Shown: positions 1 through 40,000 of the stretch, in pieces
Numbering within the stretch: the stretch's first letter is position 1
Layout: each line of letters opens with the position of its first letter
From: Patescibacteria group bacterium
GTDB lineage: Bacteria; Patescibacteriota; Gracilibacteria; BD1-5; UBA6164
Length of the DNA: 40,000 nt
Direction: 5' to 3'
Assembly: GCA_965227835.1 (NCBI GenBank)
Contig: OZ245768.1
Coordinates: forward strand, 719,619-759,618
Program-made: the position numbers and the translations under genes
Notes under the pieces: generated by a model
What the model was told of the DNA's origin: nothing
The model's database searches: none
What the model saw: the letters and a program-made list of their open reading frames with translations, nothing else

Positions 1-2684
<2,684 letters not shown>

Positions 2685-2744
2685 GATTAATTTTGTTAAT
2701 TATAAAATATTAAAATTATTTCTCTAATAAATTTTAGAAATCCT

Positions 2745-6239
<3,495 letters not shown>

Positions 6240-6395
6240 TTTAAAAATTAAGTTTTAAAATAATAAAAAACTGCCCTACCATTCCAGCTTTTACAAAATC
6301 AAAGGTAGTGCAAATACAAAGGTATTGTATTAAGCTTTTTAAAAAAGCAAAAAGTTTTTTTGAGAATTTTTTGATGGTAAAGCTTGTTAATTTAT

Positions 6396-7082
6396 TTAGT
6401 CTTCAGGAGATATTTGCATATAACAAGCTTCTTCGTCTATTTTATATAGCCTACATCTTAATAAATCATTTGATATATTATGAGAAGATTTCAAAGATTC
6501 TAGTTTATTCTTAATTCATTCTCATATCCCATCAATTCCATCACTGATTAAATCATTAGCATTATTAAAAAGTTCAATTGTAAAACCAAATTTTTTTTGA
6601 TATTTTTTAACCTCCAGACCTAACTCTTCAGACAAATTAGGTAAGTGCTTTATAACTTTAAAATACATTTCTTTTCACTGTTTTATATCTGCTATACCTG
6701 AAAGATTTGCAATAAACATTACAGAACAAATATGTATAAGAGAAGCTCTTTTTTTTAATGTAGTATCAACTTCATTTTTTATTTCTTGTGGAATTTTTTC
6801 CCATTCAGTTGATACTTTAGTTCATAAAACTTCCATCTCTTTTCTCCATTGTTTTTTTTCTCAATCTTCTTTAATTTGTACTATTTGCTCTTCTGTAATT
6901 CTAGCTATATCTTCAGCTGTATAATGTTTATCTTGTGTTTCTCATTGATCACTAGATTGAATAACAGAAGAGGTAGCATTGGAAGCATTTTCTATGGAAG
7001 AGTTTACATCTGATGATTTTACTCAGCTATTATTCTTATTTGTTCATATATTGGAAAAAAGTTTATCTAAACCTTTTCACAA
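6396..7082 (-). CDS. hypothetical protein (Ser/Asn-rich N-terminus, helical C-terminal part); start uncertain, possibly 5'-truncated by the IS30 insertion
   Basis: With TGA=Gly a single frame is open from the IS30 boundary (7100) to TAA at 6396-6398. There is no in-frame ATG; the first plausible start is TTG at 7082 (687 nt = 229 codons). The frame stays open into the IS end, so truncation cannot be excluded. Confidence 0.45.
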
Positions 7083-7100
7083 ATTTTGGAAAAAATCGTT

Positions 7101-8277
7101 ACCCCAAAGTAAGAAATGAAGTGCAATTAAAAGAGAAGAAAATATAGTATTCCCCGTAGGGTAATAACATTATTTTCTAATATAATAAGATATGTACTGA
7201 CAATTAATATTCCAAGAGAGAGAAAGTATTGAATTTCATTTAAATAAATGATTAAAGAAAAAAGATATAGCATCAATACTAAAAAGATCAGAATCAACAA
7301 TAAGCAGAGAAATATATAGAAACTCAGTAAAAAAACGATGAACCAATAAAAAAATATATCTAGCACTAGAAGCAGAAATGAAATCATATCAAAGACGATG
7401 GCTAACGAAAACTCAATCAATGAAGATAAATATGAATAATGATATGAAAAACTTCATAATAGAACAACTATCAATAACAGAAATACAAATGTCTCCAAAA
7501 ACAATTGCTAAGAAACGGAATAATACTCAAACAGATAAAAAGAAACATATTTCTCATACAAGTATATATTCTTGGCTAGAAACTGGTATGTGAAATAAAT
7601 ATAAAGAACTATTATTATATAAACATAAAGGTTATAGAAAGAAAAAACAACAAACAGAAAGAGTGAAAATTAAAAATAGAGTTAGTATTAAAGATAGACC
7701 TGAAATAATAAACAACAGAGAAGAGAAAGGACATATTGAGGCTGATTTAATTGTTTCTAAAAAATGATTTAAATGAGCTATACTTACATTGGTTGATAGA
7801 AAGACTAGATTACCTAAAATTTTTAAATTAAAAGATAAGTCAAGTGAGAATATAATTAGACTAATAGCTTGAGTTAAAGATGATATATGAATTAAATCTG
7901 TTACTTTTGATAATTGAATGGAATTTGCTAAACATTATTTGTTAAATGATATATGAATAGATACTTACTTTTGTGAACCTTATTCTTCTTGGCAGAAGTG
8001 AAGTGTTGAGAATTTAAATAGGATTATCAGGAGATTTTTTCCTAAATGAACTATATTTGATTATGTAAGTGATGAAAAAATAAAGAGTATTTGCGATATA
8101 TTAGCAAATACTCCTAGAGAAATACTTGGATTTATTTCTCCTAATCAAGCACACTTTTCACAACCTTAGAGTTGTGTTTGGAATTATAACAAAATTTCTT
8201 ATAATCTCAAAAACAAAAAATTTTCTTAATGCTATATTTTCTTCTTTAAGTTCATTTAAAAAATTGCACTTCGGGGT
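7101..8277 (+). mobile_element. IS30-family insertion sequence (~1.18 kb), intact
   Basis: One transposase ORF is flanked by imperfect terminal inverted repeats. The left end is ACCCCAAAGTAAGAAATGAAGTGCAATT...AGAAGAAAATATAG. The reverse complement of the right end (8221-8277) is AAACCCCGAAGTGCAATT...AAGAAGAAAATATAG. Confidence 0.85.
7192..8169 (+). CDS. IS30-family DDE transposase
   Basis: 978 nt = 326 codons with TGA=Gly. The N-terminal HTH-like part is MYGQLIFQERESIEFHLNKGLKKKDIASILKRSESTISREIYRNS. The catalytic part is GHIEADLIVSKKGFKGAILTLVDRKTRL...VTFDNGMEFAKH...[29 protein letters not shown], the classic IS30 D-D-E context. TGA sits at conserved Gly positions (DNG, QKG, PKG). Confidence 0.9.
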
Positions 8278-8478
8278 TTAATTCAGGAAAATAAATTTTA
8301 AATTAAGTATTATTTTACAAATGTAAATATATTTTTATAAAATAATTTGTCAATAAAATTTTAATATAATTTAATTATTTATAATGTTAAAAGGGTAGCA
8401 ATTTTTAATAATATGTAATTGTATAATAAACAGTATAAATATATATATTTATAAAAAATTAAAAATTCAAAATAAAAT

Positions 8479-8506
8479 TTGACAAAATAATTTTATAAAT
8501 TATAAT
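8479..8506 (+). promoter_or_regulatory. sigma-70-like promoter (TTGACA-16 nt-TATAAT) upstream of the 8610 gene
   Basis: TTGACA at 8479-8484 and TATAAT at 8501-8506. A second, similar TTGTCA/TATAAT pair lies near 8349-8376. AT-rich DNA makes chance matches possible. Confidence 0.4.
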
Positions 8507-8609
8507 CCTTTTTAATTGGGGAGTAGGAGAGTATTCATACTATCCCTAGTCTAATAAATATTTATTTATTTTTTAAAAAGAAACAATTTTATTATTTTAA
8601 TTAAAAAAA

Positions 8610-9044
8610 ATGGAACATAAAAGTTTAAGAAAAGATCACTGATTAGAACAATCTCAATGACTTGGAAATCAAGTTTCTTCAGATGTTAATGACAATAAAA
8701 ATAAAACTAAAGATTTAGTTAATTTAAAATCAAGAGAAGAAATATTAAAAGATTATTGAGTAATAGAGTGAGAAGAAGGTGAATATGATTTTTTGAAAGA
8801 GATAGATAACTTACCTCTTTTTATTGATATTCTTTGAAAAAATTTTTGATATGATGAAAAAGTAAGAATCTGACTGTCCAAACTAAAAAAATATGAAAAT
8901 TTATGAAAACAAAAAGGGTTAATGAAAAAAGTTAGCTATTTTTGAATGAAATTATCAGATGATGATTATAATAAGATATGTTATCATCTATTTAGAGAAA
9001 AAAGACTTAGAAATTTAAGGAGAAACTCAAAAATTACTTCGTAA
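8610..9044 (+). CDS. hypothetical protein (144 aa)
   Basis: ATG at 8610 and TAA at 9042-9044 give 435 nt = 145 codons with 9 in-frame TGA read as Gly. Sequence: MEHKSLRKDHGLEQSQGLGNQVSSDVNDNKNK...REKRLRNLRRNSKITS. No recognisable domain. Confidence 0.5.
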
Positions 9045-9182
9045 TGATAAAAATAAAGATTTTTTAGGTAATTTTTATGAATAAAATTTTTTGTTTAGCT
9101 ATTCTAAGCCAAAAATTTTTGAATGGAAATCAACAAAAAAGATTATTTTTTCATAGATGTTAATTTTTCAGGGTCTACTTAA

Positions 9183-9683
9183 GATTTAATAGCTAAAAAT
9201 TTAGATAAATGTATAAAGCTAAGAGCTTCTATTGAATGATTAACACTTAATAATATTAGTAGCTTAAATAATAGTGATTTATTTTATTCTATAATAGATT
9301 TAGATGATATTGATGAATTTATAAATTTATCCAAATACTTAAATTTAGTTTGCACAAACGATGAATCATTTATTAAAAATTTAAAAAACCTGTACTTTTT
9401 ATGTTTAGAAAATCCTAAAAAATTACTAGCTAATTTAGTTTACTTAAATGATAATTTGGAAGAAAGTTTGGTTATAAGAGATGTTCCTGAATTAATAAAA
9501 GAATTAAGAAATACTGGAATTATATTTAAAATAAATACAGAAATATTAAAAGAAGTATGAAAGGAATTATGAAAAGAAAACATAAGCTTGGATAAAAATA
9601 GTGGTTTTTACAGAGCTCTGAAAAGAAAATATAAGCTTATACAAAGATCAAATGATTTTAACAGATTTTTAAATACATTATAA
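9183..9683 (+). pseudogene. open frame of 166 codons without any ATG/GTG start; probable 5'-truncated gene remnant
   Basis: The frame opens directly after TAA at 9180-9182 and ends with TAA at 9681-9683. It contains in-frame TGA (IEGL, VGKELGKE), so it is written in the native code. There is no Met anywhere in the frame. It begins right where copy A of the repeated intergenic motif ends. Confidence 0.35.
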
Positions 9684-9824
9684 GATGAAAATAGCTACTT
9701 TTGTTTTAAAAGATTAATAAAAAACTCCTACTTGTTAGAAAATACTAAATTCTAGATAAGAAAAAAGATTTAAAAGAATTATTTATTTTGAAATATAAAA
9801 CAAATAAATTTTATTAAAAAAATT

Positions 9825-9860
9825 AAAACTCCCGAAGTAATTAATTACTTCGGGAGTTTT
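9825..9860. terminator. bidirectional intrinsic terminator (perfect 36-nt palindrome)
   Basis: AAAACTCCCGAAGTAATT|AATTACTTCGGGAGTTTT, with an A-run on one side and a T-run on the other. It lies 18 nt downstream of the pstS-like stop. Confidence 0.8.
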
Positions 9861-9877
9861 TAATGAATCTCCTTATT

Positions 9878-10867
9878 TTAATTTGAAGAAAAAGGACCAT
9901 TTGCAACTCCAAATTCAGGAATTTCACGGTCATCATCAGACAAAGGAATTAATCCCAAATCAGAAAGATATCCATCTTCACCCCAAGTATCTTCATCTGT
10001 AAATTCATCTACATAAAGCCTGATACCAGGTTTTTTATCAATATGATTATTTTTTACATAAAACCATAAAGACCTAGATATAGGATAATTTCCTAGTGCA
10101 ATATTTTCAAAAGAGGGATAAAAGCCATCAATTAAAGCCCCCACTACTTTATCTTCATTTTGAGCTAGAAAAGAATATCCAGCTATACCTAAGAGATTTT
10201 TGTCTGAAGAAAGCTTGTTTATTATGGCATTATCATTTTCACCAGCTTCAATATAAACTCCATCTTCACGAATTTTCAAAGGAACTCCTGATTTATCAGA
10301 AAATTCTTCTAAAACCAATTCTTCAAAAGAATCACGAGTACCCGATGAACTCGGAGGTCCCATAATCTTGATATCAATATCAGGAAGACTTGAATCTATT
10401 TCAGACCATTTCTTATAAGGATTCTCAACAATAATACCATTAATTTTTAGTGTAGAGTTGAGAGCATAAAATAGGTTTTCCCTAGTAAGAGACAAAGGTT
10501 CAAAATCTATGCTATGCATAATAACAATACCATCATATCCTATACGGTATTCTGTTACATCCAAAACCCCATTTTGCTTACATAGAGAAACTTCTTTATT
10601 CTTAATCCTACGGGAAGCATTAGTAATTGAAGGAGTATTTATATCTTGCCCTTGACAAAATAATTTTGCTCCACCACCAGATCCAGTACTCTTCATGCTA
10701 ATAGTTATTTCTGGATACTCATTTTGAACCTCCAAAGCTACGGCAGAAGAATGTGGAAATACAGTTGAAGATCCAACAATTTCAAATTCTTTTATAACTT
10801 CATCCGAAAACAAAAAAGCAGGAAAAGCTAAAGAAAGAAAACAAAAAGTAATTTTGAGTATTTTCAT
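9878..10867 (-). CDS. pstS: phosphate-type ABC transporter substrate-binding protein (PstS/PBP family), secreted; standard-code style gene
   Basis: Uninterrupted 329-aa ORF in the standard-code track. It has an N-terminal signal peptide (MKILKITFCFLSLAFPAFLFS). PstS-family motifs are present: GSSTVFP, STGSGGGAKLF, ITNASRRIK and GYDGIVI. AGGAGG lies 6 nt upstream of the ATG. About 26 Gly codons, none of them TGA. Confidence 0.85.
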   Translation of the reverse strand: MKILKITFCFLSLAFPAFLFSDEVIKEFEIVGSSTVFPHSSAVALEVQNEYPEITISMKSTGSGGGAKLFCQGQDINTPSITNASRRIKNKEVSLCKQNGVLDVTEYRIGYDGIVIMHSIDFEPLSLTRENLFYALNSTLKINGIIVENPYKKWSEIDSSLPDIDIKIMGPPSSSGTRDSFEELVLEEFSDKSGVPLKIREDGVYIEAGENDNAIINKLSSDKNLLGIAGYSFLAQNEDKVVGALIDGFYPSFENIALGNYPISRSLWFYVKNNHIDKKPGIRLYVDEFTDEDTWGEDGYLSDLGLIPLSDDDREIPEFGVANGPFSSN

Positions 10868-11150
10868 AATTTCCTCCTATGTTTAACTCAAAAAAGTGTA
10901 TCATTAACTAAATTAAAAAAGCTAAATCTACACTAACCTATAATCTCTTTCAAATTTAAAGAGCTGTATAGAGATAAAAATAAATACCTCTATATTTTTA
11001 AAATTAATAAATAAAAAATTTTTGTCAAGCCATTTATGATAACAAAAACTTGCTATTTTTCAATAATACATTTTAATAGATTTTACTTTCTATATGAAAG
11101 TATTGTTTTATTGTTCTTTAAAATTATCAAAGAAATTCAAGGAGTTTTTT

Positions 11151-13415
11151 ATGAATATTTCTATAGGTTTGCTCTATATAGCTGGAGCAATTCTAGCAAT
11201 TATAACTTTCTACATTTTTTTCTTATCCCAAGCTAGAGCTAGAAGATATTATTGGTCTTCATACATAAATACCTTAAGTATAAATACAGGTTTTTTTATG
11301 ATGGGCTTTGGACTTATAAGTATCTTGTTACTCTTTTATAATCTGGGAATAGGTAGCTTTAAGTTTTTAAGTGAAATGGGAGTATCAAACATAATATTGG
11401 GAGAAAAATGGAATCCTCCCAAAGCATATACTCCTGGCATAGAAGAAAATTTAGGCTTTCTTCCTCTGGATATGACAACTTTAATGGTTGCATTTATATC
11501 TGGAGGGGTATCTATTTTTATAGGTCGTGCTATAGGAATTGCTACCTCTCAAATGAAAAAAAGAAAGTTTATAATGCTTCTTTTTCTATATATTTTCCTG
11601 ATGATACCCTCTGTAACTTGGGCATTTATGGGATCTATATACCTACAACCTCTTTTGAGATGGTTATTTTTTTTGCAGGATGAAAGAAATATACTTTCAA
11701 CAGCCCTAACAATCGCTGGATTAAATATACCAATTGTTGCTATTTTAACAAATGCAGCAATTTCTGGAATACCAAAGTTTGTATGGGACAATGCAAGAAT
11801 TAACCAAGCAGATCCTGCTACTAGATGGAAGTGGTATTTAAAACCCGAAATAAAATGGCAACTATGGATTACATCTATCGTTGTTATAATGAGGGGAGCC
11901 GCAGAAACTACAATTGCAAGCCGTCTGATGGGAGGAGCTCAAGATTTATTTAGAAATTACTTTTGGGAATGGCCATTTTTAAGTGGAAATACTCTGTCAA
12001 AAGTTGCTTCTGAATATCTTCGTCCAGAATCTCTTGATCATCCTATGGTAGCACCGGGTGGAGCTGATTTTGCACTTCTTAAGATTTTCATAAATATGGG
12101 GATAGTCGTAGTTTTATCTTTGACATTTATCTATATTAGAAAGCTTAAAAATAGCAAAAATACACAAATAGATATACCCAAAAAAACATCTAAGTTTGAA
12201 ATAAATCTGTTTAGTAAATGGATTAAATCATCTTGTTTGCTTGGTATATTTGTGGTTATTTTTGTATTTAGTGCACTGGTTCACAAAGGAGGTCATATGA
12301 TCTTCACTACACAGATAAAATATCAAGGTGTATGTAGTGATTCAGGAGAAATAAAGAGAAAAGACTTAAGGAAATTTTTATCTGAAAAGTTAGGAATTGA
12401 GGAGTTAAGTCGTAAAGAAAAAAGAGAGATTTTAAGGCTATACTCCAAAAGTACGGCTAAGGGTGTGAAGTGCAATAGTGGTGAAGAACTTGATATATGG
12501 TTATCGGCAAGTACACAAACCGATGGTTATGTAAAAGGTTTAAACCCTGTTATGAAAACTTTGTTTGAAAACAGGAGTTTTGGACCAAAATCACCACAAC
12601 ATGGTTGGATAGATACACTTATGCGAAAAGGTTCTGTAAAAAGTTTATCTGATAGAAATTTGGATGATAATTCAAGTCTCATAAGGATTACCTGGAACAA
12701 AACCCTTTTTGAAAACAGAAAATTTTCCAACGATCCTTTTAAAAATGGATTTAGAGCTAATTTTTTGTCATCACTTCAAAATAGCTTTGTGGCTATATTT
12801 GCAATAATATCAGCATTTCTTGGAGCTTTAGTAATTAGGTTTTTCTTGTGGAAAAAAATCAGAGTTCATACATCCATAGTTTTAGCTCTTTCTTTGAGTA
12901 TACCTGCTCTTGGATATGGATATATGGGTAAAATAAACTTTGTTGATATCCTTGGTTTACCTAATGCAGCTAATATTACACTCTATATGACTACTTGGAT
13001 GGTTGTATTTATGATTGCAATAGTAAACTTTACTTCAAGATTACAAGAGATACCTGAGAGTGCTCTTAATACAGGCAGAAGTCATTCTTTTAGGAGAATT
13101 GAAACTATAGTTAAGTATGTGGTTAGCAAGAATTTTAAAAATTTTTGTTTAATTGCTGCCCTTGCTATGACTGCTGGTTTACAGGAAACTTCTCAGTGGT
13201 TCCCTGTAGGTGGACTAGATTTGTCCTTGGGAGAACCTTCTCTTGATTTGTTGGGAGAAGCAAGACCATTGAATGCAATTGCATATAGCTTTAGAGCTTT
13301 TAGTGATCCTGCTTTTGAGGCATTGGAAGCATGCTTACATATTGGGTTAATATTTACCATACTACCATTTGCAACTTTTGCTGCATATTTTGCATATTTA
13401 GAAAATAGGAGGTGA
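11151..13415 (+). CDS. fused PstC/PstA-like ABC permease (754 aa) with a ~160-aa soluble insert between the halves; standard-code style gene
   Basis: The ORF-track frame is 11094-13415. ATG at 11151 is preferred because AAGGAG lies 6 nt upstream. It is a multi-pass membrane protein with two EAA-like permease loops: NARINQADPATRWKWYLKPEIKWQLW...RGAAETT and ESALNTGRSHSFRRIETIVKYV...TAGLQETS. There is no in-frame TGA, and the ORF ends AGG AGG TGA. Confidence 0.8.
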   Translation: MNISIGLLYIAGAILAIITFYIFFLSQARARRYYWSSYINTLSINTGFFMMGFGLISILLLFYNLGIGSFKFLSEMGVSNIILGEKWNPPKAYTPGIEENLGFLPLDMTTLMVAFISGGVSIFIGRAIGIATSQMKKRKFIMLLFLYIFLMIPSVTWAFMGSIYLQPLLRWLFFLQDERNILSTALTIAGLNIPIVAILTNAAISGIPKFVWDNARINQADPATRWKWYLKPEIKWQLWITSIVVIMRGAAETTIASRLMGGAQDLFRNYFWEWPFLSGNTLSKVASEYLRPESLDHPMVAPGGADFALLKIFINMGIVVVLSLTFIYIRKLKNSKNTQIDIPKKTSKFEINLFSKWIKSSCLLGIFVVIFVFSALVHKGGHMIFTTQIKYQGVCSDSGEIKRKDLRKFLSEKLGIEELSRKEKREILRLYSKSTAKGVKCNSGEELDIWLSASTQTDGYVKGLNPVMKTLFENRSFGPKSPQHGWIDTLMRKGSVKSLSDRNLDDNSSLIRITWNKTLFENRKFSNDPFKNGFRANFLSSLQNSFVAIFAIISAFLGALVIRFFLWKKIRVHTSIVLALSLSIPALGYGYMGKINFVDILGLPNAANITLYMTTWMVVFMIAIVNFTSRLQEIPESALNTGRSHSFRRIETIVKYVVSKNFKNFCLIAALAMTAGLQETSQWFPVGGLDLSLGEPSLDLLGEARPLNAIAYSFRAFSDPAFEALEACLHIGLIFTILPFATFAAYFAYLENRR

Positions 13416-13420
13416 AACTA

Positions 13421-13456
13421 AAAGAGAACCATCAAGTTTGATGGTTCTCTTTTTTA
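13421..13456 (+). terminator. intrinsic terminator after the permease
   Basis: AGAGAACCATC-AAGTTT-GATGGTTCTCT followed by TTTTT. Confidence 0.8.
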
Positions 13457-13543
13457 ATAAGAGAATGAAAAAATTATTTAGTAGTGATAAAAATAATCTT
13501 TTTTCGTAGATATTAATTTTTCAGGTTATTTCAAAATATTTTT

Positions 13544-14614
13544 CTATTTATTATTTTTTTTATTAAAACTTCTATTCATTCTATCATAGATTCTTCTAGC
13601 TTCTTCTTCATCTCTATAAAGATGAGGTATTTTGTGATTAGCTTTGGGTATTTCTTGTCATTCTCCTAATAAATCTTTTACTACTTGTGTTTTAGGATTT
13701 TCAAGAACTTTATCTGTAGGTCAGCTTTCAACTATAGTACCATTATCCATAGCTATTACCTTATTACTTGATTTAACTATATTAAGACTATGACAAACAA
13801 CCATAACTAAATCAATAATTTTTGAATTTATAAGTTCTCCTAAAAGTGACATAATTTCTCTTTGGATTTTTGGATCAAGTGCAGAGAGTCATTCATCAAA
13901 TATAAGTCTCTTTCATCACATCATAAATCTGGTTGCAAGGGAAATTCTTTGCTGTTGTCATCCAGAAAAACTTCAAGGATAATCTTTGAGTCTAGTTCAA
14001 GAAGTAGTTCAGTTTTCCATAAATGCTTTTCTCTGTTCTTCTGTTTGAAAAAACACTTCATTTAGACTGGCATTTTGTATAGCCTCTCAAAGCCTCTTAA
14101 GGGTTTCTGTTCTAATTTCTGAATATTCACGGGTAGTAGAATCAGGCATAATTATATTTTGTTCTACTGTAAGATTTGAAAGAGGATGATCTCACTGGGG
14201 CATAGTAATAATATTTCTACGAATTTTTCGTGCTCAACCAAACTCTTCAAATCAATTCGCTCATAAATCATAAGTTCATCTATTGGGATCTTCTGGATGA
14301 TGAGAAAAATTAACATTTCATCTTTGCCAATACTCCCCATTTTTAGGTTTCCTTCTAGGGCTTTTTTCCAAAGCTTCATCTTCTTCAGACAAACGACCAG
14401 GTATTTTAATAAATGTAGTTTTTCAACATCAAGAAGGTCATATAATAGAAGCTATTTCTCAAGCATAAAAATCAGCATGAATATTGTGAAGTACTGTTTT
14501 TTTTCAGTATCAAGCAAATACATTTCTAAATTCAAGTACTTTGTCTCACATTGATTCTATTCTCTCCCTGGATTGATCTGGAGTATTAGCATCTAAGTAA
14601 GGTATTCTCAACAT
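13544..14614 (-). CDS. ABC transporter ATP-binding protein (native, TGA-rich)
   Basis: 1071 nt = 357 codons with TGA=Gly. Walker A GPSGCGKT is encoded TGA CCT TCT TGA TGT TGA AAA ACT. The signature FSGGQQQR is TTT TCT GGA TGA CAA CAG CAA AGA. Walker B is LIFDEGLSALD. The QQQR signature fits PstB/PhnC/GlnQ-type ATPases, but substrate class cannot be assigned from sequence alone. Confidence 0.85.
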
Positions 14615-14680
14615 TTTTTCGTTTTACTAAAATATATTAATTAAAAAATAAACAAAAAATACAAATATGCAAATAAAAAA

Positions 14681-14799
14681 TTGACTAATACTAAAAACTT
14701 ATGATATAATTTTATTACTTTTTTATTATGTCAAAAAAAGAAGATGAAAAAGTCCTAGGATTGGAATTTGGTACTCTAAAACATGATTTTAGAAAATAA
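14681..14799 (+). pseudogene. extended -10 promoter (TTGACT-N18-TGATATAAT) plus a 23-codon gene stub (MSKKEDEKVLGLEFGTLKHDFRK) that ends where the IS30 remnant begins
   Basis: TTGACT at 14681-14686, TGnTATAAT at 14702-14710 and ATG at 14728. The frame stops at 14797-14799, inside the first bases of the IS30 end fragment. Confidence 0.3.
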
Positions 14800-14866
14800 T
14801 GTTATTACCCTACGGGGAATACTATATTTTCTTCTCTTTTAATTGCACTTCATTTCTTACTTTGGG
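14789..14866 (-). mobile_element. solo IS30 left-end fragment (78 nt), inverted relative to the intact copy
   Basis: The reverse complement of 14789-14866 matches 7103-7180 essentially base for base (CCCAAAGTAAGAAATGAAGTGCAATTAAAAGAGAAGAAAATATAGTATTCCCCGTAGGGTAATAACATTATTTTCTAA). Homology stops 12 nt before the transposase ATG. Confidence 0.9.
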
Positions 14867-14987
14867 CTAGGTAGAGTAGTATCATAGAAAATAAAATTGT
14901 TTTTTATGAGTAAAAATATATTATAAAAGTAAAAGGTTAAAAACATAGATTATATAATATGTTTTTTATTTTTAACAAAAAAAATAA

Positions 14988-15557
14988 ATGCTAGAAAAAG
15001 AGATAAAAATACTTGATATAAACTCAAAAGTTATACAAAAAAAACTAGAAAACATGTGAGCAAAAAAAACTTTTGAAGGTTATATTCATGATATATATTA
15101 TGATTTTCCTGGAGATTCTTGAGATAAAATGGATATAAATGAAAGGATATTTAGAATTAGAAAAAAGTGAGATATATATTTATATACAATAAAAAGAAAG
15201 AGAAGTAAAAGTGAAAATTCAGATGAAAAATTCTTAAAAATTGCAGATGAGTGAGAAAGAAAAATTACAAATGTGGAGAGTTTTAAAAAAGTACTTGAAA
15301 AATATTGAATGGTAAAAACTAGGGAAAAGAAGAAATACAGAATTTCTTATAGTTTGGAAAATATAGAGTTTGATATAGACGATTATTTTTATGAAGAGAA
15401 AGAAAAACCTATTCCTACTTTATTGGAAATAGAAGGTAAAAATTATGAAAATATAAATGAGTATATAGAAAAACTCTGATTGAGTGAAAATGAGAAAAAA
15501 AATCGGTGAAGCAGGAAGCTTTTTGAATATTATGATGTAGCTTACAGATACTTTTAG
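14988..15557 (+). CDS. CYTH-domain protein (class IV adenylate cyclase / triphosphate tunnel metalloenzyme family)
   Basis: 570 nt = 190 codons with TGA=Gly. It starts MLEKEIKILDI (the ExExK beginning typical of CYTH) and contains RIRKKGDIYLYTIKRK and TLLEIEG strands. Confidence 0.65.
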
Positions 15558-16237
15558 TCTAAATTGTATTTTGCTTTTTTTTGATCTGAAAATATTTTTT
15601 TATCTTTGAAACTTACAACTCTTTTATTCATTTTATCAACTATAACCTTATCATGAGTTGCAACTATTACAGTCTTTCAATTTTTATTAAGCTCATCAAA
15701 AATATTCATTATTTCCATTGCAGTTTCAGGGTCTAGGTTTCAAGTAGGTTCATCTCATATTATAATTTCAGGATTACGGACTAAAGCTCTAGCTATAGAT
15801 ACCCTTTGTTTTTCTCATCAGCTAAGTTCTTGTACAAATTTATCTTTTTTTACCAAAAGTCATACTTGTTCTAAAACTTCAGGGACTTTTTTTAATATCT
15901 CTTTATCAGAGTATCAACAAACTTCCATAGCAAAAGCTACATTTTCATAAACTTTTTTTGATTCCATTAGTTTATAATCTTGAAATACAACTCAAATATT
16001 TCTTCTATATTCATCTAAAATACTCTCTTTGTAGTTTTTATAAAGAGACATACCATTATCAAGTATAATGTCTCAAGATTTAGGAACAAAGTCTCAGATT
16101 ATACTTCTTATAAGACTTGTTTTTCAGCTTCATGAATAACCAATTATAAAAACAAACTCTCAAGTTTGTATTTCTAGGTTTATATTTTTTAAAACTATTT
16201 TATTTGAAAATCAAAGTGTGATATTATCTATTTTCAT
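15554..16237 (-). CDS. ftsE: cell-division ABC ATPase FtsE
   Basis: 684 nt = 228 codons. Walker A GYSGSGKTS is encoded with two TGA. LSGGEKQRVSIARAL has both Gly as TGA, and DEPTGNLD has Gly as TGA. The size and motif set are typical of FtsE. The 3' end overlaps the convergent CYTH gene by 4 nt. No ftsX is adjacent. Confidence 0.8.
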
Positions 16238-16312
16238 AAATATTTAGGTGTTTTTATGTATTTTTAAGTATTTTAAAAAAAAATAATTTTATTGCAATTA
16301 AAACTATTTTCC

Positions 16313-16350
16313 AAAAAAAGAGCCCTTTCATATAAATATGAAAGGGCTCT
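16313..16350 (-). terminator. intrinsic terminator (12-bp stem) on the minus strand
   Basis: The minus strand reads AGCCCTTTCATA-TTTA-TATGAAAGGGCT followed by seven T. Confidence 0.8.
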
Positions 16351-16459
16351 ACTCGGACTTTTAGAAAGGGCAGAGTACTAGAGTCCAAGATAACAACTAA
16401 TCATAGTCTTATCCTCTTTGTTTTTAAGAAAACTACATAGAATTATTTCTATATAGCTA
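16313..16459 (-). ncRNA. candidate small RNA or structured 3' UTR (~147 nt)
   Basis: On the minus strand, TTGACA (16491-16486), a 16-nt spacer and TAATAT (16469-16464) are followed by two hairpins (ATAGAA-ATAA-TTCTAT; GGACT...AGTCC) and the strong terminator. The segment is relatively GC-rich and has no convincing ORF. Confidence 0.2.
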
Positions 16460-16582
16460 CATTATATTATCAATATAGAACATAATGTCAAAAAAAAGTG
16501 TCATTGTGTGAGTTCATAACATATTGTGCATAGATGGAGATATCCAATGAAGAAATTTAAGAAAGAATTAAAATTTTATAAA

Positions 16583-17992
16583 CTATCCCAAATACCTAAA
16601 ATAAAGTATAAGATAAGCTATAAAAGAATTGATTAATACAAGAGGAATACCTATCATAAGATATTTAGCAAATTTTAATATTATTCATGTTTTTTCAGCT
16701 TGACCAAGGGCAATCACATTACAAGCAGCTCATATGGGAGATCAAGCTCAACCTATAGAAGTACAAGAATTAAGACCCCATGCTAAGGCTGTCCAAGCTG
16801 TTCATGTTACTATTTGATTATCTCTAAAAGCTTCCAAAGTAGAAACCATAGCTATATTGTAAGGAACATTATCTACAAATACAGATAAAATAGATGATCA
16901 CATAGTAAACATAAGTAAAAGCAGATTATTATCTCAGGAGGTTATTTCTACTAATTTATCAGCAAGCATAACTATGATTCAGTTGTGTTCTAATGATCAA
17001 ACTATTATAAAAAGTCCAGCAAAGAAGAATAGTGTAGAATAATCCACCTTACTGTTAAGTATATTTGATACATTTAATTTAAGAAGAAGTATAGTAAAAA
17101 AAGCTCAAAAAAGTGCAATTGTACCATTATCAAACTTTATTCCTGTAGCTGAAAATATCATATCTTTGAAAATAACAAGAAGTATCACTATAAAAAGGAT
17201 TAAAAGAGATATAATCATTTCTTTTTTATCTTCTATATATTTACTAGGATCTACCTTTGATAATTCTTCCAAATCTGGATTATGATTGAAATCTTTTTTG
17301 AAAACTAAATAAAGATAAATACTTGAAGATATAGTAACACTAAACATTATCAATCAAGTATTACTTATAACTTGGGAAAAACTAAGTCAAAGAGTAGTAG
17401 CTTGATAATAAGTAGTAGGATCTGAAATAGGTGTAACGGCTCAACCTAAATTAGCAAATGTTATTATTCATATTATATAGGGAGTGGTTGGGACATCTAG
17501 TTTTTTAGTAATTAGGACAACTATAGGAGCAAGTATTATTATTGTTGGTATATTACTTATAAAGACTGTTAAAAAAAATGATATATATGATAATATAAAA
17601 AACAATTTCACAGGGCTTCCTTTTATTTTTTTAGCTATACTTAGAGAAATAAAGTTAAAAACTCAAGAATCTTTTGCTATACCAGATATTATCATCATAC
17701 CTATAATAAAAGCAAAAATATCTAGATTATGATATATAAACTTTCAAGCAATTTCTTGGGAACTATCTAAATTTCATTCTACTCAAACAAAAACTTGTAA
17801 GAATATTAAAGCTCCGGCTATAAGTACTGAAATTATAGTTTTATCTATTTTTTCAGTTACAAGTATTATAAAAAGAGCAAAAAGTCATATTATAGAAATA
17901 ATACCATTTATCGTTAAACTCGATGAATGATTTATTATATTTGTAGCATTATCAGCACTTACAGTGTTAATTAATCAAAGAAAATCAAACAT
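16583..17992 (-). CDS. ArsB/NhaD-superfamily (citrate-transporter-like) anion permease
   Basis: 1410 nt = 470 codons with TGA=Gly. It is a polytopic membrane protein with the two-fold repeat typical of the family: ...FANLGGAVTPISDPT... and ...SCTSIGGAGSPIGAACNVIALG.... Confidence 0.7.
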
Positions 17993-18018
17993 AAATAATT
18001 TTTATAAAAAATATGGGA

Positions 18019-18444
18019 TTAACCATTATCCAAATTATAAATACAGTCTGTAGAATCGGTTTCAATAGCAATATCTAGTCTTTTTTTGAGAGATTTTAAA
18101 AGTTTTTCATCACTATCTATAAAATCACCCTGTATAGCAGCACAAAAATAATCGTAATGAAATCATTTATTTTCTATTCTTTCTCTTAGATTTTCATTTA
18201 ATATAAGTGCTCATCTAAGAGTAGTCTCTTCTAATATAACTATCAATCTACCATCTCTATAAGAAAAAACTGTATCACTAATTCTTAGATATTTAAGTAA
18301 AAAATCTGAAAATTCATTTAGTCTACTTTTATCTTTTAGTTCAAAGATAATAGCTGTATAAATAGAACCATATTTTTCCATTTCAAATTTAAGTTTTTCA
18401 AACAACTCAAAGAAATTTACTATATTTTTAACATATCTTTGCAT
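18019..18444 (-). CDS. small cytoplasmic protein with a degenerate GGDEF-like core
   Basis: 426 nt = 142 codons. LRISDTVFSYRDGRLIVILEETTLRGALILNENLRERI follows the R..D...RyGGDEF.vll..t pattern, but with RDGRL in place of GGDEF. Confidence 0.45.
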
Positions 18445-18731
18445 AGTATTTTAATATATAATAATAAATTAATACTAACATAAATAATAGCCTTTTACAA
18501 AAAAGTATGATTTACAAAACCTAAAATATAAGTTAAAAATATTAGAAAAAAGTATGAGAATTAGTTAAAATATGAAAAATAATTCATTTTGAGTGAATTT
18601 GTTCAATTAAATAGAACAAAACATATTTAAAACACAAATAAATTATATGTATATATAAACTTTATAATTTAGCTTAAAATAAAGAAAAATAATATTAAAA
18701 GGTTAAACAAAAAATTATTTATGATGATTTT

Positions 18732-18759
18732 TTGACAAAAATAAATATTTAAATATAAT
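18732..18759 (+). promoter_or_regulatory. sigma-70-like promoter (TTGACA-16 nt-TATAAT) for the small peptide gene
   Basis: TTGACA at 18732-18737 and TATAAT at 18754-18759. It is followed by a ~65-nt imperfect stem-loop (AGTCTCTTTATTAGG...CCTATAAGAAGACT with an inner TAGCTTTA-AGT-AAAGCTA hairpin) that ends at the SD. Confidence 0.5.
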
Positions 18760-18840
18760 ATATATAGTCTCTTTATTAGGTCAAATAATTAGCTTTAAGT
18801 AAAGCTAAACCTATAAGAAGACTAAAGAAGGAGAAAAACC

Positions 18841-18951
18841 ATGTCTGTTAACGTCATAAATAGTCACAAAGATCTAAGTGATTTCCGCGCAAAAAACCCA
18901 CAAGCAACATTCACCAGTTTGGGGGGTGGAAAATATTTAGCTTATAGCTAA
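18841..18951 (+). CDS. 36-aa hydrophilic peptide MSVNVINSHKDLSDFRAKNPQATFTSLGGGKYLAYS
   Basis: It has a strong SD (GAAGGAG) 7 nt upstream of the ATG, its own promoter and its own terminator. It contains no TGA, and its Gly codons are GGG GGT GGA. Confidence 0.5.
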   Translation: MSVNVINSHKDLSDFRAKNPQATFTSLGGGKYLAYS

Positions 18952-19030
18952 AAGACAAAAGGCATCGTATGTAAACGAAGTTATAAAGTATTCTAAATAA
19001 ATACTATATGACGGAAACATATACAAAATG

Positions 19031-19058
19031 AGTCCCTCGTTTTAACGGGGGACTTTTC
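19031..19058 (+). terminator. intrinsic terminator after the peptide gene
   Basis: AGTCCCTCG-TTTTAA-CGGGGGACT followed by TTTT. Confidence 0.7.
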
Positions 19059-19065
19059 TATTTAT

Positions 19066-19737
19066 TTCAACACATCGGGATAAAAACCCCTATCTTTAGA
19101 TAGTTAAGACACCGAAGGTGTAAGTGATAGAAATTGAATAAATGAGATGTGTTGTGACATAGGGTTTTAAACCCCGTTGCCTTCAGGCCGATTCTAAAGA
19201 AAAAAGTGTAAAAAATCAATAGAATAAATAAAATAGTGTTAAAAACTAACACTAGAGAGAATGAAATACCAAAAAAGTAGTCATGCGACATATGATGTCA
19301 GATACCATATAGTATGGATAACAAAATACAGAAATCCATTCATGAAAAAGAGATACAAGATAGATTGGAAAAGATCATAAGATGAATAAGTAAAAAGCTA
19401 TGAGTAATAATAATAAAGATATGAATGGAAGAAGATCATGTACATATGTATTGTAGGATACCGTTAACTAAACCAATATCTACAATAGTATGACATATAA
19501 AGTGAGAAAGTTCTAAGGCAATAAAGAGGTATTTTTACAAAGAAATTAAGAGATGGTATTGGAAGACATGAAATATATGGTGAGTATGATATTTTGTATC
19601 TAGTGTATGAGAGATAAATTGAGAAATAATATCTAATTATGTGGAACAACAGTGAGAAGAAGAGAATAAGATTGAAGAGATAGAGCTTTAAATTTCAGTA
19701 CAAATAAAAGCCCCGTGCCTTCAGGCCGGGGTAGAAG
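19066..19737 (+). mobile_element. IS200/IS605-family element (tnpA only)
   Basis: A Y1/HUH transposase gene is flanked by subterminal hairpins. The left ones are GGGTTTTAAACCCC and GCCTTCAGGC at 19163-19190. The right one is GCCCCGTGCCTTCAGGCCGGGG at 19708-19731. There are no inverted terminal repeats, as expected for this family. The boundaries are approximate. Confidence 0.75.
19261..19691 (+). pseudogene. tnpA: IS200-type TnpA (HUH/Y1 transposase) with a single frameshift
   Basis: Frame 1 reads MKYQKSSHATYDVRYHIVWITKYRNPFMKK and then stops at 19378-19380. Shifting one base at the A-run ATGAAAAAG (about 19342-19350) gives EIQDRLEKIIRGISKKLGVIIIKIGMEEDHVHMYCRIPLTKPISTIVGHIKGESSKAIKRYF...RWYWKTGNIWGVGYFVSSVGEINGEIISNYVEQQ. 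This carries the HxH and catalytic Tyr motifs, with TGA=Gly. Confidence 0.8.
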
Positions 19738-20079
19738 AAAAGCTAAAACTTTTTTACTTAAAAGATTTATGTGAATTAGGGAGAAACTGAATAATTACTT
19801 CGTTGAGTATAAAATATAATACATACAATAATTCCATTTCTTCCTTATTTAATGAAAAAAAATTATAACTTTTTAGTATACAATTCCATATCAATAAATA
19901 ATGGTAACTATCTACTGGTACAGATAATTAAATTCTCAAAAAAACTTTTGACATATAAAAAAATTACATACAATACATTTATGTAATTTAAGAATGTTTC
20001 TCTTTTGTCTATGAAATGTGAACTCTAAGTGGAAGCTTCTAATTTACTTTAATACCGCACCTTTGATTTCGTGCAAAGG

Positions 20080-21363
20080 CTAGACGTTCCCTTCCAATGG
20101 TTGGGAACGTTTTTTTGTAATTTTTCTAAGACTCTCTACAAAATAATCAATATCTTCTTTTTCATGAATATAGTGTAATCATATTCTAAGCCATCAAGGT
20201 TTATTTTCCAAATCAACATCTCAATCCTGTATTCAAAGTAAATCATGACCATAAGGTCCAGCACAACTACATCAAGCCCTAGTCTGTATACCATATTTAT
20301 CAGATAATTCTTGAGATAAAAATTGAGGAGAAAATCAGTCTATATTAAAAGAAAAAATAGGAATCCTATCATGATTTTCGTAACAATATATATCTATTCA
20401 ATCAAAATCTTTAATAGAATCACAAAAATAATTTTTTAATTCTTCTTCTTTGTTTTTTATAAAATCCAAACCGGCCTCATTTCTAAGTTCGTATGCTAGA
20501 CTAGCTCTTATAAATTGTAAAATTCAAGGTGTACCTACATCTTCTTTTATTTCTATGGAATCATAGTATTTTTGATCTGTTCTTGAAACGTAATCTACTA
20601 CTCATCCTCATGAAAAAGTAGGTTTGTCAGATTTCATACATAAATCTCTTTTTATAACTAATATTCAAGAACTTCAAGGTCATCATATTAGTTTATGTGG
20701 AGACAAAAACATCACATCAAAATATCTACAATCTATATTCATATAAGCAGAACTAGAAGCTGTATCAATACACATTATTCATCTGTATTTTTTTATCATT
20801 TCATATATCTTTTTTATCGGATTTTTTATTCAAGTTACATTTGATACAGCAGAAAAACTTCAAATAATCTCTCTTGTTTTATTTTTTTCTAATATTTCTT
20901 CTAGTTTTTTTAAATCCATTAATCACTGCTCATTCAATGGACAACGGATTATATCACAAAGTCATTCTCTATAACTTATCTCATTTGAATGATGTTCAAA
21001 AGGTCATACAATAACTAAAGGAACATTTTTAGGATTTATATCATATCTATCCCTAGTAACTGGGGGAATGTAAATTCACATCAATTCTTGAAACTTTTTT
21101 ATAGCCCCTGTAGTTCAAGTTCAAGTAGGCAAAATACAAAAACTATCATCAAGTTCTAAGCTTTTTTTCAAAGATTTTCTAGCATTATCATAATAAAAAG
21201 TAGTTTTTGTAGCATTGTTTCATACTTCTGAATGAGTATTTGCATAACTTTTTAAAACTTCATTTATTTTTTCTTCTATTGGTTTATATCAAAGTCATGA
21301 GGCTGTAAAATCCATATATAATATCCCCTTCTCTAGTATAATATTCTCTCTTATGTTATCCAT
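20080..21363 (-). CDS. class-V aminotransferase-fold PLP enzyme (cysteine desulfurase / selenocysteine lyase-like)
   Basis: 1284 nt = 428 codons with TGA=Gly. Motifs are ANTHSEV, TGTGTTGAIKKF, the PLP-lysine motif FLSPHKLIGGPGSSGILV, and TRAGCSCAGPYGHDLLGI near the C-terminus. Confidence 0.8.
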
Positions 21364-21448
21364 CTTTTGAGTTAATTGGTTTAGTATAAAAATAAATTAT
21401 TACTATTTTAGTAATAATTTATTTATTGCAAACTGAAAAATCAAAAAT

Positions 21449-24088
21449 TTATAATCTTATTTTTTTTGAAGTCATAAGAATAGAAAGATGAGTTTTGAGC
21501 ACTTTCACTAAATTGTTATAATTCTCTAAAGGAAATCACTTAACTCTTTGTTGTTCTCATTTTATATATAGCTGAGTTTCTATAACAGACCTAGATTCTC
21601 CATAATCTGTACTTGCTTCTACTGATGCATCTAGTCATAATCAATATCAAAGTACAGATATATTAAGATTTTGTTTTAAATAATTAATATTTTTATCTTC
21701 ATTTCAAGATTTAAAAAATTGGTTGCTATTACCATCTCAATCACTAAGTATAAACAATGCTCATTTTTTACTCCTTTCTATACTTTTTAATCCATTTGAA
21801 ACTCAATTATAATTTTTACTGTTTCAACCACTATTTTCTTTAACTCACTTTTTAAACTCTTGGAAAAATTTGGGGTTAATTTCTCAGTTTAGAAATAGTT
21901 TTTCTTTTATCTCTATAACACAATCTGAAAAAAGAGTTATGTTTAAATTTATTTCTAACTGTTCAGATATTATTCAAAGTAGTAATACGGAGAAATAAGC
22001 ATTAGTAATTTTTGATGGATTATCAAATTCATTTTCTTGTAAATTTTCCATACTTCAGCTTATATCTATAGCAATTGATATATCTTTTAGTTTTGTATCT
22101 ATATTTCATACCAAAGCATTCTTGGGTTTTTTATTTTTTGAAAATATATTTGGATTTCCAGTTGAAATTCTAGATATGGATTTAGAATTTATAACTAAAT
22201 CTCATTGAGGTAGTCAATCTTTTGTTCTTTTTAATTTCTGTCAAAGTCTTCTTCTTTTTGAATTTTCTAACCTTTCACTTATAACTTTTTGCAGATAATT
22301 TACTATATTTAAAGCATCTTTCATAACATAATTAAGAACTCTTTTTTCTCATTCTTCTAAGTTTCTATAACTGTCTAGTTTTATTTCTTTAACTTGTGTA
22401 AATTTAGGATTTCAAAGAACCTCTCTCATTAACTCATTTAAATATTCTTCTGTTTCATCTTTTTCTGCTTTGGAATTATCACCATTGTCTTTTTCACTTT
22501 GACTAGATTCTGAATCAGAGCTTTTATCTTGTTTACTTTCACCTTTTTGATATCATTTTGGATCAGAGTTATCGTTTTTTTGTTTATCATTTTGACTAGA
22601 TTCTGAATCAGAGCTTTTATCTTGTTTACTTTCACCTTTTTGATATCATTTTGGATCAGAGTTATCGTTTTTCTGTTCATCATTTTCTAACTCATCTGAT
22701 TCTGAATCAGAACCATTATTTGCAGGTTGAAGTGGAGTAGCATCAAGTGTTTCCCATTTTCAATTTATATAAACTTCAGACCAGGAATGTCATCTGTTTT
22801 TATTTAGTTTTGTTTTTTTATCTTTAGTATAAGATTTTACTCAAGAAACAAGTCTTGCAGGATATCACATAGACCTTGAAAGAGCAACAAGTAAAATATT
22901 TGCAGTCATACATTCTATTCAAGTTTTTTCAGATATTATATTGTCTATATAATCATTAGCATCTCTAGATTTGTCTCTTATCTTTTTTTGATTTGATACA
23001 TTATATTCGTTTTCCTTAGATATAAAACTTCTTAATTCATATGGATCTTTGAACATAGAAATATCAAATTTTCAAGTATATATAGGTTTAGAACTATTTA
23101 AAATGTCTGACTGGCTTGGTTTTTCATCAGCAAAAAAAACGGTTTTTTTTGCTATTTTTATATCTGCTATTTTTATACCTTGTCTTTTTGTTTTTATGTA
23201 GTGTATACCTTCTTTATCTTTATAAATATCTATTTCTTCTTTGTTATAATCAACTACCTCATATTGTTTTAGTAGTGGCAAAACATAAAAAGAATCTCCA
23301 TGAGTTAATCACAAAGTCATAGTATGTATTTTCTCGTATTCTTGATTTTCTCTTATAGACAGTATTTCTCTTTTTGTTTTTTTCTTGATAAATTTGATAT
23401 CTTTATGTAAAAATTTCTCTCAAATTGACACTAAAAAATTTCCACTTGGTATTGGTGGTTCTATAGTAGCATAAACACCAGTTTCTTCGTTTTGTAGTTG
23501 TTCAAGTTTCTCTATATCTTTTTGAGAAAAATCAATTTGTTCTTCTGTAAATGCATCTTCTAGGTCGTCTCTTTCTTCGGGATTTAATATATCCTCCACT
23601 TCTTGTGATGTATCTTTTTCAAAAATTCCCATAAGTCTCTCCAAAGCAAATTCAGATTTAAACTTATTAAATAGCTTAGTTTCTATATCTTCTCAAAAGC
23701 AATCCCCTATTTCATTGAATTTTCTTTCTATTTCTTTGTAAATTTTCCAACCATAAGCATTTCTTTTTTGTTTAGAAAATGAATCATTTTTCATTTTTTT
23801 TATTTCATCTATTTCTTTAAAAAAATTTTCTAAAAATCAAAGATAAAATAAATCAGAAAGTATATCTACTTCTTGATTTGTTTTATTAGAAATATTTGTT
23901 TTTAAATAGCCGTTTATAGAATTAGTTTTATATGATTTTATATCATAATCTGCGAAACTTTCTAGGTATCTTAAATTACACAATAATTCTTCATAGTTTT
24001 GATTTCATAAATTATTTAACTTTTGTATTAAAATATTTCTATCATTTACTGGTTCTAACTGATGTATATTGTTTTTATGTTCTTGCAT
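21449..24088 (-). CDS. 879-aa multidomain protein: unknown N-terminal region, transglutaminase-like cysteine protease core, acidic/Ser-rich duplicated linker, C-terminal von Willebrand A (VWA) domain
   Basis: 2640 nt = 880 codons with TGA=Gly. The transglutaminase core is IECMTANILLVALSRSMGYPARLVSGV...RGHSWSEVYINGKWETLDATP (Cys, His, Asp). The VWA MIDAS motif is ISIAIDISGSM, followed later by ALFILSDGDGN. The start lies 8 nt after the stop of the upstream AAA gene. Confidence 0.85.
22501..22672. repeat. tandem duplication, 93-nt period (31 aa), inside the TGase-VWA gene
   Basis: Positions 22501-22579 and 22594-22672 are identical by eye. They encode KNDNSDPKGYQKGESKQDKSSDSESSQ twice. Confidence 0.9.
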
Positions 24089-24096
24089 TATTATTT

Positions 24097-27057
24097 TTAT
24101 AATTTTTTAATCTTTTTTTGAATTTCATATATGAAATCTACATCTTCATCTTGTGTGGGTTTATAATCTCAAAAATCAAAAAATACGGAAACATTTTTTA
24201 TAAAGTCCTCTTTGGAGCTGGATGTAGTTATAAGAAGTTTTATTATATCAACTGTAACTATTTTTTTTGCTAAAATTCAAAGTTCAATATCTGTTCAAAC
24301 ATCTTGGGTTTTCATAAGATTTTTAACTTTTTCTATTATTGGATAAATTATATCTCAAAGAAGATTAGAAATAAAATTCTCAAAATCTGGGAAACTTAAT
24401 TCAAGGTCAGGGTTGTAATTTCTTAAGTATAGATTTGATAGTTCTATTACTTCCTGTTCTGGCAGGTAGTCTATAAAAAAATCCATAAACCTTGCCTTGC
24501 TAGAAGTATTTATAGCTTTCGTATCAGGAAAAAGTATTTGATGTGCTGGATTTACAGTAGCAATTATAGAAAAATTAGGATTCCTTTTTATAAATTCTCA
24601 ATTAAAGTGTATTGTTCAATCTCTATCCATATATTCATTCAAAAATATTGATATAAGTGCATAATTTAACTCTTTTAACTCTACTAAACCTCAATATTTA
24701 TAAAAATTTAAAAACGGTTTTAAATGACTTTCTATCATACCTTCATTCCATTTTATTTCTCATTTTATATCATTTTCACAAAAATCTTCATCTATCTGTA
24801 AAGATATGTAAGGAAGCTTTAAATTTTTAGCTATTTCTTTGGATATAGAAGTTTTTCATACTCAACTTGGTCACTCTAAAAGTATATCAAATCAAGCTTT
24901 TATTGAGTTTGTTATTTTTTCTATCAAATCTCTAGTTGTTTTGGTGTTAAATTCTAAATTTCTTCAAAGTATGTCATATACTGTATCTTGAATATCAGCA
25001 GATGGTAATACTGGTGATATGACTCAAGCTCTAGAGTATTCTTTTCATCAATTTATCAAACCTAGCTTATCTGCATTTCTAAATCTAGAAATTATCTCTA
25101 TTTGTATCTTTTTATACAATTCTTGATCACTAGATATTTTTTCTAAAACACTCTCTCCCTCTGGTATTTCTTCTTTTTTACTTCATTTTCTTATAGATAG
25201 TACCCCTTCTTCATCTATTGTGAAATAAGAACCTATATTTTTTCACTTGGAGTTTGTTTTTTCATATATAGAAAAAATTATATCATTTACTTTTGATTGA
25301 GGAATATAAAATCTACCTTCATCATCTGTATATCTTATATCATTTAAACTTCATTTAAATCAAAGCATAATTACATATTGTCTACCTCACATTTCTAATT
25401 GAATTAGCTTTGATCTTCTCCTTATATACAAACTTTTTTCTGGTGAAAATATATTTTTTATTTTAGAGTATTCTAAGTCTTGTATTATATAATCCCCATA
25501 TTTTTCATCAATAAAATATAGGTCTATATCTGGATTATTATTTAAATATGAGCTAAGTTCTTCTTTTTGTTCAGCTTCCCCATATTTTTTAAGAATTTGA
25601 ACTACATAACTTTCATCTGAAGATAGTAATATATCATCTCAATTTAATGAAATTTTTAGATATTTATCGTCTATAAATTCCTTTATTTCTATATCAAATT
25701 CTTCCTTTGATTTTATTATAGAAGAATAAAATGACTCTGCTTTTTTTTGAATATTTTCTTCTCTTCTTAAAACTAATCATTCAGAAATAGTTTCTCTTTC
25801 TATAGTTTGCCTAAAACTGCTATAATCTATTTTTCTGTTTTTCTTACCTGTTTTTCATTTATTTTCTTGTGATTCTTCAATATCATCAAAATCAAGACCT
25901 AAACCTTGCATAGCAAAAGCATATTTAAGTGATTTAATTCATTTTGCATCTTGTTTTGAGATTTTTTGATCTCAAAGATGACTTATTATTTTATTATACT
26001 CTGTAACTGGATTTTCAAATTCTACATATCATCATGAAGCATCTTTATAACTTATATGAGAACTCATCTTGGTATTATATTCAAAAATAAGTTCAGATAT
26101 AAAAGCATTTGTATCTTCACTCATAAGAAAATTAATTATAATTTTTTCATAAGCTCTAACATAAAAATAGTCTCTAAAATCAGCTCAATCATCAGTATAA
26201 AATGGATTTTCAGATAATACTTTTCTCATTTTTCTAATTGTTTTTGCCAAGATTTCTAAATCTTTTTCTTCTATAACTCATATATTTCAATGCTCCATAT
26301 TCAATCTATCTCTTTGTTTTTTATATATACTTTTTACTATTTTTACTTCTGAATTTTCATCAGGTTCATGTAAAAATTCTATAATTCATCATGCTTTTCT
26401 AACAACTGCATTTGAATAATCTTTTGTTCATACATATCAGTCATTTGAAGTGAATACTAGAGAAAAATTTGGGTGTATTAAATATTTTTTTCAGTCAAAT
26501 ATAAAAAAACCATTTTCTATTAAATTTGCCATTCATATTAGTAGATCATTGTTTAGGAAATTTGCCTCATTTACTAAATAGATTGCTCACGATGTCATAG
26601 CTTTTAATAAGTCTCATGGAATAGTTTTTATTTGTATCACATTTCAACTATTATATGATTTTACCTCTTCAGAAAATGTAGATATACTTTTTTCAGGATC
26701 TCATACATCTGAATAAATCTCTAAACCTCTCTCATAAGCTATGGTTTTTACAAGAGTAGTTTTTCATGTTCCAGTAGGTCCTTGTATGATAGCAAATCTT
26801 GATTCTCAAAATATTCTTTGCTCCACTGAAGCTTTTACTTGATTAAAATAATCAGACCTATCTTCCTCTCAAACTATTTCAATCAATCAAGGAATTCTTA
26901 TACGAGTTATATACCTATCTGTGAATAATGTTTTTAATGATTTATCAGTTATGGTTTGTATATTTACACTACTATTTCATACACCTGGTATAAATAATTC
27001 ATTGTCTGATCATCTGTAATTTTTTATATTTATATCAGATACTTTTACATTTAACAT
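24097..27057 (-). CDS. 986-aa ATPase with two AAA_5 (MoxR/midasin/dynein-related) modules separated by a ~450-aa unknown region
   Basis: 2961 nt = 987 codons with TGA=Gly. The first Walker A is FAIIQGPTGTGKTTLV with Walker B-like IYLVNEANF. The second Walker A is ILLEGPSGVGKTSIS with a LVELKELNYA...FSIIATVNP context. Confidence 0.85.
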
Positions 27058-27264
27058 ATTTAGTAATTATTTTATAATATATTTTGTACATTACTTATTA
27101 AATAGAATTTGTCAATAAAAAATTAGAAAAATAAAAAAATTGCAAATTATAAGCAAAACAATATACTTTTTTTTAATAGAATTTGTGATAAAACTACTCA
27201 TTAAATATAATATAATCTTGCCACAGATTTCTAATGTTTATTTTAAATTTTAATAATTAATTAT

Positions 27265-28572
27265 ATGTGGAATTTATTAAAAGATACGGCATGAGATGTA
27301 TCAATTATTTATAAAAACTTTCTACACTTTAGTATATCTAAGATAATTATATCTTTAGTTTGAATACTTTATGCAATTATATTATCTATCCCATTTTTGA
27401 TAGTTATTTTTTTTGTGTATATGTATATAACAAAAACAGGAAATTTTTGAATAGTAAATAGCTACCCTTTCATAGCTTTTTCTATTTTTTGAATATTTGT
27501 TCTTATTTTAGCTTTACTGTATATATTTGTTTTAATGACTAATTTAAATGTGTCTTATTTAAACTGAGAGAAACTATGATATTCTAAAAATCCATATTTT
27601 AACTTAAAACTTTTCATAAAATATTTCAAAATATCTTTAATTATTGCAATAATATCTATATTACCTTTCTTGTTTTATAATATTCTTACCTATCTTTTAA
27701 TAACTATATTTAGCACACAATCAGGTTCATCTTTGGTTTCTAATCCTCAATTTTTAACTTACCTAGGGGTTTTCTTTAATTTTTTATGAATAGTTTTTTT
27801 TATAATTTTTACCTATATTTTTTACAGAACAATTTTTTCAATAATTATTCTTTTAGATGAATCTAAATGAGAAAAATTTGAAAAAATTTTTTATTATATA
27901 AAAAAATCTTTCAATCTGACAAAAGGTTTAAATAAGTTTTTTAAATTTTTTGTAGTAGTTTTATTTTTTATTATTTTGACTTTACCAATAACTCTTCCTT
28001 TAAATTATTTTTCATCTGAAGCAAATGAAATAAATACTTATATAGAGAGCAAATCAAATCCTAACCCTAGTTTTCCTGTAGAAAATTTAGAAGAAAAATA
28101 TTCTTGAGGAGACTTAAATGTATTGAATGAAAAACTTTCTAAGTACAGAAATTATTCTTTTATTTTTGAAATTCTAAACTTTTTATTGATATTTGGTCTT
28201 TTTGAAATGATATTTTTATCGTATTACTTTAGAGTTTTAAAAAATAAAAATTTAAATAAAAAAAGTGGTTTGGCTTCGACAATAGAACAAGTTTCAAATA
28301 CAAACTCTGCTAGATCTAGTGGAACTACCAAAACTAAAAGAAAAACTTCTACGACATCAAAAACCACAAGAAATGCTCCAACAAAAACAAAAGCATCTAC
28401 CTCAACAAAAACTAGTAAAACTACAAATGCTTCTGCTAAAAAGCCTGAAGGAAAAACTATTACAAAAAAGACAGCTACTAAAAGCAGTGTAGATAAGGAT
28501 AAAACTGAAAGTAAGGAAATTAAAAAGAAAACTACAAGAAAAACCACAACTAAAAATACTCCTAAAAAATAG
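27265..28572 (+). CDS. polytopic membrane protein with a ~110-aa Lys/Thr/Ser-rich basic C-terminal tail
   Basis: 1308 nt = 436 codons with TGA=Gly. Several hydrophobic segments are followed by ...SSGTTKTKRKTSTTSKTTRNAPTKTKASTSTKTSKTTNASAKKPEGKTITKKTATK...KKKTTRKTTTKNTPKK. The ORF track shows only the last 149 aa (28123-28572). Confidence 0.7.
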
Positions 28573-28575
28573 AAA

Positions 28576-29379
28576 ATGAAAGTTTTAATATTTTGAGATG
28601 TTTATTGAAGAATTTGAAGGAAAGCTCTTAAAAAACAAATACCTTTGTTGAAAGAGGAATATAAACCAGATTTTGTTATAGTTAACAGTGATAATATAAG
28701 CTCTGGGAGATGACCTGTAGAAAAACATATTTTGGAAATGCTTGATAATTGAGTTGATTTAATAACCTGTGGTGATCATGTATTTGATAATTTTGATAAA
28801 ATAAAAGACTACATATCATCAGAAGATTCTAAATTTATAAGAGCAGCAAATTTTTATAGGGACGATTCTTTGGAAGGTATTTGATATAAAATAACTGAGA
28901 AAAATGGGAAAAAAATCCTTGTAATTAGTTTAATATGAGAAACATATATGAATATCAGGGTTTCTAATCCTTTTTTAAAAGCTGATGAAATATTAAATAA
29001 ATTTAAAAATGAAAAACTTGATTGAATAATTGTTGATTTCCACAAAGAAACTAGCTCTGAAGGTTATGGTCTAGCTTTTTACTTGGACTCAAAAGTTAGT
29101 TTTATATTTTGAACTCATACTCATGTACAAACTAATGATGAAATTATACTAAAATGAGGAACTGGTTTTATTTCTGATGTTTGAATGAATGCTTCGCTAT
29201 ACTCTGTAATTTGAGCAGAATATAGCTCTGTTGAATCTAGATTTATAAATTGATTTAGAAAAGATAGAATGAAACAATGTCTAGATAATAATTATTTAAT
29301 AAACTGAGTTTGTGTAAATATTTGAGATAATATGAAGTGCGAAAAGATTGAAAAAATTAGAATCAGAGATGTTTTATAA
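28576..29379 (+). CDS. ymdB: YmdB-like metallophosphoesterase (2',3'-cyclic-nucleotide 2'-phosphodiesterase family, TIGR00282 type)
   Basis: 804 nt = 268 codons. Motifs are MKVLIFGDVYGRIGRKAL, CGDHVFD, DFHKETSSEG, FGTHTHVQTND and GTGFISDVGMN. By hand count there are about 15 in-frame TGA, all at Gly-compatible positions. Confidence 0.85.
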
Positions 29380-29494
29380 AAATTAACAAAAAAGATTATT
29401 TTTCAATAGATGTTAATTTTGACACAGCCCCCTAATTTTATTCTAAAAAAGTAATTTTGCAGAGATCTCTAAAATTTGAAAATAAATTAATTTT

Positions 29495-29824
29495 ATGAAA
29501 AAAAATTTTTTACTATTTATTATATTTTTGATATTTTTGTTTTCTAGTGTTAGTTTTTATATGATATTAAATTACCTAGACCCTTATACAAATAAAATCC
29601 TATCTCTTTTCTTCATAGCTTTTAACTTTATTTTATGACTATCTACATTTCTTACTCTTTTTATATTTTTTATAAAAAAAATTCACAATAGAGGTAGAGT
29701 CGAGCTGTTTCATGTAAAATCAAGTTTTAGGCAAGGTTTTTTTATCTCTATATTTAGTTTTGGTGTAATAGTTTTTAATGTATTAAATGCTCCTTCACTA
29801 GTATTGTCTCTACTTTTTCTAATA
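29495..29824 (+). CDS. small membrane protein (109 aa, three or four TM segments)
   Basis: ATG at 29495 and TAA at 29822-29824 give 330 nt. There is one in-frame TGA. The sequence is hydrophobic throughout. Confidence 0.5.
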
Positions 29825-29879
29825 ATATTTCTACTACTAGAAATTTTCATACAAAATTTATATAATTAATTTTAGTTTT

Positions 29880-31898
29880 TTGACTAAGTATTTCTACAAA
29901 TTTTTAGTTTTGTTTTTTATAGTTTTGTTTACATATCAAAGTATTTCTGTTAAAGCAAACAGGAATACTAGAATTATAATTGAAAATTATAAAAAAAAGC
30001 AGGAAGAATTTATATTTGAAAACAATCCTTTGATAGATTCATTGGATGCTTTAAATTTATTTAAATCAAATAATAAAATTAACATATATGAAAATGTTTT
30101 AAGAGATGTATGAGAACAAAAAAAATTATTAGAAGAACAAAATCTAGATTTATTAAAAAAGATAGATGATTTAGAATTTCAGCTTAGCTCTGTAGAAAAA
30201 GATATAGTTTCTTTGGATGAAGAAATAAAAAAAATAAACTCTAATATTGTAAAAACCACAGTAGAAATAACAGATAACAGAAATATGATAGATGAGGTAA
30301 ATAAAGAAATTGAGAAAAATACAGAAGTTTTGAGAGAATATATGGCATACATTTATAAAAAATGAAATTTATTTTTAGAAGATAAGAAGTTTAACAATTT
30401 AAAAACTATTATTTTATCAGGACAAGATTTGGATTCTATAATGAGTGATATTTATTTCAAAGAACTTTTGGCTGTTGCTTGAAAAGAACTTATAGAAAAA
30501 AACAGAAGGCTAGTTTTTGATTTATATATAGAAAAAAAGAAGCTAGAGCAAGAAACTAGTTCTTTAAAAAAACTAAAAAGGAATTTTAATGTTAAGAAAA
30601 AGATATTGAATGATAAGAAATTGTTTAAAGAAAAAATACTTAAAGTTTCTAAATGACAAGATAGTCTTTATAAGAAATATATAAAACAAAAGCTAGATAC
30701 AGAAAAAAACTTGAAGCTTAAAGCTTTTTCTGAGAGAGTAAAATTTTATGCTACATCAAAAAAAGTTCTTAGTAATTCATGATGTGAGTTTTTGGATGTT
30801 TCTAAAAATACACCTGAAGTAAGGACTTTATCTTCTAAGTGTTATGAGTTGAATAAAATTATATTTTTAGAAGCAGAACTTGAAAAAAATAAAAATAAAT
30901 GAGAAGAAAAAGATAGGTATAATTTTTTTTCATGGCCTGTACCTCCCTACTCGGGTATATCTGCTTATTTTAGGGATAATGAATATAAAAAGAGATTTGG
31001 AACAGATCATGATGCTGTTGATATTATAGCCAGTCAAGGTACTCCAATAGTTGCACCTGCTGATGGTTATGTTATATCATTGAGTGAGCCTTTAGATGAT
31101 TCTTATGCTTATATAGCTTTGAAACATATAGACTGAAAAGTTAGTGTTTACTGACATGTTAGTGAGATATTAGTTGAGAAATATGATTATATAAAATCTT
31201 GAGAGATATTTGCTAAAACTTGATGAACTTTTTGAACTTCTTGAGCTTGATATATAACTACAGGTCCTCATCTTCATTTTGAAATTTTGGAAGATAAAGT
31301 TGCTGTTGATCCACTTAAAAGTTTGGATTTAAGTTATCTTGATTTTAAGAATTTGCCAGAATATTATAGACTTGATTTTCTTATGGATTACAGAGAAAGG
31401 ACTTGAAAAGATTATAGAGTGAAAGATGAACCTTGAAAAAGAGTTTTTAGGCTTGATTGAAATACAGAAATAGAAAGGCAGAAATCTTTGCTAAATAAAT
31501 ATGCTAGGAGTGATTTTAGGAACTGGGATATGTGGGTTGAGGAGTCTTTGAGGTGGAACATAGATCCTAGTTTTATGATGTGTGTATGACTTGCCGAAAG
31601 TAGTCTTGGTGTTAATTTAAAAACTCCTTATAATGTTTGAAATGTTTGAAATGTTGATTCTTGAGGTACTTGGACTATGACTTCTCCTAGGCATTGAATT
31701 TGGTGGATGGGCCATACTTTGAATAATAAATATTTAGGTAGTTACAATGAAATATCAAAGCTTAGTTGATATGGTAGAAAAGGTAATGATCCTATTTATG
31801 CTTCAGATCCTGTAAATTGGCATAGAAATGTTATAAAATGTATGTCTACTATCAAGGGACAATATATATGAGATGATCACAATTTTAGAACTTATTAG
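29880..31898 (+). CDS. EnvC-like murein hydrolase: N-terminal anchor, long coiled coil, M23/LytM metallopeptidase domain, plus a C-terminal glucosaminidase/lysozyme-like domain
   Basis: 2019 nt = 673 codons with TGA=Gly and a TTG start at 29880, as in the ORF track. The M23 motifs are GTDHDAVDI, GTPIVAPADGYV and GPHLHFEI. The C-terminal part has CVGLAESSLGVNLKTPYNVGNVGN.... Confidence 0.8.
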
Positions 31899-31945
31899 TT
31901 TTTATGAAATTAGAAAAGAGGCAACCTACGGCTGCCTCTTTGAAA

Positions 31946-32619
31946 TCACTCCTTATTTGATTGTCCTTCATACAAGTTAAGTCCTATCATTGCTACCAAA
32001 GCAAGAAAAAGTTGAGGCAAAATAACATATGGAATACCATATGGAACTAAAAATATAATATGTATGGGAATTACATATAATAGTATCAGTTCAGGCTTAC
32101 TATCAACAAATACTTGCTTAAATCCATCAAGTTTATATGTAAATAACGTTGTTACTATTAAGGAAATTAAAGCAATTAAAAAGATATAATATAGAAAATC
32201 AGTTAAACCAAAGATAATACCAAAGAAAAAACCAAAAAATAAAGATGAAAAGATATTAAAAAAAGAGAGATAAATATAATTCCAACTGTTTGAAAAATTC
32301 TGTGACTACCACTTTCATAAAAATCCCCTTTTTCGCTCTTTTTTCGATATTTTCCTAGGTATTCTATATATTTGTATCTATACAATATAATTGCCTCAAA
32401 TAATGTTGATATTGCAATCATAATATTAATAGTAAACAACATATCCTTGCTTCCTTGAAAGTATTCTTCAATTTCTTGTGAATATACTATCCAAGCTGAC
32501 ATAATTATCAGTAACGACGGTGCTAGTTTTTGATAAAAACGATAATTAAAAAATACATTTTTACCAAAGAAATGACACAACTTTAAGGGCATGTCATATA
32601 AGCTTTGTTTAATATTCAT
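31946..32619 (-). pseudogene. cassette copy 1: membrane-protein paralog split by a stop and frameshift (138-aa N-part plus ~85-aa C-part)
   Basis: ORF 32203-32619 (MNIKQSLYDMPLKLCHFFGKNVFFNYRFYQKLAPSLL...) ends at TAA. The C-terminal homology continues in another frame (...LILLYVIPIHIIFLVPYGIPYVILPQLFLALVAMIGLNLYEGQSNKE) to TGA at 31946-31948. Confidence 0.75.
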
Positions 32620-32663
32620 TTTTTCCTCCTTTTAAAACAATTGAAAAGAATAAAAACAAAAAT

Positions 32664-32691
32664 ATTATAATAAATTTTATTTAAAAGTCAA
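32664..32691 (-). promoter_or_regulatory. sigma-70-like promoter of cassette copy 1 (TTGACT-16 nt-TATAAT on the minus strand)
   Basis: The -35 is at 32691-32686 and the -10 at 32669-32664, about 45 nt upstream of the AGGAGG-led ATG at 32619. Confidence 0.55.
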
Positions 32692-32827
32692 TAAAAAATG
32701 GTAGAGTCTATCACGAAATGTAACCTTTAGAAGATATGATATACTCTAAAAGATATAATTAAATTTTTGTGATATGAAATACTGAATTTTATTAAAAAAC
32801 AGGCAGCCTACGGCTGCCTGTTTGAAA

Positions 32828-33445
32828 TCACTCCTTATTTTGTCCTTCATACAAGTTAAATCCTATCATTACTACCAAAGCAAGAAAAAGTTGAGGAAGA
32901 AAAGCATAGAAAGTACCATATGGAGCTAAGGGTATAAATGGAAATAAGGATATAATATGTATACATATAATAGTATCAGTTCAACCTTGTTATAAATCAA
33001 TTTACTCTTATACACCATGTTTGATGTACATAATTTAGTAATCATTTACGAAACTTAATATAAATCCATCTAAATATGAGTCAAAAATATGATAATGTGA
33101 TATTATAAGGAATAACATAGAAAGAGTTAATATGATTGAAACAAGGAAATTATGAAAAATGGAAATAATAATAATAATAAGTGATTATAAAATACCAAGT
33201 GGAATAACACCAATTAAGAATCCAAAACCACCAAAATAAGAGAAATAAATATGAAATGTTTCAAATTTATAAGCTCCACTATCATAATAAATAGTTTACC
33301 AGGTATTCTATATAGTTGTATCTATACAGTATACCTGCCTGAACTAATGTTAGTATTGCAATAATGGTAATGTTAAAGAATTTAAATCTCCAACCTGAAA
33401 GTGAATATACTATCCAAGCTGTCATAATTATCAGTACCGGTGCAG
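32828..33445 (-). pseudogene. cassette copy 2: heavily degraded paralog lacking N-terminus, SD and promoter
   Basis: Nucleotide similarity to copies 1 and 3 is visible at the 3' end (32828-32990) and at CCAAGCTGTCATAATTATCAGTACCGGTGCAG (33411-33442, compare 32491-32524). There are multiple stops in all frames. Confidence 0.7.
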
Positions 33446-33852
33446 TTTTTTGTATTTTATATTTTATTTTTTACCTTTATATAAGTAAAAATCAGTAGAT
33501 TTTATATTGATTGAATTTTATAAAGATAAAGTTAGCTTAAATAAGTCATTTATAGAAATACCTACAATACATATGTACATGATCTTCTTCCATTCATATC
33601 TTTATTATTATTAAAGATAAAACATTAAAAATAGCTTAATATGTCCTACTTTATTTCAAAGTAAAATATAGGTCATACAATTTTTCACTTATAAAAAGTG
33701 GGTTTTTATAGTTTTGAGAAAATGGATAGAATCTATAACGAAATGCAACTTTTAGAAGACATGATATACTCTAAAAGATATAATTAAATTTTTGTGATAT
33801 GAAAATATGAATTTTATTAAAAAATAGGCAGCCTACGGCTGCCTATTTGATG

Positions 33853-34542
33853 TCACTCCTTGTTTATATTTATTTGTTTATTATTCCTATATAACTTAAT
33901 ACCTATAACTATTATCAGAAAAGTAAAAGCATATAAAAATATATAAGGAACAAAAGTTTGGATAAAGCCATATGTCGCTATTAATAAAAGTTTTACAGGA
34001 ATTATATATAGTAGCAATAATTCCATTTTGTTATTTAAATCAATCCCAAGATCAAAAATCGGATCTTTCATTGTAATTAAAATTAACTTCACAATTACCA
34101 AAGATAATGTAATACCAATTATCAGTGCTCCAATATAAGAACCACGGGTAAGAAAAAAAGCCATAAAACCTAAAACGACACCCCAAGAAACAGAACAAAG
34201 TATGATTGAACTTATACCTAGAAGTTTTAAGTATTTATTTTCAAAGGATTCTTCACCTTCTTTTATATAGTCTCCTAGATACTTTATATAATTAAATCGG
34301 TACAATATCGCTATTTCAATCAATGTAAGTGTAATAATAATTGTATTAATTACTAAACTAACAATTTCATTTTGAAAACCTTGCCCAATTTCCTGCATAA
34401 TCAACACATAAACTAACATAATCAATTGTAAGGATGGCACCAACTTTCCATAAAAATTATAGCTAAAAACTATATTTTTACTAGAAGAATGACATAACTC
34501 TGGAGTTATATCATAATCATATAAGTTTTGTTTAATATTCAT
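33853..34542 (-). CDS. cassette copy 3: intact 229-aa polytopic membrane protein of unknown function; standard-code style gene
   Basis: Uninterrupted ORF in the standard-code track. AGGAGG lies 7 nt upstream. The N-terminus MNIKQNLYDYDITPELCHSSSKNIVFSYNFYGKLVPSL is paralogous to copy 1. The ORF ends AAG GAG TGA and is followed by the hairpin terminator. Confidence 0.8.
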   Translation of the reverse strand: MNIKQNLYDYDITPELCHSSSKNIVFSYNFYGKLVPSLQLIMLVYVLIMQEIGQGFQNEIVSLVINTIIITLTLIEIAILYRFNYIKYLGDYIKEGEESFENKYLKLLGISSIILCSVSWGVVLGFMAFFLTRGSYIGALIIGITLSLVIVKLILITMKDPIFDLGIDLNNKMELLLLYIIPVKLLLIATYGFIQTFVPYIFLYAFTFLIIVIGIKLYRNNKQININKE

Positions 34543-34677
34543 TTTTACCTCCTTTTAAAATAATTGAAAAGAATAAAAACATATTTATTATAATAAGTTT
34601 TACTCGTAACGCAACAAAAATAGTTGAAGAAAATTCAACTATTTTTATTTTATTAAAATATATAAAGTTATTAATAG

Positions 34678-36051
34678 TTAAGATACATCTCTAAGTGATG
34701 CACTAGCAAATTCTCTTTGAAGTTTTTTTTCGTATCAATCTCAAATTATAAAATCCATTGTTTCTTTTAAACTAAAACCTCATATATCTCTATTTGTAAA
34801 TTCTAATCATTTTAAAAGCATAGAATTATATACTTCCATAACCTTTTTCTCAAAAATCAATTTAAAGTCCTTAAAATCTAATCAGATTATTTCAGAAAAT
34901 TCACCACAAAGACCATATATTTCTATAAACCTAGATAAAAATCATTCACCATGTATAGATCAAATATCATCTAGTAATATTTCTCATATATCAAGGCTTA
35001 CTCAGTTTATGGTAGTATCTACAAGCAAACAATCAGAACCAAATCTATATGATAAACCTAAACCATGCAATAATCCATGATAATACATTATATTATGTAT
35101 AAAATTACTTACTATTTCTTCTTTATTATCATTTTTAAAAATTAAATTCAAATCTAGTCATCATTTAAACTTTAAAATATCAGCTACTCTAGTTGATACT
35201 CAGAAGTTTGCATATATCATATTACCATGAGGTCATTTTTTTAAAATCTCCTCTATCAATTTATCAAAAGATCAAAAACCCTTAACTTCATCCATACTAA
35301 AAAAAGATTTTGAAAATTGAACAATATTTGTTAGAGAATTATCATCCTCTTTAATAATAGATTTTATAGTTTCTATGTAATTAGATCAATCAATTCATTT
35401 TTTAAGTTCCGTAACTGATATTGGCATAATTGTAGGAGCAAATTCTCAATTTATTTGCAAATTTACTTCTTGAATATAAGCTCATATTTTAGCCTCCATT
35501 AATAGTCTTTGTGAAGTTTCAGATCATATAAAAGGAGGGGCATAAGAACCTTCTTTAAGTTTCCTAAATTTATTACCACGGTATAAATCTGCTCATTTTA
35601 AATTTATGCTTATACCTTTTTTAAAATAATTGGTACTTCTTCATCAATGAAATTCTCTTCTCCATCAATTTTTAAGAGTATTTTTGGAACTTAAAATGTT
35701 ACTAACTTTTGAAGGAGTCCATAAAGTTAATCATTTGAAGAAATTTATATCTCGAGAATTAGATTTTAACAATGCCAACTCACCTGTTGTTTTTACTCAT
35801 AATGCCTTACTTAAATGTTTATAGTATTTTTCCATAAATAATTCTTTTTCTCTTTTTTTTCCTAATATTGGAGATAGTAATTCTAATAATTCTATATCTA
35901 CTTCTACATCTGAATCTGCATTTATGCCTCAATATTCTTCTGATTTTTCATCTAATCATATTTCTAAATATCATTCGTCTGCAAAAAATAAACTAGGATT
36001 CTCAGTAAATCTAACATTTTTATTCTCTAAAGCTTTTTTTAATATTTCCAT
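34678..36051 (-). CDS. hypothetical protein (457 aa), native code
   Basis: 1374 nt = 458 codons with many in-frame TGA read as Gly. Sequence: MEILKKALENKNVRFTENPSLFFADEGYLEIGLDEKSEEYGG...HGLLHGLGLSYRFGSDCLLVDTT.... No recognisable domain. An AT-rich hairpin terminator lies at 34617-34647. Confidence 0.65.
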
Positions 36052-36184
36052 ATATTTTTTATTAATTTTTAAAGTTTTTACATTTTAATTATTATAATTT
36101 ATTTGTCAAGAAAAAAATTACATTAATTTAATTAAAGTATGGTAAAATAAAAATAGTAAAATTTTATTTTCTTATTTTGAATAT

Positions 36185-37114
36185 ATGAAAAGAGTATATT
36201 ACCTAATTTTTATAATTTTTGTTAGTTTTCAAAGTAGTACTTATGCTATGATAGAGTGAAATGAAGTTGATAAAGCATCAAAAAATGCTAATTTCATACT
36301 CAATTTCTTTAGTGCAGAAATGTTTATAAACTTTGCATTTGCTATTATAGTTATAATTTCAACCATAGCTGCTACGAAAATAGCAGACTCTAAAATTAGA
36401 AGATTTCTAGAAACATCATGAGATTGAGAAAACAGAGAAGAACTTGCTTGAGTACTTACAAGAACATCAAACATAGCTATAATTTCTATTTGATTCTCAA
36501 TAACTCTAGGTATTCTTTGAGTAGATATGTGAATATTTTTATGAGGTCTTGGTATTTGAATTTGATTTACCATGAAAATATTTCTTTCAAATTTCATAGC
36601 TTGAATAATTATGGTTACAAATTGAACTTATCATAATTGAGATATAATTGAAATAGAAGATAGATCATGAACAATAAAAAAAATAAATTCCTTGTTTACA
36701 GAAGTAGAACAGTTTGATTGAATAATATTTTTTGTACCCAATTTAAAATTTTTAGAAAATAATGTTCAAAATTTTCACTCCAATGATAAAAGAAGAGTAG
36801 ACATAGATATTTGAGTTGATTATGATACTGATCTTTTAAAAGCTAAAAAAATATTACTTCAAATACTCCAAAACTTCCCAAATATTTTAAAAGCTCCTGC
36901 TCCAAGTATTTTTATAACTAGTTTTGATAGCAGTTCTATAAATATTAGTCTAAGATTTTGGGTAGACAGTAAAAATTGAGACTTCTTTGGGACTAAATCA
37001 AATGTAACTGAAACTATAAATATGGCTTTTAAACAAGCATGAATAGTCATACCTTTCCCTCAAATAACACTTAGTAACAGATCAGATTTTAAAATAGGTA
37101 TGCAGAATATATAA
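36185..37114 (+). CDS. mscS: small-conductance mechanosensitive channel (MscS family)
   Basis: 930 nt = 310 codons with TGA=Gly. Three N-terminal TM helices are followed by the MscS core GIGIGFTMKIFLSNFIAGIIMVTNGTYHNGDIIEIEDRSGTIKKINSLFTEVEQFDG and the C-terminal alpha/beta domain. Confidence 0.85.
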
Positions 37115-37133
37115 GTTTTATAGGCTTATAAAG

Positions 37134-37176
37134 ACTTCCAAGCTTATTTCTCTTTTTTTAGGAATAAGCTTTTTTG
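37134..37176 (+). terminator. intrinsic terminator of mscS
   Basis: AAGCTTATTTC-loop-GAATAAGCTT followed by TTTTTT. It ends 5 nt before the IS5 left end. Confidence 0.7.
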
Positions 37177-37180
37177 TTAT

Positions 37181-38386
37181 GGGACCTCTGCAATATTGTT
37201 GAAAAGAACAAGAAAAAAGTGATTTTGAATAAAAATCACTTTTTTTGAAGAATATATAAGATAATTTCTATGAATTATGCCTTTTTTTAGGTATAATTTC
37301 CAAATTTAGGCACAATTCACCTATTAGAAAGCTATATATACCTCCTTGCCAATAGTTCAAAATTATAAATAGCACAAGATAAAAACCAGTGCATAGCATT
37401 CTTAACTAATCATCTATATCTTGTTTTATAATTTCAATATTTAGCCTTTAAAATAGAAAAAGGATGTTCTACTCTTGCCCTAATAGTAGATTTAATTCTA
37501 TTTTGTTCTTTTTGATAAGAAGTCAACGGATTATTTCTAGATCATCTTTCATTGAACTCTCACTTAATTCATAACTCATCTAAAAATTTTATTTTATCTT
37601 TACTTATATAGGCACTATCTCAATATGCCTCTTCACTCTCATCTCAAGTCATTAAAGTATCAGATAATTGTGAATCATGTATCTTAGCTGTCGTATATGT
37701 TGTATTCATTACAAAGTCTCCTCTCTTTGTTGTTTCAATATGAGCTTTATATCAATGATAACTTCTTCAATTCTTCTTTGTAAAACTAGCTTCCTTATCT
37801 CTTGTATTTTCTCATTTATTATTCTTTCTTCATTTTGGTGATTCTATTATAGTACCATCTTGAATAAATCACTTTTCTACTGTAAATCACATTTCAGCTA
37901 AAATAAATTGAGTCATTGTAAATATAGTTTCCTGACTTCAGTTTTCTGATAATTCATTTCTAAATCTACATATTGTTGTTTCATCTGGTATATCTTTAGA
38001 CTCCGATATTCATAGAAACTTTTGAAAGCTATTTCTGTCTCTTATTTGATCTTCTATTTCCGGATCTGATAATCCATATAATCATTGAAGAAATAGTATT
38101 TTTAACATTTTTTGTATTTCCATTCTTGGTCTTCAAACTCATCAATCTGATATTTCTCTAGATAAATTAATTTTATTTGATATTGATTCCCATGGGACTA
38201 CTTTATCTAATTTTGTTAGAAACTTTTCTGTTCTTGTAATTCATAACTCATTTTGGAAATAATTCAAAAATGTTTGTTGTTCTTTAAATGGTGACATAAT
38301 CATTAAAAAAAAATTAAAATATTTATCATATTTTAATCTTTTTATTATATTTTTGTAATTTAAATCTATCTTTTTGCAGAGGTCCC
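37181..38386 (-). mobile_element. IS5-family insertion sequence (~1.2 kb) with 13-bp perfect terminal inverted repeats
   Basis: GGGACCTCTGCAA at 37181-37193 and TTGCAGAGGTCCC at 38374-38386. TTAT is present on both flanks, a candidate 4-bp target duplication as is typical of IS5. Confidence 0.85.
37332..38297 (-). CDS. IS5-family DDE transposase
   Basis: 966 nt = 322 codons with TGA=Gly. Motifs are GGVGRPRM, LYGLSDPEIEDQIRDRNSFQKFLGI, IPDETTICRFRNEL, FIQDGTIIESP, KKNGRSYHGYKAHI, AYGDSAYIS and [29 protein letters not shown]. Confidence 0.9.
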
Positions 38387-38801
38387 TTATGTTATTAGAA
38401 TAAAACAAACAAATCAAAGAAAACTATAAAAAATAGGTTAATACCAAAAATGTGTTCTATTTTTTTAGGCAGAAGTCTTTAGCCTTTTGCTCTTGATAGG
38501 AATTTCTATTTTTGAAGAAAAACATACCAGATTTATAGCGAAATTTAGCTCTTTACTTTTATGTAAAATTTCTATATTCAAAAAAATCTCTGGATTTGCA
38601 ACGAAAATACTTTTATTTTTGATTAATTTTTAAAATACTCTAAATGAATAATTACATAAATAAAAAATAAAATTATTGATTCATCCTGTTTTTATTTATG
38701 TAAAATATTTAATAATTTTTATAGCAAAAAATATTTGACTTTTATAGTAAAAAATATATATTTTTTATAGAGATAATTTATTTATTTTAAAAGAATATAA
38801 T

Positions 38802-39626
38802 ATGAAAACTAATTTTAACAAACTTGTTAATAAAATGTTGAAAAAATGATGAAAAATACTTTTTAAAAAAGATATTTTTGAGATTATAGATCCTGAAAAA
38901 AAGACTAAATATGAAAGTAGATTGGATAAAATTATTTACAGACTTAAATCTGAAGAGATTATTTTAAGTATAAAATCATGAGTTTATATAATACCTTTAC
39001 CTGAAGATAAAAAATTAAACAAAGTTGATTTGCTGGATAAATATTATCTTGAACTATTGAAAAAATACATAAAATACCATGTTTGAAACTCTTACTATAT
39101 TTCATGAAAAAAATCTCTTGAAATTCATAATAAAGATTTTAGCATCGCTGAAAAAGTTTTTGTTGTTAATAGAAGTTTAAATAAAAAAATCAAATTTTAT
39201 AATTACGAAATTATTTTTAAAACTATATCTACAAGGAGAGAATCAAATATTTATTTATATAATAAAAAAAACTGAAATAAATATAGCAATTTATACTCTA
39301 AGTTTTCTAATTTTGTAGTGAAAAAAAACATTGAAGGGTATGAATTTAAAATATCTTGTTTAGAATTATCACTACTTGAAACAGCCTTAGTATCAGATTT
39401 AGAAAGTGGTTTTGATATTAATTTAATAAATAAAACATTGAAAAAATATTCAAAAGTATTTGATAAAAGTATTTTTTATGAGGCAGGAAAATATAAATAC
39501 ATTATGTCTTTCAATAGACTCAAAGAATTATCCAAGAATATAAACAGAGATCTTTATGAAGTTTTTTTAGATATAATAAAGAAAAATTGATGACTTTTTA
39601 TTTGAGAAGGACTTAGAGGAATATAA
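38802..39626 (+). CDS. hypothetical protein; the N-terminus resembles the AbiEi-type winged-helix antitoxin/regulator fold
   Basis: 825 nt = 275 codons with TGA=Gly. ILFKKDIFEIIDPEKKTKYESRLDKIIYRLKSEEIILSIKSGVYIIP follows the AbiEi N-terminal pattern (...rL.k.G.i..i.rGvY). This assignment rests on pattern recall only. Confidence 0.45.
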
Positions 39627-39685
39627 AACATTTGGATTTTTGTAACAAATTTAATAAAATGGATTTTATTTATTATTACTAAAAA

Positions 39686-40000
39686 ATGAAATTAAACTTA
39701 GAAAACAAATTTGATATTTTAAATTCAAGCCTAGAATCATCCAAAATTGATTTAAAAACAATTTTATCATTTAGCGATAAAACAATATTATATTTTTATC
39801 CAAAAGATGACACACCTTGATGTACAATTGAAAATAAAGATTTTTCTTGCCTAAAAGATGAATTTTCTAAAATTGGAATAAATGTTATTTGAATATCAAA
39901 AGATTCTATTGAATCACATACAAAATTTATAAAAAAATATGACTTAGAAATAGATTTAATTTCTGACCCAGATTTGGTTTTACATGAATCTCTTTGAGCA
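39686..40000 (+). CDS. bcp: thiol peroxidase / peroxiredoxin Bcp (N-terminal 105 codons; runs off the right edge)
   Basis: [65 protein letters not shown]. The Gly of the conserved TPGCT active site is encoded by TGA. Confidence 0.85.

Follow-up and report, generated by a model that had tools for sequence, protein, structure and literature searches.

We analyzed a 40,000-nucleotide stretch of DNA from a Patescibacteria group bacterium (GCA_965227835.1 OZ245768.1:719619-759618; hereafter the window), read with code 25, in which TGA encodes glycine. A pstS-like gene and a gene for a fused permease lie divergently and are referred to here as the island; they adjoin a native-coded ABC ATPase gene. 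The features are as follows, with SD denoting a Shine-Dalgarno site and dG that of its duplex with the anti-SD sequence:

9825-9860, minus strand: intrinsic terminator 3' of pstS; 16-bp stem and T-run; fold -23.2 kcal/mol, z-score -8.0
9878-10867, minus strand: pstS-like phosphate-binding protein gene; 329 aa, 26 Gly codons, 0 TGA, stop TAA, signal-peptide-like N-terminal segment
10868-11150, no strand assigned: divergent control region of 283 bp, with TTGACA at 11028-11023 (minus strand) and both SD sites
10873-10878, minus strand: SD AGGAGG, 5 nt ahead of the pstS ATG; dG -10.2
11139-11144, plus strand: SD AAGGAG, 6 nt ahead of the permease ATG; dG -7.8
11151-13415, plus strand: gene for a fused PstC/PstA-like ABC importer permease with two transmembrane domains; 754 codons (to 13412) and TGA at 13413-13415; 51 Gly codons, 0 in-frame TGA
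13420-13454, plus strand: intrinsic terminator 3' of the permease gene; 15-bp stem and T-run; fold -20.7 kcal/mol, z-score -6.0; conserved in the close relative L003
13544-14614, minus strand: native-coded ABC ATPase gene, weakly PstB-like, convergent with the permease gene; 23 TGA, no SD

Encoded proteins and expression signals

The PstS-like protein matches PF12849 (PBP_like_2, Pfam) over residues 24-292 above the gathering score (115.8 bits vs a cut-off of 27), and matches TIGR02136 (NCBIfam) with 138.9 bits and E = 2e-40, under the curated cut-off of 206.6; judged by these profiles, it is a divergent member of the PstS family. The segments GSSTVFP, STGSGGG, NASR and SSGTRD, which may include phosphate-contact residues, are invariant across three code-25 PstS proteins. 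The permease matches PstC (TIGR02138) below the cut-off of 196 (49.4 bits, E = 3e-13), over residues 47-211 only, gives a weak match to DUF3333 over residues 363-463, and has no match to BPD_transp_1 (Pfam) even at E up to 10. Its AlphaFold2 model (pLDDT 71, pTM 0.73) contains a poorly modeled linker domain of ~100 residues, with pLDDT <50 over 434-532. Foldseek returns the fused FbpB (9j4r_A; E = 4e-6 over 713 aligned columns) as the best whole-chain match, and chains A and B of E. coli PstSCAB as the best single-domain matches (target TM-score 0.70-0.76); the modeled transmembrane fold belongs to the type-I ABC importers and comes nearest to PstC/PstA.

The permease gene is flanked by pstS, from which it diverges, and by the ATPase gene, with which it converges. 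The ATPase matches ABC_tran in Pfam, and its top NCBIfam match is PstB (TIGR00972), at 109 bits well below the cut-off of 343 and followed by GlnQ at 104 bits; it carries an insert of ~100 aa after Walker A, is 23% identical to an alphaproteobacterial PstB, and has only two close homologs, both on code-25 contigs. It is presumed to be the energizing subunit for the permease, a pairing suggested by conserved adjacency. There is no room for a further ORF of at least 100 codons in 9.0-14.6 kb, no phage hallmark gene in the island region, and no match of either island protein to PHROG families. An IS30-family transposase gene lies at 7192-8169, 1.7 kb from the island. The window also holds what is apparently a younger second standard-code import.

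The divergent region contains promoter-like matches. The original prediction placed strong ribosome-binding sites before both island genes and before none of the native ones, and this is what we find: at 20 native starts the dG ranges from -6.4 to +2.0, with 19 of 20 at or above -1.5. The sites are not peculiar to the island, however, since two further TGA-free genes (32203-32619 and 33853-34542) have SD sites even stronger than those of the island, so that a strong SD precedes 4/4 TGA-free genes and 0/20 native genes of the window. Likewise, the hairpins predicted to close both genes fold strongly, but GC-rich hairpin terminators follow native genes too, e.g., at 16319-16350 after a CitMHS gene, and do not set the island apart.

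In-frame TGA and codon usage in the window and its relatives

Across 21 native genes of the window, including rpoC and rpoB, TGA makes up 421 of 630 Gly codons (67%) under the code-25 reading, or ~1 per 21.6 codons. The island genes have none, as claimed (0/77), and their Gly codon usage differs from native usage with a chi-square p = 7e-39, while off frame they contain 71 TGA trinucleotides, a native-like density. Codon usage of the island is native-like in 13 of 18 amino acids, the exceptions being Gly, Arg, Leu, Lys and Ile, which does not support an un-ameliorated state. GC is 0.32-0.33 in the island vs ~0.25 in the flanks.

We find the same locus in related code-25 genomes, where the original prediction had suggested looking for it. 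The comparison covers three to four code-25 lineages, all on short contigs: L003, a close relative; BBAY72, a distant one, whose locus was joined from contigs L004 and L006 via a 12-14 bp end overlap; and L009. L003 has the ATPase and permease genes and L004+L006 all three genes, each in the order and orientation of the window, with a TGA-rich ATPase gene convergent with the permease gene. The divergent pstS-permease arrangement is present wherever the pstS side was recovered (L004+L006), and L009 contributes a pstS adjoining TGA-containing DNA. Every island copy is TGA-free (0/92 Gly codons in BBAY72, 0/22 in L003 and 0/35 in L009), against a native TGA share of Gly codons of 67% in the window vs 27% in BBAY72, and each is SD-led wherever its start was recovered. 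SD-like sites precede pstS in L006 (-6.7) and L009 (-6.2), and the BBAY72 permease has CAAGGA at the same distance from its ATG as in the window; native genes of the relatives lack SD-like sites. In the divergent spacer, TTGAC(A), ATATAGAG and the CAAGGA SD are kept between the window and BBAY72, while the rest has diverged. That distant relatives share this locus in a TGA-free, SD-led state therefore points to long maintenance and not to fresh import.

These loci also bear on an assembly artifact, in which foreign standard-code DNA was joined into the contig as a chimera or contaminant. The sharp shift of composition and coding signals at the island borders would fit such a join, but we give it next to no credence: three independent assemblies (ENA, JGI and Logan) set island genes beside TGA-rich DNA, the ATPase-permease junction recurs in L003 and L004, with L003 collinear with the window across it at 93% DNA identity, the L009 pstS has its own TGA-containing neighbor, and the third-position composition of the island is host-like.

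Between the window and BBAY72, synonymous change is close to saturated, with codon identity at conserved residues of 44-54% vs 39-47% expected at saturation. At conserved sites, island Arg codons swap between AGR and CGN in 12 of 24 cases (50%) and island Leu codons between TTR and CTN in 33 of 81 (41%), chiefly in the AT direction within the window lineage, the AT-richer of the two, and the ATPase swaps TGA for GGN or the reverse at 13 of 28 Gly sites (46%); among island Gly sites, 38 changed from one GGN codon to another and 0/69 between TGA and GGN. Slow first-position amelioration, base composition or chance could in principle leave genes TGA-free with no selection at all, as GGN to TGA requires a first-position transversion and the classes still off native usage (Arg, Leu and Gly) all involve first-position changes. 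We regard this as highly improbable, given that AGR/CGN switching belongs to the same transversion class and occurs freely at conserved sites of the same genes, and that at the TGA/GGN rate of the ATPase the probability of the Gly result is 0.54^69 = ~3e-19. Because the island matches native genes in the frequency of off-frame TGA, and Arg and Leu first-position switches are common in the same genes, the TGA-free state is not compositional; exclusion of in-frame TGA while other synonymous sites drifted therefore indicates purifying selection on the reading frame in both genes. TGA is tolerated in native membrane genes and in large housekeeping genes such as rpoB (60 TGA), so a selective reason, whatever it is, would have to be peculiar to the island genes. 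The literature searched holds no description of TGA-free, SD-led genes kept in a code-25 genome.

Ancestry and age of the island genes

The window PstS clusters beside proteins of alphaproteobacterial MAGs and marine phages at 54-60% identity, with MAG proteins nearest (60%); PstS of Halomonas, Marinobacter and Maricaulis is 45-53% identical, 24 viral contigs carry homologs that are at most 59% identical, the best of these on a standard-code phage contig, and the code-25 PstS proteins form a single clade. The sole permease relative outside code-25 lineages, P0122, lies on a standard-code contig with a GC of 0.50 and is encoded by a gene with TGA as its last codon; its identity to each code-25 permease is 51% (partial), vs 79% among the code-25 copies over the same region. 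No permease homolog is found on viral contigs. These relationships place both genes with other taxa (Alphaproteobacteria and phages, and a standard-code contig) and, with the SD sites, support the predicted foreign, standard-code-type ancestry. The code-25 copies are each other's closest relatives.

The original prediction read the island as a single recent, un-ameliorated transfer from a low-GC standard-code donor, in keeping with the absence of in-frame TGA, the SD sites, a GC slightly above the flanks and the nearby transposase. We now find this very unlikely. Between the window and BBAY72, PstS is 59.1% and the permease 65.9% identical in amino acids, similar to the native ATPase (65.8%); only L003 is close (permease 98.6%). 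Orthologous loci, equally TGA-free, thus exist in lineages at this distance, which contradicts recency, and the island is not absent from relatives as a recent island would be, since it occurs in L003 and L004+L006, with pstS in L009. The relatives' contigs are no donors either, as their flanking genes have in-frame TGA at conserved Gly positions, and the nearest kin outside code 25 are only 51-60% identical. Nor was import itself as surprising as the argument from recoding as a barrier implied: gene import into code-25 genomes is documented, and Vampirococcus, for instance, acquired 126 genes horizontally (PMC8080830).

The terminal TGA of the permease had also been taken as a sign of transfer. 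Under code 25 the frame continues through Gly-Asn to a TAA at 13419-13421. L003, near-identical to the window, has AGGAGGTAAAAATAA at the site of window AGGAGGTGAAACTAA, and the BBAY72 permease also ends in TAA, so the terminal TGA is no evidence of a retained donor stop codon. Most likely, from this alignment, it is a TAA-to-TGA change specific to the window lineage that would add Gly-Asn.

Repeated re-import is a weightier alternative. The cassette would live mainly in standard-code carriers, either broad-host-range TGA-free phages or hosts or prey of these episymbionts, and each code-25 lineage would have obtained or renewed its copy independently, at a fairly recent date; the TGA-free state, SD sites, higher GC and CGN preference would then be donor signatures requiring no selection in the recoded cell. 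The PstS family is indeed a common auxiliary gene of marine phages, TGA-free phages are predicted for Gracilibacteria (PMC10746230), and the window holds the apparently younger import mentioned above. Island GC3 exceeds native GC3 in every lineage (0.16-0.23 vs ~0.13 in the window, 0.36-0.41 vs 0.20-0.31 in BBAY72) and the PstS gene lacks AGA in all three, residual non-host traits that could reflect younger, repeated imports. We nevertheless judge this account unlikely. In searches of ~5.8 billion and ~1.8 billion proteins, the nearest potential donors reach only 60% identity for PstS and 51% (partial) for the permease, and the permease is missing from viral contigs. The junction with the native ATPase is of the same kind in both lineages where it was recovered, the divergence of the island equals that of the ATPase, and the closest relatives of code-25 copies are other code-25 copies. 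The Arg and Leu switches toward AT in the AT-richer host are those expected of change within the host, and a protein identity of only 60-66% makes it implausible that a resident copy was replaced by homologous recombination.

Proposed explanation and comparison with known systems

We favor, with moderate confidence, an old single acquisition of PstS and the fused permease by a code-25 ancestor, followed by vertical descent, partnership with a native ATPase and frame-specific selection against TGA. The locus would be a high-affinity phosphate ABC importer assembled from parts of differing history: a secreted PstS-type phosphate-binding protein and a single-chain PstC-PstA-like permease, probably xenologs acquired in one uptake from standard-code organisms by the ancestor of a TGA=Gly clade. 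PstS would be of marine alphaproteobacterial or phage type and the permease from a rare family seen elsewhere only on one standard-code contig, the two acting with the adjoining ATPase. Transcription would start in the divergent, sigma-70-type control region and translation at SD sites that native genes do not use, with an intrinsic terminator closing each gene. After uptake, synonymous sites would have drifted toward host composition, with many first-position Arg and Leu switches, while purifying selection kept in-frame TGA out throughout.

The most likely reason for this exclusion, we infer, is a need for these mRNAs to be translated even while UGA-to-Gly decoding is scarce or shut off, and the island genes may belong to a small codon-gated, SD-led expression class. 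The wider proposal is that TGA=Gly bacteria keep a small conserved set of UGA-free, SD-led genes that can still be translated once UGA decoding is withdrawn, as might happen if tRNA-Gly(UCA) is depleted or cleaved under starvation, on activation of a toxin or in a phage attack. It is speculative and has a low probability; no tRNA, release-factor or toxin evidence of conditional UGA decoding is found in the window. If true, a recoded genome would enable a codon-gated emergency expression program, with phosphate scavenging among its outputs.

Like E. coli PstSCAB (cryo-EM structures 9k3s, 9k3x and 9k3y), the locus pairs a predicted periplasmic phosphate-binding protein with an ABC ATPase and two transmembrane domains of the type-I importer kind, and each modeled permease half superposes on chains A and B, although sequence similarity is marginal (13-17% identity). 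Unlike PstSCAB, it carries both transmembrane domains and the linker domain on a single 754-aa chain, its insert-bearing ATPase is no recognizable PstB equivalog and is convergently encoded, and there is no phoU. Thermus thermophilus FbpB, the fused permease of the ferric-ion type-I ABC importer FbpBC, likewise has its two transmembrane domains on one polypeptide; it is, however, only 13% identical and of another substrate family, the partner in the window being PstS-type rather than FbpA-type.

Marine proteobacterial and phage PstS proteins (Rhodospirillaceae, Halomonas or Thalassospira type; Pelagibacter phage and uncultured viral contigs) are closest to the window PstS at 44-60% identity, and the alphaproteobacterial locus L001 shares the divergent pstS/pstC arrangement. 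Unlike the window, proteobacterial loci have separate long PstC (DUF3708) and PstA (DUF3333) subunits, which bear almost no resemblance in sequence to the fused permease (E = 5e-4), and a canonical PstB, whereas phage pstS copies stand alone without a permease.

The favored reason for TGA exclusion has a functional analogy, and that only, in codon-gated expression by Streptomyces bldA, the tRNA-Leu(UUA) that reads TTA, and by M. tuberculosis MazF-mt9, which cleaves tRNA-Lys(UUU); in both, the presence or absence of one codon sets which mRNAs are translated if its tRNA is scarce. Here, unlike there, the gated codon would be the commonest Gly codon of the genome and the exempt class tiny.

TGA-free ("code-11-compatible") phages are predicted to infect Gracilibacteria and Absconditabacteria, while integrated prophages are all reported to be TGA-dense (Liu et al. 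2023, PMC10746230). Like these TGA-free phages, the island genes are linked to a code-25 host, lack in-frame TGA and are therefore readable under either code. Unlike the phage genomes, the island consists of cellular transporter genes whose place on the chromosome is conserved and which have no phage genes around them, and it has stayed TGA-free through saturating divergence.

In-frame TGA, initiation sites and terminators

Read under code 25, in which TGA encodes glycine, the window is a segment of a low-GC bacterial chromosome whose gene content includes rpoC, rpoB, IS elements, ftsE, a CitMHS transporter and mscS. The island in it comprises two adjacent, divergently transcribed genes:

9878-10867, minus strand: pstS-like gene, 26 Gly codons
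11151-13412, plus strand: fused permease gene (pstC/pstA-like), 51 Gly codons

We find, as the original prediction had it, that neither gene contains an in-frame TGA (0/26 and 0/51 Gly codons) amid TGA-dense native genes, where TGA supplies 421 of 630 Gly codons (67%; 21 native genes, 9,073 codons). Only the reading frame itself is affected: the two genes carry 71 off-frame TGA, with densities of 19 and 46 per 1,000 codons in the two remaining frames, close to the native densities of 14 and 50 per 1,000 codons in the same frames. A difference in codon usage between the island and native genes is clear for Gly (chi-square p = 7e-39) and does not extend to 13 of the 18 amino acids, for which island usage is indistinguishable from native. 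GGA makes up just 7% of Gly codons in the 21 native genes, despite A-ending codons being favoured elsewhere in native genes, and it looks as if GGA has been specifically displaced by TGA there. The share of Trp (TGG) is 0.4% of native codons vs 1.9% in the two island genes.

An AGGAGG lies 5 nt before the pstS start (anti-Shine-Dalgarno duplex, -10.2 kcal/mol) and an AAGGAG 6 nt before that of the permease (-7.8 kcal/mol), compared with 19 of 20 native starts at -1.5 kcal/mol or weaker and one at -6.4. The Shine-Dalgarno (SD) sites claimed for both genes are therefore real, but they are not unique to the island, as two further window genes, both TGA-free, are also led by strong SD sites. The two terminal hairpins of the island likewise fold far better than shuffled sequence, as proposed, but they do not set it apart, because native genes too have GC-rich terminators 3' of them. 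Ribosomal protein bS21 is often missing in Gracilibacteria, and outside a Parcubacteria subgroup the anti-SD motif is as a rule kept (PMC9297842).

The TGA closing the permease gene might be taken for a donor-type stop, a reading that comparison with relatives removes. At the site where the window has AGGAGGTGAAACTAA, L003, a contig from a close relative, has AGGAGGTAAAAATAA, and the permease of the distant code-25 lineage BBAY72 ends in TAA; a relic donor stop is thus ruled out. The database copy of the permease is 756 aa long, consistent with read-through to the next TAA.

Protein families and ancestry

The pstS product matches PBP_like_2 well above the Pfam threshold and the PstS subfamily model with E = 2e-40, yet under the NCBI curated cut-off. 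Permease residues 47-211 match PstC (E = 3e-13), and a faint match to DUF3333, found as the N-terminal domain in long PstA proteins, spans residues 363-463. An AlphaFold2 model of the permease (pLDDT 71, pTM 0.73), built from a shallower alignment that did not include the BBAY72 orthologue, matches the fused ferric-ion permease FbpB across its whole length. Taken separately, the two halves of the model both match permease chains A and B in cryo-EM structures of E. coli PstSCAB, at target TM-scores of 0.70-0.76. On these domain and predicted-fold matches, we read the protein as a single-chain permease of PstC-PstA type.

Adjoining the permease gene, and convergent with it, is an ABC ATPase gene (13544-14614, minus strand) that is native in style (23 TGA, no SD site). 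Its best family match is PstB, far under that model's cut-off; it shares 23% identity with an alphaproteobacterial PstB, and has only two close homologues among ~5.8 billion proteins, both on code-25 contigs. The ATPase is probably a lineage-specific native nucleotide-binding subunit, and not a co-imported pstB. An insert of ~100 residues separates its Walker A from its Q-loop, and a frameshift or an assembly error breaks the L003 copy of the gene into two ORFs.

The relationships of both island proteins support the foreign, standard-code ancestry put forward in the original prediction. Next to PstS is a cluster at 54-60% identity whose members include proteins from a phage-like contig (L002) and from L001, an alphaproteobacterial MAG contig of GC 0.60 on which the locus has the canonical form pstS/pstC-pstA-pstB. 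The best PstS matches among GTDB species representatives are Alphaproteobacteria and Rhodospirillaceae MAGs (60%), followed by Halomonas, Marinobacter, Maricaulis and relatives (45-53%). The gene also occurs on 24 viral contigs, the best match (59%) being on a standard-code phage contig; a copy in a Pelagibacter phage reaches 44%. For the permease, a word-indexed search of ~5.8 billion proteins returned nothing besides the permease itself, and a HMMER scan of 1.84 billion cluster representatives returned a single real relative, the 145-aa fragment P0122, the remaining matches being generic ABC permeases at ~20% identity. A permease-alignment scan of genome, metagenome and viral contigs found no relatives; the source genome and BBAY72 are apparently absent from that collection. 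P0122, the only relative outside code-25 lineages, comes from a contig of GC 0.50 filed as Chloroflexota, on which gene calls around P0122 follow the standard code and TGA closes the P0122 gene itself; it is 51% identical to each code-25 permease, vs 79% among the code-25 copies over the same region. Two distant fused permeases (P0123 and P0129, ~20% identity) lie in unrelated standard-code contexts and are uninformative.

The locus and its divergence in other code-25 organisms

Relatives were recovered by searching with the native ATPase and fetching the contigs of its two close homologues. L003 (an ENA assembly) is collinear with window 12.3-24.3 kb at 93-98% DNA identity and retains the last 360 codons of the permease, 98.6% identical and with no TGA. 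In BBAY72 (JGI sample 3300001202), two contigs, L004 and L006, overlap end to end and jointly reconstruct the locus: a permease gene (TGA 0/62 Gly codons) lies between a convergent, TGA-rich ATPase gene (15 TGA) and a divergent pstS (0/30), in a genome whose native genes have in-frame TGA at ~27% of Gly codons. L009, a Logan assembly contig from a third lineage, carries a pstS with TGA at 0/35 Gly codons, adjoining AT-rich DNA in which a convergent ORF has in-frame TGA. In a neighbour-joining tree, PstS from the three code-25 lineages groups as a single clade on a long branch. SD-like sites also precede the island genes in the code-25 relatives; BBAY72 has CAAGGA at the same spacing from the permease ATG as in the window, and none of six native BBAY72 starts has an SD site. 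A search of related genomes for the same island had been proposed, and its outcome, TGA-free island genes in all three, speaks against recent import. Recovery in independent assemblies makes a chimeric join very unlikely.

On the pstS side, the window lacks counterparts of the genes that follow pstS in L006 and L009. In the window, an IS30-family transposase gene in native code (7192-8169, plus strand; 12 TGA) lies 1.7 kb beyond the pstS terminator, and the 780 bp between them (9045-9824) contain no ORF of at least 100 codons. Two direct GGGCTC motifs occur in each pstS-proximal spacer of the relatives (L006:994-1266 and L009:82-190) and are absent from that of the window; TTGAC(A) and ATATAGAG are common to the window and BBAY72 spacers. 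These motifs may be regulator sites. Synonymous divergence between the window and L003 is a mosaic (0.3-2% at 19.9-24.3 kb, 10-13% at 14.9-18.4 kb, 5% in the permease), which suggests recombination among strains.

PstS, the permease and the native ATPase of the window are 59.1%, 65.9% and 65.8% identical in amino-acid sequence to their BBAY72 counterparts, and conserved residues use the same codon in 49%, 44% and 54% of cases, respectively, near the 39%, 39% and 47% expected at full saturation. On these sequence comparisons, all three genes therefore appear to share a similar, long divergence time.

Codon switches at conserved positions between the window and BBAY72 (gene and residue; switch; count)
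ATPase Gly; TGA/GGN; 13/28
Island Arg; AGR/CGN (same transversion class as GGA/TGA); 12/24
Island Leu; TTR/CTN; 33/81
Island Gly; GGN to other GGN; 38/69
Island Gly; TGA/GGN; 0/69

That slow amelioration, base composition or chance, acting without selection, has kept TGA out is highly improbable. First-position switches of Arg and Leu are common in the same genes, and the AT-rich form lies in the AT-richer window lineage in 12/12 Arg and 28/33 Leu switches; at the ATPase switching rate, zero of 69 for Gly has a probability of ~3e-19. Lineage-specific island Gly codons are no different (TGA 0/31), and the near-native usage at 13/18 amino acids in the window also runs counter to slow amelioration. 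The island genes seem to have evolved as if in-frame TGA were forbidden. We also considered whether the island avoids codons of modified-wobble-U tRNAs, given deviations at AGA, AAA, TTA, ATA and TGA, and dropped this idea, as the deviations in BBAY72 amount to C-ending codons being enriched in general, and neither Glu nor Gln fits the pattern.

Probable maintenance of a TGA-free state

That standard-code DNA does enter this genome is indicated by a second island, separate from the pst genes:

31909-34620, minus strand: three tandem 0.9-1.0 kb cassettes encoding an orphan multi-pass membrane protein

One copy only is intact (34542-33853), the other two being decayed or frameshifted. Every cassette has a strong AAAGGAGG SD site, no in-frame TGA, and a closing AAGGAG-TGA immediately ahead of a GC hairpin and T-run. 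In code 25, translation passes this TGA and continues 12 codons into the terminator, and non-stop transcripts might result. No homologues of the protein were found in Pfam, PHROGs, plasmids or metagenome contigs. The array looks like a younger standard-code import in decay, and makes the maintained pst genes stand out more. A fragment within it encoding MEEDHVHMYCR (~33559-33594, minus strand) resembles the IS200-type TnpA at 19314-19691 (plus strand), and the adjoining 33443-33557 has a 95% identical copy at a different position in L003 (7393-7505).

The best-supported explanation for the pst genes is a single old acquisition, followed by vertical descent beside the native ATPase under frame-specific purifying selection against TGA, with conserved SD sites. 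The recent, un-ameliorated transfer originally proposed is contradicted by the shared locus, the saturating divergence and a composition that has drifted toward the host. Alternatively, the genes could have diverged mostly inside standard-code carriers and reached each lineage late and separately. Such carriers are favoured by the commonness of pstS among phages, by the reported TGA-free phages of Gracilibacteria (PMC10746230), and by the higher GC3 and preference for CGN that the island keeps in every lineage. We nevertheless consider late imports unlikely: very large databases hold no close donor, the two lineages that yielded the junction with the native ATPase share it, the island has diverged as far as the ATPase, the code-25 copies form a clade, and Arg and Leu switching tracks each host's composition.

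Under a single old acquisition, a general cost of UGA decoding is no explanation, since native genes that are large or encode membrane proteins tolerate TGA. We favour the hypothesis that the SD-led island mRNAs would have to stay translatable while tRNA-Gly(UCA) decoding is limiting; codon-gated expression exists elsewhere and offers an analogue. No tRNA or Rfam family was found in the window. If this hypothesis is correct, a recoded cell sorts a class of mRNA by decoding and initiation, a new regulatory layer in uncultivated episymbionts; if late imports are correct, gene transfer across the code boundary is far commoner than sampling implies. The combination of no TGA and an SD site can serve as a flag for such genes in code-25 assemblies, and TGA-free, SD-led genes should not be thrown out as contamination in metagenome bin curation.

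Discussions of stop-codon reassignment usually treat it as a one-way filter on gene flow, and imports are expected to take on the new code over time. Here, two imports that have kept a locus in common with a native gene while diverging to saturation still make no use of the Gly codon that the host favours most. Horizontal acquisition by code-25 bacteria is documented (PMC8080830), as is a TGA-free state in some predicted phages of these bacteria, the prophages in the same study all being TGA-dense (PMC10746230). In the literature we find only such TGA-free phages and horizontal transfer, and nothing on conserved, chromosomal, TGA-free, SD-led cellular genes in code-25 lineages. Horizontally acquired genes in a recoded genome are thus known; what is unexpected, and well controlled here, is the long-term exclusion of the reassigned codon.

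Follow-up and report, generated by a model that had tools for sequence, protein, structure and literature searches.

The DNA analysed here, a stretch of 40,000 nt that we refer to as the window, carries at positions 21449-27057 two adjacent minus-strand genes, A and B (Table 1), which read as long ORFs only under genetic code 25, where TGA encodes glycine. With table 11, no ORF of at least 80 aa was found across most of this interval, and coding density rose from 16% to ~97% once TGA was counted as sense. At this composition, the chance of a run free of TAA and TAG is ~1e-29 over the 986 codons of A and ~1e-26 over the 879 codons of B. TGA codons fall on the Walker A glycines of A, and Gly fills 42-43% of the aligned standard-code homolog cells at TGA positions, against a background of 5-6%. 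A and B are a genuine two-gene unit in a bacterium in which TGA is read as glycine. The original prediction of proteins of 986 and 879 aa separated by 8 nt is borne out under this code, and the start of a PLP enzyme gene 85 nt past B was confirmed.

Table 1 Features of the A-B locus, with positions given in the window and residues numbered within each protein
Feature	Coordinates	Strand	Basis
Gene A, tandem AAA_5 (MoxR-class) ATPase, 986 aa	24097..27057	-	code-25 ORF, Pfam, PDB matches, homologs
A module D1, residues ~25-300	26158..26985	-	motif positions, family alignment, module HMM coordinates
A middle region, residues ~301-690	24988..26157	-	A_MID HMM, Pfam/PDB, AF2
A module D2, residues ~691-982	24112..24984	-	alignment to CbbQ, family alignment
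Gene B, soluble TGase-linker-VWA protein, 879 aa	21449..24088	-	code-25 ORF, Pfam Transglut_core, orthologs
B N-terminal region, residues 1-205, of low conservation; acidic from ~166	23474..24088	-	family alignment
B residues 206-455, beta-rich domain and TgpA-like transglutaminase core	22724..23473	-	Pfam, profile, Foldseek
B residues ~456-575, acidic Ser/Asp/Glu/Lys-rich disordered linker	22364..22723	-	repeat, TRF, pLDDT
B residues 585-878, long helix, basic loop, VWA, C-terminal tail	21455..22336	-	invariant columns, Pfam on ortholog, Foldseek
Class-V aminotransferase gene, 427 aa	20080..21363	-	Pfam Aminotran_5 6.7e-46
AT-rich hairpin (perfect, 16 bp) with UUUUUAU after it, in the 85-nt gap past B	21390..21424	-	RNA fold

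Two AAA_5 modules had been proposed for A, and Pfam recovered this domain in two stretches (4.6e-19), with PDB sequence matches to CbbQ and NorQ; full-length relatives include P0002-P0006 and a 1114-aa protein at locus L007. The P-loops (GPTGTGKT, residues 93-100, and GPSGVGKT, residues 729-736) lie 636 residues apart. In the first module, D1, the Walker A motif is followed by a Walker B motif LVNE (161-164), FTSN (202-205) and R220, with Asn where Asp is expected; this position reads N-E in code-25 members and D-E in the standard-code L007 protein. The second module, D2, has ELKE (793-796) at the Walker B position, a sensor-1 motif ATVNP (833-837) and R856. D2 aligns with CbbQ (5c3c/6l1q, E 4e-8 and 1.4e-7) such that K795-E796 falls on the D-E of CbbQ, and Lys or Arg takes the place of this Asp (K/R-E) in all family members. 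By these alignments, D2 is most like CbbQ/NorQ, and it also scores just over the Pfam AAA_3 threshold (28.3 vs 27 bits). Since neither Walker B motif is canonical (N-E in D1, K-E in D2), the ATPase activity of A is putative. The stretch between the modules yielded no Pfam or PDB match, as had been anticipated, and spans ~400 aa (residues ~300-690) instead of the 450 initially estimated. It is conserved within the subfamily, an HMM built on it (A_MID) matching tandem-AAA relatives only, and a low-confidence AF2 model of A (pLDDT 50, mostly <50 in this region) suggests a helical part followed by a beta-rich one.

The transglutaminase-like core predicted for B was confirmed by Pfam (Transglut_core, 1.9e-11, residues 355-450), and its catalytic residues Cys393 (22910-22912), His434 (22787-22789) and Asp449 (22742-22744) are invariant across the family, including all three of its architectural groups. 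This part matches the TgpA structure 6g49 both by profile (E 2.9e-5) and by Foldseek of an ortholog model (E 5.8e-9 over 299 columns). Of the ~330-aa N-terminus first described as of no known type, residues ~206-345 (130-140 aa) correspond to a TgpA-type beta domain, which leaves ~200 aa without explanation. At this N-terminal place, the family alignment of B with its orthologs (P0001/P0098, L2_766 and P0008-P0021) places a HExxH zincin-like module in standard-code relatives; no HExxH was found in the B sequence, where the module is degenerate or absent, and residues 1-177 have no BLAST similarity to L2_766. The acidic linker is duplicated as predicted, with an exact 28-aa repeat (472-499 and 503-530) within a tandem array at 22490-22686 (TRF period 93 nt, 2.1 copies, 96% matches). 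This 93-nt duplication is recent, and L001, a close relative, has its copies arranged differently. The ortholog model, with pLDDT <50 across the linker, supports disorder. Neither A nor B has a signal peptide or a convincing transmembrane segment, so that the expectation of two soluble proteins holds.

The C-terminal part of B comprises, in order, a long helix, a basic loop that includes the conserved motif x-I-F, a divergent VWA domain and a conserved tail. Pfam did not detect the VWA domain in B itself; the assignment rests on orthologs, among which P0017 exceeds the Pfam threshold, and on an ortholog model whose fold matches the VWA domains of midasin, NorD and integrin. In Foldseek, the best match of the ortholog VWA was the MIDAS domain of human MDN1 (8ql1, E 2.6e-6), with RGLG1, CMG2, NorD and a BatA-like protein also retrieved. 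The structure of B is thus read from an ortholog whose translation has Trp at the TGA-Gly positions. The MIDAS consists of D675-x-S677-G-S679 (22052-22066), N756 and S782-D-G-D785. The VWA fold and the DxSxS motif (here DxSGS) stand as predicted, and the beta-4 Asp is present; the site is not fully intact, with an invariant Asn756 at the canonical Thr position, and metal and ligand binding is putative because of this replacement.

The 85-nt gap after B holds a hairpin (dG -14.4 kcal/mol, z -4.37, 0/200 shuffles folding as well) which, being AT-rich, was missed by a GC-requiring terminator scan. Together with its U-tract it is a probable intrinsic terminator closing the A-B unit. The aminotransferase neighbour is kept only in the near-identical L001 and is absent 3' of B in L002, L007, L008 and L009. 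Given this hairpin and lack of conservation, the suggested co-transcription is unlikely, and the gene is probably a neighbour lying outside the module.

A and B themselves adjoin in all relatives with contigs that reach across both. The pairing is kept in the window, L001, L002, L007/L010, L008 and L009, with spacings of 8 nt here, 7 nt in L007 and 3 nt in L008. Relatives with tandem AAA modules come from Gracilibacteria and from standard-code metagenome contigs, and at ~50 further loci, with other gene arrangements, a TGase-VWA fusion is paired with a large protein that has a single AAA module. The architecture is therefore not unique, contrary to what had been implied: a TGase-linker-VWA fusion lies beside a large AAA_5 protein at ~60 metagenome loci, in three gene arrangements that share 25-35% identity. 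It is rare, with a single locus across 185,579 species genomes and 86 clusters out of 1.84 billion representatives. A-B is a variant of known MoxR-VWA remodelling machines, within a wider family that has no name.

These observations support the proposed AAA_5/VWA pair of MoxR type, in which the VWA protein also contains a fused transglutaminase-like Cys-His-Asp domain. We favour, with a probability of roughly 0.55, a two-gene operon for a MoxR-class AAA+/VWA machine with a thiol enzyme built into its VWA partner. As judged from conserved residues, B has a TgpA-like transglutaminase/cysteine-peptidase core with an intact predicted Cys-His-Asp triad and, further on, a VWA domain bearing a metal site of the MIDAS type. 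The transglutaminase fold is shared by peptidases, transamidases, deamidases and inactive binders, and the sequence by itself does not tell which of these B is. Most likely, the machine is ATP-driven, capturing a protein via the MIDAS and then cleaving or modifying it. By analogy with NorQ/NorD and CbbQ/CbbO, we infer that A would build a ring, in the simplest case a trimer with six AAA modules, which would dock B through the VWA domain, the basic loop and helix before it, and the conserved C-terminal tail. The MIDAS metal could then grip an acidic residue of the target protein, while ATP turnover, probably in D1 since the Mg-binding Walker B position of D2 is a Lys, would pull or twist the linker, and the target would be unfolded or positioned for cleavage or transamidation/deamidation at the Cys393 site. 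It is also possible that the acidic linker serves as a pseudo-ligand within B, shutting the MIDAS until the motor acts. In the ortholog model, the disordered linker and the long helix precede the VWA domain, an arrangement that would fit this machine. A proteolytic or processing role is favoured over cross-linking because of the extra HExxH module in standard-code relatives. The window offers no evident substrate candidate. In NorQD, a finger of the VWA domain reaches into the pore, the C-terminus touches the ATPase and the linker undergoes remodelling (PMC13036017). A degradation system was predicted by Zhang and Aravind (2012) in the membrane-bound MoxR-vWA-TgpA/YebA operon (PMC3495828), and the role suggested for A-B would match that prediction in a soluble, fused form.

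An unlikely alternative is that A-B is a conflict system for defence against phage or host, or an effector of host interaction, in which the AAA protein would be an NTP-dependent switch and the TGase a peptidase or cross-linking effector released on sensing an invader or prey, with LRR proteins as the sensor in relatives. In L002, L004, L008 and L009, LRR genes do lie either between A and B or after them, and this linkage keeps the idea alive; vWA-MoxR systems with peptidase effectors, occasionally TGL, have been described (PMC7159879). The patchy, rare distribution, the fast-changing linker and N-terminus of B and the IS elements in the window are also consistent with it. Against it, the neighbours are housekeeping genes, here and in L007, the window has neither a VMAP-type third gene nor an LRR gene, viral contigs lack copies, and PADLOC gave no match for B and, for A, no more than generic P-loop similarity. 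It is difficult to see how proteins without signal peptide or TM segment would act directly on another cell. The defence or host-interaction role of the original prediction thus found no direct support.

It is improbable that A-B is a chaperone for cofactor or metal insertion or complex assembly (NorQ/NorD, CbbQ/CbbO, CobS/CobT or RavA/ViaA type), its TGase fold only binding or anchoring a target. Among solved structures, D2 comes closest to CbbQ and NorQ, the fold matches include NorD VWA domains, the NorD/CbbO/CobT/BchD proteins likewise have a C-terminal VWA behind a charged linker, and there is a weak compositional CobT match (E 0.07); however, the invariance of Cys-His-Asp in all three architectural groups argues for catalysis, the HExxH module of relatives points to peptidase chemistry, and no metalloenzyme client candidate is conserved beside the module. 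Least plausible is the "compressed" MoxR/DUF58/TgpA triad first suggested, formed via gene fusion and duplication: MoxR-vWA-TGL linkage is widespread (PMC3495828), D2 passes the AAA_3 threshold and the beta-domain and TGase of B find their best match, in structure and sequence, in the TgpA periplasmic domain, but only the TGase resembles TgpA, B lacks DUF58 similarity, TM segments and a DUF3488 part, the ATPase is AAA_5/CbbQ-NorQ-like and not a typical AAA_3 MoxR, and the fused TGase-VWA is old and diversified and not a local compression in this organism. Nor is A-B a plain MoxR/BatA aerotolerance operon.

Among known systems, the vWA-MoxR-VMAP conflict systems (Kaur et al. 2020, PMC7159879) likewise combine MoxR, vWA and a peptidase-type effector, rarely TGL, and repeat-protein (LRR) partners occur in relatives of A-B; A-B differs in lacking a VMAP gene, defence-island context and PADLOC match, and in the fusion of effector to vWA protein. 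The Mg/Co chelatase motors BchI/BchD and CobS/CobT share a MoxR-clade motor, a partner built of N-terminal domain, acidic linker and C-terminal VWA, and one catalytically degenerate AAA-like unit (BchD; here D2), which in A-B sits in the motor chain and not in the VWA protein; a third chelatase subunit is absent, and the compositional CobT match is the only such signal. Midasin (Rea1/MDN1) also has multiple AAA_5 modules per chain and a D/E-rich disordered linker before its MIDAS domain. The label "midasin-like" nevertheless holds as a theme only (several AAA_5 modules, and a MIDAS partner best matching MDN1), as the PDB sequence search gave no sequence-level match of A to midasin or dynein, A has two AAA modules against six, the MIDAS is on a separate polypeptide and midasin has no transglutaminase domain. 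In NorQ/NorD and CbbQ/CbbO, to whose ATPases D2 aligns with E 4e-8 to 5e-4, the genes adjoin and the VWA/MIDAS of the partner is C-terminal after a flexible linker, NorD itself being among the fold matches of the B ortholog. A differs from NorQ and CbbQ in its two AAA modules, ~400-aa insert and N-E and K-E Walker B motifs, against one ~270-aa module, B carries a catalytic-looking TGase domain instead of the N-terminal domains of NorD and CbbO, and NOR or Rubisco client genes are absent nearby. Compared with the MoxR-vWA/DUF58-TgpA/YebA operon, A-B has two genes instead of three, a tandem AAA_5 instead of a single AAA_3 ATPase, and a fused, soluble TGase-VWA protein without TM helices or DUF58; both nonetheless unite a MoxR-clade AAA+ protein, a VWA domain and a TgpA-like thiol enzyme, and would follow the same predicted logic in which the VWA recruits, the AAA unfolds and the TGL cleaves (PMC3495828).

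The window as a whole (1-40000, GC content ~25%) uses genetic code 25, in which TGA encodes glycine and which is the usage of Gracilibacteria and Absconditabacteria. We base this on the coding gain obtained with TGA as sense, on TGA codons at Walker A glycines, and on the glycines of standard-code homologs. With TGA read as sense, ORFs of 150 codons or more cover ~97% of the window instead of 16% (the same measure is 19% with TAG freed and 47% with TAA freed), and in-frame TGA encodes the Walker A glycines of both modules of the ATPase, protein A. At TGA positions, standard-code homologs carry glycine in 60 of 142 aligned cells for protein B and 26 of 60 for A, against a background of 5-6%, and tryptophan is essentially absent. 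TGA is the majority glycine codon in both genes (33 of 51 in B, 47 of 65 in A). Since the organism uses code 25, the table 11 ORF listing, which contains no long ORF within 21449-27057, is useless for this window; by base composition, the probability of encountering no TAA or TAG is ~1e-29 over the 986 codons of A and ~1e-26 over the 879 codons of B. Public gene calls for the lineage were made with code 4, and the database orthologs of B (P0001, P0098) and homolog of A (P0002) accordingly show tryptophan at every TGA glycine, Walker A motifs included, so that domain and structure predictions from these records will mislead.

Protein A scored well above the Pfam AAA_5 gathering cut-off (69.2 bits vs. 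22, E 4.6e-19) over two stretches, here termed D1 and D2. Each module carries a Walker A motif, GxxxxGK[ST], conserved in the family (GPTGTGKT at 93-100 in D1, GPSGVGKT at 729-736 in D2), and D2 aligns to solved MoxR-class ATPases (CbbQ 5c3c, 4e-8; CbbQ 6l1q, 1.4e-7; NorQ 9qh4, 8e-5), with a sensor-1 asparagine and downstream arginine (ATVNP 833-837, R856) matching CbbQ; the D1 counterparts are FTSN 202-205 and R220. The canonical Walker B hhhhDE is missing from both modules. In D1 this position reads LVNE (161-164, Asn for Asp), with Asn-Glu in code-25 members and Asp-Glu in the protein of the standard-code relative L007, while D2 reads ELKE (793-796), K795-E796 falling on the CbbQ Walker B Asp-Glu in the alignment, and every family member has lysine or arginine at this D2 aspartate position. 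A tandem AAA_5 protein with Lys/Arg at this position in one of its modules would represent a natural example of division of labour in a MoxR-type ring, and its module number falls between that of MoxR (one) and those of midasin and dynein (six). The ~400 residues between the modules had no match in Pfam or in a PDB sequence search and are conserved only within the tandem-AAA subfamily. The AlphaFold model of A (pLDDT 50) was too weak for reading this middle region and was not used there; the AAA modules of NorQ, CbbQ, and dynein are the sole robust fold matches to it, and these would fit a helix-2 insert and pre-sensor-1 hairpin of the MoxR clade but are too coarse to show them. The neighbouring gene encodes the VWA-domain partner B, a pairing kept in relatives, and neither protein has a predicted transmembrane (TM) segment.

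Protein B contains a transglutaminase (TGase) core above the Pfam Transglut_core gathering score (residues 355-450, 44.6 bits vs. 23, E 1.9e-11), and its catalytic triad, Cys393, His434, and Asp449, is invariant in alignments of 7-12 sequences across all three architecture groups described below, in line with the predicted transglutaminase-like Cys-His-Asp core. Full-length relatives also share an invariant D675-x-S677-G678-S679-M680, N756, N759, and S782-D-G-D785. No Pfam VWA family matched B itself at E ≤ 1; its ortholog P0017 scored 28.2 bits against the VWA threshold of 23.8, with weak scores for two further relatives, P0021 and P0009. For the structure of B we used the AlphaFold model of P0001, a 92%-identical ortholog that spans B residues 153-879 and, being a code 4 gene call, has tryptophan at the TGA-Gly positions (pLDDT 63.5 overall, 70-90 in domains, 55-85 in the VWA domain). 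In B numbering, this model runs from a beta-rich part (~202-312) into the TGase core (~322-452); a disordered linker then leads to a long helix (~579-616), and an alpha/beta part (~668-873) comes last. In Foldseek searches, the beta-rich and TGase parts matched the TgpA periplasmic domain (6g49, E 5.8e-9, 299 columns), which the B family profile also matches by sequence (E 2.9e-5). The C-terminal alpha/beta part matched VWA/MIDAS domains, including the MDN1 MIDAS (2.6e-6), RGLG1, CMG2, NorD, integrin I domains, a BatA-like protein, and the Rea1 MIDAS. The MIDAS motif was predicted to be intact, and the DxSGS and D783/D785 positions are indeed invariant; the threonine column is instead an invariant asparagine in the B subfamily (Asn756), whereas tier 2 relatives (a canonical "GGT" motif) and integrin alpha-M have threonine at this position in the alignment.

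The linker of B (~456-575) has a high content of Ser, Asp, Glu, and Lys. It includes an exact 28-aa duplication, which in the DNA is a tandem repeat of 93 nt (22490-22686, 2.1 copies, 96% identical); L001, a relative with 97% identity, has a different copy structure here. There is no NCBIfam model for B, and a weak NCBIfam match to CobT (E 0.07) fell on the acidic linker and was taken as compositional. The highest 19-residue hydropathy in B is 1.35. An apparent loss of the B N-terminus in L001 was attributed to a frameshift or assembly error and not to real domain loss: the first ~150 codons are present in the DNA (237-703, 97% identity) out of frame, and with this contig covered at only 4.9x, an indel introduced in assembly is a likelier cause than genuine pseudogenisation.

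When 1.84 billion representatives were searched exhaustively by HMMER with P0001, only 86 proteins were recovered at E ≤ 1e-3, 15 of them at E ≤ 1e-10, and across 185,579 species-representative genomes a single relative was found, in a Candidatus Gracilibacteria MAG. A word-indexed search with full-length B returned one protein, probably through swamping of candidates by the low-complexity linker, and a beta+TGase module profile search returned only 6 fragments and is no gauge of family size. We report the family from per-module HMMs, with all fetched loci scanned in six frames independently of genetic code. About 50 of the ~60 loci with a full beta+TGase module have a DxSGS 190-300 residues further in the same ORF, from which it follows that the TGase-VWA fusion beside a large AAA protein is a recurrent family, with the window as its tandem-AAA variant. 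No source gave these proteins a name. The implied uniqueness of the pair thus gives way to a ~60-locus family with three architectures.

Architecture 1, tandem AAA followed by TGase-VWA, includes the window, L001, L002/L003, L004-L006, L007/L010, L008, L009, and the fragment L030. Its standard-code B relatives (P0014, P0016, P0017, P0019, and P0021) have an extra N-terminal HExxH...E-D-x-R-[IV]-N module (e.g., L007 10061-10810), which has degenerated in code-25 members and can no longer be recognised in B of the window. This module matched neither Pfam nor, by sequence, any solved structure, and it may represent an undescribed zincin-like family. In architecture 2 (~35 loci, L012-L053), a ~1230-1680-aa protein with a single C-terminal AAA_5 is followed, 4-23 nt on, by a ~1040-1100-aa protein. 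Pfam bears out the pair in L019, with AAA_5 at 962-1098 of the first protein (Walker B "FNEFN") and Transglut_core plus VWA_2 in the second, which has a fully canonical MIDAS; such second proteins (~1043 aa) run from TGase through a coiled-coil acidic linker to VWA. These loci were also considered as classical MoxR/DUF58/TgpA triads, a candidate rejected on their ORFs, a 1280-aa AAA_5 protein and a 1043-aa TGase-VWA fusion. Architecture 3 (~20 loci) has a ~850-920-aa TGase-VWA protein, and a homologous MoxR-like AAA protein (675-1066 aa, AAA core central, canonical D-E Walker B) was detected in 13 of these, 11 with it directly downstream and 2 with it upstream. Four relatives (L002, L004, L008, and L009) have genes for leucine-rich repeat (LRR) proteins with 22-24-aa repeats, placed either between the AAA gene and the TGase-VWA gene or right behind the two; the window has none. 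The products of these genes could be a third component, adaptor or sensor.

The original prediction suggested that the aminotransferase (PLP enzyme) gene after B may be co-transcribed, which the gap sequence and the gene's distribution argue against. In the gap, UUUUUAU stands behind a perfect hairpin of 16 AT-only base pairs (dG -14.4 kcal/mol, z -4.4, equal stability in 0 of 200 shuffles), and L001 alone also has the aminotransferase gene after B; in L002, L007, L008, and L009 it does not follow B. For these reasons we treat A-B as the operon unit and leave the aminotransferase out. Consensus scans were uninformative in 25% GC DNA: sigma-70 promoter matches were rarer than in shuffled sequence, and the terminator scan found nothing GC-rich. 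The genes around A-B are those of an ordinary chromosome: rpoB and rpoC were identified by reading translated sequences, and other neighbours include a CitMHS transporter, YmdB, an M23 peptidase, an MscS channel, and three IS transposases, with further genes resembling, by eye, those of a phosphate ABC transporter. Searches of the window for Rfam families and tRNA genes gave no match. L001 (93-99% identical) has only ~0.25 kb in place of the ~1-kb Y1_Tnp stretch, which is probably a recent insertion. The 435-aa protein encoded divergently from A had no Pfam match. The two small membrane proteins look like paralogues from their shared N-termini, and the ~1.2 kb between their genes contained no ORF of at least 70 aa and no Rfam or tRNA match.

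Coordinates of A, B, and neighbouring genes in the window, and of example loci among relatives
Feature	Coordinates	Strand	Description
Gene A	24097-27057	-	986 aa, code 25
Gene B	21449-24088	-	879 aa, 8 nt downstream of A
Class-V aminotransferase gene	20080-21363	-	85 nt after B
Y1_Tnp (IS200-type) transposase gene	19314-19691	+	Within ~1-kb stretch just downstream of aminotransferase gene
HTH_38 transposase gene	7192-8169		IS30-like
DDE_Tnp_1 transposase gene	37332-38303		
435-aa protein	27265-28572	+	Divergent from A; many predicted membrane helices; basic Lys/Thr/Ser-rich long C-terminal tail
Small membrane protein pair	32203-32619 and 33817-34542	-	Common N-terminal sequence MNIKQ[SN]LYD...
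Architecture 2 examples	L019 3302-10280; L037 3309-10331		~1280-aa protein, ~900-aa N-terminal region without assigned domain plus one AAA_5
Architecture 3 example, gene order reversed	L060 7431-12086 and L054-L068		TGase-VWA (~870 aa) first, AAA protein second
LRR genes	L002 3171-4091; L009 10962-12659, 14992-15309 and from 15310; L004 from 4456; L008 4063-6024		

The two-gene AAA/TGase-VWA arrangement is thus real and was accurately described, and its assignment as a MoxR-type AAA protein and a VWA protein with a TGase effector was right in kind: A-B is a variant of the known MoxR-VWA kind, within a wider uncharacterised family. For NorQD, a VWA finger enters the hexamer pore, the NorD C-terminus touches the ATPase, and the linker of NorD is remodelled as ATP is turned over (PMC13036017). 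For the MoxR-vWA-YebA/TgpA operon, Zhang and Aravind predicted a role in degradation, with recruitment by the vWA protein, unfolding by MoxR, and cleavage by the transglutaminase-like (TGL) domain (PMC3495828). B has elements corresponding to this NorD/TGL logic: a MIDAS-type VWA preceded by a basic loop and helix that are both conserved, a C-terminal tail that is likewise conserved, an acidic linker that is long and flexible, and a TGase with intact triad. By analogy, A would form a ring, most simply a trimer providing six modules, that would grip B at its VWA end and, driven by ATP, hand a MIDAS-bound protein to Cys393. ATP turnover would be likelier in D1 than in D2, since D2 has a lysine at the Mg-binding position. 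The zincin-like module of relatives favours proteolysis or processing. A more novel reading, to which we assign a probability of about 0.3, is that the A-B family constitutes a so far unrecognised class of soluble and self-contained machines, ATP-dependent and acting as thiol peptidases or protein modifiers, with a MoxR-clade motor permanently paired with a TGase-VWA protein. This motor would come in tandem-AAA, giant single-AAA, and downstream-AAA versions, with some members adding an HExxH peptidase module and LRR adaptors.

We keep alive the alternative that A-B is a conflict or host-interaction system, which would fit the LRR partners of relatives, the patchy distribution, and the fast-changing linker. 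Nevertheless, PADLOC 2.0 gave no match for B (and only P-loop-level matches for A, the best being mad8 at 1.8e-11), neighbours are housekeeping genes in both the window and L007, no copies were found on viral contigs, and neither protein has a secretion signal. The invariant catalytic triad speaks against a role purely as a chaperone or in metal insertion. Direct descent by compression of the classical MoxR/DUF58/TgpA triad, as originally suggested, is likewise disfavoured, since DUF58 and the TM parts are absent, the motor is AAA_5/CbbQ-like, and the fused family is old and diverse.

MoxR-VWA pairs are among the commonest AAA+ systems of poorly understood function, and the proposal that a MoxR motor feeds a TGL peptidase has, to our knowledge, never been put to the test, in part owing to the polytopic membrane nature of TgpA. 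In the A-B family, all three predicted activities would be available from just two soluble proteins, and the union of recruiter (VWA) and enzyme (TGase) in one chain brings reconstitution, structure determination, and substrate trapping within reach. Its interest lies mainly in providing a soluble model for this long-standing MoxR-vWA-transglutaminase hypothesis. For Gracilibacteria and CPR biology, A-B is a large conserved investment (5.6 kb of a ~1.5-Mb genome) without an assigned role. If the family is a new machine class, it would add a further independent AAA+ unfoldase-peptidase union beside Lon, FtsH, ClpXP, and HslUV, and a tractable model for the still-unexplained MoxR-vWA-TgpA systems.

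Among known systems, the classical triad has three separate genes including DUF58, whereas here there are two and no Pfam DUF58 match; its TgpA is a polytopic membrane protein with DUF3488 and TM helices, while B has no TM segment or DUF3488 match. The BatA aerotolerance operon combines membrane BatA/BatB VWA proteins and TPR partners with MoxR and DUF58, but the window has no TM VWA, TPR, or DUF58 genes, in agreement with the view that A-B is something other than a plain MoxR/BatA operon. vWA-MoxR-VMAP systems carry a third VMAP gene with effectors, and no third conserved gene was seen in the window. Midasin/Rea1, to which A had no match in the PDB sequence search, unites six AAA modules and a MIDAS in one polypeptide, in contrast to two AAA modules here with the MIDAS on a separate protein. 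The best-studied analogues of A and B are NorQ/NorD and CbbQ/CbbO.

Follow-up and report, generated by a model that had tools for sequence, protein, structure and literature searches.

Phage morons, such as HK97 gp15, are autonomous units of promoter, gene and terminator that often encode inner-membrane exclusion proteins (PMC3594210). For Gracilibacteria and Absconditabacteria, putative phages were described that lack in-frame TGA codons and are dual-compatible with codes 11 and 25 (Liu et al. 2023, PMC10746230). A third type of system, the AID and rAID-1 clusters of Bacteroidales, consists of arrays of orphan immunity genes (Ross et al., bioRxiv 10.1101/471110).

The locus that is compared with these systems lies in a 40,000-nt stretch of contig OZ245768.1, which is termed the window throughout. 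The chromosome belongs to the Gracilibacteria lineage and uses code 25, in which UGA is decoded as glycine: 60 of the 92 glycine codons of RpoB are TGA, including the conserved glycine of the GRHGNKG motif. Within it, an array was found that is probably horizontally acquired, decaying and made of moron-like transcription units written in the standard code. The original prediction of three head-to-tail cassettes was borne out by repeat families and alignment, which place them on the minus strand at 31909-34620. As built, the array comprises three tandem units, each consisting of a predicted sigma-70-type promoter, a strong Shine-Dalgarno (SD) sequence, an open reading frame and an intrinsic terminator. 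It is wedged tightly between native genes, as had been noted, with the stop codon of an M23 peptidase gene (31896-98) on its left and the terminator of the gene at 34678-36051 as its right limit. The features of the locus are as follows (window coordinates).

31899-36184, strand not assigned: segment found here and missing between the adjoining M23 and MscS genes in relatives L001 and L004 (tblastn, code 25)
31909-34620, minus strand: tandem array of three units, each ordered promoter, SD, coding sequence, TGA, hairpin and spacer (ten repeat families and a three-way alignment)
31915-31941, minus strand: copy 1 terminator hairpin, dG -20.4 kcal/mol, z -5.12, with a G.U pair that works in the sense strand only
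31946-32619, minus strand: copy 1 coding sequence, 674 nt (3n+2), frame 0 giving 138 aa up to TAA at 32203-05, the remainder lying in the -1 frame up to AAG GAG TGA (stop at 31948-46)
32234-32239, minus strand: T6 run, the likeliest site of the 1-nt deletion in copy 1; this site is inferred, and any position in 32206-32305 is possible
32625-32630, minus strand: copy 1 SD sequence AGGAGG
32664-32691, minus strand: copy 1 promoter-like site TTGACT-16-TATAAT (11/12 matches)
32692-32796, minus strand: spacer from copy 2 to copy 1, holding a near-palindrome at 32729-32749
32797-32823, minus strand: copy 2 terminator hairpin, dG -21.1 kcal/mol, z -5.78
32828-33446, minus strand: remnant of the copy 2 coding sequence, from about residue 33 to AAG GAG TGA, with several frameshifts and TAA/TAG stops
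33447-33718, minus strand: about 270 nt of unrelated sequence in place of the copy 2 promoter, SD and first ~32 codons (alignments)
33719-33821, minus strand: spacer from copy 3 to copy 2, within a 147-nt repeat that is 89% identical to 32694-32840
33822-33848, minus strand: copy 3 terminator hairpin of 12 bp with loop GUA, followed by U6, dG -19.2 kcal/mol, z -5.45
33853-34542, minus strand: copy 3 coding sequence, intact, 229 aa up to TGA; with UGA read as glycine the frame continues as far as the TAA at 33817-19, for a total of 241 aa that end in the tail GHQIGSRRLPIF
34548-34553, minus strand: copy 3 SD sequence AGGAGG, with the ATG 5 nt downstream
34587-34614, minus strand: copy 3 promoter-like site, -35 TTGCGT (34614-34609), 16-nt spacer, -10 TATAAT (34592-34587), aligned to the copy 1 promoter
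34613-34649, minus strand: AT-rich terminator hairpin (inverted repeat) of the 457-aa gene, dG -18.1 kcal/mol, z -5.37, overlapping the upstream end of the copy 3 -35 hexamer by 2 nt and forming the right boundary of the array
34678-36051, minus strand: gene for a 457-aa ORFan, co-oriented with and upstream of the array, in the native dialect (28 TGA) and without an SD; part of the segment missing in relatives

The statement that every cassette possesses its own promoter and AGGAGG sequence holds for copies 1 and 3 but not for copy 2, which has lost its SD along with the promoter. Conservation of the inter-cassette spacer was likewise verified across its 147-nt repeat, but the spacer measures about 100 nt rather than the ~120 nt suggested and exists in two copies. 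An operator function had been proposed for the near-palindrome and is rejected, as shuffled sequences match the palindrome count: three palindromes were counted compared with 0.9 +/- 1.3 in shuffles, 10.6% of which reach three or more, and palindromes occur about once per 107 nt window-wide. The second spacer copy weakens the near-palindrome further, and with the -35 hexamer some 37-57 nt downstream, it does not occupy an operator position.

The units share with phage morons a sigma-70-type promoter and an intrinsic terminator of their own (both predicted from sequence), a location between unrelated genes and a small, predicted inner-membrane product. They differ in that the array is found outside of a prophage, flanked by M23 peptidase, MscS and YmdB genes and with zero PHROG or phage matches, and that it is tandemly triplicated. 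As to the deviating sequence signature of morons, the units stand apart from their neighbours in codon dialect and SD use only; their GC content is that of the surroundings.

A GC-rich hairpin terminator after each copy had been predicted and was confirmed, with 12 bp followed by a T-run, dG values of -19 to -21 kcal/mol and z-scores of about -5. Across the three copies, the pair beside the conserved hairpin core covaries (G-C, C-G and U-A), and the G.U of copy 1 pairs in the sense transcript only. The copy 1 hairpin is located 17 nt from the M23 stop codon and may also terminate this convergent gene. Outside the array, the window has no further instance of the motif (0.01 expected). A REP/RAYT or attC identity was rejected, as the hairpins are restricted to the array and stand directly after stop codons with a U-run behind them. 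A search of metagenomes and viral contigs with the exact DNA pattern of the stop and hairpin region gave zero matches, and Rfam yielded only sub-threshold matches that were driven by the terminator. In integron cassettes, an ORF that lacks a promoter is followed by attC, and the IntI integrase is encoded close by. The present units do not qualify as such, as they have their own promoters, their 27-nt perfect hairpin with U-run is terminator-like, and an integrase was not found.

The assignment of the cassettes to a foreign, standard-code dialect is well supported by TGA share, SD sequences and codon usage outside glycine. All three copies contain TGA-free frames that end in AAG GAG TGA, as had been reported, and none of their 27 glycine codons is TGA, compared with 68% of the 568 glycine codons in native genes. 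At this native share of 0.68, the absence of TGA from 14 glycine codons has a probability of about 1e-7. Copies 1 and 3 as well as pstS are preceded by an AGGAGG sequence; of the 21 listed upstream regions of native genes, none has GGAG or GAGG. With glycine codons left out, the cassettes resemble the pst island more than the native genes in codon usage (-0.043 and -0.048), the opposite of what is seen for 20 out of 20 native genes. In all, the cassettes deviate in TGA, Ile, Lys and Arg codon usage and in SD use. The pst island of the same window (9878-13415), likewise regarded as horizontally acquired, is similar, with no TGA among 77 glycine codons, an SD before pstS, GC-richer hairpin terminators, comparable non-native codon usage and a pstCA that ends in TGA with a TAA two codons later. 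It is distinguished from the cassettes by recognisable homologs (PstS family and PstC, below curated cut-offs) and by single-copy, intact genes without sequence relation to the cassettes.

These figures bear on a native, lineage-specific family, in which the missing TGA codons, the SD sequences and the terminators would be due to chance or gene-specific selection. Such a family would fit the array's GC content of 22-28%, which is indistinguishable from that of the host genome, as well as the empty donor search and the 457-aa ORFan, which demonstrates that genes specific to the species and written in the native dialect occur in the interval as well. This explanation is nevertheless very improbable in view of the probability given above, the lack of SDs in the listed native upstream regions and the deviating non-glycine codon usage. 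In addition, six-frame translations of 12 Gracilibacteria loci under code 25 contained no member of the cassette family. TGA-containing homologs, which would speak for a native origin, were found in none of the collections searched.

Like the genes of the code-11/25 phages, the cassettes lack in-frame TGA and would give a viable product in either code. Gene ends in the phages carry stops other than TGA or a cluster of different stops; in the cassettes, the first stop is TGA and a TAA, doubled in copies 2 and 3, follows 12 codons later, a spacing close to that expected by chance for AT-rich DNA. In contrast to the phages, which are whole genomes identified via CRISPR spacer matches, only three chromosomal cassettes are present here, their primary stop is TGA, and their products differ by 12 residues between the codes. 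The insertion contains no hallmark genes of phages or mobile elements, and searches of IMG/VR and GenBank phages gave zero matches.

Synteny provides the second line of evidence for transfer. L001 has YmdB, a 124-aa gene, M23, MscS and g38802 in this order, and in L004 MscS directly follows M23 (both by tblastn with code 25). Because M23 and MscS adjoin in these two distant relatives, whose M23 proteins show only 43-45% amino acid identity, the segment at 31899-36184 is best explained as an insertion. The 457-aa gene within the insertion uses the native dialect, and the interval was therefore filled in more than one step. This neighbouring protein had no family match of any kind (Pfam, NCBIfam, PADLOC, PHROGs, PDB) and was dropped as a clue to a toxin. 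The neighbourhood consists of YmdB, M23 peptidase, MscS and IS elements; a Pfam scan of the window proteins revealed no toxin, bacteriocin or phage gene among the array's neighbours, and no site-specific recombinase or invertible element was found near the array. The nearest mobile-element gene encodes an unrelated IS5-family DDE transposase (37332-38417). The M23 gene was left at full length, and both array edges are located exactly at terminators in intergenic DNA.

A second strain, L013 (98.6% nucleotide identity), contains the same sequence from the terminator of the 457-aa gene into the copy 3 promoter, SD and first 40 codons, before its contig stops within copy 3. The right-hand junction of native DNA and copy 3 is identical in layout, with 2 substitutions in 281 nt, in this independent assembly from another sample. 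Along the copy 3 promoter, SD and 40 codons (~200 nt), the two strains differ by 2 substitutions, one in the -35 hexamer (TTGTGT in L013) and one synonymous, which is a rate not above that of the surrounding DNA. As the L013 assembly has the right-hand junction too, a misassembled insert is argued against. An assembly chimera, in which DNA of a standard-code organism from the same community had been joined by mistake to the Gracilibacteria contig, would account for the sharp change of dialect at both array edges, and such repeats often break or confuse assemblies, as the end of the L013 contig inside copy 3 illustrates. It is barely credible given that the junction recurs in a different sample and strain, that the array sits within a 1.49-Mb contig, and that its edges coincide exactly with intergenic terminators beside an intact M23 gene.

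The three copies had been described as being in different stages of decay; the stages were verified, while the lesions of copies 1 and 2 required revision. Copy 3 is intact as claimed, with an open 229-aa frame running from 34542 to 33853, all codons of which are open in DNA of 26% GC. Its reading with UGA as glycine corresponds to the database protein P0001 of 241 aa. Judged by these frames, copy 3 is the only unit that would still be able to make the membrane protein. Copy 1 had been considered split by a stop and a frameshift. The frameshift stands, as one 1-nt deletion that most likely affects the T6 run, but the stop is not a separate lesion, as the TAA at 32203-05 results from the shifted reading frame. 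The addition of one T (T7) produces a 224-aa ORF, whose HLYFFGFFFG stretch matches FHIYFSYFGGFGF of copy 2 read in one frame. For copy 2, the loss at the 5' end was confirmed, but it extends over promoter, SD and ~32 codons and not over half of the gene. The sequence that replaces this part has no significant similarity to other array units. Copy 2 is dead under code 11 as well as under code 25; reading its stops as TGA-encoded glycine was rejected, as they are TAA and TAG.

Copies 1 and 3 encode proteins with 41% amino acid identity, and their dN of 0.53, dS of 1.23 and dN/dS of 0.43 speak for coding function and purifying selection in the past. Their flanks are far better conserved, with 87% identity over 104 nt of 5' flank, 86-92% in the terminator region and 89% in the repeat that holds the spacer; the best 50-column block reaches 96% versus 33-69% across most of the coding body. 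This contrast points either to a pool of diversified alleles that were exchanged or homogenised via conserved flanks or to selection on the regulatory flanks. It also recalls families of variable genes in which the 5' and 3' ends are conserved, and the sole defect of copy 1 is a change of homopolymer length by 1 nt. Phase-variable contingency genes contain a simple-sequence tract that differs in length within a population and thereby toggles the frame. The flank contrast and the copy 1 defect would both suit a contingency or surface-variation locus that operates by T-run slippage in copy 1 or by recombination of expressed and silent cassettes via the flanks. Such a locus is quite improbable, as the tract is just T6 (ancestrally perhaps T7) and runs of this kind are common at 26% GC, copy 2 is irreversibly dead, a site-specific recombinase or invertible element is absent nearby (the IS5-family transposase being unrelated), and a largely buried six-TM protein with short loops is a poor antigenic surface.

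The state of the copies also raises the question of whether the array does anything in its host. With two of three copies dead, it is perhaps functionless there: acquired in the manner proposed, it would be idle, copy 3 having merely escaped a hit and the trace of purifying selection having come from the donor. In line with such debris, the family was seen in the source species only, and the UGA=Gly code imposes a non-native 12-aa tail. Moreover, SD-led translation is possibly inefficient in this host because native genes lack SDs. Against it, the promoter, SD and 40 codons of copy 3 changed no faster between strains than the surrounding DNA, its 229 codons are fully open, and copy 1 carries one lesion only, a single defect that suggests a very recent inactivation. 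Functionless debris is regarded as rather unlikely.

The cassette protein had been described as a polytopic membrane protein, in agreement with the six hydrophobic segments that were predicted. These would form six TM helices with both termini inside; K/R-rich parts are the N-terminus, the loops at 81-106 and 157-173 and the C-terminus. The protein gave zero matches in Pfam (even at E<=10), NCBIfam, PADLOC, PHROGs and PDB sequences, by tblastn against plasmids and phages, and when GTDB genomes, IMG/VR and JGI metagenomes were scanned with protein patterns. When 5.8 billion clusters were searched by word index, with a single sequence and with a two-sequence profile, nothing was retrieved but the protein itself and the fragment of copy 1, and exhaustive phmmer on 1.84 billion representatives returned the same two. 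Homologs with informative genomic neighbours, for which the original prediction had suggested a search, were therefore found in none of the protein, plasmid, phage or metagenome collections. The suggested structure prediction with AF2 reached a pLDDT of 60 from the single sequence and 40 with the paralog, too low for the models to be of use, and Foldseek matches to the PDB were noise (E>=3). The family, which is without relatives among ~15 billion predicted proteins, is confined to the source species on present searches. CPBP/Abi immunity proteins belong to PF02517 and are characterised by EExxxR, FxxxH and HxxxN/D motifs. An identity as such a CAAX-protease-like bacteriocin immunity protein was rejected, as Pfam was empty at E<=10 and these motifs are not visible in the alignment of copies 1 and 3.

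The reading of the locus as an acquired, decaying array of moron-like units leads to the following scenario. The array would have arrived by horizontal transfer, probably en bloc, from a standard-code AT-rich organism or on a TGA-avoiding mobile element that works in both codes. Because the donor and homolog searches were empty, transfer is inferred from dialect and synteny rather than from phylogeny. Entry was presumably recent, since none of the glycine codons has drifted to TGA. Each unit is predicted to be transcribed from its own promoter to the GC-rich hairpin, and the donor's UGA stop would be decoded as glycine, so that the ribosome would cross the hairpin and stop at UAA after 12 codons. 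The predicted product, 241 aa long, would lie in the inner membrane with six TM helices, both termini inside and a short basic tail in the cytoplasm. Copy 1 is switched off by its 1-nt deletion, most likely in the T-run, and copy 2 is a dead remnant.

A protective role of this membrane protein is tentatively suggested, for example superinfection exclusion of phages or, as an orphan immunity protein, resistance to a toxin that acts on membranes, and protection might be achieved by occupying the cytoplasmic membrane. The original prediction had likened the cassettes to immunity-protein or surface-variation arrays, for which no support was obtained: the protein has no family match, and neither a bacteriocin or toxin gene nor a recombinase was found nearby. 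The AID and rAID-1 clusters, too, are horizontally acquired arrays, and their small genes are diverged paralogs or unrelated; skewed composition, signs of turnover and repetitive intergenic sequence, which is represented here by the junction repeat of 147 nt, are further common features. They differ in that a tyrosine recombinase (XerD-family) is absent from the Pfam-scanned window proteins, that the cassettes have no homology to known immunity genes (Pfam, NCBIfam, PADLOC, PDB), that all three cassettes are of one family, and that this organism is not known to have a cognate toxin system. A more far-reaching proposal takes the locus for an island of defence against other bacteria, acquired by a CPR bacterium that lives as an episymbiont or predator, with diversified orphan immunity or exclusion genes drawn from a standard-code host, from neighbours or from dual-code phages. 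Such a pool would move across the code boundary and so keep its genes free of TGA, and their products would bear a read-through tail in the code-25 cell. This proposal is considered doubtful at present.

Stop-codon reassignment is often likened to a firewall that blocks gene exchange. The array and the pst island suggest that this firewall leaks in the direction that is still open, with standard-code genes entering a UGA=Gly genome. The imports keep donor-style promoters, SDs and terminators, and their UGA stops would turn into short read-through tails. TGA share, SD sequences and codon usage provide clean, annotation-free markers to spot and roughly date imports in code-25 genomes. If the defence-island proposal were true, the locus would be the first case of a functional, recurrent flow of defence cassettes across the genetic-code firewall. 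Copy 3, if active, would stand for a membrane-protein family that is new and stems from a donor not yet sampled, possibly the host of the symbiont.

The array is real: repeat finding and a three-way alignment resolved the interval 31909-34620 into three units arranged head to tail. The original observation was largely right. All units lie on the minus strand, with copy 3 first and copy 1 last in the direction of transcription. From 5' to 3', a complete unit consists of a ~100-nt spacer, a sigma-70-type promoter, a ~40-nt 5'UTR with AGGAGG, the coding sequence ending in AAG GAG TGA, 7 nt, a GC-rich 12-bp hairpin and a U-run.

Features of the three array copies (window positions)
34614-34587, minus strand: putative copy 3 promoter, TTGCGT-16-TATAAT
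34553-48, minus strand: copy 3 SD (AGGAGG)
34542-33853, minus strand: copy 3 coding sequence, intact, 229 aa
33446-32828, minus strand: copy 2 coding remnant, homology retained from residue ~33 through the stop
32691-64, minus strand: putative copy 1 promoter, TTGACT-16-TATAAT
32630-25, minus strand: copy 1 SD (AGGAGG)
32619-31946, minus strand: copy 1 coding sequence, 674 nt (3n+2)

Copy 1 had been described as split by a stop and a frameshift. Frame 0 does stop after 138 aa, and the part downstream, up to the conserved AAG GAG TGA, reads on without stops in the -1 frame, but one T added to the T6 run at 32234-39 restores a continuous 224-aa protein (...HLYFFGFFFG...). The frameshift is thus the single lesion of copy 1 and the stop is not a separate one; the equivalent stretch of copy 2 reads in a single frame. 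In copy 2, ~270 nt of unrelated sequence stand in place of the promoter, the SD and some 32 initial codons, and several frameshifts together with TAA/TAG stops leave it dead in both codes.

Almost all long ORFs of the window (GC 26%) require TGA to be a sense codon. In the RpoB gene (2745-6239, minus strand), TGA makes up 60 of 92 Gly codons and falls at the Gly of GRHGNKG and of (L)MG(A/S)NM(Q/M)RQAVP, positions established as invariant Gly in RpoB; the host code is therefore code 25 (UGA=Gly). The database proteins P0001-P0004, from this genome and the ENA strain, were translated with TGA as Trp (code 4) and not Gly, which deflates identities to the code-25 translation (90% reported for a 96%-identical ortholog). 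While TGA accounts for 68% of the Gly codons in native genes (n=568), it is found in 0/27 in the cassettes and 0/77 in the genes of the pst island, a second TGA-free segment; for copy 3 alone, the probability of 0/14 is about 1e-7. GGAG/GAGG occurs in 0/21 of the native upstream regions listed, whereas AGGAGG precedes copies 1 and 3 and pstS. With Gly left out, cassette codon usage is closer to the pst-island table than to the native table, the opposite of 20/20 native genes, and GC-rich intrinsic terminators are predicted after both cassettes and pst genes. These four independent markers agree. The proposed foreign dialect is well supported, and the locus is genuinely a foreign, standard-code ORFan array decaying in a code-25 genome. 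The GC content of the array is not distinctive. The 21 native upstream regions in the window are purely A/T-rich without GGAG/GAGG within 25 nt, so that translation initiation in the host appears to be SD-independent.

Synteny with two distant relatives locates the insertion. Locus L001 has the order membrane protein, YmdB, 124-aa gene, M23 peptidase, MscS and g38802, with a gap of 19 nt between M23 and MscS, and in L004 MscS directly follows M23. In the window, a full-length M23 gene, whose nearest relatives are from Gracilibacteria/Patescibacteria MAGs, is separated from MscS by 4.3 kb (31899-36184) holding the array and a co-oriented 457-aa ORFan gene in native dialect (28 TGA). The source contig of the window measures 1,489,121 bp. 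The sole database relative of the 457-aa protein is on L013, an 8.66-kb ENA contig of another strain (98.6% nt identity), which runs from the terminator of this gene into the promoter, SD and first 40 codons of copy 3 and then ends, with 2 substitutions in 281 nt over the junction. The right-hand junction from native DNA into copy 3 is therefore independently assembled, and independent support covers this junction only. An assembly chimera, in which the array would be a misassembled insert, is very unlikely given that L013 carries the right-hand junction. The 457-aa protein (34678-36051, minus strand) has no family match, and its differences between the two strains cluster at the N-terminal end: of 39 substitutions over 2.76 kb, 22 fall within 237 nt (35804-36040), and residues 1-85 take 15 of the 17 aa changes. 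Such clustering is suggestive of diversifying selection or of a recombination tract.

The three array hairpins have folding energies of -19 to -21 kcal/mol (z about -5), and their motif is unique to the array across the 40 kb. Directly flanking the conserved GGCAGCC/GGCUGCC core, one base pair is G-C, C-G and U-A in the three copies, and copy 1 has an extra G.U that is paired in the sense transcript only. Drawn from only three sequences, this is modest but real evidence that the hairpin is selected as a sense-orientation RNA. Rfam gave no above-threshold match. In a code-25 cell, UGA would be decoded as Gly and translation would continue through the hairpin up to UAA. The variable residues of the predicted read-through tail, G[H/F]Q[I/R/T]GSRRLP[I/L/V]F, track the hairpin covariation, which points to constraint on the RNA and not on the tail. 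The convergent M23 gene stops 17 nt short of the copy 1 hairpin (31915-31941), which thus probably doubles as its terminator; in relatives, a co-directional MscS gene follows M23 after 19-32 nt instead. The spacer near-palindrome TAGAAGATAT-G-ATATACTCTA, ~37-57 nt upstream of the -35 hexamer, had been suggested as an operator. It matches at 8/10 positions, and the spacer holds 3 palindromes of equal quality against 0.9+/-1.3 in shuffles (10.6% of shuffles have at least 3); window-wide there is about 1 per 107 nt. The count is not above chance, a T-to-C change weakens the palindrome in the second spacer copy, and the operator idea is not supported.

At the aa level, copies 1 and 3 are 41% identical (dN 0.53, dS 1.23, dN/dS 0.43), values which indicate an old divergence and past purifying selection on the protein. 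Similarity is far higher in the flanks (5' flank 87% over 104 nt, terminator region 86-92%, spacer-containing repeat 89%, best 50-column block 96%), although neutral non-coding DNA is expected to diverge at the pace of synonymous sites. This leaves three readings for the flanks: selection, homogenisation through gene conversion, or use as recombination handles in the exchange of diversified bodies. Because the divergence is deep and yet no copy contains TGA, the copies most likely diversified under the standard code, and the array would then have arrived as a block.

Six hydrophobic segments are predicted in the cassette protein (~34-52, 60-80, 107-131, 134-156, 174-194 and 197-217), and an N-in/C-in topology is indicated by the K/R enrichment of both termini and of loops 81-106 and 157-173. 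No family (Pfam, NCBIfam, PADLOC, PHROGs), structure (PDB) or homolog (cluster databases, plasmids, phages, GTDB, IMG/VR, metagenomes) was found, and AF2 models were unusable. No toxin, bacteriocin, phage or recombinase genes lie near the array within the window, the remainder of which consists of housekeeping genes and up to three IS elements in native dialect. Function can be argued by analogy alone. Phage morons are autonomous promoter-gene-terminator units, several encoding exclusion proteins (PMC3594210); the array likewise has such units for inner-membrane proteins but no prophage. Predicted Gracilibacteria phages lack in-frame TGA and are compatible with both codes (PMC10746230), a precedent for TGA-free genes around Gracilibacteria. 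Orphan-immunity arrays combine diverged paralogs with repetitive intergenic sequence (10.1101/471110), both shared by the array, but it has neither recombinase nor immunity homology. As defining features of each kind are missing, the array is assigned to none of the three. By analogy, a protective membrane protein is a tentative possibility. The array is mostly pseudogenised; that it has no current function in the host is slightly less likely than the protective role.

The pst island (9878-13456) is a second standard-dialect segment and adjoins a native gene.

Features of the pst island and other parts of the window
7192-8169, plus strand: gene with HTH_38 N-terminus and a weak sub-threshold rve match, possibly IS30-like
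~9828-9865 and ~13420-13456: predicted pst-island hairpin terminators, GC-richer
9878-10867, minus strand: PstS-family gene with AGGAGG SD
11094-13415, plus strand: 773-aa gene with PstC-like N-terminal part, stop TGA then AAC TAA
13544-14614, minus strand: native PstB-like ATPase (TGA 23/30 Gly codons), ABC domain split by an insertion
19314-19691, plus strand: IS200-like Y1 transposase, 11/11 Gly codons TGA
21449-24088, minus strand: 879-aa transglutaminase-core protein

As TGA-free PstS/PstC-like genes adjoin the native-dialect PstB-like gene, the Pst transporter appears to be chimeric, part imported and part native. An IS5-family element (37182-38386; DDE_Tnp_1 + DUF772 transposase, 20 TGA) is bounded by the terminal inverted repeats GGGACCTCTGCAA...TTGCAGAGGTCCC, with what appears to be a TTAT target duplication; at about 5905 of L013 it is precisely missing. 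Including this one, the 40 kb of a small (~1.5 Mb) genome contain up to three IS elements. The transglutaminase-core protein carries the acidic Ser-rich segment NDNSDPKGYQKGESKQDKSSDSESSQ in perfect tandem duplication, and the gene after it encodes a protein of 986 aa in which two AAA_5 (dynein/MoxR-like) domains are recognised.

The functional role of the array is proposed by analogy, and its protein represents a membrane-protein family without known relatives among the databases searched. SD-independent initiation in the host would bear on how efficiently imported, SD-led genes are translated. The array represents a clear, datable import of genes across a genetic-code boundary.
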